Shown piece by piece: positions 1-64,000 of a DNA stretch of 64,000 nt. Source of the DNA: Dehalococcoidia bacterium (GTDB lineage: Bacteria; Chloroflexota; Dehalococcoidia; Lucifugimonadales; UBA3495); the NCBI GenBank assembly GCA_965262485.1, contig OZ253540.1, positions 532,711 through 596,710 on the forward strand, written 5' to 3'. Position 1 is the stretch's first letter; every line of letters starts with the position of its first letter. The notes below the pieces were generated by a model. It made no database searches and was not told the origin of the DNA. It was given only the letters and a program-made list of their open reading frames with translations. Both the position numbers and the translations under genes were made by a program.

Positions 1-1194
1 GACGATCTGGCGGAGACGATCACCCGGGAAGAGGGGAAGGTCATCGCAGAAGGACGGGCCGAGGTACAGCGCGCAATCCAAACGATTACGCTGTCGGCTG
101 AAGAATCAAAGCGACTGCACGGCGAGACCGTACCACTGGATGCCGCTCCGGGCATCGTAAGTCAGTTTGGTTTTACGATTCGCGTACCGGTGGGAGTAGT
201 CGCGGCCATCGCTCCATTCAACTTCCCGCTGAATCTGGTGTGCCACAAGGTGGGGCCGGCCCTGGCCGGAGGCAACGCCGTGATTTTGAAACCGGCCGGA
301 GACACACCCCTTTCGGCGCTGAAACTGACCGAGATTTTGCTTGAAGCAGGATTGCCGGAAGAAGCGATGCAGACGGTTACCGGCTCCGGCGGCGAGATGG
401 GGGATGCCATCACCGGGGATCCCAGAGTCAGGAAGATTACCTTTACCGGCAGCATGGAAGTCGGCGACCGAATCTGTCGAAACGCCGGTATCAAGAAGGT
501 AACGATGGAGCTGGGGTCCAACAGCCCGCTCATCATCATGTCGGACGCCGACATAGAAAAGGTCGCTGCGGCAACTGTTGCCAGCGGGTTTTCCAACGCC
601 GGCCAGGTGTGTATCTCGACGCAGCGGGTGTTTGCGGCCCGGGCGATTTATGCCGACCTGCTGGATGCCCTGGTGCGGCCCACGCAGGAATTCAACGCTG
701 GCAACCCTTTCGACGAGGACGTAAAGATGGGCCCCATGATCCGTCAGGCCGACGCCGAGCGTGTCGAGAGCTGGATCGCGGAGGCAGTGGGCCAGGGGGC
801 GAGAGTCATCGCCGGCGGAGATCGCGAGGGTACGCTGCACACCGCGACGGTGATTGCCGACGCGCTTCCTGACATGCTGATTTCCAGGGAAGAACTGTTT
901 GGCCCGGCCATTGCCGTCAGCGCATTTGATGATATTGACGATGCGATAGCCAAAGCCAACGATTCCCGCTTTGGGCTTTCCGCGGGGATATTCACGCAGA
1001 ACGTGGATTGGGCGATGCGGTTCGCGCAGGAGGTCCATTCCGGAAATCTGCACATCAACGCATCCCCACAGTGGCGGGCTGACGTGATGCCTTATGGGGG
1101 CCTGAAAGACAGCGGGATGGGCAAGGAAGGCCCGGCATACGCCATTGACGAGATGACCGAATTGAAGATGGTCGTATTCCATCTTGGTGTCTAA
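1..1194 (+). CDS. aldehyde dehydrogenase family protein (5' end outside window)
   Basis: Frame 1 is open from base 1 and continuous with ORF 190..1194. ALDH motifs are present: FTGSMEVG, ELGSNSP, GQVCISTQR (catalytic Cys) and PYGGLKDSGMGKEG. Confidence 0.9.
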   Translation, partial: DDLAETITREEGKVIAEGRAEVQRAIQTITLSAEESKRLHGETVPLDAAPGIVSQFGFTIRVPVGVVAAIAPFNFPLNLVCHKVGPALAGGNAVILKPAGDTPLSALKLTEILLEAGLPEEAMQTVTGSGGEMGDAITGDPRVRKITFTGSMEVGDRICRNAGIKKVTMELGSNSPLIIMSDADIEKVAAATVASGFSNAGQVCISTQRVFAARAIYADLLDALVRPTQEFNAGNPFDEDVKMGPMIRQADAERVESWIAEAVGQGARVIAGGDREGTLHTATVIADALPDMLISREELFGPAIAVSAFDDIDDAIAKANDSRFGLSAGIFTQNVDWAMRFAQEVHSGNLHINASPQWRADVMPYGGLKDSGMGKEGPAYAIDEMTELKMVVFHLGV

Positions 1195-1259
1195 ACTGTC
1201 CCGGTTCCAATCCCAACCCCCTCCGCTCCGGAGGGGGTTATGCTTATCGGAGAGGTGGA

Positions 1260-2072
1260 ATGACCAGCAGACCGCACGGAATTGACGGCTGGGGATATGC
1301 TTCCCAGGAATATGTTCCCGCACCCCGATTGATGACGCACATACCATCCGGCGCGTTGGTGGTAACTCCTCACCCCGATGATGCCGAAGGTGGATGCGGG
1401 GCGGCCATGGCCCGTTGGATTGCCGAAGCGGGAACTCATGTGGTTGTGCTGATGTCAACCAACGGCAACAAAGGCACCGGAGACAAGTCATTCACTCCCG
1501 AGTCCCTGGCTGCCACCCGTGAGATCGAGCAACAGAATGCTTCCCGCGTTTTGGGGGTGGACGAGGTGGTGTTCCTGCGGTACGGAGACGGGGAACTGGA
1601 AGACACGCTCAAGTATCGTGCGGAAGTGGTGCGTGAAATCCGCCGGCACAAGCCGGAGGTCATCTTTTGCATCGACCCGTACCGCGTCACTTCCCACACT
1701 CACCGGGACCACCGCAGGAGCGGGCAGGTGGCCCTGGATGCGGCGTTTTCATACGCCTGGAGTCGGCTGGATTTTCCGGAGCAGATTACCGACGAGGGCC
1801 TGGAAACGCACCAGGTCAAGGAAGCGTTGCTGTGGGGGTCAGAACGGCCTGATACGTTCATCGAAATTAACGAGGAACACATCCGCCTGAAGGCCGAATC
1901 CCTCAGCGCACACGTGTCGCAGATGGGAACACGCACACCCGCAGATCGCTTGGAGCGCATGACCGAAGGTTGCCGTATGCAGGGTGAGCGTTGCGGGACT
2001 CCGTTTGCTGAAGGGTTCCGCCGCATCGAGTTCAATCTTGGCACCGATGAATGGTGGCTGTTGAACCGTTGA
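1260..2072 (+). CDS. PIG-L/LmbE family deacetylase
   Basis: 270-aa ORF with VVTPHPDDAEGGCG (PIG-L HPDD metal motif) and a later HTHRDH. GGAGAGGTGG lies just upstream of ATG 1260. Confidence 0.8.
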   Translation: MTSRPHGIDGWGYASQEYVPAPRLMTHIPSGALVVTPHPDDAEGGCGAAMARWIAEAGTHVVVLMSTNGNKGTGDKSFTPESLAATREIEQQNASRVLGVDEVVFLRYGDGELEDTLKYRAEVVREIRRHKPEVIFCIDPYRVTSHTHRDHRRSGQVALDAAFSYAWSRLDFPEQITDEGLETHQVKEALLWGSERPDTFIEINEEHIRLKAESLSAHVSQMGTRTPADRLERMTEGCRMQGERCGTPFAEGFRRIEFNLGTDEWWLLNR

Positions 2073-2088
2073 CGGTTACGTGGGTCAG

Positions 2089-2694
2089 TTACGTGGTTAT
2101 GGCGGCGATGATCTCATCCGCACTGGCGACCCAGGCCATCCTTGGGAAAATGGTGTCCATGCAGACCTCATGCTCCACTACGGTTGCGGCAGCGCAGCAG
2201 TCGCGGGCCACGATGCAGTCGTAGTCCTTATCCCGGGCATCGCGGAGCGAACCCTCCACAACGCCGGTGGTTGAATAACCCGTGAGGATGAGCGTGGTTA
2301 TCCCGAACCGCCGCAGGAAAACCTCAATGTCAGTGGTATTGAACGGGCTGGTGGTGTGCTTGACGATCACCGGATCGCCGGGCAACGGGGCAAGCTCTGA
2401 AACCACCTCGGCGTCAGCGCTGCCTTCGGTTAGACGAGGGCCAGCGTCGGCGGCGGAAGCCGGCGCGCCGAAGGGAGGGCGGGGGGCATCGCGACGATCA
2501 GCGCGCCGGGTTACCTTCACGTAGATGACCGGCATTGCTGCCGCACGGGCCGCTTCCAGCAGGCGGGCGCCGTTGGCGATGATCTCGGCTCCGGTCAACG
2601 GCTGGACGGGCATTGCATTCCCTTTCACCAACTCGTTTTGCATGTCCTGGATCAGCAGTGCGGTGGTTTGAGGATTTATGGCTATATCCGGCAT
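2089..2694 (-). CDS. isochorismatase-family cysteine hydrolase
   Basis: 201 aa with ALLIQDMQNE (Asp), YVKVTRR (Lys) and IVARDCCAA (Cys), arranged as in isochorismatase-like hydrolases. A GGAGG RBS precedes the ATG. Confidence 0.8.
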   Translation of the reverse strand: MPDIAINPQTTALLIQDMQNELVKGNAMPVQPLTGAEIIANGARLLEAARAAAMPVIYVKVTRRADRRDAPRPPFGAPASAADAGPRLTEGSADAEVVSELAPLPGDPVIVKHTTSPFNTTDIEVFLRRFGITTLILTGYSTTGVVEGSLRDARDKDYDCIVARDCCAAATVVEHEVCMDTIFPRMAWVASADEIIAAITT

Positions 2695-2724
2695 TGATTA
2701 CCTCCAGCGGGATGGTGTTGCAAG

Positions 2725-3492
2725 TTACGGTGGGTTAGACGAAGGATGGGAGCAGGTATCGGGAAACACTGGACCGCCGGCGGTGTGCTTGACCCCGTAG
2801 GCTCTCATCATAGACGAAGTGTTGCTCCTGGCTATGGAGCGAAATATGTTGGCGACAATCCCGCTGTTGCGTCGGACGGTTTGATGAGGCGCCGGCACGA
2901 CCACGCCGGGAGTCGGTTCCAGCAGGCCCCAACGGGTGGGGACTCTCTCGGCGAGCACCACTCCGGGGGGAGCCATGATGTAGTGAAAATTGGCCGCAGC
3001 GAGAAACTTGGGATTGTGAAATTTGGTTGAAACCGAGGTGTGGCGTTCCCGCAGCCGTTCCTGCTCCGCGGTGAGGCGGTCCAGGTCGGCGCGAGCGGTG
3101 CGATAGGCGGGAGTTTCCTGCCGGTGGGCATCGGTTCCGCCGAATCCGTGTTGCTGCGACTGAACCAGCGTTTGATTGGCCAGGGCAATGCGGCGTTCCA
3201 GCGAACACATACTCCTGCGGAGACGTTGGACGTCAGCCGGTGTATTGTTGTCGCGGGCGAAATCCGAGCGGCTGGTTTTGACCTCCACAGCGTAAACCGT
3301 GTTGGATGGGCCGACCGCTACGACATCTACTATGGCCCCCCAGGGTCCGTGCAGGCGGACCTCGAAGGCAATGGTTCGGCAACCGGCGACGTTATAGAGC
3401 CATTCCCATGCCGCCCATTTCAACCGATAGGTAAGTTGAGACTCACTCGCCAGTTTGAATCGCTCGGCGTCCAGCATCTCTGTACACAACAT
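2725..3492 (-). CDS. MmcB-like PD-(D/E)xK nuclease-fold protein with internal coiled-coil insertion
   Basis: GAIVDVVAV...VYAVEVKTSRSDF gives a D...ExK pattern. A helical Arg/Glu/Leu-rich insert follows, then FHYIMAPPGVV...VPTRWGLLEP. Start is set at ATG 3492; TTG 3498 is also possible. The family call comes from motif memory only. Confidence 0.5.
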   Translation of the reverse strand: MLCTEMLDAERFKLASESQLTYRLKWAAWEWLYNVAGCRTIAFEVRLHGPWGAIVDVVAVGPSNTVYAVEVKTSRSDFARDNNTPADVQRLRRSMCSLERRIALANQTLVQSQQHGFGGTDAHRQETPAYRTARADLDRLTAEQERLRERHTSVSTKFHNPKFLAAANFHYIMAPPGVVLAERVPTRWGLLEPTPGVVVPAPHQTVRRNSGIVANIFRSIARSNTSSMMRAYGVKHTAGGPVFPDTCSHPSSNPP

Positions 3493-3524
3493 GACCAATG
3501 GCGATCTCGTTGACCTGTCAGCGG

Positions 3525-4544
3525 TTATTGCTCCTTGAGTTGGGAAACTATGCGGCGGAGCTGTGCCTGTTCAGCATCGTTCGAGGTCTGGATCGAAAAG
3601 TGCATTTCGTCGACCAAACCACCGTATTTCTCCTTGAACAGGCCTGGAATATCGCCATACTCACCGATGATCGCAAAGGCGTGCAGCATGTCATCGGGTA
3701 CCAGGTCGCCCATCTCCTCCCATTTGCCTTCCAGAGAAAGTCGGTGCAGCTGGCGGCCGATGTCCTCAAAGCCGTGGCATTCAAGAACGGGGAAGTAAGT
3801 ACGAGTGGAAGAGTAAAAGGCGATCCGGCGCCTGGTCTCCGCTTCCTGATCCCTGATGGCGGCCTGGTTGGGTCCGGTAACTATGAAGCCACCTCCGACC
3901 AGGGAGATGTCGCCCGGATCGCGGCCGGCGCGTCGGGCTCCTTCGGATATATTGGGTTTGACCACCTGCCGGACGTATTCGGGGGAAGTGAGACTGTGGA
4001 GCATGAGACCGTCGCTGCACTCCCCGGCAACCAGGCAGTTGTAGCCGTTGACGGCGGCGGTAAAAACTTGAGGATGGGCGTATTCGCTGGGCCCGGGGCT
4101 GAAAAACGGCGTCATGAGAGAGAACTGGTAGAAATCGCCGGCGTATTCAAGATTGCTGCCAGTATCCCAACAATTCCAGATAGCCCGGAGGGACTGAACG
4201 TACTCTCGGAGGCGTGGGCCCGGCGAACCCCAACGGGTGGAAAACCGGCGTTCAATGTGTCCCTTCACCTGGGTGCCCAGACCGAGACGGAACCGGCCAC
4301 TGCTGGAATCTTGCAGATCGCGGGCCGTATGGGCCAGCACCATGGGCGAACGGGGAAATGCTATAGCGACGTGGGTTTCCAGGGTGACACGACTGGTGGT
4401 AGTGGCGGCAACCGCCAGCGGCAGAAACGGATCGTGGGCGGTTTCGTTGGCAGCGATTCCGTCGTAACCCATCGACTCCGCCCAGGCGGCTTCGGCGGCG
4501 ACTCCGTTCAGGTCACGGGATTTGAGGGAATACACGACTCTCAT
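3525..4544 (-). CDS. LLM-class (probably F420-dependent) oxidoreductase
   Basis: 339 aa with a luciferase-like monooxygenase pattern (GYDGIAANETAHDPF, GRFRLGLGTQVKGH). An AGGAG RBS precedes ATG 4544. Confidence 0.75.
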   Translation of the reverse strand: MRVVYSLKSRDLNGVAAEAAWAESMGYDGIAANETAHDPFLPLAVAATTTSRVTLETHVAIAFPRSPMVLAHTARDLQDSSSGRFRLGLGTQVKGHIERRFSTRWGSPGPRLREYVQSLRAIWNCWDTGSNLEYAGDFYQFSLMTPFFSPGPSEYAHPQVFTAAVNGYNCLVAGECSDGLMLHSLTSPEYVRQVVKPNISEGARRAGRDPGDISLVGGGFIVTGPNQAAIRDQEAETRRRIAFYSSTRTYFPVLECHGFEDIGRQLHRLSLEGKWEEMGDLVPDDMLHAFAIIGEYGDIPGLFKEKYGGLVDEMHFSIQTSNDAEQAQLRRIVSQLKEQ

Positions 4545-4791
4545 GGGCGCTCCTGTTGGGAATGGCTTTTGATTTTTGATGAGCCGGATTCACTTGGATT
4601 GGTACCAACTCGAACTTTAGCCCCAGCATTTCCTGAAAATCATCAGGGATGTCATTCCAATATTCGATCAGCAAATCCGACAGTTGGCTACCGTTAATCA
4701 GGCCGATACGTGGGAAGCCCGATTCTGTCGCTGCTTCACATGCGCCGTGTGCCTTCCCGTTTTGTGCGCGAACGCATGAAACGTTCATCAT
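4513..4791 (-). pseudogene. 3' relic of an Mrr-type restriction endonuclease gene
   Basis: The 92-aa ORF matches only the C-terminal ~60 aa of Mrr_cat-type enzymes (..ATESGFPRIGLINGSQLSDLLIEYWNDIPDDFQEMLGLK..). The catalytic N-terminal part is absent. The ORF abuts the MNT stop codon upstream and overlaps the LLM start by 32 nt. Confidence 0.4.
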
Positions 4792-4814
4792 AGTATGCCT
4801 GCCATGATCTCTGG

Positions 4815-5144
4815 TTAATATCCTGACGCGTCAGGATATTCTTTCCGGTAGATGGTGATTCCGAACGCGTCGATGTGACGCTTTAGTGGCGGGTGTTTGA
4901 TGCTGCCGTAATCTTGTATGTCGCATTTCTGGGGGATGTTCAAGTCTTGCAGGTCCAGCGCCAGCCGCCCCAGCCGATACTCGTCCAAAATCCCGTGGGT
5001 CGCCAGGTCGTAATCCGAGCGTGGCGTTGCCTGGCCGGTGGCGCGCGAGCCGAACAGCGTTACCGTCGTCAGCTCCGGGTAAGCGGCGAAAACCCGGTTC
5101 ATCTGGTCCCAGGTTGCCGGCGGCAGGTCAGGGGCTTTCATCAT
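4815..5144 (-). CDS. MNT-type minimal nucleotidyltransferase (antitoxin-like)
   Basis: 109 aa with LFGSRATGQATPRSDYDLA (GS...DxD nucleotidyltransferase motif). It overlaps the upstream HEPN gene by 17 nt. Confidence 0.85.
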   Translation of the reverse strand: MMKAPDLPPATWDQMNRVFAAYPELTTVTLFGSRATGQATPRSDYDLATHGILDEYRLGRLALDLQDLNIPQKCDIQDYGSIKHPPLKRHIDAFGITIYRKEYPDASGY

Positions 5145-5553
5145 CGAGCAGCTCCAGGCTCAACCGTTGGTAGAGGTTGTCGAGGACGGCCAGGTAGCGA
5201 TTGCGAATGTTTTCAATCACTGTCTGAAACCTTGCAAAGTCGTAGGTATGCGGCATCAAGTTGCGGTCAATGAGCATATCCATCCAAGCGTCCCCGTCGG
5301 CAATCAGTTTGGCGGCGAATGCTTCTCGGATGACGTTGCGCGGCGTTATTTCGGATAGGGTAACTCCGGCGTATTCCAGGCGGTCTTTGAGCGTCAGCCA
5401 GGCCAGCTCGAACGTATATTCAAAGCGCTGGATAGCCCCTTCACGCTCCAGCTCGTTAAGTTCCGCAACCTTTCGCTCCATCGCCTCGTGCAACAGGGTA
5501 TACGCACGGGAAAAATTACGAAACCTAAAATGCCAACGCACTTCCCGGCTCAT
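5128..5553 (-). CDS. HEPN protein, HI0074-type nucleotidyltransferase substrate-binding family (toxin-like)
   Basis: 141 aa with FEYTFELAWLTLKD and an Rx4H motif (RNLMPH). GAGAGGA RBS. Confidence 0.85.
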   Translation of the reverse strand: MSREVRWHFRFRNFSRAYTLLHEAMERKVAELNELEREGAIQRFEYTFELAWLTLKDRLEYAGVTLSEITPRNVIREAFAAKLIADGDAWMDMLIDRNLMPHTYDFARFQTVIENIRNRYLAVLDNLYQRLSLELLDDESP

Positions 5554-5579
5554 CTCTGTTCCTCTCGCAGCGCTGCTGG

Positions 5580-5939
5580 CTATCCCTCATCCGGTGCGTT
5601 CTCCGCATAAAGTTGGTCGGTTTTGGCTGCCATAATGAAATCGTTACGATGCAGATTGCGGATTTTGTGAGTCCACCACGTAACGGTCACGCGTCCCCAT
5701 TCGGTGGTCAATCGCGGATGGTGTCCCTCGGATTCAGCCAACTCGCCGAGGGCATTGGTGAACGCCAGCGCATTGACGAAATTGTTGAACTTGAACTGCC
5801 GGTCGAGTTTGGGGATGCCGGATTCGTCGATCAGATCCCATTCGTCTACTGCGGGATGCAGTTCGGAGATTTCATCGCCGGTGACGTGGGGCGAATCGCG
5901 GCGGCAGGCGGTGCATCTTTCGCTATAGAGTTCGGCCAT
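5580..5939 (-). CDS. 4a-hydroxytetrahydrobiopterin (pterin-4-alpha-carbinolamine) dehydratase
   Basis: PCD/DCoH pattern (FKFNNFVNALAFTNALGELAESEGHHPRLTTEWGRVTVTWWTH). ATG 5939 is preceded by AGGAGG; the ORF-track start at 6014 has no RBS. Confidence 0.85.
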   Translation of the reverse strand: MAELYSERCTACRRDSPHVTGDEISELHPAVDEWDLIDESGIPKLDRQFKFNNFVNALAFTNALGELAESEGHHPRLTTEWGRVTVTWWTHKIRNLHRNDFIMAAKTDQLYAENAPDEG

Positions 5940-6059
5940 TTGCGCCTCCTGGTGATCCTGATTAGGTGTAGTGTTCGAGTACGGCAATTCTAACATAGCG
6001 GTTGATTGGGCCAACTACGGCAGTGTCATCAATCAGGGTCATTCAATTATCCGAAATTG

Positions 6060-6700
6060 AGTACGGCCCTCACCCCCGGCCCCTCTCCCACCGGGAGCTG
6101 ACAGGGGTATGTATTTTTGCGCCATGTTGATCACCCTCATTTCGGTCGATGACTCAGAATATGGTTTGCAAACCTGAAAACTCGGCTTTCACCCCCTCGC
6201 AAAGCCTGGAGGGGTCTGTGCTCAACTCTTGTAGAATCCGAAGTTTTATACCTAATTTCGGCCTTTACATACCCTTGTCAGCCCACCGGGAGAGGGGGAC
6301 TGCCGTTTTACATCGATGGACAAGATGGACAGGATTTTGGGCCGGGGTGGGGGTCGGGGTTGCCACGCTGCGCTCGGAATGACAAGGGGTTGCGATTTCA
6401 CCCTCACCCCAACCCTCTCCCATCGAGGGAGAGGGGGAAGGGACGGGTTTTTACCTGGATGAACAGGATGGACAGGATTTTGAGCTGTGGTTTGTTGTGG
6501 GATTGCCAACCCCCGCATCGAGTACGGGGTCGCAATGACAAAGTGGGTACGCGCGGGGTGGGTGTCAGCGCTACAGGGTCGTTCGATTATCCGAAATGCG
6601 GAAGTTATCGCCTCCGGCGGAAGACGGGGCGCTTTATCGATTGCTAATGCTGGGCGCTTCTGGATTCCCGCTTTCGCAGGAATGACGGTTGAGGTGCGGG
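6060..6700. repeat. repeat-dense intergenic block of stacked GC-rich palindromic modules
   Basis: The block contains several module types:
- CCCTCACCCC..CTCTCCC-N4-GGGAGAGGGG hairpins at about 6068, 6283 and 6400.
- GGATGAACAGGATGGACAGGATTTT at about 6318 and 6455.
- GATTGCCACGCTGCGCTCGGAATGAC at about 6360.
- GATTGCCAACCCCCGCATCGAGTACGGGGTCGCAATGACAAAGTGGGTACGCG at about 6500.
- TGGATTCCCGCTTTCGCAGGAATGACGG at about 6661.
All of these recur elsewhere in the window. Confidence 0.9.
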
Positions 6701-6748
6701 AATGACGGGCAGGGGTTGGCGTTAATCGAATGCCCCGGTGTCATCAAT

Positions 6749-6853
6749 GTAACTGTTCAGACTTGCGGGGATCTGCGGGCTATTCGGCAGGGGCAACCAA
6801 GTATGGAATTTCCACTGCAAACCGCTTTCGTCCTCTCAAACGTGAACAGTTAC
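6749..6853 (+). mobile_element. MITE-like element, family A, copy 1
   Basis: 105 bp with perfect 11-bp terminal inverted repeats, GTAACTGTTCA...TGAACAGTTAC. It is flanked by an 8-bp direct duplication, TCATCAAT, at 6741-6748 and 6854-6861. A near-identical inverted copy lies at 32620..32733. Confidence 0.85.
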
Positions 6854-6869
6854 TCATCAATGGCCGCGG

Positions 6870-6898
6870 TTGAGGGTTCGCTGTGGCTGGGGTATAGT
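6870..6898 (+). promoter_or_regulatory. candidate sigma70-type promoter (TTGAGG-N17-TATAGT)
   Basis: The hexamers are at 6870-6875 and 6893-6898, 36 nt upstream of ATG 6935. Predicted by eye only. Confidence 0.35.
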
Positions 6899-6934
6899 TT
6901 GCTGAAAGCAATTTATCCGGCCGCGGAGGTTACG

Positions 6935-7750
6935 ATGAAATTTGGGGCTATCAGCAACTCCTGGCGAAATCAGCTTGACGATACCAGCCTGGGCGACCTG
7001 ATTGGCCGGGCCCAGGATCAGGGAGCCCGGCATATTGAACTGCGTCAAACTTGCCTGGCGGACGGTGAATCGGGGACCGGGGACGATTGGCGGCCCAATT
7101 TGGAAACATTGGCGGAAGTTGTGGTTCGCTTTCCCAACTTGAGTTTTGACCTGGCGGTCGCTCTACCCTGCCTGACCAGCGATATTGACCCCAGGGGCGG
7201 CTTGTTCCAGTCGCAACTGGAGGCGGCCCGCCTGGTGGGCGGCGACTCACCACATTTGCGGACGGTCGATCCGGCGACAGGCGACAAACCCTGGGTGCTG
7301 GCCGCCGATGTAGCCAAGGAAGTGGCCCGCATCGTGCCGCTGGTGAAAGAAGCGGCGCGCCAGGGGGTCATATTCTCCATGGAAAACTCGGGTCAGCCGC
7401 TGCGCTCTATGCAGATGCTGGTTCGGGAAGCCCGGGCCCGGATGACCGACGAGCAAGGCAAGTACCTGGGGTTGTGTCCTGACCCGACCAACCAGCTGCG
7501 ACGGCATCCCGACAGCCATCCCCTGGACGAATTGGCGGCTTTGCCAGCTGATTTCATCAAGATTGTACATTTCAAACAGGCCCGCGACGGAGTTGCGCTG
7601 GAGAGCGTGGAAGACGGGGACCTGGATTGTCGGGCGATGGTGCGCATCCTGCGGGGCAAATCCTACGACGGCGCAGCGATTATGGAGATCCCGTCATCGG
7701 ACGGCGTGTTTGATAATCTGGCGGCGAGTTTCGCTTATCTGGAAGGCTGA
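6935..7750 (+). CDS. sugar phosphate isomerase/epimerase (xylose-isomerase-like TIM barrel) family protein
   Basis: Pattern ARHIEL...FSMENSG...LCPDPTN...VHFKQ...IMEIPS. Start is set at ATG 6935 (GGAGGT RBS), because the upstream part of ORF 6689.. runs through the MITE and palindromic repeats. Confidence 0.65.
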
Positions 7751-7764
7751 CGAGCCAGCGAAAA

Positions 7765-9107
7765 ATGTCGGATTATAGCGATTACACCGTCTCCATTCAT
7801 TACGACCGGAGGCTATACCGGCAGGACATAGCCGGTTCCAAAGCCCACGCGGCGATGCTGGCCCAGCAGGGCATTATTTCCCAGGATGATGCCGACAGTA
7901 TCAGCGCCGGGCTGGACGCGATACAGGTGGAAATTTCCAACGGCGAGTTTCCGTGGGATTCTTCGCTGGAAGACCTCCATATGAACATCGAGCGGAGGCT
8001 GACCGACCTGATCGGCGTCGCGGCGGGGCGACTGCACACGGGACGATCTCGGAACGACCAGATAGCCCTGGACATGCGTATGTACACCCGGGAAGTGGTG
8101 GACGACACCATTGCGGTTTGCGGGGAGTGCAGCGGGCTTTGGTAGGAAAGGCTGAGCGATACGCCAACGTAATCATGCCGGGGTACACGCACTTGCAGAG
8201 GGCCCAGCCGGTGTTGTTCGCCCATCACATGCTGGCCTATTTCGAGATGCTGGAGCGGGACATCGGAAGGTTCGGCGACTGCGCCAAGCGCATGGATGTG
8301 CTGCCACTGGGCAGCGGAGCGCTGGCCGGCGTGCCGTATCCTACGGATCGACGCGCGGTGGCTGAGTCGCTGGGATTCTCGGAGATTAGCGCCAACAGCA
8401 TGGACGCCGTGGCGGATCGGGATTTTCTGGCGGAATACCACGCGGCCGCGGCGATAGCAATGATGCACATTTCCCGGCTGGCCGAAGAGATCGTCATCTG
8501 GTCCAGTCGCGAATTCGGGTTTGTGGCGCTGGCTGAAGAGTTCACCACCGGCAGCAGCATTATGCCGCAGAAACGCAACCCGGATTTCGCCGAGATTGCC
8601 CGGGGCAAGACCGGACGGGTGTACGGCCACCTGATGGGTATTCTCACCGTGCTCAAGGGGTTGCCGCTGACGTACAACCGAGATTTGCAGGAAGACAAAG
8701 AGGGCTTTTTCGACACGGTGGATACGGTGCTCAGCACGCTGGGTGTGTTCGCCGAGATGCTGTCAGGGATGGAGCTGGACGCTGACCGGGTTGAATCGTT
8801 GGCCGGGGAAAGCTACATGCTGGCCACTGATATGGCGGACTATCTGGTGGGGAAGGGGGTCCCGTTCCGCGAGGCTCACGGCGTGATGCGTCGCCTTTGT
8901 CGATATTGTGAAGAATCCGGCGCCGCGTTGTCAGATTTGCCGCTAACCGAGTATCACAAGTTTTCGTCGTATTTTGGCGCCGACGTTTATGACATCACGG
9001 TGGCGGCATCGGTGGCGGCGAGAGACAATCCCGGTGGCACCGCTCCGGGACGGGTTGCCGAAGGGATGGCCCGAGCGCAAGGGATTCTGGCCGGGGCTGG
9101 GGTCTGA
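7765..9107 (+). pseudogene. argH: argininosuccinate lyase, reading frame broken by a 1-nt indel at the T-run 8117-8119 (true pseudogene or sequence error)
   Basis: ORF 7765..8145 encodes the N-terminal third (..[31 protein letters not shown]). The frame of ORF 7953..9107 continues with [31 protein letters not shown]...GSSIMPQKRNPD. One extra T in GGTTTG would restore a single ~447-aa ArgH. Confidence 0.85.
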
Positions 9108-9802
9108 TGGCCAGTACTGCCGCTCACATTCAGATAGCCCCCTCGGTGTTGGCCGCAGATTTTGGCCGTCTGGCGCAGCAAGTTCGGGATGCCGACGCCG
9201 CAGGAGCCGATCTGATACACGTTGATGTGATGGACGGCCGGTTCGTACCAAACATTTCGTTTGGCGAGGTCGTGGTGGATTGTATCCGCAGCGCCACCGA
9301 CCTGCCTCTCAATTTGCATCTGATGGTGCACGAACCGGATCGTCTGCTGCCCGGTTTGATGAAGGTAAGCTCTGACCAGGTACTGGTGCATGCGGAGGCG
9401 TGTGCCCATCTGCACCGCACGATTGGTTTGATAAAGGAGAATGGCAATCAGGTGGGAGTTGCGATCAATCCCGCGACGCCTATTTCGGCGGTGGAGGAAG
9501 TGTTGCCCGATCTGGATATCGTGCTGGTGATGACAGTAAATCCGGGTTTCGGTGGACAATCGTTCATCCCGGCGGCGTTGGGGAAGTTGCGTCGTTTGTA
9601 CGACGTGATTCAGGAGCATGGATATCCGGTTCAACTGGAGGTGGATGGTGGCGTGAAAGCCGACGCCACGGCGCGGGATTCAGTGGCGGCCGGCGCTGGG
9701 ATTCTCGTCGCTGGCACTGCCATCTTCAACCGGGAACAGTCGGTGGCCGAGGCGATAGCAGCGCTCCGCGATGCTGCTATCGGGGTTGCACCTGGCCAGT
9801 AA
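9107..9802 (+). CDS. rpe: ribulose-phosphate 3-epimerase
   Basis: IAPSVLAADFGRLAQQVRDADAAGADLIHVDVMDGRFVPNISFG and MTVNPGFGGQSF. The ATG overlaps the argH stop (TGATG). Confidence 0.95.
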   Translation: MASTAAHIQIAPSVLAADFGRLAQQVRDADAAGADLIHVDVMDGRFVPNISFGEVVVDCIRSATDLPLNLHLMVHEPDRLLPGLMKVSSDQVLVHAEACAHLHRTIGLIKENGNQVGVAINPATPISAVEEVLPDLDIVLVMTVNPGFGGQSFIPAALGKLRRLYDVIQEHGYPVQLEVDGGVKADATARDSVAAGAGILVAGTAIFNREQSVAEAIAALRDAAIGVAPGQ

Positions 9803-9828
9803 CGCGGGCCGGAGTTTTCCGGCTCCGC

Positions 9829-9856
9829 ATGAAAAGAACGGGCAAAGCGCCCGTTC
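9829..9856 (-). terminator. intrinsic terminator downstream of rpmB
   Basis: 8-bp stem GAACGGGC/GCCCGTTC (9836-9856) with a 5-nt loop, followed on the minus strand by TTTTC. Confidence 0.55.
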
Positions 9857-9898
9857 CGAAAATCCTTGGTGCTTAATCCGTGGCGCTCGCCTTGTGAT

Positions 9899-10114
9899 TC
9901 AGGCGGCGGCGGCGCGAGTGCGGGCCTTTTTGGGCCGGGGCGGCTTGTACATAGTCCGCAGACATCGTGAGCAGATCTTTAGGCGAACCGGCTTTCCGTC
10001 GATAGCCAGGGTTTGCTTGTGAACGTTGGCCTTCCAACGGGTTTTGGTCTTGCGGTTGGAGTGGCTAACGTTGTTGCCGGTCATACCGGCTTTTTTGCAA
10101 ATTTGGCACTGCAT
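9899..10114 (-). CDS. rpmB: 50S ribosomal protein L28
   Basis: MQCQICKKAGMTGNNVSHSNRKTKTRWKANVHKQ... is a typical L28. Confidence 0.95.
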   Translation of the reverse strand: MQCQICKKAGMTGNNVSHSNRKTKTRWKANVHKQTLAIDGKPVRLKICSRCLRTMYKPPRPKKARTRAAAA

Positions 10115-10261
10115 AATCTTCGTCTCTCAGCGTGGTTGGGCGAATTATAACATACCTGCGAATACACCGAAATCGTTGGTTGCGCCGGTTCCGGCCCTGC
10201 GGCATAATGCCGGACATCATTTGAAATGACAATAGAGGCCCGAAGCAAGGAGGACCCGATT

Positions 10262-11215
10262 ATGCCGCAGGCAGGTATCCCGTCGGAACAGGAAGTCCTG
10301 GGCTGGTTTGACAGCCTCTCCAACTGGGGTCGCTGGGGCGACGACGATGAATTGGGAACGCCCAATCTGATAACGCCCGAAAAAACCCGATCGGCGCTGG
10401 CAACGGTTGAAGATGGTTATTGCGTTTCGTTATCGCGGGAAATCACCTGGGATCCCACGCCGGACGTGCCGGCGCCTCCGGTCCACTATATGGTGGAGAG
10501 CGGCGAGGGATGGGCAACCGGGGATAAGGTGTCGTCGCGGGAGTCGGCGGTCGCGATGGACTATATCGGCATGATATTCCACGGTGTGTCGGTTACCCAC
10601 GTGGACAGCCTGGCGCACTTCTTCTGGAACGGTAAGACGTACAACGGCAAGCCGGCCCACCTGGTATCCACCAACCTGGGCGCAACCGTATGTTCGGTGG
10701 ATGCGGCGCAGCGAGGATTCATGACTCGCGGAGTGCTGGTGGATGTGCCCTTCGTGCGAGGCATCGACTGGGTGGAACGCGGCGAGGGTGTGATGCCGGA
10801 CGACATACTGGCAGCCGAAGAGCGTTGCGGATTCCGGATCGAAGCGGGCGACGTGCTGCTGATTCGAACCGGTCAGCTGCACCGTCGCGGCGTGGAGGGA
10901 CCAGTGACTCGCGAGGCGGGTTCCACTGCGTGCCAGGCGGCTTGCCTGCCCCTGTTCAAGGAGCGGGACATCGCCGTATTGGGATCGGATACCGGCAACG
11001 ACGTGAGCCCACCTCAGTACGGCGGGCAGCTCACCAACCCGGTTCACCAGGTATCCATAACGGCGATGGGACTGTGGATCTTGGATAATGCCAACCTCGA
11101 GGACGTGGCGCAGGAGTGTCATCAAAGAAACCGCTGGACTTTCCTGGTCAGTATCAATCCGCTGCGGCTGCACAATACAACCGGTTCTCCCGTTAATCCC
11201 ATTGCGGTATTTTAG
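10262..11215 (+). CDS. cyclase-family (kynurenine-formamidase-like) protein
   Basis: FHGVSVTHVDSLAHF His-rich motif and overall putative-cyclase pattern. ATG 10262 is preceded by AGGAGG. Confidence 0.7.
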   Translation: MPQAGIPSEQEVLGWFDSLSNWGRWGDDDELGTPNLITPEKTRSALATVEDGYCVSLSREITWDPTPDVPAPPVHYMVESGEGWATGDKVSSRESAVAMDYIGMIFHGVSVTHVDSLAHFFWNGKTYNGKPAHLVSTNLGATVCSVDAAQRGFMTRGVLVDVPFVRGIDWVERGEGVMPDDILAAEERCGFRIEAGDVLLIRTGQLHRRGVEGPVTREAGSTACQAACLPLFKERDIAVLGSDTGNDVSPPQYGGQLTNPVHQVSITAMGLWILDNANLEDVAQECHQRNRWTFLVSINPLRLHNTTGSPVNPIAVF

Positions 11216-11242
11216 CCGTAAGCGACATCGGAGAATTTTGGT

Positions 11243-11437
11243 ATGGCCGACGAAACTGTAACCATGGACGATCTCCGGACGCTGGTGCGATTGGCCGGGC
11301 TGCCCCTTGACGAGAGGGAACTGGAAGAGCTGCTGCCGTTGTACCAATTTTTGCGCGAAAGGGTCGCCATGTTGCACGAGGCTGATTTGCCCCTGGGTGG
11401 TCAGGCGATGACTTTCCCGGCCGATTGGGCCCGGTAA
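11243..11437 (+). CDS. AtzG-like/DUF4089 (GatC-like) small amidase partner protein
   Basis: 64 aa, helical, with ..LAGLPLDERELEELLPLYQFLRERVAMLHEADLP... It lies directly upstream of an amidase-signature gene. GGAGA RBS. The family call comes from motif memory. Confidence 0.55.
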   Translation: MADETVTMDDLRTLVRLAGLPLDERELEELLPLYQFLRERVAMLHEADLPLGGQAMTFPADWAR

Positions 11438-11473
11438 TCGGCGCGTGGATACGGTGGCGTTGAGAGGTGGCGT

Positions 11474-12913
11474 ATGATGCCGAGCTCCCATGAACTGCAC
11501 TACCTGACCATTGCGGAGGCTGCGCCGTTGATCCGCGACGGGCGCCTGTCTCCAGTCGAGTTGACGCAGGCGTATCTCCAGAGAATCGGGGAGATCGACG
11601 GTCGCCTGGATTCGTACGTCATCCTGTTACCCGATCGAGCCCTGGAGCAGGCGCGGCAAGCGGAGGCCGAGATTGCCGCCGGCAACTATCGGGGGCCGCT
11701 GCACGGCATTCCGATTGCGCTAAAGGACTTGTATGACACCGCCGGTATCAGGACTACTGCCATGTCCCGAGTTACTCCGGACCGAATACCGCAGGAGGAT
11801 GCAACTACGGTAGCCAAACTTTACGAGGCGGGCGTGGTGTTGTTGGGGAAGCTGGCGATGCATGAATTCGCTCTGGGAGGCCCGGATTTCTCGAGCCTGT
11901 TCCCGCCGGCGCGGAACCCGTGGAACACCGAGCACATGCCAGGCGGCAGCAGCAGCGGGTCCGGCGCCGCGGTGGCAGCAGGACTTTGCATGGGTGCGCT
12001 CGGATCGGACACCGGAGGCAGCATTCGCGGGCCGGCTTCCATGTGCGGGATAGTGGGAATCAAACCAACATTTGGACGGGTCAGCAACTTTGGTGTGGTT
12101 CCGCTGTCGTGGTCGCAGGACCATTGCGGGCCGATGACCTGGACAGTGGCAGACGCCGCGATAATGTTGCAGGCGATCGCCGGTTATGATCCAAAGGATC
12201 CAACGACTGCGGACGTCCCCGTTCCGGATTTCCTGGCCGCCCTGAAAGACGGGATCGACGGTGTGAAGGTGGGTGTGCCGCGGGAGTATTTTTACGAACT
12301 TGCGCCCGGGGTGGACCCGCAAGTAATCAGGTCGGCGGAACGCGCCCTGGAAACATTGGCCGAGATGGGAGCAGAAATACGGGATGTAAACATTCCGCAT
12401 ATCAAATACGCCCAAACCGCCAACCAGGTGGTTATGATGTCGGAGGCCTATTCGTTCCATGAGGCCAACCTTAAGAGCAGACGACAGGATTATGGCGACA
12501 TGGTTCGCAACCGTTTCCTGTTGGGCGGGTTGCTCACCGCTTCGGATTACAATCAGGCAGTGCGGATGCGCCGGGTGATCAAGGATGAAATGGCTGAGGC
12601 ACTGCGCGAGGCGGACGTTCTGGTGACGCCGACCTACGCGTCGACGGCGCCGAAGATCGATGGATACGCCGGGTCAACCACGTTGACGCAACCCAGTTTC
12701 ACCGGGCCGTTCAACGTTTCCGGGTTGCCAGCGGTGTCGGTCCCGTGCGGACTGTCGGACGACGGGCTGCCGATGGGTTTGCAAATAGTGGGGAAGCCGT
12801 TTGATGAAGCAATGGTATTGCGAGTTGCTCATTCCTACGAACAAACTGCCGGATTTATAGAGCGCAGACCGCCAATTCAGGGTTCAAGTGGACCTTGGCA
12901 ACAAAACGCGTAA
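11474..12913 (+). CDS. amidase-signature enzyme (GatA/AtzE-like)
   Basis: 479 aa with GGSSSGSGAAVAAG (Ser-cisSer) and IALKDLYD (Lys). GAGAGGTGG RBS. Confidence 0.9.
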   Translation: MMPSSHELHYLTIAEAAPLIRDGRLSPVELTQAYLQRIGEIDGRLDSYVILLPDRALEQARQAEAEIAAGNYRGPLHGIPIALKDLYDTAGIRTTAMSRVTPDRIPQEDATTVAKLYEAGVVLLGKLAMHEFALGGPDFSSLFPPARNPWNTEHMPGGSSSGSGAAVAAGLCMGALGSDTGGSIRGPASMCGIVGIKPTFGRVSNFGVVPLSWSQDHCGPMTWTVADAAIMLQAIAGYDPKDPTTADVPVPDFLAALKDGIDGVKVGVPREYFYELAPGVDPQVIRSAERALETLAEMGAEIRDVNIPHIKYAQTANQVVMMSEAYSFHEANLKSRRQDYGDMVRNRFLLGGLLTASDYNQAVRMRRVIKDEMAEALREADVLVTPTYASTAPKIDGYAGSTTLTQPSFTGPFNVSGLPAVSVPCGLSDDGLPMGLQIVGKPFDEAMVLRVAHSYEQTAGFIERRPPIQGSSGPWQQNA

Positions 12914-13005
12914 AATCTGTCGCCCACACCGTTGACATAACGGGGTGCGGCAAGGTATTACGGATATATCTGTCACTGATGGTGACGAACGCGGAGGGAA
13001 ACAAA

Positions 13006-13161
13006 TTGAGCACCCAAATTCAGATCTATTGCGTCAAGTGCAAGGCTAAGACAGACTCGCGGGATGTGCAGGGCGTTATTATGAAAAACGGACGCCCGGC
13101 CACGCAGGGGTTTTGTGTGGATTGCGGCACCAAGAAGTTCCGCATCGGCGCCACTGTGTAG
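13006..13161 (+). CDS. DUF5679-type small zinc-ribbon protein
   Basis: IYCVKCKAKTDSRDVQGVIMKNGRPATQGFCVDCGTKKFRIG (two CxxC pairs). TTG 13006 follows GGAGGG by 7 nt; in-frame ATG 12979 is an alternative start. Confidence 0.7.
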   Translation: MSTQIQIYCVKCKAKTDSRDVQGVIMKNGRPATQGFCVDCGTKKFRIGATV

Positions 13162-13391
13162 GGACGAGGTAACCGAGGGACAATTCGCTGGTGGCCCATT
13201 CGGTCAAACTGCGCAAGATGGTCGAGGTCCAGGATATGGAATTGTTGTCCATGAACGGTGGTCGCCCCGCAGCGCGCGGCGTTGCCCACCAAGACCTGAC
13301 CGGTGAGGTCTTTCGTATCTTGAGCGCGAATGACGTAACAGAGGGGTGGCGGATGCTGGGCCGATAGCCCGTTAGCATTGTTCCGAGTATT

Positions 13392-13426
13392 CAGGGCGCC
13401 GCATGGCCCGGCGCCCTGAAATTTTG
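13392..13426. terminator. bidirectional intrinsic terminator between convergent genes
   Basis: Perfect 9-bp stem CAGGGCGCC/GGCGCCCTG (13392-13418), followed by AAATTTT. Confidence 0.6.
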
Positions 13427-13449
13427 CCAGACGCGCGTTGCAGCGTTGG

Positions 13450-14859
13450 TCATTTACTGACCAGCCGCAACAATTTTCCCCGAAACCCACTGGTAATCCC
13501 GGACAGGTAGGATTCCCAGGCAAGCTGCTGATTGCCAGTTGCCAACGACGGGTAAGGGTGGATGCTTTTCAATACGGCGGAAAGGCTCATCCCCTGATCG
13601 ATAGCCATCGTCCATTCCTGAACCACCTCGGCGGCGCGTGGGCCGACCACGGTGGCTCCCAGTACCTTGCCGTTGGCGCGATGGGTCACTTTGATGAACC
13701 CGATGGTCGTGCCGTCGATGACAGCCCGGTCAATTTGGGCCATCTCAAGGATTGACGTACGCACTTTGCCGCCAAAGGCGTGGCGGGCCTGTGCCTCCGT
13801 ATATCCGGCCTGGGCGACCTCCGGATCAGTAAACGTTGCCCAGGGAACGCGCTCCGGTCGGGCACGGGATTTGCCAGGCAGCAACGCGTTTCGGACGGCC
13901 ATGGCAGACTGGAAACCGGCGTAGTGGGTGAACTGGAAGTCGCCAACACAATCACCCGCAGCATAGATACCGCGGGCAGTCGTGCGCAGGTAGGCATCTA
14001 CCGCAATACCCGACGGGCCATGCTTCACGCCAGCGGCATCCAGATTCATTCCGGACACGTTGGGACGTCGGCCAACTGCCACCAACACCGCGTCACCCAT
14101 GATGTTGACTCCGTCCGCGACGGTTACGCAGAAATCTTTATCGATTAGTCGTACCGATTCCACCGAAGCCGACAATCGAACATTAACCCCGTCGGCGATC
14201 AACGCGGCTTCGACCAACCCCGCGGCAGCTGCGTCGTCGTTGGGCAGGATGCGATCAAGGGCCTCAACCAGTGTGACTTGGGATCCGAGTCGCTGGCAGG
14301 CTTGAGATATTTCACATCCCACCGGGCCGCCGCCGATCACGATCAGCCGGGCCGGGAGCGCATCCAGTTGCCAGAACGATTCATACGTGAGAAACGGCGT
14401 GTTTTCGAGGCCGGCAACAGGCGGGACGAATGGCGATGCGCCGGTACAAATGAGAAAGGAATTCGCGGATATGGATCGCCCGGCGGCGGCAATGGATCGG
14501 TCGCCGGTAAATTCGGCATGACCTTCGACTACGTCTATTCCCTCGGTACGCAGGGCGTCCGGAGATTCAGCCGAATAGATTTGTGCTATCACATCCCGGA
14601 TGCGGGCCATCACAGCGGCGAAATCAATGGTTGGCGGCGATGCGGTGATGCCGGCGTGGCTGGCATTTCGCACCGTGTTGGCGACGCTGGCGGCGTGGAG
14701 CAGGGATTTGCTGGGGATGCAACCGGTCCAGGTGCAGTCTCCGCCCACCCGGTTGGCCTCGATCAGCGCCACCCGCTTGCCGAGACGATTGGCAAAACGA
14801 GCGGCGGTTATTCCGGCAGAGCCGGCTCCGATGATGGCCAGGTCGTATTTTTCAACCAC
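13450..14859 (-). CDS. class-I pyridine nucleotide-disulfide oxidoreductase (dihydrolipoyl dehydrogenase/mercuric reductase-like)
   Basis: YDLAIIGAGSAG, redox-active GGDCTWTGCIPSK, VIGGGPVGCE, and IHPYPSL near the C-terminus. Start is set to GTG 14859 because the ORF-track extension to 15033 is repeat DNA. Confidence 0.85.
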   Translation of the reverse strand: MVEKYDLAIIGAGSAGITAARFANRLGKRVALIEANRVGGDCTWTGCIPSKSLLHAASVANTVRNASHAGITASPPTIDFAAVMARIRDVIAQIYSAESPDALRTEGIDVVEGHAEFTGDRSIAAAGRSISANSFLICTGASPFVPPVAGLENTPFLTYESFWQLDALPARLIVIGGGPVGCEISQACQRLGSQVTLVEALDRILPNDDAAAAGLVEAALIADGVNVRLSASVESVRLIDKDFCVTVADGVNIMGDAVLVAVGRRPNVSGMNLDAAGVKHGPSGIAVDAYLRTTARGIYAAGDCVGDFQFTHYAGFQSAMAVRNALLPGKSRARPERVPWATFTDPEVAQAGYTEAQARHAFGGKVRTSILEMAQIDRAVIDGTTIGFIKVTHRANGKVLGATVVGPRAAEVVQEWTMAIDQGMSLSAVLKSIHPYPSLATGNQQLAWESYLSGITSGFRGKLLRLVSK

Positions 14860-14892
14860 AGCATTACCCGCCCGCCTACCCGTTCCTTCATA

Positions 14893-15028
14893 GCGACGAG
14901 ATTGCCACGCTACGCTCGCAATGACAAAGAGGTTGAACACACGTCGGCGACCGGCCGTTGCTACGGCGACGAGATTGCCAACCCCCGCATCGAGTACGGG
15001 GGCGCAATGACAAAGTGGGTACGCATGA
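14893..15028 (+). repeat. 5'-truncated copy of the family-B repeat element
   Basis: It shares ..GAGGTTGAACACACGTCGGC..TTGCTACGGCGACGAGATTGCCAACCCCCGCATCGAGTACGGGGGCGCAATGACAAAGTGGGTACGCATGAG with 63310-63437 and, inverted, with 15114-15311. Confidence 0.8.
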
Positions 15029-15113
15029 GCCAACGTGGCGTCTTGAAATTACCGGAATGGAAGCGGCTGCCATCATAGCCCACGGCATTGTTGGTGTCCA
15101 TCGGGTTGGGATG

Positions 15114-15311
15114 CTCATGCGTACCCACTTTAATCTGTCATTGCGAGCGCAGCGTGGCAATCTCGTCGCCGTAGCAATGGTGGTTTGCCGGTGTGTGTTC
15201 AACCTCAACGAGATTGCCACGTCGCTGCGCTCCTCGCAATGACAACTGGGGGCGAGCGCTCCTGGCAATGGCGGCAGGCCAGTTTGGTTTGACAAAGTGG
15301 GTACGCGTGAG
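15114..15311 (-). mobile_element. MITE-like element, family B (about 198 bp)
   Basis: 18-bp terminal inverted repeats CTCATGCGTACCCACTTT (15114-15131) and AAAGTGGGTACGCGTGAG (15294-15311), matching 17/18. A perfect 10-bp direct duplication, GGTTGGGATG, flanks it at 15104-15113 and 15312-15321. The interior is built from GTCATTGCGAG...CTCGCAATGAC hairpin arms. Confidence 0.85.
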
Positions 15312-15313
15312 GG

Positions 15314-15342
15314 TTGGGATGAAGTTGTACAGTTGCTATAAT
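15314..15342 (+). promoter_or_regulatory. candidate promoter (TTGGGA-N17-TATAAT with TGc extension)
   Basis: -35 at 15314-15319, inside the MITE-B target duplication. TGCTATAAT at 15334-15342, 37 nt upstream of ATG 15379. Confidence 0.4.
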
Positions 15343-15378
15343 CGCGCCGAACAGAAGATTACGACGGGAGGCGCGAAA

Positions 15379-16281
15379 ATGGCGGATGATTTGTCTGGGT
15401 TGCTGTCCGAATCGGAACTGACACTACTGGACGGTACGTTGGATCGCACGGAGGGGCCATTGTGGCACCCCGGTGGATACTTGACCTTCGTAGATTTGGG
15501 TCGGGAGCAGCTGTTGAAATGGGACCCTCAGACTCGCTCCACGTCGGTGGTGCGGGAAAACACGGGTGAGGGTAATGGCTGCACGCTGGACCGCCAGGGC
15601 AACCTGCTCATGTGCGAAGGAGCCGACCATCGCTGCGTCACGCGGATGGACGCTGCGGGCCACGTGACAACCATCGCAGACCGTTGGGACGGCAAACGAT
15701 TTAACAAACCCAATGATGTTATTTGCCGCACCGACGGCACGATATATTTCACCGACCCGCATCTTCGTTTTCCGGAAGAATTGCGGGAGATTCCCTTTGC
15801 CGGAATTTATCGCATCGACCCCGCCGGAAATGTGCATCTGGCCACCGACGAATGCGAGTACGCCAATGGTTTGGCGCTGTCGCCCGATGAGTCGATACTG
15901 TACGTTGCTATCAGTCGGGCCGAAGCGGCGGATTTCGACCGCGAAGAACGCGGGGAATTCTGTCCTAACCGGCGGATCCGGGCGTTTGACGTGGCGGCTG
16001 ACAGTACGCTGAGCGGGAACCGCATCCTCATCGAGATGGGCTCCACCGCTCCGGGTGTTCCCGATGGCATGAAGGTGGATACCGAGGGCCGCGTATGGTG
16101 CACCGGTTCGGGCGGCGTTTGGATTGTGAACCCCAACGGAGAGCAGGCCGGCCTGCTGCCGACTCCGGAGGTGACGCGCAACATCTGTTTCGGCGGCGAT
16201 GACATGCGCACCCTGTTTCTGACTTCCGGACATTCCCTTTACAGTATCAGGGTGAACACACCGGGGATCAGCGCCTTCTGA
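15379..16281 (+). CDS. SMP-30/gluconolactonase/LRE-family beta-propeller protein
   Basis: EGPLWHP, FNKPNDV..DGTIYFTDP, ANGLALSPDESILY and PDGMKVDTEG. A GGGAGG RBS precedes ATG 15379. Confidence 0.85.
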   Translation: MADDLSGLLSESELTLLDGTLDRTEGPLWHPGGYLTFVDLGREQLLKWDPQTRSTSVVRENTGEGNGCTLDRQGNLLMCEGADHRCVTRMDAAGHVTTIADRWDGKRFNKPNDVICRTDGTIYFTDPHLRFPEELREIPFAGIYRIDPAGNVHLATDECEYANGLALSPDESILYVAISRAEAADFDREERGEFCPNRRIRAFDVAADSTLSGNRILIEMGSTAPGVPDGMKVDTEGRVWCTGSGGVWIVNPNGEQAGLLPTPEVTRNICFGGDDMRTLFLTSGHSLYSIRVNTPGISAF

Positions 16282-16312
16282 AGCTAGAGCCTGTTAACAA
16301 TTACAAACCAAG

Positions 16313-16417
16313 CCGTCATTCCTGCGAAAGCAGGAATCCAGAGAAGGAATGATGAAAGAATCAGAACCGTGATTAACGACTTCGGCCACTGGATTCCCGC
16401 TTTTGCGGGAATGACGG
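16313..16417. repeat. inverted pair of 28-bp palindromic units
   Basis: CCGTCATTCCTGCGAAAGCAGGAATCCA (16313-16340) and TGGATTCCCGCTTTTGCGGGAATGACGG (16390-16417) are reverse complements of each other, 49 bp apart. The same unit occurs at 6661-6688. Confidence 0.85.
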
Positions 16418-16547
16418 TATTTGTCGACACACCTTGGTTCGTTGACACATCGAAAAGCTGGTTTTCGGTTCGATTCAATCCGATTGATGGCGCATCAAGA
16501 GTGGTTAATGTTAGGTTACGAAGCACACACGAAAGCTGGAGGAATTT

Positions 16548-17468
16548 ATGACTACTGCAACCAACATCGTGGGGACTGGCGCGCACACCTACGAATTTGA
16601 TCGAAACTGGGCTCAACTGCCCGATGGTATCCCAATGCCGGCGGCCGCTGTTTTCGGCGACGATGAAGACCGGATTTATTGTTTCAACCGTAATCCCGAG
16701 CATCCGATCATGGTATTCGATCGTGAAGGAAAGTTCGTAAAGTCCTGGGGCGCCGGGATGTTCGAGTTTCCCCACGCCATCATTATCGACCAGTGGGGTT
16801 ACGTTTGGCTCGTGGACCGGAACATGGGACAAATTTTCAAGCTGACCAAGGATGGCGAGCCGGTGATGACCATCGGGGAGCGTGGCTATCGCTCGGATAC
16901 CGGCGCCGACAACAGCGCGTTTGATTCCAACTCCTGGCATCAGGTCGTTCGCGGAGCCGAGCCGTTCAACATGCCGGCCGGTATTGCGTTGAATGATGAG
17001 GGCGAGATCTACATCGCTGACGGATACGCCAATGCCCGCGTGCACAAATTCACCGCGTCCGGTGAGCATCTTTTCTCCTGGGGCGAGCCAGGTCCTGGGC
17101 CGGGTCAATTCAATTTGCCTCATGGCGCCTGGATCAATCGGCACGGCAACCTGTTGATCGCGGACCGGGAAAATGACCGGGTGCAAGTGTTCCAGCAGGA
17201 CGGCACACATATTACCGACTGGCCCAGCAAGTTGATCGGCCCGGCGGTGATTTGCATCGACGATGATGACGTGGCGTATGTTGCGGAACACAACGGCGGG
17301 ATGCTGAGTATTTTGGACGCTGAAGGTCAACGTTTGACTCAATGGGGTGATTTGACGCACCGCAGTTGCCACGGCGTTTGGGTAGACAGCCAGAAAGACC
17401 TTTACGTAGTGGAACCATACGAAGGCAGCACGGGCCGCACCGTCGTCAAGTACACCCGGAAGGGTTAG
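16548..17468 (+). CDS. NHL-repeat beta-propeller protein (peptidyl-alpha-hydroxyglycine lyase-like)
   Basis: Repeated blades: FEFPHAIIID, FNMPAGIALNDEGEIYIADGYANARVHKF, FNLPHGAWINRHGNLLIADRENDRVQVF. A GGAGG RBS precedes ATG 16548. Confidence 0.8.
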   Translation: MTTATNIVGTGAHTYEFDRNWAQLPDGIPMPAAAVFGDDEDRIYCFNRNPEHPIMVFDREGKFVKSWGAGMFEFPHAIIIDQWGYVWLVDRNMGQIFKLTKDGEPVMTIGERGYRSDTGADNSAFDSNSWHQVVRGAEPFNMPAGIALNDEGEIYIADGYANARVHKFTASGEHLFSWGEPGPGPGQFNLPHGAWINRHGNLLIADRENDRVQVFQQDGTHITDWPSKLIGPAVICIDDDDVAYVAEHNGGMLSILDAEGQRLTQWGDLTHRSCHGVWVDSQKDLYVVEPYEGSTGRTVVKYTRKG

Positions 17469-17483
17469 TCTGGCGGGGTTGAG

Positions 17484-17513
17484 TTGCGGGCCGGAACGTT
17501 GGCCTGCTAGAAT
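17484..17513 (+). promoter_or_regulatory. candidate promoter for tRNA-Ala (TTGCGG-N18-TAGAAT with TGc extension)
   Basis: Hexamers at 17484-17489 and 17508-17513, 40 nt upstream of the tRNA 5' end. Confidence 0.35.
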
Positions 17514-17553
17514 AGTTGTGTCCGGGGGCACTGCGCTGCCGGACGCATCGGCT

Positions 17554-17629
17554 GGGGCTGTAGCTCATTTGGGAGAGCGCTTCAATGGCATTGAAGAGGT
17601 AGCGGGTTCGATTCCCGCCAGCTCCACCA
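17554..17629 (+). tRNA. tRNA-Ala (anticodon GGC)
   Basis: 76-nt cloverleaf:
- Acceptor stem GGGGCTG/CAGCTCC with the G3:U70 Ala identity pair.
- D-arm GCTC..GAGC.
- Anticodon stem CTTCA/TGAAG with loop AT-GGC-AT.
- T-arm GCGGG-TTCGATT-CCCGC.
- Encoded CCA. Confidence 0.95.
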
Positions 17630-17969
17630 TTTTATGCCGATATGTGCGGGCGTGGGCACAGCCCGTAACCCCATTCGCCAACCGATTCCACGCGGTGCGA
17701 ACCACTGCACGCTGATAACATCAAGGCCTTGCCATCAACAGCATACGATGGGCTGTGGCGGTGAGGCCAAATGAGCTGATAACAGCCGTCCTGTTGCCTA
17801 TTGCGCGTGAACCAATCGGGGGTCCTGGCCCAGTAATTTCTTGGGGTATGTGCGTGCCCAATAGCAGTTGATTTATCCTTGGTCCCGCCCAATGTGGCGG
17901 ATATGGCGTAATGCCCTATAATCCAATATATTCGTTGGAGTTGACTGCTAAACGGGGAGAGTAATCTGG

Positions 17970-19160
17970 ATGCTGGAAATGAGGGCCATAACCCCTGACG
18001 AATTCGTTCAGTGGACTCGGGCTGAGGCGCGGGCTTATGGCAACCGGCTGGATAATAATCCGGAGATATTGCGTCCGCATTTTGATCTGGATCGCTCCAT
18101 TGCAGTATTCGACGCAGGCAACATCGTCGGTGGCGCACATTCGCATCGAATCGAAATGTCCGTGCCGGGCTCTTCCGCGGCGACAGCAGGCGTTGCCAAC
18201 ATTGCTGTACAGCCGACGCACCGGCGGCAGGGCGTGTTAACCAGGATGATGCACCATCAGATCCGCGATATACACGAACGCGGCGAACCGTTGGCAGCGC
18301 TGTTTGCTTCCGAAAGCGCGATTTACGGCAGATTCGGGTATGGAATCGGTTCATTCCGCGAACAATGGACCATCGAGCGGCAGCACAATGCCTACGCCAG
18401 GCGACATGAGAGTCATGGCAGAATCGTTTTCGTGGAACCGGATGACATTACAAAAGAGCTTCCCGAGGTTTCTCGGCGGAGTACCGCCGGTCGACCGGGG
18501 GTGATTCAAAAGGCAATTCACTTGTGGGAGCGGGAATCACAAGCGCCGGAACACCGACAGGGTGGCCGTGGGGGTCTGTTCTACGTCGCGTATGTGGACG
18601 ATGGAACGGTTGACGGCTACGCGAAATACCGTACCAGTGGAACGACCCTGGTCGTCAACGAGTTAATGGCAATTACGGAAGAGGCAAACGCCGCTTTGTG
18701 GCGATTTTGCTTTGAAGTGGATTTGGTCACTACAACTGAAGCAGACCGGCGTCCGGTGGACGACCCATTACCCTGGATGTTGGCAGATCCGAGACGGCTG
18801 CACAGAACCACCCGCGATGGCATGTGGCTGCGTCTGGTGGACGTGGCCGCCGCGTTGCAGACCCGGCATTATATGGAAACCGGCGGCTTGGTGTTGGACG
18901 TGCGGGATGACCTGTGTACTTGGAATGAAGGACGGTTCGAGTTGGAGGGTTCGTCCAAAGGCGCGACATGCCGGAGTTCAAATTCGTCGCCCGATCTGGT
19001 GTTATCCGTTCGTGATCTGGCGTCCGCGTATCTGGGAACCGTGAGCTTCACCACCCTCTCACGGGCCGGCCTGGTAGACGAATGTACACCGGGGGCGCTG
19101 CAGCGGGCTGACCGCATGTTTGCCGTCCAGTACCAACCCTGGACTCCCTATGGTTTTTGA
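17970..19160 (+). CDS. Eis-type GNAT N-acetyltransferase (GNAT + SCP2-like C-terminal domain)
   Basis: 396 aa with VQPTHRRQGVLTRMM (acetyl-CoA loop) and AALFASESAIYGRFGYG. Length and layout fit the Eis family. Confidence 0.75.
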   Translation: MLEMRAITPDEFVQWTRAEARAYGNRLDNNPEILRPHFDLDRSIAVFDAGNIVGGAHSHRIEMSVPGSSAATAGVANIAVQPTHRRQGVLTRMMHHQIRDIHERGEPLAALFASESAIYGRFGYGIGSFREQWTIERQHNAYARRHESHGRIVFVEPDDITKELPEVSRRSTAGRPGVIQKAIHLWERESQAPEHRQGGRGGLFYVAYVDDGTVDGYAKYRTSGTTLVVNELMAITEEANAALWRFCFEVDLVTTTEADRRPVDDPLPWMLADPRRLHRTTRDGMWLRLVDVAAALQTRHYMETGGLVLDVRDDLCTWNEGRFELEGSSKGATCRSSNSSPDLVLSVRDLASAYLGTVSFTTLSRAGLVDECTPGALQRADRMFAVQYQPWTPYGF

Positions 19161-19228
19161 TTGCCGTTCAAACCCCTGGCATCATTGCGTCTGCAACGAC
19201 GGGGCGCCCGGGATCGGAGGTTAAATAC

Positions 19229-20344
19229 ATGGCTGCGAATGGAATCCCATTGGCCCGGGAACTGAATCGTGTTCCCTCATTCACCGTTCCGCTGACCGCA
19301 TCCGAAGACGCCAGATTCCAGGGCATTATGGAAGAGGCGGTCATGGTGGACGTGCACCAGCACCCGTTCGTGATGCCCGAGTCCATGGAGCGATTCATAG
19401 ATTACCTGCGCGGCAACCGCTATCAGTGGGGCTACCAGGCTGTGGAAGCCGGCGGTTGGACGGCTGTGACCACGGCCAACGTGTTCAGTGGCCTTAAAAA
19501 TACGACCGACATGTCCTTTGTGGAATATGAAGACCTGGTTGCCGAAGTGGGCGGCATGTTGGCCGACGTCGCTTCTCAGCAGAACGTGGTCAAAATAGGC
19601 AATGCTGACGATATAGTCGCCGCCAAGCAACAGGGCAATATCGGATTCATGCCTACTTTAGAACACCTTGCCATCGGGAATCGCATGGAACGGGTGGACG
19701 CTCTGTTCGGCATGGGCGTGCGGTTGGCCGGCATTACGTACAACCGAAAGAATTTCATCGGAGACGGCCTGAACGAACGCAACCCCGGCGGTTTGAGCAA
19801 TTTCGGCATTGAAGTTGTGCACCGAATGAATGACCTGGGGATGGCGGTGGACCTGTCCCATGCCTCGATGCCGACGGCGCTGGACGCCATAGAGTTTTCT
19901 CGAGCGCCGGTGGTTTTCAGTCACAACGCGGCCTACACGCTGCGCCCGAACGGGCGTACCCGAAAGGATGAGGAGCTGGTTGCCTGCGCCCGGAAAGGCG
20001 GACTGATCTGCATCACCGCGGTGCCCAACTCGCTTAGCGACGATCCCGAGCAGGACATCGACTGTGTTCTGGATCACTATGATTACATGGCGCAGTTGGT
20101 GGGAATTGATCACGTTGGGATCGGCACCGACACGACAATCGGCGACCACGTGGCCTTTCACCGTCACATGATGGGCCGCGACGGGCCTGACCAATTGCCC
20201 GCTCCGTATCTCAACGGACTGGAATCGCCGGCCGACGGAAAGAACATAGTGCGCGGCCTGATCCGCCGGGGCTATACGGATGAACAGGTGCAGAAGATCA
20301 TCGGTGGAAACGCTCTGGATTTCTTCCGCAGGGTCATTTCTTAA
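19229..20344 (+). CDS. membrane (renal-type) dipeptidase, peptidase family M19
   Basis: VDVHQHP, LAGITYNRKNFIGDG, VDLSHAS, VVFSHNAAY and HVGIGTD. A GGAGG RBS precedes ATG 19229. Confidence 0.85.
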   Translation: MAANGIPLARELNRVPSFTVPLTASEDARFQGIMEEAVMVDVHQHPFVMPESMERFIDYLRGNRYQWGYQAVEAGGWTAVTTANVFSGLKNTTDMSFVEYEDLVAEVGGMLADVASQQNVVKIGNADDIVAAKQQGNIGFMPTLEHLAIGNRMERVDALFGMGVRLAGITYNRKNFIGDGLNERNPGGLSNFGIEVVHRMNDLGMAVDLSHASMPTALDAIEFSRAPVVFSHNAAYTLRPNGRTRKDEELVACARKGGLICITAVPNSLSDDPEQDIDCVLDHYDYMAQLVGIDHVGIGTDTTIGDHVAFHRHMMGRDGPDQLPAPYLNGLESPADGKNIVRGLIRRGYTDEQVQKIIGGNALDFFRRVIS

Positions 20345-20397
20345 GCGCCGCGCGCGTAAACCGAGAGAGCCCGCCGTAACGTGCCCGGTCAGCGGGA

Positions 20398-21159
20398 CTA
20401 ACTCTCAGGGGGTGGTTCCTCGTCGGGCGATACGCCGTTCACACCGATCAACGCCGCCCGCACTTCTTCCCAAATACCGGAGTCCGGCTGTGCATCCCAA
20501 CCGTCGTAGTGTACGAGATCAGCCAGCGGCAGGCGCTCCCGCCAACCCACTGACTGGAGCAACGGCTGGGCGGCGAATTCGACCGGAAATCCGAGGCAGA
20601 GATAAGCCACGGGGATGATGTGGGGTGGTATGCCCAGCAGCCGCCGCAATTGAGGGCGTTTCAGGATGCTGACCCAGCCCACTCCCACTCCTTCCGACCG
20701 CGCTGCCAGCCACAGGTTCTGCACAGCGCAGCACGTGGAATAAACATCCGTCTCCGGCATCGAGTTACGCCCCAATACCTCGTCAGCCCTCGTGGGGTCG
20801 CACGTGATGCACAGGTTCACCGGCGATTCCATGATTCCTTCGAGCTTCAACGCCAGATATTGGGAACGCCGGGGTTCGTCGAAGAACTGGGCGGCGGCCT
20901 GACGCTCCCGGTCGAACAGGTCTTTTACTTGCCGGCGCACTTTGGTGTCGCCGACGATAATAAAGTCCCACGGTTGCATGAAACCTACCGACGGGCCGTG
21001 GTGGGCCGCCTGGATGATGCGGGCCAGTGTTTCCGGTGGAATCGGATCATTCCTGAACACCCGAACATCCCGCCGTGAATAAATGGCGCGGTAAACTGCC
21101 TGCCGTTCACCAGGCGGGAAATCGTCATATTGCGTCATAGTGTCAAACCAGTCTCGCAT
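20398..21159 (-). CDS. bluB: 5,6-dimethylbenzimidazole synthase (BluB-like nitroreductase-fold enzyme)
   Basis: AVYRAIYSRRDVRVFRNDPIP...AAHHGPSVGFMQPWDFIIV is a typical BluB N-terminal half. Confidence 0.75.
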   Translation of the reverse strand: MRDWFDTMTQYDDFPPGERQAVYRAIYSRRDVRVFRNDPIPPETLARIIQAAHHGPSVGFMQPWDFIIVGDTKVRRQVKDLFDRERQAAAQFFDEPRRSQYLALKLEGIMESPVNLCITCDPTRADEVLGRNSMPETDVYSTCCAVQNLWLAARSEGVGVGWVSILKRPQLRRLLGIPPHIIPVAYLCLGFPVEFAAQPLLQSVGWRERLPLADLVHYDGWDAQPDSGIWEEVRAALIGVNGVSPDEEPPPES

Positions 21160-21397
21160 TACCGGCGGGGAGTAAGGCGTCCCGATCCTGTCTAGCAGGG
21201 GACGTCGTCAATGTTGCGGTTGGTGATTCTTCCTTTTCTGCCGGAATGTTCCGACCGTGGACGGGCAAACGGGCCCAAACGTGGATCGGTATCATTGCAG
21301 CGTCGGGGTAGCTCACGCCGTTGGTGGCATTCTACCACCAAAGCCTGAGATTGCCGCTTGTTTACATTCCGCACGGGCAGCAATTTGTTGCGACATG

Positions 21398-21446
21398 GAG
21401 GGGTGGGGGACGGGTTTTGCATGGATGAACAGGATGGACAGGATTT
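21398..21446. repeat. copy of the GGGG..GGATGAACAGGATGGACAGGATTT module
   Basis: GAGGGGTGGGGGACGGGTTTTGCATGGATGAACAGGATGGACAGGATTT matches 6428-6482 almost base for base. Confidence 0.85.
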
Positions 21447-21600
21447 AGTGCCGTGGTTTGCGGCGGGATCGCCAGGAGTGGCTTCCGACGAGGGCGCGTA
21501 GTTCAACTCATGGTTGCGATGAACGCATTTTTTCTGGACGGCGGCGGTAACGTGGTATCATCGTCGCACTACTGGAACATCGATCAACTGGAGGCTCACT

Positions 21601-22017
21601 ATGGCTACTAAACCGACGCTTTCGAATGAACAAGTCACAGCGGCAATGAATGCCATGCTCGCCAAGGGAATGGAAATTCCGGACGAACCGGTGGCGATGG
21701 CAATTGTGGATGCCGGTGGGGAGTTGCTGGCATACCGCACCATGGACAACCTCCGCATTTTCAGTCGCCGCCATGCCCTCCGCAAGGCATACACTTCGGC
21801 AGTCATGGGCCAGGACTCCGGCGCCCACGCTGCCCGATTGCAGGAACAGGGCCGGGGCATCGCCGACCTTGGCGACCCCCGGTTTACTCACGGTCAAGGC
21901 GGTTTGGTCATCATGCAGGATGGCGTAATCTTGGGCGGCATCGGCGTGGGTGGGTATCCCAGCGGCCAGCGCGACGAAGATTTGTCCCGGGTTGGACTAA
22001 ACGCAATCAACTTGTAA
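21601..22017 (+). CDS. GlcG/HbpS-family (DUF336) heme-binding protein
   Basis: VAMAIVDAGGELLAYRTMD...GGIGVGG. A GGAGG RBS precedes ATG 21601. Confidence 0.8.
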   Translation: MATKPTLSNEQVTAAMNAMLAKGMEIPDEPVAMAIVDAGGELLAYRTMDNLRIFSRRHALRKAYTSAVMGQDSGAHAARLQEQGRGIADLGDPRFTHGQGGLVIMQDGVILGGIGVGGYPSGQRDEDLSRVGLNAINL

Positions 22018-22071
22018 AAAGCGGCCGCGGTTTGGCGTTCTGCGGGTCTTGTACAGAAGGGGGTGACCATC

Positions 22072-22950
22072 ATGCCAGATTGGGACTTCACACACCGTAC
22101 GGCACGGGTCAACGGAGTGAATATTCATTACGTGATTGAAGGTGACGGTTACCCGGTGGTGCTGCTTCACGGGTGGCCGGAGATGTGGTTCTCCTGGCGC
22201 AAACAGATTCCCGTACTGTCGCAGAATTACCAGGTGATTGTGCCCGATATGCGGGGATTCGGCGCGTCTGAAAAGCCGCTGCAAGACTACCGAACCCGAA
22301 CGGCGGCCACCGACATTTACGAGTTGGTGCGACATTTGGGACACGACAAGGTTGCAATTGTTGGACACGATATCGGTGTGCGGGTGTCCTACCGATACTG
22401 TCTCGACCATGAAGCGGAAGTCGACCGTCTCGCATTGCTGGACGGTACGCATCCGCTGGAGCAGCTGGAACTACAAACGCCGCAGGGCGTGCGGGAAAGG
22501 TGGCACTCGTACTTCCACCAGATACCCGACCTGCCCGAACATCTCGTGCGGGGAAATGAAGAAGCGTACCTGCGTTACTTCTACCGGAACTGGTCGGTCA
22601 ATCAGGCAATGATGTCTGATGAGGAAGTTGCGGTGTATGCCAGGGCGTATTCGCAGCCCGGTGCGTTGCGCGGCGGTTTTTCGTATTACCGGGCAGCGGC
22701 CTACGAAGATCCGCCGGACTGGCGAGCCGATGCCGAACGAGTGCTCAGCATTCCGCTCTTGTACCTTTGGGGAGAGCGTCGGCAACGCACGGCAACGGCA
22801 GGCGGTATGGATCCGGAAGCATCGTGGCAAAAGGCGGCGACTAACCTGCGCACCCAGTTTATACCCGGGGCCGGTCACTTTCTGCACGAGGAGAAACCGG
22901 ACGAGGTAAATGCAGCGCTGTTGTCGTTCCTGGGCGAAATCGGAAATTAG
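22072..22950 (+). CDS. alpha/beta hydrolase, epoxide-hydrolase-like
   Basis: LLHGWPEMWFSWRKQ, nucleophile elbow VGHDIG, and GHFLHEEKP at the C-terminus. ATG 22072 follows AAGGGGG by about 8 nt; GTG 22063 is an alternative start. Confidence 0.8.
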   Translation: MPDWDFTHRTARVNGVNIHYVIEGDGYPVVLLHGWPEMWFSWRKQIPVLSQNYQVIVPDMRGFGASEKPLQDYRTRTAATDIYELVRHLGHDKVAIVGHDIGVRVSYRYCLDHEAEVDRLALLDGTHPLEQLELQTPQGVRERWHSYFHQIPDLPEHLVRGNEEAYLRYFYRNWSVNQAMMSDEEVAVYARAYSQPGALRGGFSYYRAAAYEDPPDWRADAERVLSIPLLYLWGERRQRTATAGGMDPEASWQKAATNLRTQFIPGAGHFLHEEKPDEVNAALLSFLGEIGN

Positions 22951-22970
22951 TTCCCGGAACATTCGATAGA

Positions 22971-23003
22971 AAAGAGCCCCGACTTCCGGCGGGGCTCTTT
23001 GGG
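22971..23003. terminator. bidirectional intrinsic terminator between convergent genes
   Basis: Stem AGAGCCCCG/CGGGGCTCT with AAA on the left and TTTGGGG on the right. Confidence 0.6.
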
Positions 23004-23019
23004 GTTGGTGTGGCGCAGG

Positions 23020-24102
23020 TTACTTGCGTAGCGCTGGCCCAACCTCTTCGGCGTAGAGGCGGATTGACTTCTGCACGTTTTCAGGCGGGACGGTGCCGCC
23101 CAGGTTGGGTTCCATGATGAAACCGGTGAGACCCAGTTCGTCGCGAATTTCGATGAGCCGGTCGGCTACCTGCTGCGGAGAGCCGTAGGCAACCCGGTCC
23201 ACCAACAAGTCGTCGTAGGTGGTATTGAGGAGTTGTTCCGCCCGCTGACGGCGTTCCGCCGATGCGTGTTCACCTTCGGCGGCGACAGTCTGGATGTACG
23301 TATTGGCGGTGCGCTGGAATGCGCGCATTGTGCTTTCTTCGGTGTCCGCCCTGACCTGCTCCATGGAATCTGACACGTAGATTGGCATCCGGACATAAAC
23401 GTCGTCCACGTCATGCCCATTTTTGGCCGTGGCCGCGCGGTACAGTTCCAGGTTTCGCGCTACCTGAGCGATTCCCTGACCGCGGACGCCGGTAACCAGA
23501 GGAAAGCCCAGTTCTCCGACGATGCTGAATGTGTCAACCGAGTTGGCGGCAATGCGAATTGGCGGGTGGGGTTGCTGGTAGGGACGCGGAGTTACCACCA
23601 CGTCATCCATGTCGTAGTAGTGGCCGTGGTGGGAAAACCGGTAGTTGTTCCAAGCTTTGAGTATGATGTCCAGGGCTTCGGAGAAACGCTGACGACTCTC
23701 GTCGAATGGCACGCCATAGCCAAGATATGACCGGGGGAAGCTGCTGCGCCCGATGCCGAAATCCAGGCGGCCGCGGGAGATGTTGTCCACCGTAGCGGCT
23801 TCTTCTGCCAGGCGAATGGGGTGAGCCAGAGGCAGGACACTAACACCCGTTCCCACACGGACGCGTTCGGTGCGGGCGGCGATGATGCCGGCCATGAGTA
23901 ACGGTACGGACGAAACGGATGGAATCCCGGCGCCGCCCGGATCAGTAGGAGTACGAGGAGCGGCGAAATGCCGTTCGGCTAACCAGACTCCGTCGATACC
24001 GCATTCGTCAGCCAGTTGGGCGACGGTAAAGGCTTCGGCGAATGCCTCGTCCTGGGTGCGGCCTTCGCGATAATCGCATTCCATCACCAGACCCACGTGC
24101 AT
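23020..24102 (-). CDS. LLM-class flavin-dependent oxidoreductase
   Basis: Luciferase-like pattern (GIDGVWLAERHF..., RLDFGIGRS). ATG 24102 is preceded by AGGAG; the ORF-track extension to 24204 overlaps the YHS gene. Confidence 0.8.
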   Translation of the reverse strand: MHVGLVMECDYREGRTQDEAFAEAFTVAQLADECGIDGVWLAERHFAAPRTPTDPGGAGIPSVSSVPLLMAGIIAARTERVRVGTGVSVLPLAHPIRLAEEAATVDNISRGRLDFGIGRSSFPRSYLGYGVPFDESRQRFSEALDIILKAWNNYRFSHHGHYYDMDDVVVTPRPYQQPHPPIRIAANSVDTFSIVGELGFPLVTGVRGQGIAQVARNLELYRAATAKNGHDVDDVYVRMPIYVSDSMEQVRADTEESTMRAFQRTANTYIQTVAAEGEHASAERRQRAEQLLNTTYDDLLVDRVAYGSPQQVADRLIEIRDELGLTGFIMEPNLGGTVPPENVQKSIRLYAEEVGPALRK

Positions 24103-24155
24103 AATATTTCTCCTGTCGGCGTCGCCGATGCAACAACCGCTGTGCTGCGCTGAAA

Positions 24156-24356
24156 TTAACTCTCGATGTAGGTGTTTGGCGCCGCCAGGAACTTGGTGCG
24201 GCACTCAAGGCTACAGAAATAATACCACTCACCGTTGTGGAAACTACGGGTGCCGGCGGTCGGATCGACTTCATTGGCGCCGTGCATGGTCTGCCCGGTC
24301 GTGGCGCGGGCGTTATCTTCGTTGATTTCGGACTTGCAAACGGGATCAACGGGCAT
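24156..24356 (-). CDS. YHS-domain protein
   Basis: 66 aa with DPVC...GEWYYFCSLECRTKFLAAP, a YHS/TRASH-type motif. Confidence 0.75.
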   Translation of the reverse strand: MPVDPVCKSEINEDNARATTGQTMHGANEVDPTAGTRSFHNGEWYYFCSLECRTKFLAAPNTYIES

Positions 24357-24397
24357 GGATTGACTCCTTGGTAGGTCTGGGGTTTATACAGGCTAAT

Positions 24398-25573
24398 TCA
24401 GGCAACGGGTTCCAGGTTCATGCCGAGGCGCACCTTGCCCGGCTGATCCAGCAGGGCGCGGGCGACACGAGCGCGGTGTTCAAAACTGGTACCCATGCGC
24501 ATGGTCCAGGCGGTAACGCGCCGGTACCAGAGGTGCAGGTCGAACTCCATCATAAAGCCGATTCCGCCGTGGATTTGCTGGGAGGAGCGCACCGTAGCCT
24601 GGCATTTGTCATTGGTGAACGCTTTGGCCTGGGAAACTTCCACTGCATAGGGTAGTCCCTGGTCCAGCTTCCAAAGCGCCTCGTAGGTCAACAGCTGGGC
24701 GCCGTCGCACCAGACCACCATATCGGCGCAAAGGTGCTGAATGGACTGGAACCCGGCGAGAGGCCGCCCAAACGCAACGCGGTTCTTGGCGTATTCGATG
24801 GCCATTTCCGCATCCTTGCGGGCCGCACCCACGATCTGGGCGCACAGCAGGGCAGTGCCGATGTCCAGCATCTCCTGGGTGAGTGGCCATCCCTGGTTTA
24901 TCTCACCGATGATGTTGGAGAGGGGGATTCGCACGCCTTCGAGGTTCAGTTTGCTTTGCGAGTCTTTGGCCAGAGTGGTAAGCCGTGTTTCCTGGATGCC
25001 TGGCGCGTCGGTGGGCACGATGGCAAGTGTTATCCCGGCGTTGGTATCACTGGGAGGCGCAGTGCGAACTGCGACGACCATCAGTTCTGCCGCTGAAAAG
25101 TTGTCCACAAAGTGCTTGATGCCATTGATCACCAGACTGTCGCCGTCCACCTCGGCCCGGCATTGCACGGCATCGGCACGAAGGCGCGGGTCCTGTTCCT
25201 GGACAGCCCAGGTCATTATCAATTCGCCGCGCGCGACCCGAGGCAGGAACGATTCCTGTTGCTGTGGGGAGCCGAATTTGGCCAGCGCCAGCGCAGCGGT
25301 GGACGTGGAATGCAGGGGAACCGGAGCAATGGCCCGGCCGCACTCTTCTATGATGAGCCCCAGGTACGTTACCGGAAGGCCGCCACCCCCGTAGGCTTCG
25401 GGAAGGGAGATGCCGAACCAACCGAGAGCGGCCATCTTCTCCCATAGCTCAACCGAGTAGCCGCGCTCGTCCTGCTCCACCGCGCGAGCGAGGCTGGGCG
25501 GGCATTCTCCGTCCAGAAACTCGCGGGCGGCGTTTCTAACCATTAGTTCTTCTTCGGTGGGGAGTACGTTCAT
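24398..25573 (-). CDS. acyl-CoA dehydrogenase family protein
   Basis: 391 aa with ACAD N/M/C layout, ..QIHGGIGFMMEF.. near the C-terminus, and a GAGG RBS. Confidence 0.9.
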   Translation of the reverse strand: MNVLPTEEELMVRNAAREFLDGECPPSLARAVEQDERGYSVELWEKMAALGWFGISLPEAYGGGGLPVTYLGLIIEECGRAIAPVPLHSTSTAALALAKFGSPQQQESFLPRVARGELIMTWAVQEQDPRLRADAVQCRAEVDGDSLVINGIKHFVDNFSAAELMVVAVRTAPPSDTNAGITLAIVPTDAPGIQETRLTTLAKDSQSKLNLEGVRIPLSNIIGEINQGWPLTQEMLDIGTALLCAQIVGAARKDAEMAIEYAKNRVAFGRPLAGFQSIQHLCADMVVWCDGAQLLTYEALWKLDQGLPYAVEVSQAKAFTNDKCQATVRSSQQIHGGIGFMMEFDLHLWYRRVTAWTMRMGTSFEHRARVARALLDQPGKVRLGMNLEPVA

Positions 25574-25638
25574 TGTGCCTCAGTGTGGTGGGATTCGAGC
25601 AAATCGTGGGGCGTACTAGCGAGGCGGTATGACGACAT

Positions 25639-26016
25639 TTAACCGCCGGCAGGCCGATTCACGAGCCCTCTAATCAAGTTCACAAACCTTTCTACGTCAT
25701 CCAGATACTCCGAGATACTACTTGCATCAAGCACGTCGCGATAGAAATTGCGATGCAGCTCGTTGGCACTTCTAGCCCAGCTATGCACTTCATTACGGCC
25801 GGTTTCCCTAGCTATTCTCGACACGACTTCGGCCTCAAACTCCCAATGCTCACGATAGCTCCACTCACGGGCACTGGCGATAACCGTAGCAGCGTGGGCA
25901 GCAGCCCCCCAACCTTTTTCGGAAGCCTGCAATAGCCCCCCGTTGGCCAGATATTCCCGGCTGCGGCGTAGAAATTCAACGCAAATTCGGTCATGGTCGG
26001 ACTCAAATTCAGGCAC
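25639..26016 (-). CDS. PaREP1/HEPN-like single-domain protein retaining an Rx5H motif
   Basis: 125 aa with FLRRSREYLANGGLLQASEKGWGAAAHA... and WARSANELHRNFY. GTG start 8 nt after the stop of the upstream paralogue. The family call comes from motif memory. Confidence 0.6.
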   Translation of the reverse strand: MPEFESDHDRICVEFLRRSREYLANGGLLQASEKGWGAAAHAATVIASAREWSYREHWEFEAEVVSRIARETGRNEVHSWARSANELHRNFYRDVLDASSISEYLDDVERFVNLIRGLVNRPAGG

Positions 26017-26024
26017 CGTTCATC

Positions 26025-26753
26025 TCAGCTAGTATGCTTCTGCCGTGTCAGTTCTTTTACCAATGTGATGAATTTTCCGGATACATTAAGGTCTTCACTG
26101 ACCAAATCGGCGTCCAACCAGTTTCGTCTGGGGTCTGTGTTTTCCAGAAGGTTTAGCGCCCTCAATGACCAAACGCCAACCTTACTTCCCCCAGGTTCTT
26201 TCATCAGTAACGGTGTGACTTGGTCGAGGTAGTTGCCACGGATGTAGTCGTAGCCCATGGCTTCCGCATAAGTTTTGGCGGCGTAGGTAACTGCGTCCCA
26301 ACCCTTTTCCGCCGCCACTGCCAACGCCCCGTTTGCCAGGCATACCCAGGCGCGGCGTAGTATTGCTTCGGCGTCTTGCGGTGGGTTGGCGATGTCAAAA
26401 ACCAGCATAGCCAGCCGCTGCACATCGTCAAAACGCCGGCCGACACCGCTCCTGTCCAGCCAGTCATAACGCGCATTGTCGGCCAAAGCCATTGCGCTCA
26501 CCGCCCACTCAACGCTACTGTCGTGGCTGCGGTGGTCTTTGGACAACTGCAATACCACATCCTTGAAATCGGCGTCGCTGCCGCCTTGTCCGATAAGGCC
26601 GGCATAAGTTTTGGCGGCGTAGCCGGCGGCATCCCAGCCTTTGGCAGAGGCCAATGCCGGTTCACCCTGGGCCAGGTATTCCCGGCCCCGGCGCAGGAGT
26701 TCGTCGCAGGTTTGGGTATAATCGTGTGGCAACTGCGTCATCGTACTGGCCAC
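26025..26753 (-). CDS. tandem PaREP1/HEPN-like protein (two degenerate domains lacking the R/H motif)
   Basis: 242 aa with LLRRGREYLAQGEPALASAKGWDAAGYAAKTYA and ILRRAWVCLANGALAVAAEKGWDAVTYAAKTYA. The positions equivalent to R..H read VSAMALA and LRALNLL. The start is GTG 26753 or ATG 26741. Confidence 0.6.
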   Translation of the reverse strand: MASTMTQLPHDYTQTCDELLRRGREYLAQGEPALASAKGWDAAGYAAKTYAGLIGQGGSDADFKDVVLQLSKDHRSHDSSVEWAVSAMALADNARYDWLDRSGVGRRFDDVQRLAMLVFDIANPPQDAEAILRRAWVCLANGALAVAAEKGWDAVTYAAKTYAEAMGYDYIRGNYLDQVTPLLMKEPGGSKVGVWSLRALNLLENTDPRRNWLDADLVSEDLNVSGKFITLVKELTRQKHTS

Positions 26754-26755
26754 AA

Positions 26756-27958
26756 TTAGACCCGCGGCATGCCCAGTCCCCGGCGGGCGACCTGGTCTCG
26801 CATGACCTGGACGCTGCCGTGGTTGATGCCGCTCTGGAAAGCGCCCATCAGGTTGTGGGCAAAAATGCCGTCTGCCACGGAATCCTCGGAGCCGTTGAGC
26901 AACTGGCCGTAGGGACCCAGCAGTTGGGCGATGGTTTCTGTTGTCCGAACACCGTGTTCGGGAGCAAATACCTTCTCAGCCGATCCTTCGTAGGTGAAGT
27001 TACCTTCGGATTCGACGATGGACATGCTGCGCAGGGTCATCAGCCGACACACCTGACCTTCGATCCACATATCTGCGAGCCGGTCGCGGGTGGTGGGGTC
27101 TTCGCGCATACCGTAGCCCTCGATGTCGTTTTCCTTTACCCAGTTTACGATGTCCTCATCGCGCTGGATGGAAATCAAGTACCGCGATGCGCCGACGCGG
27201 TCGAGGTTGAGTCCCATTGCGCCGACGTACCAGCCCTGGTTTTCCTCTCCCAACAGGCACGAAGCTGGCACACGAACATTTTCGAAGAAGGTTTCGTTGG
27301 TGCGGGCGTCGCCGTAAGTTGTTCCGAGGGGAGCCGGAGGATTGTTCTGGATGGTCCACAACGGGCGGACGGTGATGCCGGGGGTGTCCATGGGTATGAG
27401 GAATATGCTGATTCCCCGGTGGCGCGGGGCGTCAGGGTCGGTGCGCGCCATCAGGTAGATGTGAGTTGCGTAGTGCGCGGCCGTTGTGTACATCTTCTGG
27501 CCGTTGATAACGTAATCGTCGCCATCGCGGACGGCGCGGCACTGGAGACCGGCGAGGTCGGCGCCCGCTTGGGGCTCGGTAAATCCCAGAGCAAAGGAAA
27601 TTTCGCCACGAATTACACCGGGGATGAATTCCTGCTTCTGCTCCTCGGTTCCCGCTGCGAGTATCGCCGGCGCGCCGGAACCGGCTCCGCCAACGGTGAT
27701 GCCAATGCGGGCAAACTCCTCTTCCACGATGTATTGGTCGATTCGACTGCCGCCCTGACCGCCGTATTCTACGGGCCAGGAAATGCCTATCCAACCCTGC
27801 TCGGTGATTTTTTGGTACATCTCCCGGGTCTTCGGGCCCCGTCGGCGAATTCCGGTGCCCTCCAACTCGGCTACGATATCGTCAGTCACATTTTCAGCAA
27901 TGAACTGCTGCACATCGGAGCGTAGGGCTTCCTGTTCGGTAGTGAATGCAAATTCCAT
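26756..27958 (-). CDS. acyl-CoA dehydrogenase family protein
   Basis: 400 aa with ACAD layout (MEFAFTTEQEALR...FTEPQAGADL...). Confidence 0.9.
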   Translation of the reverse strand: MEFAFTTEQEALRSDVQQFIAENVTDDIVAELEGTGIRRRGPKTREMYQKITEQGWIGISWPVEYGGQGGSRIDQYIVEEEFARIGITVGGAGSGAPAILAAGTEEQKQEFIPGVIRGEISFALGFTEPQAGADLAGLQCRAVRDGDDYVINGQKMYTTAAHYATHIYLMARTDPDAPRHRGISIFLIPMDTPGITVRPLWTIQNNPPAPLGTTYGDARTNETFFENVRVPASCLLGEENQGWYVGAMGLNLDRVGASRYLISIQRDEDIVNWVKENDIEGYGMREDPTTRDRLADMWIEGQVCRLMTLRSMSIVESEGNFTYEGSAEKVFAPEHGVRTTETIAQLLGPYGQLLNGSEDSVADGIFAHNLMGAFQSGINHGSVQVMRDQVARRGLGMPRV

Positions 27959-28105
27959 GGCGGCGCTGCCTCACGGGTAGGGTGTGCGGTACTTTACTGG
28001 CGTCCAATTATAACGGTTAGCCCGGTTGGTGTCATTTCGGAAAAATGGGTTCTGCCGGCCTTGTGCTAAAATCGCGTCAACCCACTACTCATATTGAGGC
28101 TTACG

Positions 28106-28876
28106 ATGAGCACCGCGGCCAATGCAATCACGATGCTGCCCTACCGGCGGCAGGGGGAAATTGACTACGCCAGCCTTGAATACGACCCCGATGAACCGGA
28201 ACCTTTGCCCGAAGCTATGGAACAAGAACCCGTCATACAGGAAATCCTCGGTATCATCAGCAGTCGGTTCACCGATTTCGGGCTGCGCCCGGATAACTTT
28301 CTCAGCAGCAATACTATCCTCTGCTATGACCCGGCCAATCTCAATGTGCGAGTGCAACCCGACATATACCTGGCTTTTGGGGTTGAGCAGGCGGCCATTC
28401 GCCGGCGGAAGCTCTACCTGCCTTGGGAAGCCGGCAAGCCGCCAGACCTGGCGTTGGAGGTAGCTTCTGAAAGCACCAGCCGACAAGACATCATCGCCAA
28501 GCCGGGCATCTACGCTGCCGTCGGCATTCCCGAATACTGGCGCTTTGACCCGACCGGGGGCGAGTATCACGGTGAGCCGATGGCCGGGGGCTTGCTGGTC
28601 AATGGTGCCTATCAATCCATTGAACTGACCACCGAACCCGATGGCATATTGAAAGGATACAGCACGATACTGGAACTCAGCCTGTGTTGGGATGAAGGCT
28701 GGCCGCGCTTTTACGACCCGGCCACCGCAACCTACCTGGAAAACTGGCGACAAGAGCGGGCGGCCCGGCTGTCTGCCGAGGCGGAGCGGGATGCTGAAAG
28801 AGCGGAACGCCTCGCCGCCGAGACCGAAAACGAGCGGCTACGGGAACAGATACGCCGTCTGCAATCAGAAGGATAG
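28106..28876 (+). CDS. Uma2-family (DUF820) PD-(D/E)xK endonuclease with C-terminal coiled coil
   Basis: PDLALEVASESTSRQD...KPGIYAAVGIPEYWRFDP and an Ala/Glu/Arg-rich tail. ATG 28106 follows GAGG by 6 nt. Confidence 0.8.
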   Translation: MSTAANAITMLPYRRQGEIDYASLEYDPDEPEPLPEAMEQEPVIQEILGIISSRFTDFGLRPDNFLSSNTILCYDPANLNVRVQPDIYLAFGVEQAAIRRRKLYLPWEAGKPPDLALEVASESTSRQDIIAKPGIYAAVGIPEYWRFDPTGGEYHGEPMAGGLLVNGAYQSIELTTEPDGILKGYSTILELSLCWDEGWPRFYDPATATYLENWRQERAARLSAEAERDAERAERLAAETENERLREQIRRLQSEG

Positions 28877-28911
28877 CAGCTGATTCTGCCAACAATAACC
28901 TTACCGAATAG

Positions 28912-29091
28912 TCAGGTTTGCCAAATAGTAGGCGTCTGGCGGCGCCACGTTATGGAACCGGCCAGGGTAACCGGGAGGCCGTCGAGTATGTCCGTCTTGG
29001 CCACATCGATAACCTCTGGTGGGATGCTGCGGAATCCGGCGGCAGCTGCCAGTCGAGATAGTTCAGCCGTTACGTAGGAATCGCTGGTCAT
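28912..29091 (-). pseudogene. 5' relic (59 codons) of an MmgE/PrpD-family dehydratase gene
   Basis: MTSDSYVTAELSRLAAAAGFRSIPPEVIDVAKTDILDGLPVTLAGS, then a divergent tail and TGA. A full-length family member is about 450 aa. The ORF is below the track's length cutoff. Confidence 0.6.
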
Positions 29092-29138
29092 GATGGGGAA
29101 CCGCGGCGATGAGGATTATGTTCCGACGGCGATGGATT

Positions 29139-30989
29139 TCACCCCAGCCCGCACTCCGCCAGCACCGGTTCGATGGCTCCGATCAGCGCTGGCAGGTATT
29201 CGTTCCAGTCTCCCACGATTCCATAGTCGGCGGCCCGAAAGATGGCAGCGCGATGATTGCGGTTGATCGCCAGGATGACCCCGGCTTTTTGAATTCCCAC
29301 CGTGTGGTTGAAGGCGCCGCGAATTCCCACGGCCAGGTATACCCTGGGGGCTATCGTCCGACCGCTGATGCCGACCTGGACGTGATGAGGCAACCATCCG
29401 GAATGCACGACGTTTCGAGTGGTTGCGATGGAGGCGCCGATGGTGGCAGCCAGGCGTTGGGCTTCGGCCAAACCTTCTTCGCCCACGCCCATGCCGACGC
29501 CGATCACGACTTCCGCGGATGTTAACTCCAGGGCTCCATGTTCTTCTGACGTATGCTCGCTCAACAGGATGACGTCCGGCCCGTCGCAAGGGGCTGGATC
29601 TATGGCGGTAACTGTCGGGGTGTAATCCGGATCCGGGTCGGCGGGGGTCAGGACGCCGGGCCGGAGCGTTACGAGGTTGGGCAACGTTTTGGAAAGAATG
29701 GGAGCAACGACGTTGCCGCCGAGGGCCGGTTTGAGTTGGACCAGTTGCCCGGCGTCGTTGATTTCCAGGTCTATGGCGTCACCGGTCAGTCCCAAACGTT
29801 GCCGGGCGGCAATGCGGGCAGCGAGGTCGCGTCCATCGGCGGTGGCACAAAAGAGCACTGCGTAGGGCGGGTTGGCGACGATGGCGGCAGATAGACTCTC
29901 AGCGACGCTACGCCCGCAGATTACACCCAGACCATCTGTATTCAGGGTCAAAATTCGGTCGGCGCCCGCGGCAGCCAACTGAGTAACGGCTGCCCCGTCC
30001 GGCGGTCCGGATCCGATGAATACGGCCACGATCTCACTTTGCGTTATGGGAGCAAGGGCGCGCGCTTTGCCGAGCATTTCCAGCGTAGCGTGACGCACGG
30101 CCGGTCCGACCATTTCCACGACTACCCAGATACTGCGTTGGGTTCCGGTGTAACGGCCGGGAGCGGACACCGTTGATCCGGTTGAGTCTTCCGCCTGATC
30201 CAGCGCGGCCAGACGTTCGCGGAGCATTTCTGCCACCTGGCGCGCAGCATCGTCGGGCGTTTCATCGCGGATTACCACACCCAGGCGGTCCGGTTCAATC
30301 AGACGAATGTCTTCAACCCAGGTGGGTGACCCTTCCAATCCGAACAACGACAGGTCATCCGTCAGGTCGGCACAGGTTAGTTGCTCCACCGTTTTTGTCT
30401 CAGCGACTTCCATTTCCTCGCGCCCGGGATAACGCTCCTGCCCGGCGCCTTCCGTTACGCACACGACGGCGGGCAGGGAGCAGCGCAATACCTGATAACC
30501 TTGATCGGTGGCCCTTTCGCAGGTAATGCTGTGGCCGGATCGGTCGATCTCGAGATGCCGGACATTGCTGATGTGAGGCATCCCCATCAGTTCCGCGACC
30601 TCGGGACCGACCTGACCGGTTTCGGCGTCGGTGCTGTTGCGCCCGCAGATGACAAGATCGGGTTCTTCGCGCTGCAAGGCCAGAGCCAGAGCCTGGGCCG
30701 TTGCCAGGGTATCGCTGCCGGCCAGCGCCCGGTCGGAAAGTAGAATTGCCCGGTCGGCCCCGAGGGCGTGGCACTGAGTCAGTCCCTCAGCTGCGTTTGG
30801 CGGGCCCATGGACAGGGCCACCACCGAATCATCGGGATCAGATTTCAAGTCTATGGCGAGGTTGAGACCCAGCAGATCGAAGGGGTTTATTTCTGATGGC
30901 ACGCCCTCGCGCTGGATTACCTTATTTTCGTAATCGAACTGGATTCTGGAAACGACGGGGACATATTTGACGCAGACCGCGAATTTCAT
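29139..30989 (-). CDS. fused electron transfer flavoprotein, EtfB-EtfA in one polypeptide
   Basis: 616 aa. The N-terminal ~255 aa are EtfB-like (MKFAVCVKYVP...INPFDLLGLNLA...). After a short Ala/Asp/Ser linker, the C-terminal ~330 aa are EtfA-like (...PRVYLAVGIRGAFNHTVGIQKAGVILAINRN...). AAGGAG RBS. Confidence 0.85.
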   Translation of the reverse strand: MKFAVCVKYVPVVSRIQFDYENKVIQREGVPSEINPFDLLGLNLAIDLKSDPDDSVVALSMGPPNAAEGLTQCHALGADRAILLSDRALAGSDTLATAQALALALQREEPDLVICGRNSTDAETGQVGPEVAELMGMPHISNVRHLEIDRSGHSITCERATDQGYQVLRCSLPAVVCVTEGAGQERYPGREEMEVAETKTVEQLTCADLTDDLSLFGLEGSPTWVEDIRLIEPDRLGVVIRDETPDDAARQVAEMLRERLAALDQAEDSTGSTVSAPGRYTGTQRSIWVVVEMVGPAVRHATLEMLGKARALAPITQSEIVAVFIGSGPPDGAAVTQLAAAGADRILTLNTDGLGVICGRSVAESLSAAIVANPPYAVLFCATADGRDLAARIAARQRLGLTGDAIDLEINDAGQLVQLKPALGGNVVAPILSKTLPNLVTLRPGVLTPADPDPDYTPTVTAIDPAPCDGPDVILLSEHTSEEHGALELTSAEVVIGVGMGVGEEGLAEAQRLAATIGASIATTRNVVHSGWLPHHVQVGISGRTIAPRVYLAVGIRGAFNHTVGIQKAGVILAINRNHRAAIFRAADYGIVGDWNEYLPALIGAIEPVLAECGLG

Positions 30990-31071
30990 GCGGAAACGCT
31001 CCTTGTGAGCAGAGATCGGTTTATTGCCGGTGACCCGAAGGCGCCGGACGGGCGTTCACTCGGTGGCAGGC

Positions 31072-32460
31072 TCAGGTATTGATGCTGGCGCCGAGTTGTT
31101 CTCGGGTATGTTGTGTCAACTCCTGAATGGTGGAGCTGAATTCCACTGGGTAGCGGGCCGGTTCCCGAAGTCGCTGATAGGGAGGGCTGAGGCCGGCCGC
31201 GCCCTCGGCGACACGCTGCCGCACGACGGCCAGGTTTTCCCGAGGTGATATGCGTTGTCCGTTTGTCATAGCCTCGGCCAGCAAGGGTCGGCCCGGCGCG
31301 ATGTTTTCGTGGGCCAACGCTATTACGTCGCCGGTCATCGAACCCGATGAGTCGAATTGTCGGAATATCTGCTTGGACCCCGGCATCGACTCCTTCCCGC
31401 CGCTCAATTTCATTACCGGCCGGTCGTTGTAACACACCATTTTGTAGACCATATCACACCAGGGAGCATCGCCCGAGACGCCCACGCGGGTTCCCACTCC
31501 GAACATGTCGATGGGCGCTCCGTTGTTCACCAGGCGTTCGATTTCGTACTCGTCGAGACCGCCGCTGGCCAGGATACGAACGTAGCCGAGGTTGGCTTCG
31601 TCCAGTATGGAACGTACCTGGCGGCTCAGGTGATCCAGATCTCCGGAGTCCAGGCGGACGGCGGTCAGTCGATGGCCGGCGTCTTCCATTTCTCCGGCAA
31701 CCAGGGCCGCGTTGCGGGTGCCGCTAATGGTGTCGTAGGTGTCCAACAGGAAGATGCTGCGTTCCGGGAACATTCTGGCATAGGCGCGAAAGGCTTCGAT
31801 CTCGCTGGAGAATCCGGTGATGTATGAGTGCGCCATGGTTCCGGCCGGAGGAATTTCGTAGCGACGCGCGGCCAATACGTTGCTGGTGGCGGCGAAGCCC
31901 GCAGCGTAAGATACGCGCGCCATTGCCAAGGCAGCTTCTGTGCCGTGGGTACGCCGCGAAGCGAAATCGGCGATCGCTCTTCCCTGGGCAGCCAGGACAC
32001 ATCGGGCTGACTTGGTAGCAAGCAAGGTTTGGTATTGGATTTGATTGATTACAATGGTTTCGACCAACTGGGCTTCGATAATGGGAGCGGAGATTTCCAT
32101 TATGGGTTCATCGGCGAATACGACGCTGCCTTCCGGGACGGCTCGGACGGTTCCAGTGAAGCGGGTCGCCGCCAGGAACTCCAGGAAATCGCCAGTGAAA
32201 ATCCCGGTGGTGCGAAGAAAATCGATGTTGTCGGGATCGAACGCAAGGGCGCCCAGGCAGTCAAGAGTGTCGTCGATACCCGCTGCGATCATGTAGCCCC
32301 GGTCCGGCGGATAATCGCGCATATAGAGGCTGAAGGTGGCTTCATGGGCCATGCCCTCCGAAAAGTACGATTGACCCATGGTCAGCTCGTAGAGGTCCGT
32401 AAACAGACCAATGTCGCCGGCGGCAAGTGGTAAAAAGGGAGATTGGCTGGGGATCGACAT
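31072..32460 (-). CDS. pncB: nicotinate phosphoribosyltransferase
   Basis: 462 aa with LFTDLYELTMGQSYF and the NAPRTase pattern throughout. Confidence 0.9.
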   Translation of the reverse strand: MSIPSQSPFLPLAAGDIGLFTDLYELTMGQSYFSEGMAHEATFSLYMRDYPPDRGYMIAAGIDDTLDCLGALAFDPDNIDFLRTTGIFTGDFLEFLAATRFTGTVRAVPEGSVVFADEPIMEISAPIIEAQLVETIVINQIQYQTLLATKSARCVLAAQGRAIADFASRRTHGTEAALAMARVSYAAGFAATSNVLAARRYEIPPAGTMAHSYITGFSSEIEAFRAYARMFPERSIFLLDTYDTISGTRNAALVAGEMEDAGHRLTAVRLDSGDLDHLSRQVRSILDEANLGYVRILASGGLDEYEIERLVNNGAPIDMFGVGTRVGVSGDAPWCDMVYKMVCYNDRPVMKLSGGKESMPGSKQIFRQFDSSGSMTGDVIALAHENIAPGRPLLAEAMTNGQRISPRENLAVVRQRVAEGAAGLSPPYQRLREPARYPVEFSSTIQELTQHTREQLGASINT

Positions 32461-32520
32461 GAACGTTCACCGGGAGGAAACCGAACGCAATCTGCGGAAA
32501 ATCGTCGACCGATTGTCCGC

Positions 32521-32549
32521 ATTATCCAACCGGCCGGCATCAGTGTCAA
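32521..32549 (-). promoter_or_regulatory. candidate pncB promoter (TTGACA-N17-GATAAT on minus strand)
   Basis: On the plus strand, ATTATC is at 32521-32526 and TGTCAA at 32544-32549, about 60 nt upstream of the pncB ATG. Confidence 0.45.
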
Positions 32550-32619
32550 ACACCGTATATGGGTATGCGGACCAGATTCCGTGCGTTTGAGACCGGGCGG
32601 CGGGCAAGGCCGAAACCTC

Positions 32620-32733
32620 GTAACTGTTCACGTTTGAGGGGACGGAAACGGTTTGCAGTGGAAATTCCGTACTTGGTTGCCCCTCCACAAGAGGCCGAAT
32701 AGTCGGTAGATCCCCGGAAGTCTGAACAGTTAC
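32620..32733 (-). mobile_element. MITE-like element, family A, copy 2 (inverted relative to copy 1)
   Basis: 114 bp with the same perfect 11-bp TIRs (GTAACTGTTCA / TGAACAGTTAC). The 8-bp direct duplication GAAACCTC flanks it at 32612-32619 and 32734-32741. By manual alignment it differs from copy 1 by about 8 substitutions and one 9-bp indel. Confidence 0.85.
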
Positions 32734-32748
32734 GAAACCTCACCGTGC

Positions 32749-32777
32749 TTGACATATTGTTCGACCAACGGTAGCAT
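32749..32777 (+). promoter_or_regulatory. candidate promoter of the S-box leader (TTGACA-N17-TAGCAT)
   Basis: Hexamers at 32749-32754 and 32772-32777, about 30 nt upstream of the riboswitch P1 stem. Confidence 0.55.
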
Positions 32778-32808
32778 GATTCACGTTAACAATCGTAAAT
32801 ACTTCTGG

Positions 32809-32950
32809 AACCCTTATCCAGAGAGGCGGAGGGACCGGCCCTGTGAAGCCTGGCAACCAATCCCGCATCCCTAGCGGGATCAGGTGCTAAATCCGGCGTC
32901 GCTGCCGGGCGTTGCGAGACGCTCGCTGTAGATCGGCGAAAGATGAGGGG
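32809..32950 (+). promoter_or_regulatory. SAM-I (S-box) riboswitch aptamer
   Basis: CCCTTATCCAGAGAGGCGGAGGGACCGGCCCTGTGAAGCCTGGCAACC...GGTGCTAAATCCGGCG...GAAAGATGAGGGG matches the S-box core (CTTATCaAGAGnGGnGGAGGGAnnGGCCCnnTGAAnCCnGGCAACC..GGTGCnAAnTCC..GAAAGATGAG). The P1 stem pairs 32811-32818 with 32942-32949. A T-run lies at 32989-32998. Confidence 0.9.
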
Positions 32951-33067
32951 AGGATTGTCTCGCTTGGCTCTCCCTATGCGGATGGGCCTTTATTTTTTGC
33001 CTGTCGCGGCGATGGGTATCGTCGAACCGACAGGCTGCGGACTACCGCAACTGGCGTAATTGTGGCT

Positions 33068-34111
33068 ATGAAAGAAATTCGTCCGATAAATTGGACGGGC
33101 AGTCGTTTGGAATTGTTGGACCAAACCCGGCTACCTCACGAACAGGTAACGGTCAACATTAGCGATTATCGCGTGGCGGCTGCTGCCATAACCGATATGC
33201 GCGTACGCGGCGCCCCGGCCATCGGCGTTGCCGCCGCCTATGCGATGGTACTGGCGGCGGCGGAGTTGCAGTCGCGAGAACGCGATCACTACATTGGTTC
33301 GCTGCGTCAGGCAGGGTCACAAATTTCTGCCGCGCGGCCAACAGCCGTCAATCTGGGCTGGGCGGTGCGACGCATGTTGCGCGTTGCTGAAGCCGAACCC
33401 GATCCGGGCAGCATTTTGCCTAAACTGGAAGCGGAGGCGCGGCGAATCCAGGCCGAAGATGAAGAAATCAATCGGCGTATCGGAGAGCATGGGCGTGTGC
33501 TGATGCCGCAAGATGGCGAGGGCGTGTTGACGCATTGCAACACTGGCGCGCTGGCGACCTCGGCTTTTGGCACTGCTTTGGGCGTGATTCGAGCCGGATG
33601 GGAAAATGGCGGCAGATTTCGGGTTTACAACACCGAGACGCGACCCTGGCTGCAGGGAGCGCGTCTCACATCATGGGAGTTTCAGCAGTTGGGTATTCCA
33701 GCGACGCTCATCGCTGATTCCGCTGCTGGGATGATGATGTTGAACGGTGATATAGCGTGCGTAATAACCGGCGCGGACCGGATTGCCGCCAACGGCGACA
33801 CCGCAAATAAAATCGGCACCTATGCCCTGTCGGTTTTGGCTCATGAAAACGGCATCCCGTTTTATATTGCAGCGCCCACCAGCACTGTCGATCTGTCGGT
33901 TACAGACGGTTCCGGCATCAAGATCGAACAAAGGCCGCAGCATGAAGTTACGTCTTTTGCCGGCGTGCCAACTGCTCCCGAGGGGACTGCTGCCTACAAC
34001 CCCGCTTTTGACGTAACCCCCAACCGCTACATCACCGCCATCATCACCGAGCAAGCCGTTTGCCGCCCACCCTACGACGCCTCACTCCGCCAAGCCGTGG
34101 ACGCTGCCTGA
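33068..34111 (+). CDS. mtnA: S-methyl-5-thioribose-1-phosphate isomerase
   Basis: MKEIRPINWTGSRLELLDQTRLPHEQV...RVRGAPAIGVAAAY...GADRIAANGDTANKIGTY. The upstream part of ORF 32912.. is the riboswitch. Confidence 0.9.
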   Translation: MKEIRPINWTGSRLELLDQTRLPHEQVTVNISDYRVAAAAITDMRVRGAPAIGVAAAYAMVLAAAELQSRERDHYIGSLRQAGSQISAARPTAVNLGWAVRRMLRVAEAEPDPGSILPKLEAEARRIQAEDEEINRRIGEHGRVLMPQDGEGVLTHCNTGALATSAFGTALGVIRAGWENGGRFRVYNTETRPWLQGARLTSWEFQQLGIPATLIADSAAGMMMLNGDIACVITGADRIAANGDTANKIGTYALSVLAHENGIPFYIAAPTSTVDLSVTDGSGIKIEQRPQHEVTSFAGVPTAPEGTAAYNPAFDVTPNRYITAIITEQAVCRPPYDASLRQAVDAA

Positions 34112-34116
34112 CCATT

Positions 34117-34177
34117 ACCCCTCCCTTGATGGGAGAGGGCTAGAGCCTGCCCCGCACTTGATGCGGGGGTGAGGGTG
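34117..34177. repeat. pair of GC-rich hairpin modules
   Basis: CCCCTCCCTTGATGGGAGAGGG and GCCCCGCACTTGATGCGGGGGTGAGGGTG belong to the same module class as 6068-6100 and 6400-6440. Confidence 0.75.
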
Positions 34178-34276
34178 AAAAACCGCTAAACACTATGACC
34201 AACCCATCTATCGAACCCCAGACCCGGCGGCGCAGCGCGCGCACCGGACTCACTGCCTACGATCCGGAGCGGGCCT

Positions 34277-34435
34277 GTCACGGCTACACGCTTTGTCAAA
34301 CCAAACCGGCCTGCTGTCATTGCGAGGAGCGCAGCGACGTGGCAATCCCGTTGCCTGTGCCTACCGTCATTGCGCTACCTCATCGAGATTGCCACGCTGC
34401 GCTCGCAATGACAGATTAAAGTGGGTACGCGTGAG
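34277..34435 (+). mobile_element. family-B-like repeat element (shorter, degenerate left end)
   Basis: ..CACGGCTACACGCTTTGTCAAACCAAACCGGCCTGCTGTCATTGCGAGGAGCGCAGCGACGTGGCAATC...CGAGATTGCCACGCTGCGCTCGCAATGACAGATTAAAGTGGGTACGCGTGAG. It is collinear with 63235-63437. Confidence 0.7.
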
Positions 34436-34565
34436 GCTGGACACATGGCGAACAGCGTATTTCGCGCTACACATTACTTACCCGAGGACATCCGCCAACT
34501 GAGCTGAACCACCACCTGGCAAGAACTCGCGTTCAGAAAACGCACCCGTAAGGAATCAACCCTCA

Positions 34566-35444
34566 ATGCCCAATCACCCCCAGGCAGAAATAGCAATCAT
34601 CGGCGGCAGCGGTCTCTATGAGATCCAGGGGTTTAATGAATCCGCCGTCGTTGACATCGACACGCCGTACGGTAAGCCCAGCGACTTCATAACCGTGGGT
34701 GAGTTGCTGGACGTGCCGGTAGCATTCCTGCCGCGCCACGGAAGAGGCCATCGAGTGAGTCCAACCGAGCTACCGTTCAGGGCCAATATCTATGCGTTGA
34801 AAATGCTGGGCGTAAAACAGATAGTGTCAGTGAGCGCGGTTGGCAGCCTCCAGGCGAGGTTTCAACCGCAACACCTGGTGGTGCCCGATCAACTCATCGA
34901 TCGTACCCGTTTTCGCGACAGCACTTTTTTCGAGGGCGGCGTGGTGGCTCACATTACGTTTGCAGATCCTTTCTGTCCGGCCGTGAGCAACGCCATCGCG
35001 GTGGGTGGGGATGGGCAGGGCATTCCTACGCATCAGGGTGCGACGCTGGTGGTGATGGAAGGCCCGGCGTTTTCAACCAAGGCCGAATCCGAAATGTACC
35101 GGGCCTGGGGCGGCGACTTGATCGGAATGACCGCGTTACCAGAAGCCAAGCTGGCCCGCGAAGCAGAAATGTGCTACGGAACCATGGCCTGGGTAACCGA
35201 CTATGACTGCTGGCATCCCGACCACGACGCGGTGACGGTGGACATGGTAGTGGAAAACCTGATTGCCAACATCGCCAACAGCCGGATTATTCTCCGCCAC
35301 ATCGTGCCGGCCCTGGCGCAACTCGGCCCGTGCGAGTGCCAAACTGCATTGGCCAACGCCATCATTACTGACAAAAACCATATCTCCGACGAGGCACGCC
35401 GGCGCCTGGAACCCATCGCCGGCAAGTATCTGAACCTGCGTTAA
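34566..35444 (+). CDS. mtnP: S-methyl-5'-thioadenosine phosphorylase
   Basis: IAIIGGSGLY...TPYGKPSD...FLPRHGRGHRVSPTELPFRANIYALKMLGV is typical of MTAP. Confidence 0.9.
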   Translation: MPNHPQAEIAIIGGSGLYEIQGFNESAVVDIDTPYGKPSDFITVGELLDVPVAFLPRHGRGHRVSPTELPFRANIYALKMLGVKQIVSVSAVGSLQARFQPQHLVVPDQLIDRTRFRDSTFFEGGVVAHITFADPFCPAVSNAIAVGGDGQGIPTHQGATLVVMEGPAFSTKAESEMYRAWGGDLIGMTALPEAKLAREAEMCYGTMAWVTDYDCWHPDHDAVTVDMVVENLIANIANSRIILRHIVPALAQLGPCECQTALANAIITDKNHISDEARRRLEPIAGKYLNLR

Positions 35445-35501
35445 CCACAACACATCGCAACTTGCGATCATCACTCGCGAATCACTAAGGAGGCAATCAA
35501 C

Positions 35502-35861
35502 ATGCCACGACAGATGCCCGGGGAACCCTACTCTCGGGTGGATTCCGTAGAGGCGCGCCAAATGGTTGAAACAAACCCCGAGGGCATAGTTGTCATAGAC
35601 GTGCGGCGGGACGACGAGTGGGTTACGGGACACGCCACCGGCGCCGTCCACATCCCGGTGGACGATCTGCCCGGCAGGATGGACGAGGTTCCCGAAGACA
35701 AGGCCATTTTGTTCATCTGCGCGGCTGGGGTGCGCAGCGGCCTGGCCTGTGAACTGGCGGCCGCAATGGGCTACGACTCCGAAATGCTCTACAACATTGA
35801 AGATGGCACGCCATCGTGGATCGCAGCCGGCAATCCCACGTCGTACGGCAACGAACCCTAA
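35502..35861 (+). CDS. rhodanese-like domain protein
   Basis: VIDVRRDDEWVTGHATGAVHIP and the active-site loop FICAAGVRS. AAGGAGG RBS. Confidence 0.85.
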   Translation: MPRQMPGEPYSRVDSVEARQMVETNPEGIVVIDVRRDDEWVTGHATGAVHIPVDDLPGRMDEVPEDKAILFICAAGVRSGLACELAAAMGYDSEMLYNIEDGTPSWIAAGNPTSYGNEP

Positions 35862-35887
35862 ACCCATTAATTCCACAACCCGATTGA

Positions 35888-37189
<1,302 letters not shown>

Positions 37190-37241
37190 CCGCCGCACAT
37201 ATCTCAGTTGACCAAAGATTGGATCAGGGAGGAAATGACCT

Positions 37242-38483
37242 ATGCCAATACAGTTTATGACTTCGCCCAAATACCTGCTCACCTCTGAGTCGGTAACTGA
37301 AGGGCACCCGGATAAGCTCTGCGACCAGATTTCGGACGCTGTACTGGACGCTGCCCTTGCTGGCGACGCGGGAAGCCGGGTTGCCTGCGAAACGGTTGCC
37401 ACCAAGAACCTGGTGATGGTTACCGGTGAAATTACCACCGCGTCAGATCTGGACTTCAATGCTATTGCCCGCCGGGTGATGTTGGAAATCGGGTATACCG
37501 ACGTTAAATACGGGATAGACGGTAATTCTTGTGGCGTAGTGGCCCACGTGAGTCAGCAATCTCCAGACATCAGTAGCGGAGTAACCACTTCGCTGGAGCA
37601 CCGGGGAGACGGCGCTGCCGATGCTCGTCGGGCCACCGGCGCTGGCGACCAGGGCATGATGGTAGGATTCGCCTGCAACGAGACTGACGGCCTGATGCCT
37701 TTGACGGTTGACCTATCCCATCGCCTGGTGGAACGGCTGGCGGCGGTCCGCAAGAACGGCACGCTCCCTTACCTGGGCCCGGACGGAAAATCGCAGGTAA
37801 CGGTGGAATATCGTTTCGGTAAGCCTCACCGGGTGGATGCTGTTGTGATCAGCACACACCACGAAGACCAGCCGGACCGAGCGGCCTTTCAGGAAAAGAT
37901 TCGCCGTGACATTATCGAGAACGTAATCATACCCGTGGTGCCGGCTCATCTGCTGGACGACGAGACCAAGTATTACGTCAACCCCAGTGGATGGTTCGTC
38001 GTCGGTGGTCCGCAGGGAGACACCGGCCTGACCGGACGCAAGATTCTGGTGGATACTTACGGCGGAATCGCGCGCCACGGTGGTGGTGCGTTTTCGGGTA
38101 AGGACCCCACCAAAGTCGACCGTTCGGGCGCCTACGCGGCTCGATACGTAGCCAAGAATCTGGTTGCCGCCGGTCTCGCCGACCGGGTGGAAGTTATCGT
38201 GTCCTACGCCATCGGCGTGGCCGAGCCGATTTCCGTGTCGGTGGAAACGTTTGATACTAACCACCTGCCCAACGAGCGCATCGAGCAACTGGTAACGGAA
38301 CATTTCGACCTGCGTCCCGGCGCCATTATCGAAGACCTGAACCTGCGCCGCCCCATGTATCGCCAGACTGCTGCCTACGGACACTTTGGTCGCAGCGACC
38401 TGGACTTGCCCTGGGAACAGATCGACAAAGCCGAGGCCCTCAAACAGGCTGCCGGAGCATTCGCCGCCATCACAGGCGATTAG
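37242..38483 (+). CDS. metK: S-adenosylmethionine synthase
   Basis: [26 protein letters not shown]...GAGDQGMM...[25 protein letters not shown]. Confidence 0.95.
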
Positions 38484-38520
38484 CGCGCCCAGGAGCGCGA
38501 ATCCGCGGCAATCTCTCAAT

Positions 38521-38549
38521 CCCTCTCCAACAGGAGGGGGATTTTCTTT
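38521..38549 (+). terminator. intrinsic terminator of metK
   Basis: 8-bp stem CCCTCTCC/GGAGGGGG with loop AACA, followed by ATTTTCTTT. Confidence 0.65.
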
Positions 38550-38572
38550 GGGTTGAGAAAACTGAAAAACTT

Positions 38573-38663
38573 GTCATTGCGAGCGGAGCGCGGCAATCTC
38601 GTCGCTGAAACCGTCGCCGTTGCTGCAACGGGATTGCCACGTCGCTACGCTCCTCGCAATGAC
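38573..38663. repeat. 91-bp hairpin element made of two inverted GTCATTGCGAG..GGCAATC arms
   Basis: GTCATTGCGAGCGGAGCGCGGCAATCTCG...GGGATTGCCACGTCGCTACGCTCCTCGCAATGAC. The same arm type occurs at 15137-15243, 34313-34412 and 63266-63330. Confidence 0.85.
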
Positions 38664-38729
38664 AGAAGGCAGGGACTGGAGTTTCGGGATTTTCTTTGGG
38701 TCGCCAACCTGCGGTGATAGAATTAGCCC

Positions 38730-40142
38730 ATGGCTGATAGCATTAAGTTTGGGACTGACGGTTGGCGGGGAATCATTGCCGACGATTTTACCTTCGCCAA
38801 TGTCGCCCGATGCGCTCAGGGTCTTACCGATTACCTGCGGATTCAGAACACGGCGGGCGCCGGGTTGGTTATCGGATACGATACACGATTCGCGTCCCGG
38901 GAGTTCGCTGAGACTGTTGCATCGGTGATGGCCGGAAACGGCATATCCGTCTATTTGTGCCAGAACCCGGTGCCGACTCCGGTAGTTAGCCACCAGGTGG
39001 TTTACCGGCAAGCCGCCGGCGGCGTGGTGATCACGGCCAGCCACAATCCGGGAAACTGGAACGGTTTCAAGTTCAAGTCCGAGCAGGGGGGCAGCGCCAG
39101 CCAGGAAGTTACCGACATCCTGGAACTGTGCATCGACTCGGCGGGTTCGCCGAAAGCGCTTACCATGTCTCAGGCACGGGCAGGTGGTCTGGTGGTTGAC
39201 GTGGACCCGACGCCGGCGTACCGGGACTCGGTCGCCGGATTGATCAACCTGGAGGCCATTCGGTCCGCCGGCCTGCACATCATGGCAGATTCCATGCACG
39301 GAGCCGGAGCGGGTTACTTTGCAAGTCTGTTGCAGGGGGGGGCCAGCCGCGTCACCGAATTGAGGCCCGAGCGGAACCCGGCGTTTCCAGGCATGGCGCA
39401 ACCTGAACCGATTGGTCACAACCTGATTGATCTGTGCAGCCGGGTGCCTGCCGAGGGTGCGTCGGTGGGTTTGGCGCTGGACGGGGATGCCGACCGGATT
39501 GGTTTGGTGGATGAACACGGGCGGTTTGTCAGTACGCTGGAGGTGTTTTCGCTGCTGGCGTTGTACTTGCTGGAACGCGGAGAGCGGGGCGGGTTGATAA
39601 AAGGGGTAACCGCGTCCGTGATGTTGAACAAGCTTGCCGACAACTACTGCGTCCCGATAGTTGAGCTACCGGTGGGTTTCAAAAACATCGGGCCACGGTT
39701 CCTCGCCGACAACGCTTTGCTGGGTGGCGAGGAAAGTGGCGGCTACGCATTCAGAGGCCATATTCCGGAGCGAGACGGTATCCTCAGCGGCTTATTCTTG
39801 TTGGAATACATGGCCACCGCCGGGCTTTCGGCGTCGGGGATGGTGGAGCGATTGTTCGACTTGGTCGGCGAACACCACTATTTCAGGCGAGATATTGGCT
39901 TCGACGCTGCACAACGAGGGGATATCGCTGAGCGGCTGAGCGATGCGACATTGACTCAGTTGGCGGGGATGCCCATCCGTGAAGTTGACGACATTGACGG
40001 CCGGCGGTGGATGCTTGACGTGGGATGGGTGGCGGCCCGTTTTTCGGGCACCGAACCCCTACTGCGGATTTATTGCGAGGCAACTACACCTGATAACGTT
40101 AAGCGATTGCTGGACGCTATGCAGGCTCACCTCGGCGTTTAG
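38730..40142 (+). CDS. phosphoglucomutase/phosphomannomutase family protein
   Basis: FGTDGWRG, active site TASHNPGNWNGFK, metal loop DGDADR, sugar loop GGEESGG. Confidence 0.9.
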   Translation: MADSIKFGTDGWRGIIADDFTFANVARCAQGLTDYLRIQNTAGAGLVIGYDTRFASREFAETVASVMAGNGISVYLCQNPVPTPVVSHQVVYRQAAGGVVITASHNPGNWNGFKFKSEQGGSASQEVTDILELCIDSAGSPKALTMSQARAGGLVVDVDPTPAYRDSVAGLINLEAIRSAGLHIMADSMHGAGAGYFASLLQGGASRVTELRPERNPAFPGMAQPEPIGHNLIDLCSRVPAEGASVGLALDGDADRIGLVDEHGRFVSTLEVFSLLALYLLERGERGGLIKGVTASVMLNKLADNYCVPIVELPVGFKNIGPRFLADNALLGGEESGGYAFRGHIPERDGILSGLFLLEYMATAGLSASGMVERLFDLVGEHHYFRRDIGFDAAQRGDIAERLSDATLTQLAGMPIREVDDIDGRRWMLDVGWVAARFSGTEPLLRIYCEATTPDNVKRLLDAMQAHLGV

Positions 40143-40154
40143 GAGGGCAGGACG

Positions 40155-40490
40155 ATGGAATCAGCGACGCCGCTACGGCGGTTGATGGCGTATTTACTCG
40201 ATGCGGCGCTGTTCTTTCTAACTCTAATCGTTGGTTATATCATCTGGTGGCTGATTGTTCTGAGGCGGGGCCAAACGCCCGGTAAGCAGCTGCTGGGGAT
40301 CCGCGCGATGCATCGAACCGGCGAACCGGCTGGCTGGTTGATAACATTTGCGAGAGAAGTCGTGAAGAGCGTGGCCCACGCATTCGGCCCAATCGGGTTT
40401 TTAGCCGATGCAATACTCCTTGTGATAGATGCGGCGGAGCACCGGTCGTTAGCGGACAGAGTGGCCGATACGGTGGTAGTGCGTAATTGA
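40155..40490 (+). CDS. RDD-family membrane protein
   Basis: 111 aa with RRLMAYLLDAALFF...GQTPGKQLLGIR...LADRVADTVVV. AGGAGGG RBS. Confidence 0.8.
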   Translation: MESATPLRRLMAYLLDAALFFLTLIVGYIIWWLIVLRRGQTPGKQLLGIRAMHRTGEPAGWLITFAREVVKSVAHAFGPIGFLADAILLVIDAAEHRSLADRVADTVVVRN

Positions 40491-40608
40491 TACTCCAAAA
40501 TCCGGGCAATGCAATCCATCACGTAACGACGGGCGTAAGATAGTTTGCCCAGGCAAGTGTTGATGCCGAATTCGTGGACAGGATACTCGGGAGCAATAGA
40601 GGCCGCCT

Positions 40609-41598
40609 ATGACAACGCCCGCAAATATCCCCAGCTCTGAAGCCCCTCACGCGGGGTTTTGGGAGCGCATACCGATTAACCGCAGCGTGATGATCGCGAT
40701 CGGCGTTGCCGTCATCGCTTACGCGATTGCCATAGTCGGAGCGTTGGTGTTGCGCAACGCATCCGGTATTGATGGCGTCAACCGCTTCGTTGAATCTTTA
40801 TCGGGATCCGCTGGCACCGGCATCCGTGGTTTGGGCCTTAAGTTGGGATTTGCCTACGCTGCGGGAGCGGTATCCGCCGTGAACCCCTGTGGTTTCGCCA
40901 TGTTGCCCGCCTATCTGGGTCTGTACGTCAGCGGACGGGACCAGGAACACAACCGCCGCTTCCAATTCTCCACGGTGGCCGGATCGGTCAAGGCCGGTTT
41001 ACTGGTAACCCAGTCCGTGTCGTTTTCGTTGCTGATAGCGCGGGCGATCATGATTGGCCTGTCGGTATCGGTGGGTTTCGTACTGCTCTTTGGAGTGGCC
41101 GGTATCATCTTGGGATTTGGTTCCAAGGCGATCGTAATATCGGCATTGCCATACGTTGGCCTGGCGGTTGGTGTGCTGCTGGTGGGTGCCGGAGCATTCA
41201 TGGCGGCCGGTGGCAAAATCTATACGAGCCTGGCACAGCGCGCGGCCTCCCGGGTTGGCAATCCGAGCCAATTGAATGTGGGCGGATACGTGCTGTTTGG
41301 GGTGAGCTACGGATTAGCCTCGCTGAGTTGTACCCTGCCGGTATTCCTGGCCGTGTTGGGAGTCGGAGCGGGATTATCATCGGGTTGGGTGGATACTATC
41401 AGCCAATTTGTACTCTACGCAGTGGGAATGGGCAGCGTGATCCTGGCGCTGACCCTGGGAATGGCGGTGGCCCGCACGGTGCTGGTGCGTTGGCTGCGAA
41501 AGGTGTTGCCCTACGTGGGAATCGTGGGAGCCTGGCTGATGGTGGTTGCCGGCACTTACATCGTGTTCTACTGGCTGACCTTGGGCGACCTGTTGTGA
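40609..41598 (+). CDS. cytochrome c biogenesis CcdA/DsbD-like transmembrane protein
   Basis: Polytopic membrane protein with the AVNPCGFAMLPAYLG (CcdA-type Cys) motif and a second Cys in LASLSCTLP. Confidence 0.7.
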   Translation: MTTPANIPSSEAPHAGFWERIPINRSVMIAIGVAVIAYAIAIVGALVLRNASGIDGVNRFVESLSGSAGTGIRGLGLKLGFAYAAGAVSAVNPCGFAMLPAYLGLYVSGRDQEHNRRFQFSTVAGSVKAGLLVTQSVSFSLLIARAIMIGLSVSVGFVLLFGVAGIILGFGSKAIVISALPYVGLAVGVLLVGAGAFMAAGGKIYTSLAQRAASRVGNPSQLNVGGYVLFGVSYGLASLSCTLPVFLAVLGVGAGLSSGWVDTISQFVLYAVGMGSVILALTLGMAVARTVLVRWLRKVLPYVGIVGAWLMVVAGTYIVFYWLTLGDLL

Positions 41599-41605
41599 AG
41601 CAACA

Positions 41606-41637
41606 GCAAACCCCTCGCTGAAAAGCGAGGGGTTTGC
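41606..41637. terminator. bidirectional intrinsic terminator (end of the ribosomal super-operon and of the ccdA-like gene)
   Basis: Perfect 13-bp stem GCAAACCCCTCGC/GCGAGGGGTTTGC with loop TGAAAA. Confidence 0.7.
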
Positions 41638-41663
41638 ATCACGAGTCTTGCGCCGGAATGGTG

Positions 41664-42077
41664 TTAGCGCTTGGTGTATTGTGGTGCGCGTCGGGCGCGT
41701 TTCAGACCGTACTTTTTGCTTTCCTTGACCCGGGAATCGCGGGTGATGAACCCGGCTCTGCGAAGGTTCCCCTTGAGTTCGGAGTCGAAGATGACCAGGG
41801 CACGGGTGATGCCATGGCGGATAGCCTCGGCCTGAGCGTTTACGCCGCCGCCGGAGACCTGGGCCATGACGCGGAAGCGGCCTACCGTTTCGGAGACTAC
41901 GAATGGCTCCTTCACCTTGGACTGCCAGGGGAGCCAGTTGAAATATTCTTCCATGGGTTTGCCGTTAACGATGATAGCCGTACCGTCATCGGGATAGAGA
42001 CGCACCTTGGCGATGGCCGATTTACGCTTGCCAGTCCCGTAGAAGTATTGCTGTTGGGGTTCTGCTGATACCACCAT
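41664..42077 (-). CDS. rpsI: 30S ribosomal protein S9
   Basis: YFYGTGKRKSAIAKVRL...KKYGLKRARRAPQYTKR. Confidence 0.95.
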   Translation of the reverse strand: MVVSAEPQQQYFYGTGKRKSAIAKVRLYPDDGTAIIVNGKPMEEYFNWLPWQSKVKEPFVVSETVGRFRVMAQVSGGGVNAQAEAIRHGITRALVIFDSELKGNLRRAGFITRDSRVKESKKYGLKRARRAPQYTKR

Positions 42078-42137
42078 TTATTACCTGCCTGGGTTATTAC
42101 TTGCCTGGGGTTCAAGTGTGGTTGATCGATGTAAAGA

Positions 42138-42569
42138 TTAGGTTTTTGTGCCTACCTGGGCTTCGTGGGGATGCTGATCTCCGGCGTACACGCGCAACCG
42201 GCGAAGCAGATGGCGCCCTTGTTTAGTGGAAGGAAGCATGCCTTTTACGGCGAGGCGAACGACGCGATCCGGGTGCTCTTCCATCATGTCGCGCAACATG
42301 AATGTCTTAAGATTGCCCACGTAACCACTGTGCCGGTAGTACATCTTCTGCGTGAGTTTACGTCCGGTGACCCGCAGCTTATCGGCGTTGATGACAACCA
42401 CATGGTCGCCGCTGATGACATGGGGAGTGTACGTTGGCCGGTCCTTGCCCAACAGTGCGATGGCAACCTGTCGAGCGAGCCGACCCAGGCTGATCCCGGT
42501 AGCGTCGATGACGCGCCAGTTGTCGGGCAGCTCACCGGTCTTGGCGAAATATGTGCTAGTGCGTTTCAT
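42138..42569 (-). CDS. rplM: 50S ribosomal protein L13
   Basis: WRVIDATGISLGRLARQVAIALLGKDRPTYTPH. Confidence 0.95.
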   Translation of the reverse strand: MKRTSTYFAKTGELPDNWRVIDATGISLGRLARQVAIALLGKDRPTYTPHVISGDHVVVINADKLRVTGRKLTQKMYYRHSGYVGNLKTFMLRDMMEEHPDRVVRLAVKGMLPSTKQGRHLLRRLRVYAGDQHPHEAQVGTKT

Positions 42570-43410
42570 GGTGGCTAGTTACCTTCAACATATGATCGTA
42601 TTCGGGGTAGTGAACGGACATGAGACAAAGTCCGTGAGCGGGAAGGGTGGGAATTTGTCGGTTGGAACTGAAACGTCCGGCCAGTGCGTCGGCCATGGCA
42701 TGAATCGGCTGGCGTCCCTTGCCAATCTCTACCAGCACCGCATTGATTCTTCTGATTTGGTGCCTCAAGAATCCGTTAGCTTCGCAATCGATATAGACTC
42801 CGTCCGGATCGGCTGTATCGGCGTTCAACTCCCACTTGTAAACCCATCGCACTGCGCTCCGGTCTTTCGGATGTCCGGTGGCAATCCGGCGAAAGTCGCG
42901 TATGCCGAGGAGGCTCGCGCAAGCCAGCCTGATCGCCCGTGTGTCTAATGGTTCGCGTACCCAATGGTGCGTTCGTCGCAGTAATGGTGATTTCGTTGGC
43001 CGGTTGGAGATACTGTAGCGATACCGGCGGCGAGCGGCGCTTCGGCGGGCGTTGAACTCGTTGGGGACGTGGGCGACTTTTTGGATTCTGACAGCAGACG
43101 GCAAGTAGTGGTTCAAAGCCGATTGGAATACCGGGGGATCATAATTGCTTGCGGTATCGAAGTGTACTACCTGCCCCCGAGAATGGGCTCCTGCGTCGGT
43201 GCGGCTGGCGCCTCCAACGCGTACGGCTTCTCCAGTCAGCTTTCCGATGGCCTTTTCCAACTCGCTCTGGATAGTGGGCGCACCGGATTGCCACTGAAAG
43301 CCGGCATAATCGGTACCGTCGTACTCCACCACCAAAGCGATCCGGCGGCGATTGCCATTTTGGGCGCTAGCGGATGTCAAGGCGTTAATCTGGTTATGGC
43401 AATTCCTCAC
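42556..43410 (-). CDS. truA: tRNA pseudouridine(38-40) synthase
   Basis: RRIALVVEYDGTDYAGFQWQ...ASRTDAGAHSRGQVVHF. The exact start is uncertain. Confidence 0.9.
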   Translation of the reverse strand: MRNCHNQINALTSASAQNGNRRRIALVVEYDGTDYAGFQWQSGAPTIQSELEKAIGKLTGEAVRVGGASRTDAGAHSRGQVVHFDTASNYDPPVFQSALNHYLPSAVRIQKVAHVPNEFNARRSAARRRYRYSISNRPTKSPLLRRTHHWVREPLDTRAIRLACASLLGIRDFRRIATGHPKDRSAVRWVYKWELNADTADPDGVYIDCEANGFLRHQIRRINAVLVEIGKGRQPIHAMADALAGRFSSNRQIPTLPAHGLCLMSVHYPEYDHMLKVTSHHETH

Positions 43411-43426
43411 AAATGCTGAGCCGGTT

Positions 43427-43780
43427 TTACACCAACTCGATCACGGCCATCGAGGCGCCGTCGCCCTGGCGGGGACCAAGTTTGATGATGCGTGTATAAC
43501 CGCCCGGCCGCTCCGCGTACCTGGGGCCCAAATCGTCGAATACCTTCGCAACCGCGTCCTTGTTGGGGACTTGGCTGAGGGCGATGCGGCGGTTGTGTAG
43601 CGTACCCTTCTTTCCGTGCGTAATGAGCTTTTCAGCCATTACGCGGGTTTCCTTGGCCTTTGCCAGGGTGGTGGTAATACGCTCATGCCTGACAAGGTCG
43701 ACGGTCAAACCCCTGAGGAGGGCTTTGCGTTGGTCTTTGTACCGGCTCAGCTTTCTGCCGGTTACTCTGTGTGATGGCAT
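43427..43780 (-). CDS. rplQ: 50S ribosomal protein L17
   Basis: [36 protein letters not shown]. Confidence 0.95.
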
Positions 43781-43782
43781 TT

Positions 43783-44877
43783 TTAGGCTCCGTCGTCCTC
43801 AAAATCATAGTCGGGGTCATCGTCGCCGTCACCGGGATCGAAAACCAATGAGCCGTCAATGGGGATATCTATGGCCCCTTCGTAATCCAGTTCGGCAGCC
43901 AGGCCGGCTACCCTGGGTGCGGCGACTCCGAGTTCGTTCAATTTACCCTGGAGTTCTTCCAGTGATTTTTGACCGAAATTACGGATTCCCAGCAGGTCGT
44001 CTTCGCTTAAGTCCAGCACCTGGCCGACGCGGTGGAGTTTGGCGCGCTTGAGACAGTTGAGGGTGCGTGAGGAAAGGTCCAGTCGTTCGATGGGCATGAG
44101 GTAGACTTCGGATGCCACCGGAAGATTGGAAGTATCCAGCGGAGAATCGGGCGGCCGGCTGAGCTGGTTGAACATAAAAAAGTGGTGAACCAGATTTTCG
44201 GACGCTTCCTGGATGGCGGCCAGCGGCGTCACGGCGCCGTCAGTCCACACCTGCAGGATTAGCCGCTCCCAGTCGGTTTGCTGACCGACCATCATCCGCT
44301 CCACGGAGTATTCGACCTTGCGGACGGGGTTGTAGATGGCGTCAACGGGCAGTACGCCCACCGGCAATCCCATCATGTTATCGGCTTGGGATACCTGTTG
44401 ATAACCTTTGCCGGATTCGACGTTGAATTCGACGGACAGGGAAACGTCGGGATTGTCCAGCGTGGCCAAATGCAGTTCGGGATTGACTATCTGGTAATCG
44501 CTGGCGGTGGCGATGTCGCCGGCACAGACACGGCCTTCGCCGTTGATGTCCAGGCGCATTTTGCCGGTCCGCTTCGTAATGGCATGAATCCGGATCCGCT
44601 TGACGCTGAGCAGGAGGTCCATAACCTCTTCTTTGACGCCCGGAATTACGGAGTATTCGTGGGCGACCCCGTCAATTTTTACCCACGTGATCGCAGTGCC
44701 CTGTATGGAGCTGAGCAACAGACGACGCAGAGGGTTGCCCACAGTGATGGCAAATCCGCGCTCCAGGGGTTCCAGGGCGACGGAAGCGTAGGTGTCGGTG
44801 CTTTCCATCACCCGTATTGCCGGGGAAGGCGTTTCGGGTTCAGGTTCCCGCATTGGGGGGAATTGGGTATTTAGCAT
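43783..44877 (-). CDS. rpoA: DNA-directed RNA polymerase subunit alpha
   Basis: [26 protein letters not shown]...[22 protein letters not shown], with an acidic C-terminal tail. Confidence 0.95.
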
Positions 44878-44885
44878 TCAGGTGC

Positions 44886-45512
44886 TTACCTCGAGTAGTA
44901 CTCGACGATGAGGCGAGAGTTAATGGTATCGGGCAGCTCGTTATCGGCAGGCAACGAGGTGATCTGGCCGACCATGTCCGTCAGGTCCAGCGTGAGCCAG
45001 GAAGGGAGGGTCCGTTTTGGCAAACCTACAGTACGGTCGGCGAAGAATTCGCGACTCTTGGACGATTGGGTCCAGGCGATGGTTTGTCCGGGCGTAACCA
45101 GGAAAGAAGGTATGTCGGTTTTGCGCCCATTGACGGTGAAGTGTCCGTGCTGAACCATCTGGCGGGCTTGTTTGCGCGAATCGGCAAACCCCAGGAGGAA
45201 GATGATGTTGTCAAGGCGGCGCTCCAAAGTTCTAAGCAGGTTGTTGCCTGAAATTCCCGGAGCGTCGAAAGCATCTGACATGTACTTGCGGAATTGTCCT
45301 TCCATCACGCCGTACATTTGTCGGGCCTTCTGTTTTTCACGCAGATGGACGCCGTAATCAGAGACACGGCGGCGGCGAGTGCCGGCCCCTCCGGGCGGCA
45401 CATGACGGCGTTCTATCGCACACCGTGGAGAAAAGCACCGGTCGCCTTTGAGGAATAGCTTTTCCCCGGCGCGGCGGCACAGGCGGCAGGATGGTCCAGT
45501 ATATCTTCCCAT
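44886..45512 (-). CDS. rpsD: 30S ribosomal protein S4
   Basis: MGRYTGPSCRLCRRAGEKLFLKGDRC...LERRLDN. Confidence 0.95.
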   Translation of the reverse strand: MGRYTGPSCRLCRRAGEKLFLKGDRCFSPRCAIERRHVPPGGAGTRRRRVSDYGVHLREKQKARQMYGVMEGQFRKYMSDAFDAPGISGNNLLRTLERRLDNIIFLLGFADSRKQARQMVQHGHFTVNGRKTDIPSFLVTPGQTIAWTQSSKSREFFADRTVGLPKRTLPSWLTLDLTDMVGQITSLPADNELPDTINSRLIVEYYSR

Positions 45513-45554
45513 TGTCAGTCAATCCGTTGGTTGTGTACAGGCAGGATGGTGCGG

Positions 45555-45938
45555 TTATACGCGCCGGCGCTTGGGGGGCCGCACGCCGTTATGAGGGATC
45601 GGTGTTACGTCGCGGATGCTGGTTACGTTCAAACCGGCGCCTTGCAACGCGCGGATAGCGGGCTCACGGCCGGCGCCCGGGCCTTTGATGTATACGTGGA
45701 TATTCCGCATCCCCATGTCTACGCCGCGCCGCGCCGCCTGCTCTGCTGCTCTTTGAGCGGCGAAGGCGGTTCCCTTCCGAGAACCTCTGAAGCCCGCGGT
45801 TCCAGAGCTGGTAGAAGCGACCACGTTACCGTCCGGGTCGGTCAAACTGACCAGGGTGTTGTTGAACGTGGAATAGATATAGGCTCGTCCCTGAGGGATG
45901 GATCTGCGTTCGCGGCGGCGGGTTCGTGGTCTGGGCAT
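45555..45938 (-). CDS. rpsK: 30S ribosomal protein S11
   Basis: [23 protein letters not shown]...[14 protein letters not shown]. Confidence 0.95.
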
Positions 45939-46019
45939 TAAGTGTTACCTCTTTGGATGATTTCGATGGCACGAATCGTACGGACCGGCCCGGTCGTTAA
46001 GGCGGCGAAGCCGGGATGA

Positions 46020-46412
46020 TTACTTCTTGCCACCGGTGCGGCGACCGCGGCCAGCGACGGTGCGACGGGCGCCCTTGCGTGAGCGGGCATTGGTGCGAGT
46101 CCGTTGACCGTGCACGGGTAGATTCCTGCGATGGCGCAAGCCGCGATAGCTGCCGATGTCGATCAGACGGCGGATGTTCTCGTTGTGCTCCCGGCGCAGG
46201 TCTCCCTCGGTGATGTAATCCTGGTCGACGATTACCCGGAGGCGGTCAAGCTGATCTTCGGAAAGCTCGTTCATGCGCGGCGGCATGTCGATGTCGAGGT
46301 TGGCCTTGCCAACGATTTCGATTGCTTTGGTAGGACCGATACCGTAGATGCTCCGCAATGCGATATGCGCCCGCTTGCGGTCGGGTACGTCCACTCCGGC
46401 GATACGAACCAT
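46020..46412 (-). CDS. rpsM: 30S ribosomal protein S13
   Basis: MVRIAGVDVPDRKRAHIALRSIYGIGPTKA...YRGLRHRRNLPVHGQRTRTNAR. Confidence 0.95.
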   Translation of the reverse strand: MVRIAGVDVPDRKRAHIALRSIYGIGPTKAIEIVGKANLDIDMPPRMNELSEDQLDRLRVIVDQDYITEGDLRREHNENIRRLIDIGSYRGLRHRRNLPVHGQRTRTNARSRKGARRTVAGRGRRTGGKK

Positions 46413-46461
46413 GGGTTTGCTCCTGATAGTGTAGATCCGAAGATCGGGTTGCCCGGGCGTT

Positions 46462-46575
46462 TTAGCCCTGGCGCTGAACGTGTTTGCTGTTGACGCAGAT
46501 GATGCGCACTACGCGTTTACGCTTGATTACCCGACAACGGTCGCAGCGTGGTTTTACAGATGCCGAAACTTTCAT
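46462..46575 (-). CDS. rpmJ: 50S ribosomal protein L36
   Basis: Manual translation of the minus strand gives [37 protein letters not shown]. At 37 aa it is below the ORF-track cutoff. It lies between infA and rpsM, as expected. Confidence 0.9.
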
Positions 46576-46596
46576 GGTATTTCACTGCAAGGATCG

Positions 46597-46815
46597 CTAC
46601 TTAAAGCGATAGGTGATGCGGCCTCGTGTCAGGTCGTAAGGTGACAGTTCTACCAGGACCCGGTCGCCGGGCAGCACACGGATGAAATGCATCCGGATTT
46701 TACCGGACACGTGAGCCAATACCTGGTGGTCGTTGGGCAATTCAACCCGGAACATCCCGTTGGGGAGGGCTTCGGTGACCTGCGCTTCGACTTCGATTGC
46801 TTCTTTCTTAGCCAT
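46597..46815 (-). CDS. infA: translation initiation factor IF-1
   Basis: [53 protein letters not shown]. Confidence 0.95.
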
Positions 46816-46875
46816 AAAAAGCCTGCTTTATTTCGCCGCAGCATCTGGACTAGCCAGCGCCATCGGCCGTGTCGG

Positions 46876-47685
46876 TTAGTCGTGAACGGTTAAGATTTTG
46901 GGCCCGTTTTCGGTTATTGCCAATGTATGTTCAAAGTGGGCAGACAGTTCGCCGTCTGCCGTTACAACTGTCCAGTCGTCTTCCAGAATGATGGCTTCGG
47001 GCGTGCCTAGGTTGAGCATGGGTTCGATGCAGATGCACATACCGGGCCGGAGCAACTGGCCTTTGCCAGCCTCGCCATAGTTGGGAACCTGGGGGTCCTC
47101 GTGCAAAAATCGACCGACACCGTGGCCGACAAACCGGCGAACTACGCCGTATCCCCTGGGCTCTGCGAATCCCTGCACGGCGGCGCCGATGTCTCCTATC
47201 CTGTTTCCAGGCTGAGCCGCTGCTATCCCGGCATAGAGGCTGGCTTCAGTTGCTGCCATCAGCTGTTGGGCGGCGATGCTGGTTTCACCCACCGCAACGG
47301 ATATCGCAGCGTCTCCGATGAAACCGTCGATGGTGGCGCCAACGTCCATTTTAATGATGTCGCCTTCCTTCAGCACGCGTTTGCCAGGGATTCCATGAAC
47401 GATCTCTTCATTCACCGAGGCGCAGATAGCGGCGGGAAATCCCTGGTACCCGATGAAAGTAGGAACCGCCCCGTGTCGTCGAATGTTTTTGTCAGCGATA
47501 CGGTTCAGGTCCCCCGTTGTCATGCCGGGTTCCACCGATTGCTTGAGCAAAAACAACGTGTCGCCGACGATAGCGCCGGCTTTTTCCATCGCCTCCATCT
47601 CTCGCCGTGACTTGATGGTCACGCCTCCCGTATAGGTAGATGGCGAGTTAGAGGCCGTTTTACGTTTAGGTGTACGTCCCACCAT
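46876..47685 (-). CDS. map: type I methionyl aminopeptidase
   Basis: IKSRREMEAMEKAGAIV...FIGYQGFPAAICASVNEEIVHGIP...DVGATIDGF...VGHGVG. It has an N-terminal ~20-aa basic extension if ATG 47685 is used. Confidence 0.9.
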   Translation of the reverse strand: MVGRTPKRKTASNSPSTYTGGVTIKSRREMEAMEKAGAIVGDTLFLLKQSVEPGMTTGDLNRIADKNIRRHGAVPTFIGYQGFPAAICASVNEEIVHGIPGKRVLKEGDIIKMDVGATIDGFIGDAAISVAVGETSIAAQQLMAATEASLYAGIAAAQPGNRIGDIGAAVQGFAEPRGYGVVRRFVGHGVGRFLHEDPQVPNYGEAGKGQLLRPGMCICIEPMLNLGTPEAIILEDDWTVVTADGELSAHFEHTLAITENGPKILTVHD

Positions 47686-47722
47686 TATAATTATACCGCA
47701 AACGATGCTTTAACGAAACACA

Positions 47723-48397
47723 TCATGAAGCAAGGACATCCAGGGCATCGAGGACCAACCGGTTGACGGTGTCGATGGATCCTTCGCCGGGGATATTGGA
47801 AAGCAACCCGCGCTCCCGGTAGAAATCAAGCACCGGGGTGGTTTCCCGGTGATATACCGCGATCCGATTCGCTACCGCTTCAGGAGTATCGTCGTCCCGC
47901 TGGTATATGTCTCCGCCATCCGGGCAATCGGCGCAATTGGGGGGGGCTGCGCCGTTTGCGTCGTCCCGGGAGTAAGGCCGCTGGCACACTCGGCAGATAT
48001 AGCGGTTGCTGAGCCGGCGAATCAACTCGGCATCGTTTACCTGGATGTGAATCACACGATGGATATTGTGGCCATTGGCGCTCAAAGCAACTTCCAGGGC
48101 GTGGGCCTGGTTTGCGTTACGGGGGAAACCGTCGAGCAGGAATCCATCGGATTCGCTCAGTTGGCCGATCCGGTCCAACACCATGTCGATGGTCACATTA
48201 TCCGGAACCAGGGCTCCCTGGTTCATGTAACTACGGGCCAACTGCCCCAACTCAGTGCCGTTGGAGAGATGATGGCGGAAAAGATCGCCGGAACTGATGT
48301 GATCGACATGCAACTGTTCTTTGAGCAGCTGCGCCTGCGTACCCTTGCCGGCGCCCGGCGGTCCGAACAGAACGAGTTTGGGGTTACGGGCTGTCAT
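47723..48397 (-). CDS. adk: adenylate kinase (zinc-lid type)
   Basis: LVLFGPPGAGKGTQA...SSGDLFR; lid CRVCQRPY...CADCPDG. Confidence 0.95.
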   Translation of the reverse strand: MTARNPKLVLFGPPGAGKGTQAQLLKEQLHVDHISSGDLFRHHLSNGTELGQLARSYMNQGALVPDNVTIDMVLDRIGQLSESDGFLLDGFPRNANQAHALEVALSANGHNIHRVIHIQVNDAELIRRLSNRYICRVCQRPYSRDDANGAAPPNCADCPDGGDIYQRDDDTPEAVANRIAVYHRETTPVLDFYRERGLLSNIPGEGSIDTVNRLVLDALDVLAS

Positions 48398-49725
48398 CTC
48401 AGGAATCCCTCGTAGTTACGCATCATCAATTGCGCTTCCAGTTGCCGCAGAGTGTCCAGACCCACGCCGACCATGATCAGCAGGCTGGTGCTGCTGAGTG
48501 CAATAGCTTCTACGTTGGTTACCAGCGACGCGAGGTAGGGCACAATCGCGATGAATCCCAGGAACAGCGCGCCGCCCATGGTAAGGCGGATTATCACCCG
48601 ATTCAGATAATCCTGAGTGGGGCGCCCCGGTCTGATGCCCAGCACGAAACCACCGTTACGTTGCAAATTTTCCGCGATGTTTTGCTGCTGGAAAACCACC
48701 AGAGTGTAAAAGAAGGTGAAACCCACCACGAGGACAAAGGCCAGAATCCAGTAAATCGGGCCACCGGGGCTCAGGGCCACGTTGAGGTTGTCGGCGATAT
48801 TGCCGAGGAGCCCGCCGGCCGAGCTCAGGTATTGGGCGACCGTACCGGGCAGAATTACGATGGAAAAAGCAAATATGAGAGGGATCATACCGGCTGAGTT
48901 GATACGCAGCGGTATGTACGATGACCCGGATTGGCGGTACATCTGCCCGCCCCTGAAGATGCTGCGACCATACTGAACGGGAATGCGGCGGTGCGCTTCA
49001 TTGAAAACCACGATCATGGCTATGATCAGCAACCCGATGAGGGCGAAAAAGAACACACCGATGATGTTGTCGCGATCCAGGAACCCCCGGGCGAGCAGAC
49101 CCGGGAAACCGACCACGATGCCGGCGAAGATAATGAGCGATATACCGTTTCCGATACCGCGCTCGGTGATAAGTTCCCCGAGCCAGACCAGGAACATTGT
49201 ACCGGCGGTCATCGACAGGATGGCCGCAATAGTCGGCATGAGGGCATCGCCAGCAAATCCCACGTTGGTGAGCACGTTGGCCTGTTGCAACAGCACCAAT
49301 TGTGCGAATGCCTGCGCGATGGCAATGGGAACCGTACTCCAATGGGTGATGCGGTTCATCTTGATTCGACCGGCTTCACCTTCTCGAGACAGGTTCTGCA
49401 ACGTTGGTATGACCGGCGTGAGCAACTGCATAATGATGGAGGCGGTGATGTAGGGGAAAACACCCAGCGCCACTATGCTCATTCGACGCAGAGCGCCCCC
49501 GGAGAACAAATCCAGGAATCCCAACAACTGGTTGTTGTTAAACAGGTTTTCGAGGGCGATGGAATCCAAACCTGGTATGGGAATGTGGGCTACCAGCCGG
49601 TACAGAGCCAACATTCCCAGGGTGAACAGGATTTTCGTGCGTAGGTCGGGCAGGCTAAAGGCATCGATTGCCGCCTGCATCAACCGGGGCCATCGGCCAC
49701 CGCCCTGCACCTCCGATTGAATCAT
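48394..49725 (-). CDS. secY: preprotein translocase subunit SecY
   Basis: 443 aa, polytopic, with LRTKILFTLGMLALYRL...GISLIIFAGIV. Alternative start at ATG 49680. Confidence 0.95.
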   Translation of the reverse strand: MIQSEVQGGGRWPRLMQAAIDAFSLPDLRTKILFTLGMLALYRLVAHIPIPGLDSIALENLFNNNQLLGFLDLFSGGALRRMSIVALGVFPYITASIIMQLLTPVIPTLQNLSREGEAGRIKMNRITHWSTVPIAIAQAFAQLVLLQQANVLTNVGFAGDALMPTIAAILSMTAGTMFLVWLGELITERGIGNGISLIIFAGIVVGFPGLLARGFLDRDNIIGVFFFALIGLLIIAMIVVFNEAHRRIPVQYGRSIFRGGQMYRQSGSSYIPLRINSAGMIPLIFAFSIVILPGTVAQYLSSAGGLLGNIADNLNVALSPGGPIYWILAFVLVVGFTFFYTLVVFQQQNIAENLQRNGGFVLGIRPGRPTQDYLNRVIIRLTMGGALFLGFIAIVPYLASLVTNVEAIALSSTSLLIMVGVGLDTLRQLEAQLMMRNYEGFLR

Positions 49726-49763
49726 CGCCTACCGCACCTTACCCACAGAGATCAATTACGGGG

Positions 49764-50210
49764 TTAAAGCTCTACCGCAGTGCCGCCGGCGGCTTCGATT
49801 TTCGCTCGCGCCGAAGCGGTGAACTTGTGGGCCGAAATGTTAAGGCCGTGCTGCAACTCGCCGTCTCCAAGCACCTTGACGGGGCGACGCGTTCTCCTGA
49901 TGATACCCAGGGTATGCAACTTTTCCGGCGTTATTTCGTCGCCGGGGTCAAACCGCTCCTGTAAGGTTTCGAGGCTGACCAATGCATAGTGGGTCTTGTA
50001 GCGGTTGTTGAAACCGCGTTTCATGGGGAGACCCTTGATGAGCGGGAGTTGTCCGCCTTCAAAACCGGGACGCAGCCCTCGTCCGGATCGAGATTTCTGC
50101 CCTTTCATACCCCGCCCGGCGTAGCTACCTCCACCGGCGGCATCTCCCCTGCCGATGCGTTTTCGCCCGCGGCGGGCGCCTTTGGGCGAGGCAATTTCGT
50201 GTTCCATCAT
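49764..50210 (-). CDS. rplO: 50S ribosomal protein L15
   Basis: MMEHEIASPKGARRGRKRIGRG...GRGMKGQKSRSG. The start is ambiguous (ATG 50210/50207 or GTG 50228). Confidence 0.9.
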   Translation of the reverse strand: MMEHEIASPKGARRGRKRIGRGDAAGGGSYAGRGMKGQKSRSGRGLRPGFEGGQLPLIKGLPMKRGFNNRYKTHYALVSLETLQERFDPGDEITPEKLHTLGIIRRTRRPVKVLGDGELQHGLNISAHKFTASARAKIEAAGGTAVEL

Positions 50211-50247
50211 GATTGAAAGTAACTCCACGTGCGGATCTGGACGGCTA

Positions 50248-50433
50248 TTATCCCTCAGCGGGCTCGACCGTAACGAGATGCTGCACTTTGTTAATCATTC
50301 CGAGTATGGTGGGGCTGTCTTCGTGGATGACCGAGTGGTGCAGCCGTTTGAGCCCCAACGATTGCACGATGCGCCGTTGGTAGGACGGGCGACCGATGCA
50401 ACTCTTTTTCCAGGTAATTTTTATTTGTGCCAT
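50248..50433 (-). CDS. rpmD: 50S ribosomal protein L30
   Basis: MAQIKITWKKSCIGRPSYQRRIVQSLGLKRL. Confidence 0.95.
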   Translation of the reverse strand: MAQIKITWKKSCIGRPSYQRRIVQSLGLKRLHHSVIHEDSPTILGMINKVQHLVTVEPAEG

Positions 50434-50476
50434 TTGAATTCAGCCCTAAAGTAGATTCAGACCGGATTTTGATTAA

Positions 50477-51298
50477 CTAGCCGGCCGGTTCACCGGCATC
50501 GTTAGAATCCGATGCAACGTTCTCGGTCGTCACGGCGTCCGGAGGGGGTGGCTCCGGGGCGGCGTCGCCAACCGGGGCAGTGGGTTCGGTAGCCTCCGCC
50601 GGCGTCGGAATCGGTGGCGGAGTCGGCGTTGCAACCGGACCCGGGGCATCGGACAACCCTGGAGTTGCTTCTACTGCTACGGATTCGACTGAACCGTTGG
50701 TAGTCGGAGCAACCAGACTCAGGCGGGCTGTCCGCGTCGTTACCGGATCACGCAGGAGGCTCAGGGCTTCCATCGTAGCGTGGACGATGTTGATGGGATT
50801 GCGTGAACCCAGAGACTTGCCAACAACATCCTGCACGCCGCCCAACTCGAGCATGGCCCGCATTGCACCGGCGGCAATCACACCGGTTCCCAAGGGAGCG
50901 GGCTTGATGATGACGATCGATGCCCCTTTGCGAACTGAAATTTCGTGGGGAATCGTGCTTCCCTTGATAGGGATGGTGATGGTGCTGCGGCGGGCCACGG
51001 CGGTTCCTTTACGCACTGCGTCAGGAATTGCCAGGGCTTTGCCCATGCCGACGCCGACGCGTCCCTGTCCGTCGCCGATCACTACGAGGGCGTTGAAACG
51101 GAGACGGCGTCCGCCTTTGACTACTTTAGAGATTCGGCGGGTGTGGACTACCCGTTCACTAAAACCGCCGCTGTCATCTTCTCGCGGACGTTGCTCACGG
51201 TCGCGACCGCGGCCTCCGCGTCCACCGCCACGGCGATCTCCGCCGCCGCCAGTGCGGTCATTCCTATCTCCCCTGCGGGGTGGTGCAGCAGAAACCAT
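50477..51298 (-). CDS. rpsE: 30S ribosomal protein S5 with long N- and C-terminal extensions
   Basis: The core runs FSERVVHTRRISKVVKGGRRLRFNALVVIGDGQGRVGVGMGKA...NPINIVHATMEAL. It is flanked by an RG-rich ~45-aa head and a Pro/Thr/Ala-rich ~88-aa tail. Its ATG overlaps the rplR stop by 1 nt. Confidence 0.95.
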   Translation of the reverse strand: MVSAAPPRRGDRNDRTGGGGDRRGGGRGGRGRDREQRPREDDSGGFSERVVHTRRISKVVKGGRRLRFNALVVIGDGQGRVGVGMGKALAIPDAVRKGTAVARRSTITIPIKGSTIPHEISVRKGASIVIIKPAPLGTGVIAAGAMRAMLELGGVQDVVGKSLGSRNPINIVHATMEALSLLRDPVTTRTARLSLVAPTTNGSVESVAVEATPGLSDAPGPVATPTPPPIPTPAEATEPTAPVGDAAPEPPPPDAVTTENVASDSNDAGEPAG

Positions 51299-51657
51299 CA
51301 GAACTCAAGCCCTCCTTCCCGGGCTGCATCAGCCAACGCCTTGACGCGACCGTGATAACGGTAGCCTCCCCGGTCGAACACGACCGATGTGACGCCGACT
51401 GCAACTGCGCGTTCTGCCACCAGTTTACCCACGGCCACGGAAGCGGCGGTTTTGGGTGTGGCGTCATCAGACGCCAACTCCTGGCTTGACGCGTAGGCCA
51501 ATGTGTGTCCACGGGCGTCATCAATGACCTGGGCATAGATGCTTCTGGAACTGCGAAAAACGCAAAGCCTGGGTCGTATGGACGTGCCGTTGACTTTGTT
51601 GCGGACTCTGCGATGTCGGACAACGCGGAGTTTTCTTGAATCTTTATCGCGTGGCAT
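51298..51657 (-). CDS. rplR: 50S ribosomal protein L18
   Basis: [32 protein letters not shown]...[26 protein letters not shown]. Confidence 0.95.
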
Positions 51658-51725
51658 TTTGTTGTCAGCTCTTTATGAGTGAGGGTTTGGAACGTGGGTA
51701 GTATGAGAACGGGGTTGATGGATGA

Positions 51726-52340
51726 TCAGACGGCGCGCCTGGCGGCGGCCTTTCCGGGCTTGAGCCGCAAAACCTCGCCCTGGTACCGGATGCCCTTCTC
51801 TTTGTAGCGGTTGGGTGGACGCACGCGGCGCACTTTCGCGGCCAGTTGGCCGACCTTCTGCTTGTCGACGCCGCTGACGTGAACTCGGTTGTTGCCTTCC
51901 ACCTGCATGGTCAATCCTTCATCGGGGAAGACACTAACAGTGTGGCTGTAACCTACGCTGAGCGTAATCCCATCCCCATTTTGCTGCACACGGTATCCGA
52001 CGCCCATCAATTCCAGGGTGCGTGAATACCCGTCGGTTACACCGAGGATGGCATTTGCAATCAGCGTGCGTGTGAGGCCATGAAGGGAATGGTGAAATTT
52101 GCGCGCGGTGAAGCGTTCGACGATGACGTTGCCATCCTCTACCTTCACGGTTACTTCCGGGTGGTATTTTTGGGTAACGCTACCGCGAGGGCCTTTGACG
52201 ACCACTCCGCTGTAGATAACCTCAACTTCAACACCCGATGGGATTGGTATGGGTTGCCGCCCGATGCGGGACAAGGGACGTTCGGTGGGCGGGACCCGTT
52301 GGGCCACGCCGACACTGGTTATTTCCTGATTACCAGACAT
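51726..52340 (-). CDS. rplF: 50S ribosomal protein L6
   Basis: LSRIGRQPIPIPSGVEV.... ATG 52340 has a GGAGGAG RBS and gives a ~22-aa N-terminal extension. TTG at 'LSRIG' is an alternative start without an RBS. Confidence 0.9.
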   Translation of the reverse strand: MSGNQEITSVGVAQRVPPTERPLSRIGRQPIPIPSGVEVEVIYSGVVVKGPRGSVTQKYHPEVTVKVEDGNVIVERFTARKFHHSLHGLTRTLIANAILGVTDGYSRTLELMGVGYRVQQNGDGITLSVGYSHTVSVFPDEGLTMQVEGNNRVHVSGVDKQKVGQLAAKVRRVRPPNRYKEKGIRYQGEVLRLKPGKAAARRAV

Positions 52341-52728
52341 AGCAAACCAACTCTCCTCCGATGCCCTTCCGCCACGCCTGATACCCGGTCATCATCCCCT
52401 GAGAAGTGGACACGATGGCGATGCCCAAGCCGCCATAGACACGAGGTATTTCCCCATGGCCGACGTGTACCCTGAGACCGGGTTTGCTTACCCGCTTCAA
52501 TCCGCGGATAGCGCTCAGTTCGTCGTCGCTGTATCTCAATTGGATACGCATGGTCGGAAAGCGTGGTCCACGGGCCGGTTCCCAGTCCCTGATGTAACCC
52601 TGAGATTTCAGGATATCGGCAATTGCGGTTTTGATTTTGGATTGCGGCACCATAACTGTCTGGTGCCGCGCCTGAATGGCATTTCGAATGCGTGTCAGCA
52701 TATCTGCCACCGGGTCGTTAATTGGCAT
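52330..52728 (-). CDS. rpsH: 30S ribosomal protein S8
   Basis: MPINDPVADMLTRIRNAIQARHQTV...ELVCYVW. ATG 52728 is preceded by AAGGAG; the ORF-track extension to 53025 is spurious. Confidence 0.95.
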   Translation of the reverse strand: MPINDPVADMLTRIRNAIQARHQTVMVPQSKIKTAIADILKSQGYIRDWEPARGPRFPTMRIQLRYSDDELSAIRGLKRVSKPGLRVHVGHGEIPRVYGGLGIAIVSTSQGMMTGYQAWRKGIGGELVCYVW

Positions 52729-52777
52729 TACGGGATAGCTCCTTGTTACGTATCCACGTTTGGGAACGCGGGCGGGC

Positions 52778-53083
52778 CTACAGACTTGCCTTCCGGACGC
52801 CCGGCAGCAGGCCATCGAGGGCCATTTCGCGGAACGAAATGCGGGAAAGACCAAAGTGGCGAATATAACCCCGGGGCCGACCCGTGGCGCCGTCGCGGTT
52901 CCTGATGCGATTGGGGTTGGCGTCGTGTGGCAGCAAAGCCAACTTCTGCCGGGCCTCGAACCGATCGCGCATGGGGAGGCTGAGGTCCCTGGCTTGTGCC
53001 AGCAGCGCTGCCCTTCTTTCGGCATACCGGGCGGCGGTTTGTTTCCGCCGATCGTTTTTTACAATAGAGGATTTCTTGGCCAA
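52778..53083 (-). CDS. rpsN: 30S ribosomal protein S14 (long, non-zinc type)
   Basis: MAKKSSIVKNDRRKQTAARYAERRAAL...RNRDGATGRPRGYIRHFGLSRISFREMA. 101 aa with no CxxC pairs. Confidence 0.95.
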   Translation of the reverse strand: MAKKSSIVKNDRRKQTAARYAERRAALLAQARDLSLPMRDRFEARQKLALLPHDANPNRIRNRDGATGRPRGYIRHFGLSRISFREMALDGLLPGVRKASL

Positions 53084-53106
53084 GGTGGGTATCTCCTGAA
53101 ATGAGG

Positions 53107-53778
53107 TTATTCGCGTATGAACGGCATGCCGAAATGTTCCAGCAAACGGCTGGCTTCGGCGTCGTCAGGGGCATTGGTGGTGATGGTAACCTGCAACCCC
53201 CGCAACCGGTCGATACTGTTGTAATCGATTTCCGGGAACACAATCTGTTCGCGCAGGCCCAGGGAGAAATTGCCACGCCCGTCGAATCCGTTGCGAGAGA
53301 TGCCGCGGAAGTCCCGGATGCGAGGCAGGGCTGTGATGATCAACCGTTCCAAAAAGTAAAACATGCGGTCGCCACGCAGGGTAACGGTAGTGCCTACCGG
53401 GTTCCCTTCCCTCACCTTGAATCCGGCGATGGAACGCTTGGCGCGGGTGATGATTGGTTTTTGGCCGGAGATGGTGGTCAAATCCCGTACTGCGCTCTCC
53501 ATGGCCCGCCCGTTGGTTAGGGCCTCTCCAAGACCTATGTTCAAGTTGATCTTGGTGATACGGGGCACACGCATGGGGCTGGGGTACCCGAATTCGGACA
53601 TCATTGAGGGAACGATCTCCTCGCGATACCGAATTTTCAGGTGTGGTACAGGCAGAGGCGCGGGTTCGGAGCCGTTGGTTTCGGCGCTGTCATCCCGGCG
53701 TCGCTGCCGCCGTCCACGGGTTTGGCTTTCGCCGGCGCCCGGTTCTATTTCTGTTTCTGTAGACTGATTGGTTGCCAT
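53107..53778 (-). CDS. rplE: 50S ribosomal protein L5 with N-terminal extension
   Basis: The core HLKIRYREEIVPSMMSEFGY...ITTNAPDDAEASRLL is preceded by about 42 polar/charged residues. No internal start codon is available at the canonical position. Confidence 0.95.
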   Translation of the reverse strand: MATNQSTETEIEPGAGESQTRGRRQRRRDDSAETNGSEPAPLPVPHLKIRYREEIVPSMMSEFGYPSPMRVPRITKINLNIGLGEALTNGRAMESAVRDLTTISGQKPIITRAKRSIAGFKVREGNPVGTTVTLRGDRMFYFLERLIITALPRIRDFRGISRNGFDGRGNFSLGLREQIVFPEIDYNSIDRLRGLQVTITTNAPDDAEASRLLEHFGMPFIRE

Positions 53779-53781
53779 GAT

Positions 53782-54057
53782 TTAACCGTCTCGATTTCGG
53801 AACTGAGTGCTGGGTTCAGTGTAGTTGCTGGTTACGAGCTTGACATTCGAAATGTGAATTGATGCTTCCTGTTGAATACGGCCGCCCTGGCGAATGCCTG
53901 GCCGGGGCTTGATATGGCGCGTTACGATATTGACGCCTTCAATGATGATACGGTCTTTTTCGGATACCATCTGAAGCACCCGACCGGATTTGCCTTTGTC
54001 TTTGCCGGCGATAACCAGCACATCATCGCCGCGCCGTATCTTGGTTTTCGCCATCAC
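53782..54057 (-). CDS. rplX: 50S ribosomal protein L24
   Basis: [24 protein letters not shown]. Confidence 0.95.
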
Positions 54058-54422
54058 ACCACCTCAGGAGCCAGGGACACGATGCGCATGAAGCCACGGT
54101 CGCGAAGTTCGCGAGCCACTGGACCAAAGATGCGCGTGCCCCGGGGCAACTGGTTGTCGTTGATGAGTACGGCGGCGTTGTCGTCGAATTTTATGTAGGT
54201 GCCGTCGGGCCTCAGCAGCGGAGCGGCCTGGCGCACTATCACGGCCTTGACCACCGAACCCTTCCGAACCGGTGAGTTGGGGACTGCCTCGCGGACGGTG
54301 CAGACGATGATGTCGCCCACGGACGCATATTTGCGACGGCTGGAACCCGGGATGTTGATCAGGCGAATACGTCGTGCGCCGCTGTTATCCGCGACATGGA
54401 GCCTGGTGTAACTCTGAATCAT
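54054..54422 (-). CDS. rplN: 50S ribosomal protein L14
   Basis: [26 protein letters not shown]...GPVARELR. Confidence 0.95.
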
Positions 54423-54809
54423 CTAAGCGTCCTCGTCTTCGTCGTAGTCGCCGGATTCTTCCGCCACGGCGGTTGCTGGGTCTGATGCCATCGAAGGGTC
54501 TTCGGATGGTTCTATGATGCTATCGCCTTCGAGCTCAATTGGTCGTACGTCAGCCACCTCCCGCCGGGACAGGATGTCCAACAGGCGCCAGTGCTTGGTA
54601 CGGGAGATGGGCCGGGTTTCCTCGATTCGCACCATGTCACCGATTTGACACTGATCTTCCGGGTCGTGGACGTAGAAACGGGTTACGCGACGCATCTGTT
54701 TGCGGTAGACCCGGTGGCGTTGTTTCCACACCAGTTCCACCACTGCTGTTTTATCCATTCGGGTGCCCACTACCGAGCCGACCCGAACTTTCCGCATTAT
54801 TTTTGCCAT
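54423..54809 (-). CDS. rpsQ: 30S ribosomal protein S17 with acidic C-terminal extension
   Basis: The core GSVVGTRMDKTAVVELVWKQRHRVYRKQMRRVTRFYVHDP...ISRTKHWRL is followed by a ~40-aa Asp/Glu/Ser-rich tail. Confidence 0.95.
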   Translation of the reverse strand: MAKIMRKVRVGSVVGTRMDKTAVVELVWKQRHRVYRKQMRRVTRFYVHDPEDQCQIGDMVRIEETRPISRTKHWRLLDILSRREVADVRPIELEGDSIIEPSEDPSMASDPATAVAEESGDYDEDEDA

Positions 54810-54863
54810 CTGGAGTGTTTCCTGAATCCTGGGAGTGGAGGATGAATTATCGTTCGAGAAAGT

Positions 54864-55055
54864 CTATTGTGTTTGCCGTTCCCGCAGGCAGGTCAGCATA
54901 CGAGCAATGTCCTTGCGGGTTTTCCGAGGCTGGTTGGTGTCGGTGAGTTGGTTGGTTGCGTCCCGAAAACGGAGATTCATCAACTCCCGGTACGACTTGT
55001 CCAACTCTTCCTGGATCTGTTCATCGGTGAGCGCCCGTATCTCGTATATTTTCAT
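54864..55055 (-). CDS. rpmC: 50S ribosomal protein L29
   Basis: MKIYEIRALTDEQIQEELDKSYRELMNLRF. Confidence 0.95.
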   Translation of the reverse strand: MKIYEIRALTDEQIQEELDKSYRELMNLRFRDATNQLTDTNQPRKTRKDIARMLTCLRERQTQ

Positions 55056-55061
55056 GTGAGA

Positions 55062-55502
55062 TCAGCCTCCCGTACCGGTGAGCAGTGCGTTGATGCGGTC
55101 TTTGTAAACGACCTTGGTGGGTATGGGGAGTTTGTGGGCGGCGCGCAGCAGAGCTGCTTCGGCTTGGTCCAGGGGAACACCGCCGACCTCGAACATTATC
55201 CTCCCGGGCCGCACAACAGCCACCCAGTGGTCGTTGGCGGCTTTTCCGCCGCCCATGCGAACCTCGGCGGGTTTCTTGGAAACGGCTTTATCCGGGAAGA
55301 TGCGAATCCAGGTTCGCCCACCGCGCTGAAGATGGCGGGAAATGGCGACACGGGCGGATTCTATCTGACGGGCGGTTATCCAGTCGGGGCTCATCGCCTT
55401 CAGCCCGATCTCCCCAAATTCGACCTTATTCCCGGTAGAGGCAGCGCCCCGGCGCTTGCCGCGGCCCATTTTTCGGTATTTGGTTCTTTTGGGTTGCAAC
55501 AT
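55062..55502 (-). CDS. rplP: 50S ribosomal protein L16
   Basis: [19 protein letters not shown]...[13 protein letters not shown]. Confidence 0.95.
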
Positions 55503-55553
55503 GGGATGTAACTCCGAAAATTAGGTAATTGCCTTGTAAGACGCGGAAAACCG

Positions 55554-56294
55554 CTAGGCGTCCAGTATTTGGGCAAGGTCAGCGTCCGCCTCTGCGTCCT
55601 GACTCGCGACGCGAAACTCGATGCTGTCCAGCTCGGTTTCTTCTTCCGCGGGTGGCGGCATTATCTGTCCCTTGTAAATCCAGACCTTGATACCGATGCG
55701 CCCCATCGCCGTGTGGGCCTCTGCCAGCGCATAGTCGATGTCGGCCCGCAGTGTGTGCAGGGGCACCCGGCCCATCATCAGCTTCTCGGTCCGGGCAATT
55801 TCGGAGCCGGAGATCCTACCCTTGGTAATGATCTTGACGCCCTCGGCGCCGGCCTGCATGGTTCGCAGGGCAGCCTGTCGCATGGCTCGCCGGTAGGCGA
55901 CGCGCCGGCTGAGTTGGTCTGCGATGTTTCGACCCACCAGGAAAGGATCCATCTCCGGCTGCTCGATTTCTATGATATTGAGGCGCATCTGGCCGCGGGA
56001 CATGGTCTCTAATTTGGCACGCAGCCCCTTGACGCGGTCGCCGTCGCGTCCGATGAGAATACCCGGCCGTGCTGAGTGGATGTTGATGATGATTTCCTGA
56101 GCAGTGCGGTCGATTTCGATTTTGGCGATACCGGCGTCGGAGAATGAACGGTACTCGCGGTGGATAGCCCGACGGAGCGCCAGATCTCCCTGTACACCAG
56201 CACGATATTGGGCGCCGTTATTGGCATACCAATGGGTTTTCCAGTCTTTGATGATTCCCAATCGGAAACCGTAAGGATGTGTTTTGTGGCCCAT
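55554..56294 (-). CDS. rpsC: 30S ribosomal protein S3
   Basis: MGHKTHPYGFRLGIIKDWKTHWYA...GRISGSEIAR. Confidence 0.95.
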   Translation of the reverse strand: MGHKTHPYGFRLGIIKDWKTHWYANNGAQYRAGVQGDLALRRAIHREYRSFSDAGIAKIEIDRTAQEIIINIHSARPGILIGRDGDRVKGLRAKLETMSRGQMRLNIIEIEQPEMDPFLVGRNIADQLSRRVAYRRAMRQAALRTMQAGAEGVKIITKGRISGSEIARTEKLMMGRVPLHTLRADIDYALAEAHTAMGRIGIKVWIYKGQIMPPPAEEETELDSIEFRVASQDAEADADLAQILDA

Positions 56295-56297
56295 AAT

Positions 56298-56642
56298 TTA
56301 GCCCTCCTGAATCTCGTCCACTTCAATGATGATGTGGCTGGACCGGCGAGTTACTCGACCGATGCGCCCACGAGCCCGCGGACGAAAGCGTTTGAGCGGA
56401 CGGGCCTGGTCAGCGGATATACGCGTGATGCGGAGCGTCTCGCGACTCATAAACAGATTGTTTTCGGCGTTGGATGCCGCTGATTGCACTACTTTGGCCA
56501 CTGATCGGGCCCACGGGGAAGTCATCAGACCAAGCTGATCCAGGGCATCATTCACGGTCATCCCGCGCACGGCGTCCATGATTGGTTTGAGGCGTTTGGG
56601 GGATGCCCCGACTTGTTTGGCCATTGCCCTGACTGCCGGCAT
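56298..56642 (-). CDS. rplV: 50S ribosomal protein L22
   Basis: AMAKQVGASPKRLKPIMDAVRGMTVNDAL...RFRPRARGRIGRVTRRSSHI. Confidence 0.95.
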   Translation of the reverse strand: MPAVRAMAKQVGASPKRLKPIMDAVRGMTVNDALDQLGLMTSPWARSVAKVVQSAASNAENNLFMSRETLRITRISADQARPLKRFRPRARGRIGRVTRRSSHIIIEVDEIQEG

Positions 56643-56646
56643 GGGG

Positions 56647-56931
56647 TTACCTCACTCTGCTGGTACGTTCGGAGCGCGACACGTGGCCGCGGTACGTACG
56701 AGTCGGTGCGAACTCCCCGAGGCGGTGGCCAACCATGTTTTCGGTGATGAATACCGGTACATGGCGGCGTCCATCATGGACACCGAAATTCAACCCGACC
56801 ATTTCGGGCATGATCATGGAGTCACGGGACCAGGTACGGATAACGGTGGCTTCACCGGATTCTCTAACCCGGTTAACCTTCTTGAGCAATTTGGGGTGGA
56901 CGTACGGGCCCTTTTTTACTGATCTTGACAT
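56647..56931 (-). CDS. rpsS: 30S ribosomal protein S19
   Basis: [19 protein letters not shown]...[16 protein letters not shown]. Confidence 0.95.
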
Positions 56932-56984
56932 ATCGACAAATGCCTGAAGTTTAGTGCGCCTGATATTCCAATTGTTACCGGAGA

Positions 56985-57821
56985 TTACCGCCGTTGCCGC
57001 CGTCCACGAGTGATAAAGCGGCTTGACGTCTTGTTCTTGTTGCGGGTTTTATGGCCCAGGGTAGGTTTGCCGGTGGGGGATTTGGGGCCGGGCATACCGA
57101 TTGGGGAGCGGCCTTCGCCGCCGCCGTGCGGATGGTCCACCGGATTTTTCGCCACGCCGCGAACGTGAGGGCGGCGGCCCAGATGTCGTTTGGCGCCGGC
57201 CTTCCCCAGGCTCTCGTTTTTGTGGTCGGGATTCGAAAGCTGCCCGATACTGGCGCGGCAGTTGAGGAGGATGCGGCGCATTTCCCCGGACGGCAGGCGT
57301 ATAAGTACGTATTCGCCTTCCCTGGACAGAACCTGGGCGCCGGTGCCCGCTCCGCGCACCAACTGACCGCCACGACCGGGAGTGAGTTCCAGGTTGTGGA
57401 CTACCGTACCGGTCGGTATGTTGCGCAGCGGCAATGAGTTGCCGGGGCTAATCTCGGCGTCGGGCCCGGAACTGATTCTGTCGCCCACTGAAAGGTTCAC
57501 CGGAGCCAGGATGTAGGATTTCTCTCCGTCGATGTAGTGCAGAAGGGCGATGCGAGTGGTGCGATTCGGGTCGTATTCGATTGTCTTGACGACCGCTGGG
57601 ACGCCGTCTTTACGGCGTTTGAAATCGACGCGGCGGTACATTCGGCGGGAACCGCCTCCGCGATGGTAAGCAGTGATGCGACCCTTGTTGTTCCGACCGC
57701 CCCGTTTCTGAAGCGGTTCGAGCAACGATTTCTCGGGTTGGTTGGTGGTTATCTCTTCGAACGAAGGGCGAACCGCATTCCGTGTGCCGGGGGTTACTGG
57801 CCGCAGATTTTTGAGGGGCAT
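56985..57821 (-). CDS. rplB: 50S ribosomal protein L2
   Basis: [15 protein letters not shown]...[16 protein letters not shown]...[20 protein letters not shown]. Confidence 0.95.
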
Positions 57822-57884
57822 ATCGTTTTATTCTCGCTGTTATACGCAATGGAGGGTCGGAGGCAATTGTGGGAGGGGCAACTT

Positions 57885-58169
57885 TTACAGTCCCTCGATC
57901 AAATTGATCCGATCACCCTGCCGGAGGGTTACTACGGCTTTTTTAACGTCGGGCCGCTTTTTGAATCGAGGACCGTAACGCTTCTTTTTGCCCCGATTCA
58001 TGGTGATGTTTACGCTGAGAACAGTAACATTGAAGTTCTGTTCGACGGCCTGCTTCACCAGCGTTTTGTTGGCTTTAGGGGCGATCTCGAAAGTGTATTG
58101 GCCCTCTTCCTGAAGCAGCGTGCTTTTTTCAGTGATGGTGGGCCGCAGAAGAACCGAGCTGATGTGCAT
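57885..58169 (-). CDS. rplW: 50S ribosomal protein L23
   Basis: MHISSVLLRPTITEKSTLLQEEGQYTFEIAPKANKTLVKQAVEQNFNV. The ORF-track extension to 58505 overlaps rplD. Confidence 0.95.
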   Translation of the reverse strand: MHISSVLLRPTITEKSTLLQEEGQYTFEIAPKANKTLVKQAVEQNFNVTVLSVNITMNRGKKKRYGPRFKKRPDVKKAVVTLRQGDRINLIEGL

Positions 58170-58171
58170 GA

Positions 58172-58834
58172 TTAATTCACTTCCGAAGTAGCGCGCCGAG
58201 AGCGGTGTCTGGGAGCCGTGCATTGCTCTTCGATACGCTGTATCGCATCCACTGTAATCAGGACAGTGTGCCGTTTGAGCACGTCGTTGGCGTTGACAAG
58301 GTCCGAAGGCAGTGTCCAGACCTGGCCCAGGTTCCCGCCGGCGCGGGCCACGTCCTGTTGGGCGGTGCCGGTCACGATCAGCACAGACCCGGCAACGTCC
58401 AGTTGCGCCAGCAGTTGTTTCATCGACTTGGTGCGTCCGTCCAGGGTATCCAGCGAATCGATGCACACGAGACCGCCCTGGCGGATTTTCTCGGACAACA
58501 CGCACTTGAGTGCGTTGCGGCGCATGGCTCGGGGCAGACTCTTCCGGTAGTCACGGGGTTTGGGGCCGAACGCGATTCCGCCGTGCCGCCATTGAGGCGA
58601 CCGGATGCTGCCCTGGCGCGCCCGCCCGGTGTGTTTCTGGATCCATGGCTTCCGCCCGCCCCCAGACACCTCGGCGCGAGTGCGTGTGGAGTGGGTGCCC
58701 TGCCGCTGGTTGGCCTGGTAAATAACCAGGGCTTGATGGACCAGCGTCTGGTTCATTGGAACGTTGAATACGGCGTCATCGACGTTAATGGTGTCAATTG
58801 AGTCGCCGTTTTGATTTCTGACGGGAATTTCCAT
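58172..58834 (-). CDS. rplD: 50S ribosomal protein L4
   Basis: MEIPVRNQNGDSIDTINV...GGGRKPWIQKHTGRARQGSIRSPQWRHGG. Confidence 0.95.
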   Translation of the reverse strand: MEIPVRNQNGDSIDTINVDDAVFNVPMNQTLVHQALVIYQANQRQGTHSTRTRAEVSGGGRKPWIQKHTGRARQGSIRSPQWRHGGIAFGPKPRDYRKSLPRAMRRNALKCVLSEKIRQGGLVCIDSLDTLDGRTKSMKQLLAQLDVAGSVLIVTGTAQQDVARAGGNLGQVWTLPSDLVNANDVLKRHTVLITVDAIQRIEEQCTAPRHRSRRATSEVN

Positions 58835-58866
58835 AGGTGGGTTTGTCCCCTGAAAAACTTGAAAAA

Positions 58867-59493
58867 TCAGGCTCGGCTCTTGCCGGTTTTGCGGATAGTC
58901 ACTGAACTGTTGGGAGCCCCGGGCACGCCGCCTTTGACCATCAGGAGATTCCGTTCCGTATCTACGCGTACCACTTCCAGACCCTTGCACGTTACCCTGC
59001 GGTTACCCATGTGTCCGGACATTTTGAGGCCTTTGAACACCTTGCCGGGGGTGGTTCCCCCGCCAATGGAGCCAGGCGCGCGCTGCCGGTCGGATTGGCC
59101 GTGGGTGCGTGGACCGCCGTGGAAACCGTGCCGTTTCATCGTACCGGCAAATCCCTTACCCTTGGACTTGCCTATGATGTCCACAATCTCACCGGGCTCG
59201 AATATATCCACGGTTACCAGTTGACCGACTTCATACCCCGCGATGTCGCTGGCCGGTACTTCTTGAAGCCGGCGCCCGATCTGACTGCCCTTGAGGTGGC
59301 CGCTTTCGGGTTTGTTGGGCTTGCGAACCCTGCCGAAACCAAGCTGAACGGATTCGTGCCCGTCCTTTTCGACGGTACGGATTTGCGTTACCGAACACGG
59401 ACCCGCCTCGATGATGGTTACTGGCACCACATGTCCGGCGTCATTGAACACCTGGGTCATTCCGATTTTTTTGCCTAGAAACGCGTTGAGCAT
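58867..59493 (-). CDS. rplC: 50S ribosomal protein L3
   Basis: MLNAFLGKKIGMTQVF...GKSKGKGFAGTMKRHGF. Confidence 0.95.
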   Translation of the reverse strand: MLNAFLGKKIGMTQVFNDAGHVVPVTIIEAGPCSVTQIRTVEKDGHESVQLGFGRVRKPNKPESGHLKGSQIGRRLQEVPASDIAGYEVGQLVTVDIFEPGEIVDIIGKSKGKGFAGTMKRHGFHGGPRTHGQSDRQRAPGSIGGGTTPGKVFKGLKMSGHMGNRRVTCKGLEVVRVDTERNLLMVKGGVPGAPNSSVTIRKTGKSRA

Positions 59494-59621
59494 ATTGGTT
59501 CTCTTTTCGGGTTTCGATTTGTGAATGGTTTGGACAGATGAATCGGCGGCGGTGGCTCGTGAGCCTGCCGCCAGCCAGGATGTTCTTTATTTTGACGGAG
59601 TCGGTGGAGGGTCAAGCCTGA

Positions 59622-59933
59622 TTAGAGCTTGATTGAGATATCCACCCCTGCCGGCATGTTGAGCCTGGTCAAAGCGTCTATCGTTTTGCTGGTGGGTTCC
59701 ATGATGTCCAACAGGCGCTTGTGTGTGCGAATTTCGAAGTGTTCCCGGGAATCTTTATCAACGTGGGGCCCACGAATGACACAGAACCTTCTGATTTGAG
59801 TGGGCAGCGGGACTGGCCCGGCCACACGAGCGCCGGTCAATTCGGCCGTTTCCACTATTTGCACACTGGATTGGTCAAGGACTTTGTGGTCAAAGGCCTT
59901 GAGTATGATTCGCATTTGTTGCCGGGAAACCAT
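59622..59933 (-). CDS. rpsJ: 30S ribosomal protein S10
   Basis: [22 protein letters not shown]...GPVPLPT. The alternative start, TTG 59948, is less likely. Confidence 0.95.
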
Positions 59934-59989
59934 AAGTGAATGTTGCAACGCTCCTGAATTATGATTGGCTACCGCAGCGCGGATCGCCC

Positions 59990-62071
59990 CTAACCGGTTT
60001 TTACGATGCTTCGCGCCAGGTGCTCCGGTACTGGTTCGTAGTGTCGGAACTCCATCGTGTACGAAGCACGGCCTCTGGTGATAGATCTGAGAGCCGTTGT
60101 GTAAGCAAACGTTTCCCCGAGGGGAATCATTGCCCGCACGGTTTGGAGACCGTCCTGGCCTTCAATGCTTCGGATCTGGGCACGTCTTCCGCCCAAGTCG
60201 CCAAGCACGTCACTCAAGAACTCGCCCGGTGTAACTACTTCCATCTCGAAGAACGGTTCCTGCAACACCGGAGCGCCCTTGCGGGCTCCTTCCCTAACGG
60301 CCAGCATAGCCGCTGAGCGGAAGGCCATTTCAGACGAGTCTACCGTATGGTAGCTACCATCTACCAGAGTGACCTTCAAATCGACCAAAGGATACCCTGC
60401 CATGGGCCCATTGTCCAGTGCCTGTTTCACGCCATTCTCGATACCAGGGATAAATTGGCGAGGGATATCACCGCCGGAGATGCCGTTGACGAACAGGTTG
60501 CCATCGCCACGTTCCTGGGGTTCGATCACCAACCAAACGTGGCCGTACTGACCGTGTCCGCCCGTCTGACGGACGAAACGGCCTTCGATACGCACCGGTT
60601 TGGTGAGGGTTTCGCGGTAGGCAACGCGGGGTTGTCCCACGCGAGCTTCAACGTCGAATTCGCGGCGCATACGGTCAACCAGAACCTCCAGGTGGAGTTC
60701 ACCCATACCGGAGATCACGGTCTGGCCGGTTTCGTCGTTGAACCGGACTACGAAAGTGGGATCCTCTTCCGACAGTTTGCGCAGGGCTTCGCCAAGCTTG
60801 TCCTGGTCGGCACGGGTGGCCGGTTCGATAGCGACGGAAACGACGGGCTCCGGGAAATGTGGCGGTTCCAGGATCACAGGCCGGTGATCGGTGCAAATGG
60901 TGTCGCCGGTGAAAGTATCTTTCAGACCGACGGCGGCGCAGATATTGCCGGAAGTAATCATCTGCAACTCTTCGCGGTGGTTGGCGTGCATGCGTAGCAG
61001 GCGACCCATGCGTTCGCGGTTGCCACGGGTGGAATTGACAACAACCGCTCCGGACTCTACCTTTCCCGAATAAATGCGCAGGAACACCAGACGGCCAACA
61101 TAAGGGTCTACCACCACTTTGAAGGCCAGAGCGGAAAGCGGTTCGCTATCTACAGGCTCCCGGATTTCAGTAGATTCCGTGCCCGGAACCGTGCCCTCGA
61201 CTGCTGGCACGTCCAGCGGCGAGGGGAGGTAACTGATGATTGCATCCAGCAACGGGTGGATACCCTTGCCGCGCATGGCGCTGCCGCACAAAACGGGAAC
61301 GAGTTGGCGGCTGATGGTGGCGTTCCGCAGGGCGGCGCGAAGATCATCGCCGCAGATTTCTTCGCCCTCCAGGTACTTTATCAACAGGGCTTCGTCAGTT
61401 TCGACGATTTTCTCAATCATCTCCTGCCGATAATCCTGATAGGACTGCTCGTATTCGGCCGGTATCGGCACGATTTCCGGTGGTTCCGCTACGTCATCCC
61501 GGCCATCTGAATACATGATGGCCTGGCCTTCAATTAGATCCACCACTCCGCGGAACTGGTCTTCAGATCCGATGGGCACCTGCACCGGAACGGGGTTTCC
61601 CTTCAGGCGTCGTCGTACCGATTCAATGGTGCGTTCATAGGAAGCGCCGACCCGGTCCATCTTGTTGACGAAACAGATTCGAGGCACGTTGTAGGTGTCT
61701 GCTTGCCGCCATACCGTTTCCGACTGGGGTTGGACACCGGCTACAGCGTCCAGTACAACGATACCGCCGTCCAGCACTCGCAGGCTGCGTTCAACTTCTG
61801 CGGTGAAGTCTACGTGGCCAGGCGTGTCGATGATGTTGACCTGATGGTTGCGCCAATACGCAGTGGTAGCGGCGGCAGTGATTGTGATGCCTCTTTCCTT
61901 TTCCTGAGGCATCCAGTCCATTGCGGTCGTGCCCTGATCCACGCCGCCTACCTTGCGGATGCGGCCCGTAAGGTAAAGCACGCGCTCCGTTACGGTGGTC
62001 TTACCGGCGTCGATGTGGGCGATAAACCCTATGTTGCGAAGATTCTTCGCTGGGGTTTGAACAGTAGTCAT
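59990..62071 (-). CDS. fusA: elongation factor G
   Basis: 693 aa with [26 protein letters not shown], and the domain IV/V pattern. Confidence 0.95.
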
Positions 62072-62173
62072 CCAGATTCCTAATATTACCGATTGAAGAT
62101 GCGCGGGCGATGGTGATTATTATTTGAGACGCTGAATGTATTGCGCGATATAAAGCCGCGGGATTGATTGAAT

Positions 62174-62644
62174 CTATCTGCGGTAATGTACGAACGCTCG
62201 GTTGGCCTCGGCCATCCGGTGCAGTTCTTCCCGGCGACGGACGGCTGAACCCTCGCCCCGGGCGGCATCCAGAAACTCATTGGCCAACCCACGCGCCATG
62301 CGAATTCCGTTGCGGGCGCGGGCGCCGCGAATTATCCAGCGCATGGCCAGCGCTTCGCTGCGGGTGGTGCGTAGTTCCACCGGAACCTGATAAGTGGCGC
62401 CGCCAACGCGCCGGGGACGCACTTCCACCAGGGGGGTTGCGTTCCGTAGCGCGGTGGAGAACACGGTCATTGGGTCCTGGCTGGAATCCACGCGAACCAG
62501 TTCCAGAGCGTCGTACACCAGACGTTGGGCCGTGGACTTCTTTCCCTTCAACATCACCCGGTTGATGAACTTGGACAACTCGAGGTTGTTGTACCTCGGG
62601 TCCGGTTTGATGATGCGGGGTTCTGCACGTCGCCTTCGTGACAT
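62174..62644 (-). CDS. rpsG: 30S ribosomal protein S7
   Basis: MSRRRRAEPRIIKPDPRYNN...VEVRPRRVGGATYQVP. The ORF-track extension to 62707 is spurious. Confidence 0.95.
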   Translation of the reverse strand: MSRRRRAEPRIIKPDPRYNNLELSKFINRVMLKGKKSTAQRLVYDALELVRVDSSQDPMTVFSTALRNATPLVEVRPRRVGGATYQVPVELRTTRSEALAMRWIIRGARARNGIRMARGLANEFLDAARGEGSAVRRREELHRMAEANRAFVHYRR

Positions 62645-62728
62645 ATCACTATCTACCTTATTGTTAGAGTAAGCCACCCCCCCGGTCGGGGGGGTGATGT
62701 TCAACAAGCTTTCGACTGGCGCGGAGAC

Positions 62729-63139
62729 TCAGCCCTTGCGAGTGCCGTACTTGCTTCGGCCCTGGCGGCGCCCGCCTACACCTTCGGTATCAAGGTTGCT
62801 GCGTACTACGTGATAGCGTACACCCGGCAGGTCTTTGACGCGACCACCGCGAATAAGGACCACCGAGTGTTCTTGCAGATTGTGACCTTCGCCGCCGATG
62901 TAGGCGGTTACTTCCACGCCATTGGTGAGCCTGACCCGGCAAATCTTACGCAGTGCGGAGTTCGGCTTTTTGGGGGTCATGGTCCGAACCTGGATGCAAA
63001 CACCTCGGCGTTGCGGGCAACCTGGCCCCCAGCGCGTGCGGTTGCGCAAGGAGTTCTGGACCCAATGCAAGGCCGGAGCTTTGGTCCCTTTACGCACCGG
63101 CTTGCGACCTTTTCTAACCAATTGATTTACGGTTGGCAT
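62729..63139 (-). CDS. rpsL: 30S ribosomal protein S12 (with internal ~16-aa insertion)
   Basis: [13 protein letters not shown]...KAPAL[[16 protein letters not shown]]CPQRRGVC...[11 protein letters not shown]...[23 protein letters not shown] precedes ATG 63139. Confidence 0.95.
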
Positions 63140-63191
63140 AATTCGCCTCTCGCTGCCGAAACAGGAATAAAAATCGGTGCAGCGACAGACA

Positions 63192-63221
63192 ATTGTACCC
63201 ACGGCTGTGAAAGAATGTCAA
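63192..63221 (-). promoter_or_regulatory. candidate str-operon promoter (TTGACA-N18-TACAAT on minus strand)
   Basis: On the plus strand, ATTGTA is at 63192-63197 and TGTCAA at 63216-63221, about 50 nt upstream of the rpsL ATG. Confidence 0.55.
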
Positions 63222-63234
63222 CCAACTATCTGTC

Positions 63235-63437
63235 CTCACGCGTACCCGCTTTGTCAAACCAAACCGGCCTACTGTCAATGCGAGGAGCGCCCGCTCATCC
63301 TGAGCTTGTCGAGGGACGTGGCAACCTCGCTGAGGTTGAACCCACGTCGGCAAACCACCATTGCTATGGCGACGAGATTGCCAACCCCCGCATCGAGTAC
63401 GGGGTCGCAATGACAGATTAAAGCGGGTGCGCGTGAG
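63235..63437 (+). mobile_element. MITE-like element, family B (about 203 bp)
   Basis: TIRs CTCACGCGTACCCGCTTT (63235-63252) and AAAGCGGGTGCGCGTGAG (63420-63437) match 17/18. The interior is collinear with the reverse complement of 15114-15311, plus an extra CCGCTCATCCTGAGCTTGTCGAGGGA module. No clean target duplication is visible at this copy. Confidence 0.75.
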
Positions 63438-63769
63438 CCTACTAACGGCCTCAAATTTGGTGGGCAGTTTTGTGCAGATAAGCAAGTTCTGTGTCCCGCG
63501 CACGTTCGCGCCGCAGGGCCTTTTCAAAGTCCTCCGACCTCGGTTCTGTTGCATTTGTAGGATAGTTAGGCGGGTTCCGTTTGATTTCGGTTGTCATGAG
63601 TGACAGGATGACTGCGGCATAGTCGTGGGAAGTCCCACAGCATCCACATAGGCACCACAGGGTTTCACCGGATAGAGGCATCGTGCCTCTCTTGCGGGAA
63701 GCCCTGTGCTTTCGGGAACCCGGCGACTATGCCAAGTAGCCCTATCCTGGCCGCAAGGGAGGTTCCAGA

Positions 63770-63976
63770 ATGAATTACACCAGGGTCGCCTCCGCTTTGG
63801 TCGGTGCCGCTTTGATCATAACAACAGGCCTGCTGTGTGCAGCGGCCTGCACCGCGCCGAAGCCTTTACCCACCCACACGCCCTACCCAACCTACACCCC
63901 TACCCGCCGACACCAACGCCCAGGGCAACACTGCCCTCTCGCCCAACATTGCCCCCAAGACCGCCGCCTATCGTAA
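63770..63976 (+). CDS. putative secreted/lipoprotein with Pro/Thr-rich linker (reading frame downstream uncertain)
   Basis: GGGAGG RBS and signal-like MNYTRVASALVGAALIITTGLLCAAAC. The ORF stops at 63976, but a Pro/Thr-rich frame stays open to the window end. Confidence 0.4.
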   Translation: MNYTRVASALVGAALIITTGLLCAAACTAPKPLPTHTPYPTYTPTRRHQRPGQHCPLAQHCPQDRRLS

Positions 63977-64000
63977 CATTGCCGCCTATCGCAACGCTGG

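Follow-up and report, generated by a model that had tools for sequence, protein, structure and literature searches.

In HepT-MntA, the HEPN-MNT (type VII toxin-antitoxin, TA) system, the partner enzyme AMPylates the toxin, and Cas13 and composite-site proteins such as Csm6/Csx1, Las1 and RNase L/Ire1 either carry an intramolecular HEPN pair or form HEPN dimers with a composite site. Outside the HEPN fold, HipS of the HipBST system is an antitoxin homologous to part of its toxin. The family closest to the genes described here, PaREP1/PaREP8 (PF05942, HEPN-T; structures 2q00 and 2jpu, Sulfolobus solfataricus), has been counted among the conflict domains of the HEPN superfamily and lacks a known partner (Anantharaman et al., 2013; Makarova et al., 2013), and Makarova et al. 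(2013) left open whether paREP1/8 act as toxins alongside 'a still unidentified antitoxin'. PaREP1/8 have been described as archaeal and thermophile-centred with an expansion in Crenarchaeota, are associated with variable genome (indel) regions in Pyrobaculum and are listed as a group that 'lacks R but H is conserved' (Anantharaman et al., 2013). Literature searches revealed no described HEPN system with a HEPN paralogue as the partner.

The window, which is the whole 64,000-nt stretch of Dehalococcoidia DNA that was analysed, contains two co-directional minus-strand PaREP1 genes with an acyl-CoA dehydrogenase (ACAD) gene on either side, as seen from the open reading frames (Table 1). The 125-aa protein is a canonical member of the family, and the 242-aa protein a paralogue with an internal duplication and a conserved core of its own. 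The best explanation, put forward tentatively, is a conflict-type module of two PaREP1/HEPN paralogues, a canonical effector and a fused degenerate regulator, forming a hypervariable cassette between ACAD genes.

Layout, fold and conserved residues of the two proteins

The earlier note had described the pair as spaced by 2 nt from the upstream ACAD stop and by 8 nt internally, and, by eye, as richer in AT than its flanks; the open reading frames confirm this spacing, and the computed GC and GC3 are both lower in the pair. The ACAD_up stop codon (TAA, 26756-26758) lies 2 nt from GTG 26753, the tandem and short genes are separated by 8 nt, and 65 nt lie between the short gene and the ATG of ACAD_dn at 25573. 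Translation of the tandem gene from GTG 26753 gives 242 aa; ATG 26741, which would give 238 aa, is the likelier start because orthologues begin at MTQ. The GC content is 0.54 and 0.57 in the pair genes compared with 0.60-0.62 in the ACAD genes, and GC3 is 0.53 and 0.64 compared with 0.71-0.73. ACAD_up and ACAD_dn each encode a complete three-domain acyl-CoA dehydrogenase, the closest solved structures to ACAD_up being Tcur3483 (6wy8/6wy9) and 4x28, and they are probably the subunit genes of a heteromeric ACAD. The number of sites in the promoter and terminator scan was not above that of shuffled sequence, the sole strong site being located 5' of ACAD_up. Since the consensus scan detected no comparable promoter site and no terminator within the cassette, the pair probably shares a transcript with the ACAD genes.

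Table 1. Positions in the window of the PaREP1 gene pair, its flanking genes and the protein features discussed in the text.
Feature	Position	Strand	Basis
Hypervariable inserted cassette, from the ACAD_up stop to ~30 nt 5' of ACAD_dn	25605..26755	-	DNA similarity
Tandem PaREP1 protein, fused degenerate HEPN-T/PaREP1 domains	26025..26753	-	ORF; PF05942; AF2
Canonical single-domain PaREP1 (HEPN-T) protein, 125 aa, GTG start	25639..26016	-	PF05942; AF2; Foldseek
ACAD_up, upstream flank acyl-CoA dehydrogenase	26756..27958	-	domain search
ACAD_dn, downstream flank acyl-CoA dehydrogenase; directly after ACAD_up in outgroups	24398..25573	-	
Promoter-like site, 11/12 consensus matches, 5' of ACAD_up	28007..28035	-	consensus scan, weak evidence
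SEKGW motif, aa 32-36 of short protein, start of helix 2, near-invariant in family	25909..25923	-	
H57 of short protein, second invariant His	25846..25848	-	
R82 of short protein, 'R' of Rx5H, unconserved	25771..25773	-	
LHRNFY motif, aa 87-92 of short protein; H88 ('H' of Rx5H), N90 and Y92 near-invariant	25741..25758	-	
Tandem N-terminal PaREP1-like domain, aa 12-122	26388..26720	-	
LADNAR in place of the family motif LHxNFY, tandem N-terminal domain	26469-26486	-	
Tandem C-terminal PaREP1-like domain, aa 128-241; (S/A)EKGW retained	26031..26372	-	
LLENTD at the LHxNFY position, tandem C-terminal domain	26133-26150	-	

Regarding family membership, PF05942 (gathering threshold 24.4 bits) matches the short protein over its full length with 58.2 bits and the tandem protein in two stretches with 28.3 bits. 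The AF2 model of the short protein (pLDDT 93.0) has five helices and contains the four-helix up-down core of the HEPN fold, as judged by Foldseek, while that of the tandem protein (pLDDT 92.7, pTM 0.89) has ten helices in two bundles. In the Foldseek search against the PDB, the best matches of the short model are the PaREP1 structure 2q00 (TM 0.76-0.79) and the AF0298 HEPN structure 2hsb (TM 0.81), followed by further HEPN matches to 1wol, 1o3u, 4nqf and sacsin (HEPN TM range 0.64-0.81, including 2hsb); the HepT structures 7bxo and 6m6u are weak matches (E 0.55-0.75, TM 0.52-0.58). Each half of the tandem protein matches 2q00 (TMt 0.72-0.75), 2hsb and 1ufb. The PDB sequence search gave marginal matches alone (2jpu with E 0.57, and a designed protein that has the string LRRSREYL in common), and the fold search was therefore required for the HEPN/PaREP1 link. 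The short protein is 34% identical to each tandem half (E 1e-17 and 6e-14) and the halves are 33% identical to each other (E 1e-14), a paralogy of the three domains that far exceeds chance; in total 266 homologues of the short protein and 61 of the tandem protein (~240 aa each) were found. The assignment to PaREP1/HEPN and the presence of three paralogous domains, both proposed earlier, are thus upheld by the Pfam match, the fold match and the pairwise identities.

The conserved polar set of the short protein consists of S32-E33-K34-G-W36, H57, H88, N90 and Y92; across orthologues and paralogues, H57 is kept in 121/121 sequences and H88 in 118/121. The Rx5H motif, which the earlier note took for an active-site signature, is present in the short protein but does not stand as such a signature: R82 is shared by 38/71 orthologues, the remainder having N, E, D, K, S or T, and none of the 50 paralogues tallied has R at this position, with G, Q, H, S and others instead. 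The Rx4-6H of catalytic HEPN RNases is therefore not conserved in the family, which shows the state 'R absent, H conserved' (Anantharaman et al., 2013, Table 1), with H88 kept and R82 not.

Regarding the tandem protein, WARSANELHRNFY is found in the short protein and the aligned tandem positions read LADNAR and LLENTD. Both R and H of Rx5H are missing from the tandem protein, and H57, H88 and Y92 are missing from both of its halves in this window, in agreement with the degeneracy of both halves suggested beforehand. Its N-terminal domain has its own strongly conserved block, EW.VSAMAL.DN..YDWLD..G..RRLDDVQRL, and residues 80-165 are the best-conserved segments (mean entropy 0.8-0.96); the last three helices of the C-terminal domain vary most within the protein, and the C-terminal half is the best profile match of single-domain relatives. 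If the conserved His is catalytic, its loss in both domains makes the fused protein a pseudo-enzyme, and activity would then come from the single-domain partner.

Compared with PaREP1/PaREP8, the pair has the same five-helix fold with an above-threshold Pfam match and the same motif pattern (Arg unconserved, His conserved), to which the tandem protein adds the loss of His in both halves, and its family is likewise multi-copy, found in tandem gene arrays and unlinked to MNT. It differs in the bacterial expansion of a family known as archaeal, in the pairing of a canonical gene with a fused degenerate two-domain paralogue, in the absence of the RHH fusion and in forming a hypervariable cassette inside a metabolic operon. 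HEPN-MNT shares the HEPN fold and the two-gene co-directional module, whereas here the nucleotidyltransferase partner is absent from the locus and from the vicinity of any paralogue, the Rx4H motif is unconserved, and the partner is a HEPN paralogue and not a toxin-AMPylating enzyme. Like the two-HEPN chains and composite-site dimers, the tandem protein is confidently predicted to contain two packed HEPN-like bundles, in its case within one chain, although both of its domains in this window lack the family-conserved His. The concept shared with HipBST, that a partner resembling the toxin fold regulates the toxin, is an analogy alone, the kinase fold and chemistry of that system being unrelated to HEPN.

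Insertion and divergence of the cassette

Both genes are present together in 15/15 pair-bearing loci, with intergenic distances of -8 to +26 nt in the orthologues, and all 15 loci belong to one monophyletic clade. The gene order of about 25 outgroup loci (ACAD_up 50-85% identity) is ETF-ACAD-ACAD-LLM, as in the pair-bearing loci, with adjacent ACAD genes that are 0-165 nt apart or have overlapping ORFs, and no PaREP1 gene was found between the ACAD genes of these outgroups. According to this ACAD-based comparison, in which presence and absence of the pair are drawn from metagenome contigs, the module entered between adjacent ACAD genes at the base of one Dehalococcoidia clade (SAR202-like, marine/sponge-associated). 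The earlier suggestions of insertion into a pre-existing operon and of co-occurrence of the two genes are therefore borne out, but that of a patchy, mobile distribution is not supported, since all tandem homologues that were located share this ACAD site and belong to a single clade; the pair has kept this chromosomal position over a deep divergence (dS > 1 between subclades).

Around the cassette, a search for direct repeats, inverted repeats and duplicated target sites gave short chance-level repeats and the repeat D1 expected from paralogy, and a transposon-like insertion signature was rejected on these grounds. No homologue of the short protein was found by tblastn in phage and plasmid collections, NCBIfam had no significant match to either protein, the PADLOC-DB v2 defence models had no match to either at E ≤ 1, and the single PHROGs match, to a family of unknown function, was insignificant (E 0.0022). 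It is very unlikely that these are selfish repetitive-family genes like the paREP genes of Pyrobaculum, spreading and being replaced through their own mobility without gain to the host: this would fit a multi-copy family (at least 587 loci with the word QASEKGWG in the species-representative collection) whose copies are scattered among unrelated genes, the GC3 of the pair below that of its surroundings and the link of paREP1/8 to indel regions, yet the cassette lacks a transposase, terminal repeats and a target-site duplication, plasmid and phage copies were not found in the collections searched, and the pair is under purifying selection and occupies one fixed site throughout the clade.

Regarding sequence divergence, DNA similarity to syntenic loci stops or drops sharply inside the cassette and is back at 25581-25604. 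For the loci L001 and L004, nucleotide identity of 90-100% in both ACAD genes gives way abruptly, at the gene ends, to 15-75% within the cassette. The identity of ACAD_up across pair-bearing loci is 92-93%, and in the syntenic loci compared the flanks are 94-99% identical while the pair is 47-72% identical. For L001-L004 and L007, dS is 0.22-0.46 and dN 0.007-0.037 in the flanks, compared with dS from 0.7 to saturated and dN of 0.16-0.45 in the cassette; the dS of the cassette is 3-10 times and the dN of the pair 4-10 times that of the flanks. Selection on both proteins is purifying, with ω of 0.08 in the comparison of the short protein with L161 and of 0.13-0.36 in the tandem protein. Cassette and flank similarity are uncorrelated (Spearman 0.01-0.32), and the distance matrices of the tandem and short proteins correlate weakly (Spearman 0.28).

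The gap in dS between cassette and flanks, together with the sharp borders, points to allele replacement, and the cassette consists of divergent alleles, older than the surrounding genomes, that have been exchanged since the insertion through recombination within the conserved ACAD genes on either side. Gene conversion by paralogues of the same genome was rejected as the source of the hypervariability, orthologues being ≥50% and paralogues ≤48% identical, as was relaxed constraint as the cause of divergence, given a cassette dS several-fold above that of the flanks and ω < 0.4. The hypervariable, sharp-bordered cassette is a new result; protein identity of ~50% between flanks that are 94-99% identical provides a clean example of alleles being replaced at one constant position in a metabolic operon, and a divergence pattern of this kind usually marks conflict-driven diversifying selection.

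The same comparison bears on the suggestion that the pair is an accessory factor of the acyl-CoA operon, which would affect how the flanking ACAD is assembled, how stable it is or how its mRNA is processed. The location between two genes of a probably heteromeric ACAD and the probable co-transcription would agree with such a role, as would a second, unrelated single and tandem pair between two CoA-transferase III genes and the enoyl-CoA hydratase, SDR, CoA-transferase and LLM genes that are common neighbours of the paralogues. The suggestion is nevertheless very improbable, as all outgroups run the same operon without the pair, the ACADs (94-99% identical) and the pair (~50%) do not co-evolve, and other pairs and solo copies are found in unrelated contexts. 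The neighbour pattern is also expected by chance in genomes rich in enzyme paralogues, and SAR202 genomes are very rich in paralogues of such enzymes.

Recurrence of single and tandem pairs and possible roles of the module

An adjacent, co-directional canonical single-domain gene was detected at five of eight unrelated tandem PaREP1 fusions, and in 4/5 of these recurrent pairs the tandem is degenerate. This recurrence of a canonical single-domain gene with a tandem fusion, in either order, is a new result. Gene order varies by lineage, and the single-domain gene comes first in 4/5 other pairs, so that the argument from an antitoxin-before-toxin order made in the earlier note is not supported. 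A rule restricting single-domain partners to fully degenerate tandems is not cleanly obeyed, as the tandem protein P0289 keeps both His and is still partnered. Regarding the single-domain paralogues, any adjacent PaREP1 gene was found at 10/72 loci, the other 62 being solo. Clustering of 280 neighbouring ORFs from these 72 loci gave no family in more than six loci, that is, no recurrent partner, and MNT was found neither among the neighbours of the 72 loci nor at the locus in the window. With 62/72 loci solo, the single-domain protein cannot generally depend on a dedicated neutraliser, and the idea of an obligate toxin with a dedicated antitoxin is weakened.

These counts, together with the motif data, make it unlikely that the pair is a strict TA system in which a homodimer of the 125-aa protein is the HEPN RNase toxin and the fused dead pseudo-dimer encoded upstream its dedicated, labile antitoxin that blocks dimerisation. 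Such a system needs canonical and degenerate domains to be divided between the genes, as they are, and it would suit the tight coupling and invariable co-occurrence of the genes, the hypervariability typical of conflict genes and the recurrence of the single and tandem pairing; Makarova et al. (2013) also allow a 'still unidentified antitoxin' for paREP1/8. It is at odds with the unconserved Arg of Rx5H, with single-domain paralogues that are mostly solo, with the single-then-tandem order in 4/5 other pairs, and with a tandem protein that is well folded (pLDDT 92.7), ~240 aa long and composed of two domains and thus not a short disordered antitoxin. With type II TA systems the pair shares two small, adjacent, co-directional and co-conserved genes (8 nt; 15/15); no antitoxin DNA-binding domain (HTH, RHH or AbrB) was found, only PaREP1 being detected in an all-helical HEPN-like model, and the distribution is not patchy and mobile, all located orthologues sitting at one ACAD site of a single clade, though alleles are exchanged. 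The decoy antitoxin would be one specific form of the conflict-module reading.

It is likewise improbable that the pair consists of non-catalytic, non-toxic adaptors that bind a ligand, RNA or protein and form a benign hetero-oligomer, with a fast evolution due to weak constraint and recombination. The canonical Arg is missing, as in HEPN domains without the RNase motif, no activity is known for any PaREP1 member, solo copies are frequent, the pair has been retained vertically for long under purifying selection, and the defence-model search gave no match, all of which would fit adaptors; however, the invariant cluster of polar residues (S, E, K, W, N, Y and two His) suggests a catalytic or specific binding site, a dS of 3-10 times that of the flanks with sharp borders needs allele replacement or balancing selection and more than weak constraint, and the family is grouped with conflict systems in the literature.

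The conflict-type module, the reading preferred here, is supported by the family and fold, the invariant residues and their loss from the tandem protein, the tight linkage of the genes, their co-occurrence in all pair-bearing loci, the insertion between the ACAD genes, the purifying selection, the allele replacement, the recurrence of the pairing and the conflict-domain literature. It is weakened by the unconserved Arg, the predominance of solo paralogues and the variable gene order, by a fixation at one site that is unlike typical mobile TA loci, by the weak correlation of tandem and short protein distances, by the lack of PADLOC, NCBIfam, phage or plasmid matches and by the fact that no PaREP1 member has demonstrated activity. 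Under this reading, the short and tandem proteins would act together as a hetero-oligomer, in which the fused pseudo-dimer may bind the single-domain protein at its HEPN dimer interface and so regulate it by inactivation or targeting. The effector would be the single-domain protein, with RNA as its most likely target via a His-dependent site without the canonical Arg, and the role of the module would lie in intragenomic or host-parasite conflict (TA-like or defence-like) and not in acyl-CoA metabolism. A more specific proposal, possible but doubtful, is that the degenerate pseudo-dimer is the cognate partner (inhibitor or specificity subunit) of the orphan PaREP1 branch of HEPN. The pair would in that case be a self-contained conflict module whose pseudo-enzyme controls a His-dependent, Arg-less effector; frequency-dependent selection would maintain the diversity of its alleles, and related marine Dehalococcoidia would exchange them.

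The locus and the five independent single and tandem pairs provide a concrete, clonable candidate partner for PaREP1/8, with K34, H57, H88, N90 and Y92 as residues for mutation. A family known as archaeal and thermophile-centred is massively expanded here in marine/sponge-associated Dehalococcoidia; the PaREP1 expansion is large in Dehalococcoidia/SAR202-like Chloroflexota, extends to Acidimicrobiia sponge symbionts and includes several genomes that contribute two to three loci each among the best 80 loci.

Identity of the pair and conservation of its residues

Analysis of the two genes between the acyl-CoA dehydrogenase genes ACAD_up and ACAD_dn bore out the ORF positions, the PaREP1/HEPN identity and the paralogy of the three domains put forward in the earlier note. 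PF05942 PaREP1 (Pfam) scored 58.2 bits for the single-domain short protein and 28.3 bits for the tandem protein, both above the gathering threshold of 24.4; NCBIfam and PADLOC gave no significant match for either protein, and PHROGs gave one insignificant match only, to a family of unknown function. AlphaFold2 models made from family alignments showed five helices for the short protein (pLDDT 93.0) and two helical bundles for the tandem protein (pLDDT 92.7, pTM 0.89). Against the PDB (Foldseek), the short model matched 2q00, the sole PaREP1 structure, at the top (TM 0.76-0.79), followed by the AF0298 HEPN protein (2hsb, TM 0.81), ST0689, TM0613, 4nqf and the sacsin HEPN domain, with the HepT toxin a weak match lower in the list; the same structures were matched by each tandem half alone. 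These scores, confident models and structural matches make the assignment to the PaREP1 family and the HEPN fold secure. The three domains share 33-34% identity (BLASTP, E 1e-14 to 1e-17) and are truly paralogous. An in-frame ATG (26741) in the tandem gene coincides with the MTQ start of all its orthologues, so that 238 aa is the likelier product.

Positions of the features in the window and in related loci
Feature	Sequence	Position	Strand	Remarks
Tandem gene	window	26025-26753	-	242 aa, ORF from GTG 26753
Short gene	window	25639-26016	-	125 aa, ORF from GTG
ACAD_up	window	26756-27958	-	
ACAD_dn	window	24398-25573	-	
YHS-domain ORF	window	24156-24356	-	66 aa
Fused ETF	window	29139-30989	-	616 aa, one ORF
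ETF-ACAD_up gap	window	28094-28876	+	second variable spot
SAM (S-box) riboswitch	window	32811-32949	+	72.8 bits, E 4e-15
IF-2B-family ORF	window	32912-34111		
Purine/uridine phosphorylase-family gene	window	34566-35444		
Truncated ACAD_up	L163	4137-5246		245-aa product
HepT-like (PF01934) gene and partner	L165	9967-10693		3' of LLM
HepT-like (PF01934) gene and partner	L166	8908-9646		3' of LLM
Single + tandem pair	L170/L171	2613-3720		

Regarding residue conservation, 43 aligned homologues were viewed and 121 sequences then tallied. S32, E33, K34, G35, W36, G37, H57, L87, H88, N90 and Y92 are invariant or near-invariant in the short-protein family, while the Rx5H active-site signature proposed earlier (R82 and H88) did not hold: H88 is conserved, but R82 is R in only 38/71 orthologues (N, E, D, K, S or T in others) and in 0/50 paralogues tallied. 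In their survey of HEPN proteins, Anantharaman et al. describe 'HEPN-T (Parep1/8)' in the words 'Lacks R but H is conserved' and consider that other conserved basic residues might stand in for the R (PMC3710099). The pattern found here is exactly the one recorded, and the short protein is a canonical PaREP1 member; because R82 is unconserved, as in the survey, its R-x5-H provides no evidence for a canonical HEPN RNase site, the conserved Rx4-6H of those RNases being missing from the PaREP1 proteins here. The variable Arg also counts against a strict toxin and decoy-antitoxin system, in which the short protein would be the toxin and the tandem protein its antitoxin.

The degeneracy of the tandem protein stood up against the actual invariants of the family, since both halves in the window have lost H57, H88 and Y92, with LADNAR (N-domain) and LLENTD (C-domain) at the LHxNFY position. 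Across 48 orthologues, the N-domain retains only the G-W of SEKGW and has its own strongly conserved block, EW.VSAMAL.DN..YDWLD..G..RRLDDVQRL; the C-domain has kept (S/A)EKGW, and the His (MLHENA) is still present in a few orthologues. The conserved block and the retained motif thus mark the tandem protein as a specialised domain pair under constraint and no decaying copy. That it looks stably folded and carries no DNA-binding domain is a further point against the decoy antitoxin.

Insertion between the acyl-CoA dehydrogenase genes

A scan of metagenome contigs with ACAD_up provided about 25 loci (e.g. L082, L083, L086, L111, L121) with ACAD_up 50-85% identical and downstream DNA present, in which ACAD_dn directly follows ACAD_up (gap of 0-165 nt, or called ORFs overlapping), the ETF-ACAD-ACAD-LLM order (LLM, luciferase-like monooxygenase) is unchanged and the PaREP1 gene is absent. 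A neighbour-joining tree of ACAD_up groups the 15 loci with the pair into one clade, and the outgroups closest to it, L081 and L111, do not have the pair. The insertion into a pre-existing operon that had been supposed is therefore real and a single event. The supposed difference in composition was also found, GC3 being 0.53 in the short gene and 0.64 in the tandem gene versus 0.71-0.73 in the ACADs. No flanking repeats or target-site duplication were detected around the cassette, and a strong promoter-like site lies upstream of ACAD_up only. GTG 26753 follows the ACAD_up stop by 2 nt, 8 nt separate the two PaREP1 genes and the short gene ends 65 nt before ACAD_dn.

All three acyl-CoA dehydrogenase domains are present in each flanking gene. 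Among solved structures, ACAD_up has its closest relatives in Tcur3483 (6wy8/6wy9) and 4x28, and ACAD_dn additionally matches Tcur3481, the partner chain in 6wy8. These relatives we take to be α2β2 heteromeric steroid-side-chain ACADs, and if so the cassette probably lies between genes for two subunits of one enzyme. An accessory role for the ACAD is given small weight.

Distribution, recurrence and allelic divergence of the pair

For the short protein, 266 homologues were detectable, and scanning species-representative genomes for the word QASEKGWG listed at least 596 stretches, 587 of those confirmed. The matches listed come almost entirely from MAGs of Dehalococcoidia, SAR202 or other Chloroflexota, many of them sponge-derived, with a few from Acidimicrobiia sponge symbionts; several genomes hold 2-3 loci within the best 80 of the matches listed. 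A purely selfish repetitive family is likewise accorded little weight. Close relatives in Acidimicrobiia sponge symbionts (L032, L051, L075; Actinomycetota, including Candidatus Spongiisocius and Candidatus Poriferisodalis) are 41-44% identical to Dehalococcoidia PaREP1, which suggests transfer between phyla with a common sponge habitat.

Short proteins at least 52% identical to that of the window have the tandem gene directly upstream at 8/8 genome loci, in the order ACAD_up - tandem - short - ACAD_dn - (YHS) - LLM, also found in L161-L163 and in L164-L166 (three of the most divergent tandem orthologues). Tandem and short genes co-occur at 15/15 loci, window included, as the earlier note had expected; its patchy distribution was not found, the locus being fixed at one ACAD site in all 15, which speaks against the decoy antitoxin. 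The YHS-domain ORF between ACAD_dn and LLM is kept in all pair-bearing loci (82-94% identity, ω 0.03-0.12). Paralogues at most 47% identical are solo genes at 62/72 loci, also contrary to the decoy antitoxin, and form arrays of 2-4 single-domain genes at 10/72; clustering of 280 neighbouring ORFs revealed no recurrent partner, nor MNT.

A search of 1.84 billion representative proteins with the profile of the tandem protein gave only five clusters below E 1e-30, all of the orthologous tandem family, followed after a gap by unrelated two-domain PaREP1 fusions. A canonical single-domain PaREP1 gene directly adjoins five of the eight fusions examined on the same strand, lying upstream of P0185 (L167, 48 nt), P0193 (L168, 31 nt), P0224 (L170/L171, 25 nt) and P0209 (L174, 14 nt) and downstream of P0289 (L173, 56 nt); none adjoins P0204, P0187 (1.8-kb contig) or the L044 fusion. 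In 4/5 paired fusions the tandem is degenerate at LHxNFY or SEKGW and the adjoining single canonical (QASEK.WGA ... LH.NFY). Canonical single and fused, usually degenerate tandem thus make up a two-gene module that recurs in this bacterial family. Because gene order varies, the single preceding the tandem in 4/5 other pairs, the antitoxin-first argument falls; on all the points above together, a strict toxin and decoy antitoxin is unlikely. The L170/L171 pair is flanked on either side by a CoA-transferase family III gene, within an ECH/SDR/hydrolase cluster. The placement is similar to that in the window, where the pair lies between two paralogous acyl-CoA enzyme genes, and the resemblance may reflect chance, these genomes being rich in paralogues, or a preferred kind of insertion site.

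Between the window and syntenic loci, the ACAD_up, ACAD_dn and LLM flanks are 85-93% identical (aa; dN 0.04-0.10, ω 0.03-0.11), the tandem protein 45-74% (dN 0.17-0.50, ω 0.13-0.36) and the short protein 53-64% (dN 0.21-0.46), or 89% in L161 (dN 0.06, ω 0.08). The pair is thus under purifying selection, yet has diverged much further than its flanks. The difference is greatest among L001-L004 and L007, with flanks at 94-99% (dS 0.22-0.46, dN 0.007-0.037) and cassettes at 47-72% (dS 0.7 to saturated, dN 0.16-0.45); in a sliding window of L001 against L004, nucleotide identity is 90-100% along both ACADs and falls sharply to 15-75% over a stretch that begins at the ACAD_up stop and ends a few tens of nt short of the ACAD_dn start. 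Cassette dS several-fold above flank dS rules out relaxed constraint as the source of divergence and shows that the alleles predate the split of their genomes, a pattern which requires that alleles were replaced through recombination in the flanking genes, or that the polymorphism is long-lived. Cassette and flank similarity are uncorrelated (Spearman 0.01-0.32), and tandem and short distances weakly coupled (Spearman 0.28). L006, for example, has the tandem allele in common with the window (74%) but not the short allele (53%), the DNA alignment ending within the 5' portion of the short gene. As an instance of allele replacement at one fixed position within a metabolic operon, the cassette is unusually clear-cut.

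Tandem and short proteins may act together as a hetero-oligomer, since HEPN domains typically dimerise, a covalent pseudo-dimer naturally mimics that arrangement and independent lineages show such a pairing again; the canonical short protein would be the active partner and the tandem protein its regulator. The module could serve conflict, TA-like or defence-like, because it is hypervariable and PaREP1/8 has been placed among conflict domains and tied to variable regions in Pyrobaculum. A regulated hetero-oligomeric conflict module, in this general form, is proposed tentatively, at slightly less than even confidence; a benign non-catalytic adaptor pair is rated about as unlikely as the strict decoy antitoxin. 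The pair matches none of the known defence models (PADLOC) and differs from HEPN-MNT in having no nucleotidyltransferase partner. As members of the known PaREP1 (HEPN-T) family, the proteins are not categorically new. PaREP1/8 as described is archaeal, thermophile-centred and found in tandem gene arrays, and a literature search found no description of the bacterial expansion, of the canonical-plus-degenerate-tandem pair or of a HEPN paralogue as partner of a HEPN protein. The locus supplies a concrete candidate, open to test, for the partner of an orphan HEPN branch.

Accessory genes around the operon

The ETF upstream of the ACAD pair, with beta-like and alpha domains fused (two PF01012 stretches and PF00766), is conserved in position in outgroups L085, L086, L088 and L111. 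The ETF-ACAD_up gap holds a Uma2-family putative endonuclease (65-79% identity, dN 0.16-0.27, thus fast-evolving) in the window, L003, L006, L009 and L165, where an IS4-type transposase also occurs, Eco57I-type methylase/restriction and PIN-domain genes in L162 and L163, pentapeptide-repeat genes in L164, and a solo PaREP1 gene with IS110 transposase fragments in L166; in outgroup L111 it is only ~320 nt. In L163, a 156-aa minus-strand gene covers the 5' region of the truncated ACAD_up. The cassette and ACAD_dn do not differ from those of L162, and the truncation may stem from rearrangement, or from faulty assembly, at the hotspot upstream. The HepT-like genes of L165 and L166 overlap an upstream 127-aa ORF of unknown family and may represent a HepT toxin and its partner; this position is empty in the window. 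With the variable gap and these genes past LLM, the operon appears bracketed by accessory-gene hotspots.

Elsewhere in the window, the SAM riboswitch is directly upstream of the IF-2B-family ORF, possibly a methylthioribose-1-phosphate isomerase, and overlaps its annotated start; with the phosphorylase-family gene that follows, they seem to form a SAM-controlled methionine-salvage unit.
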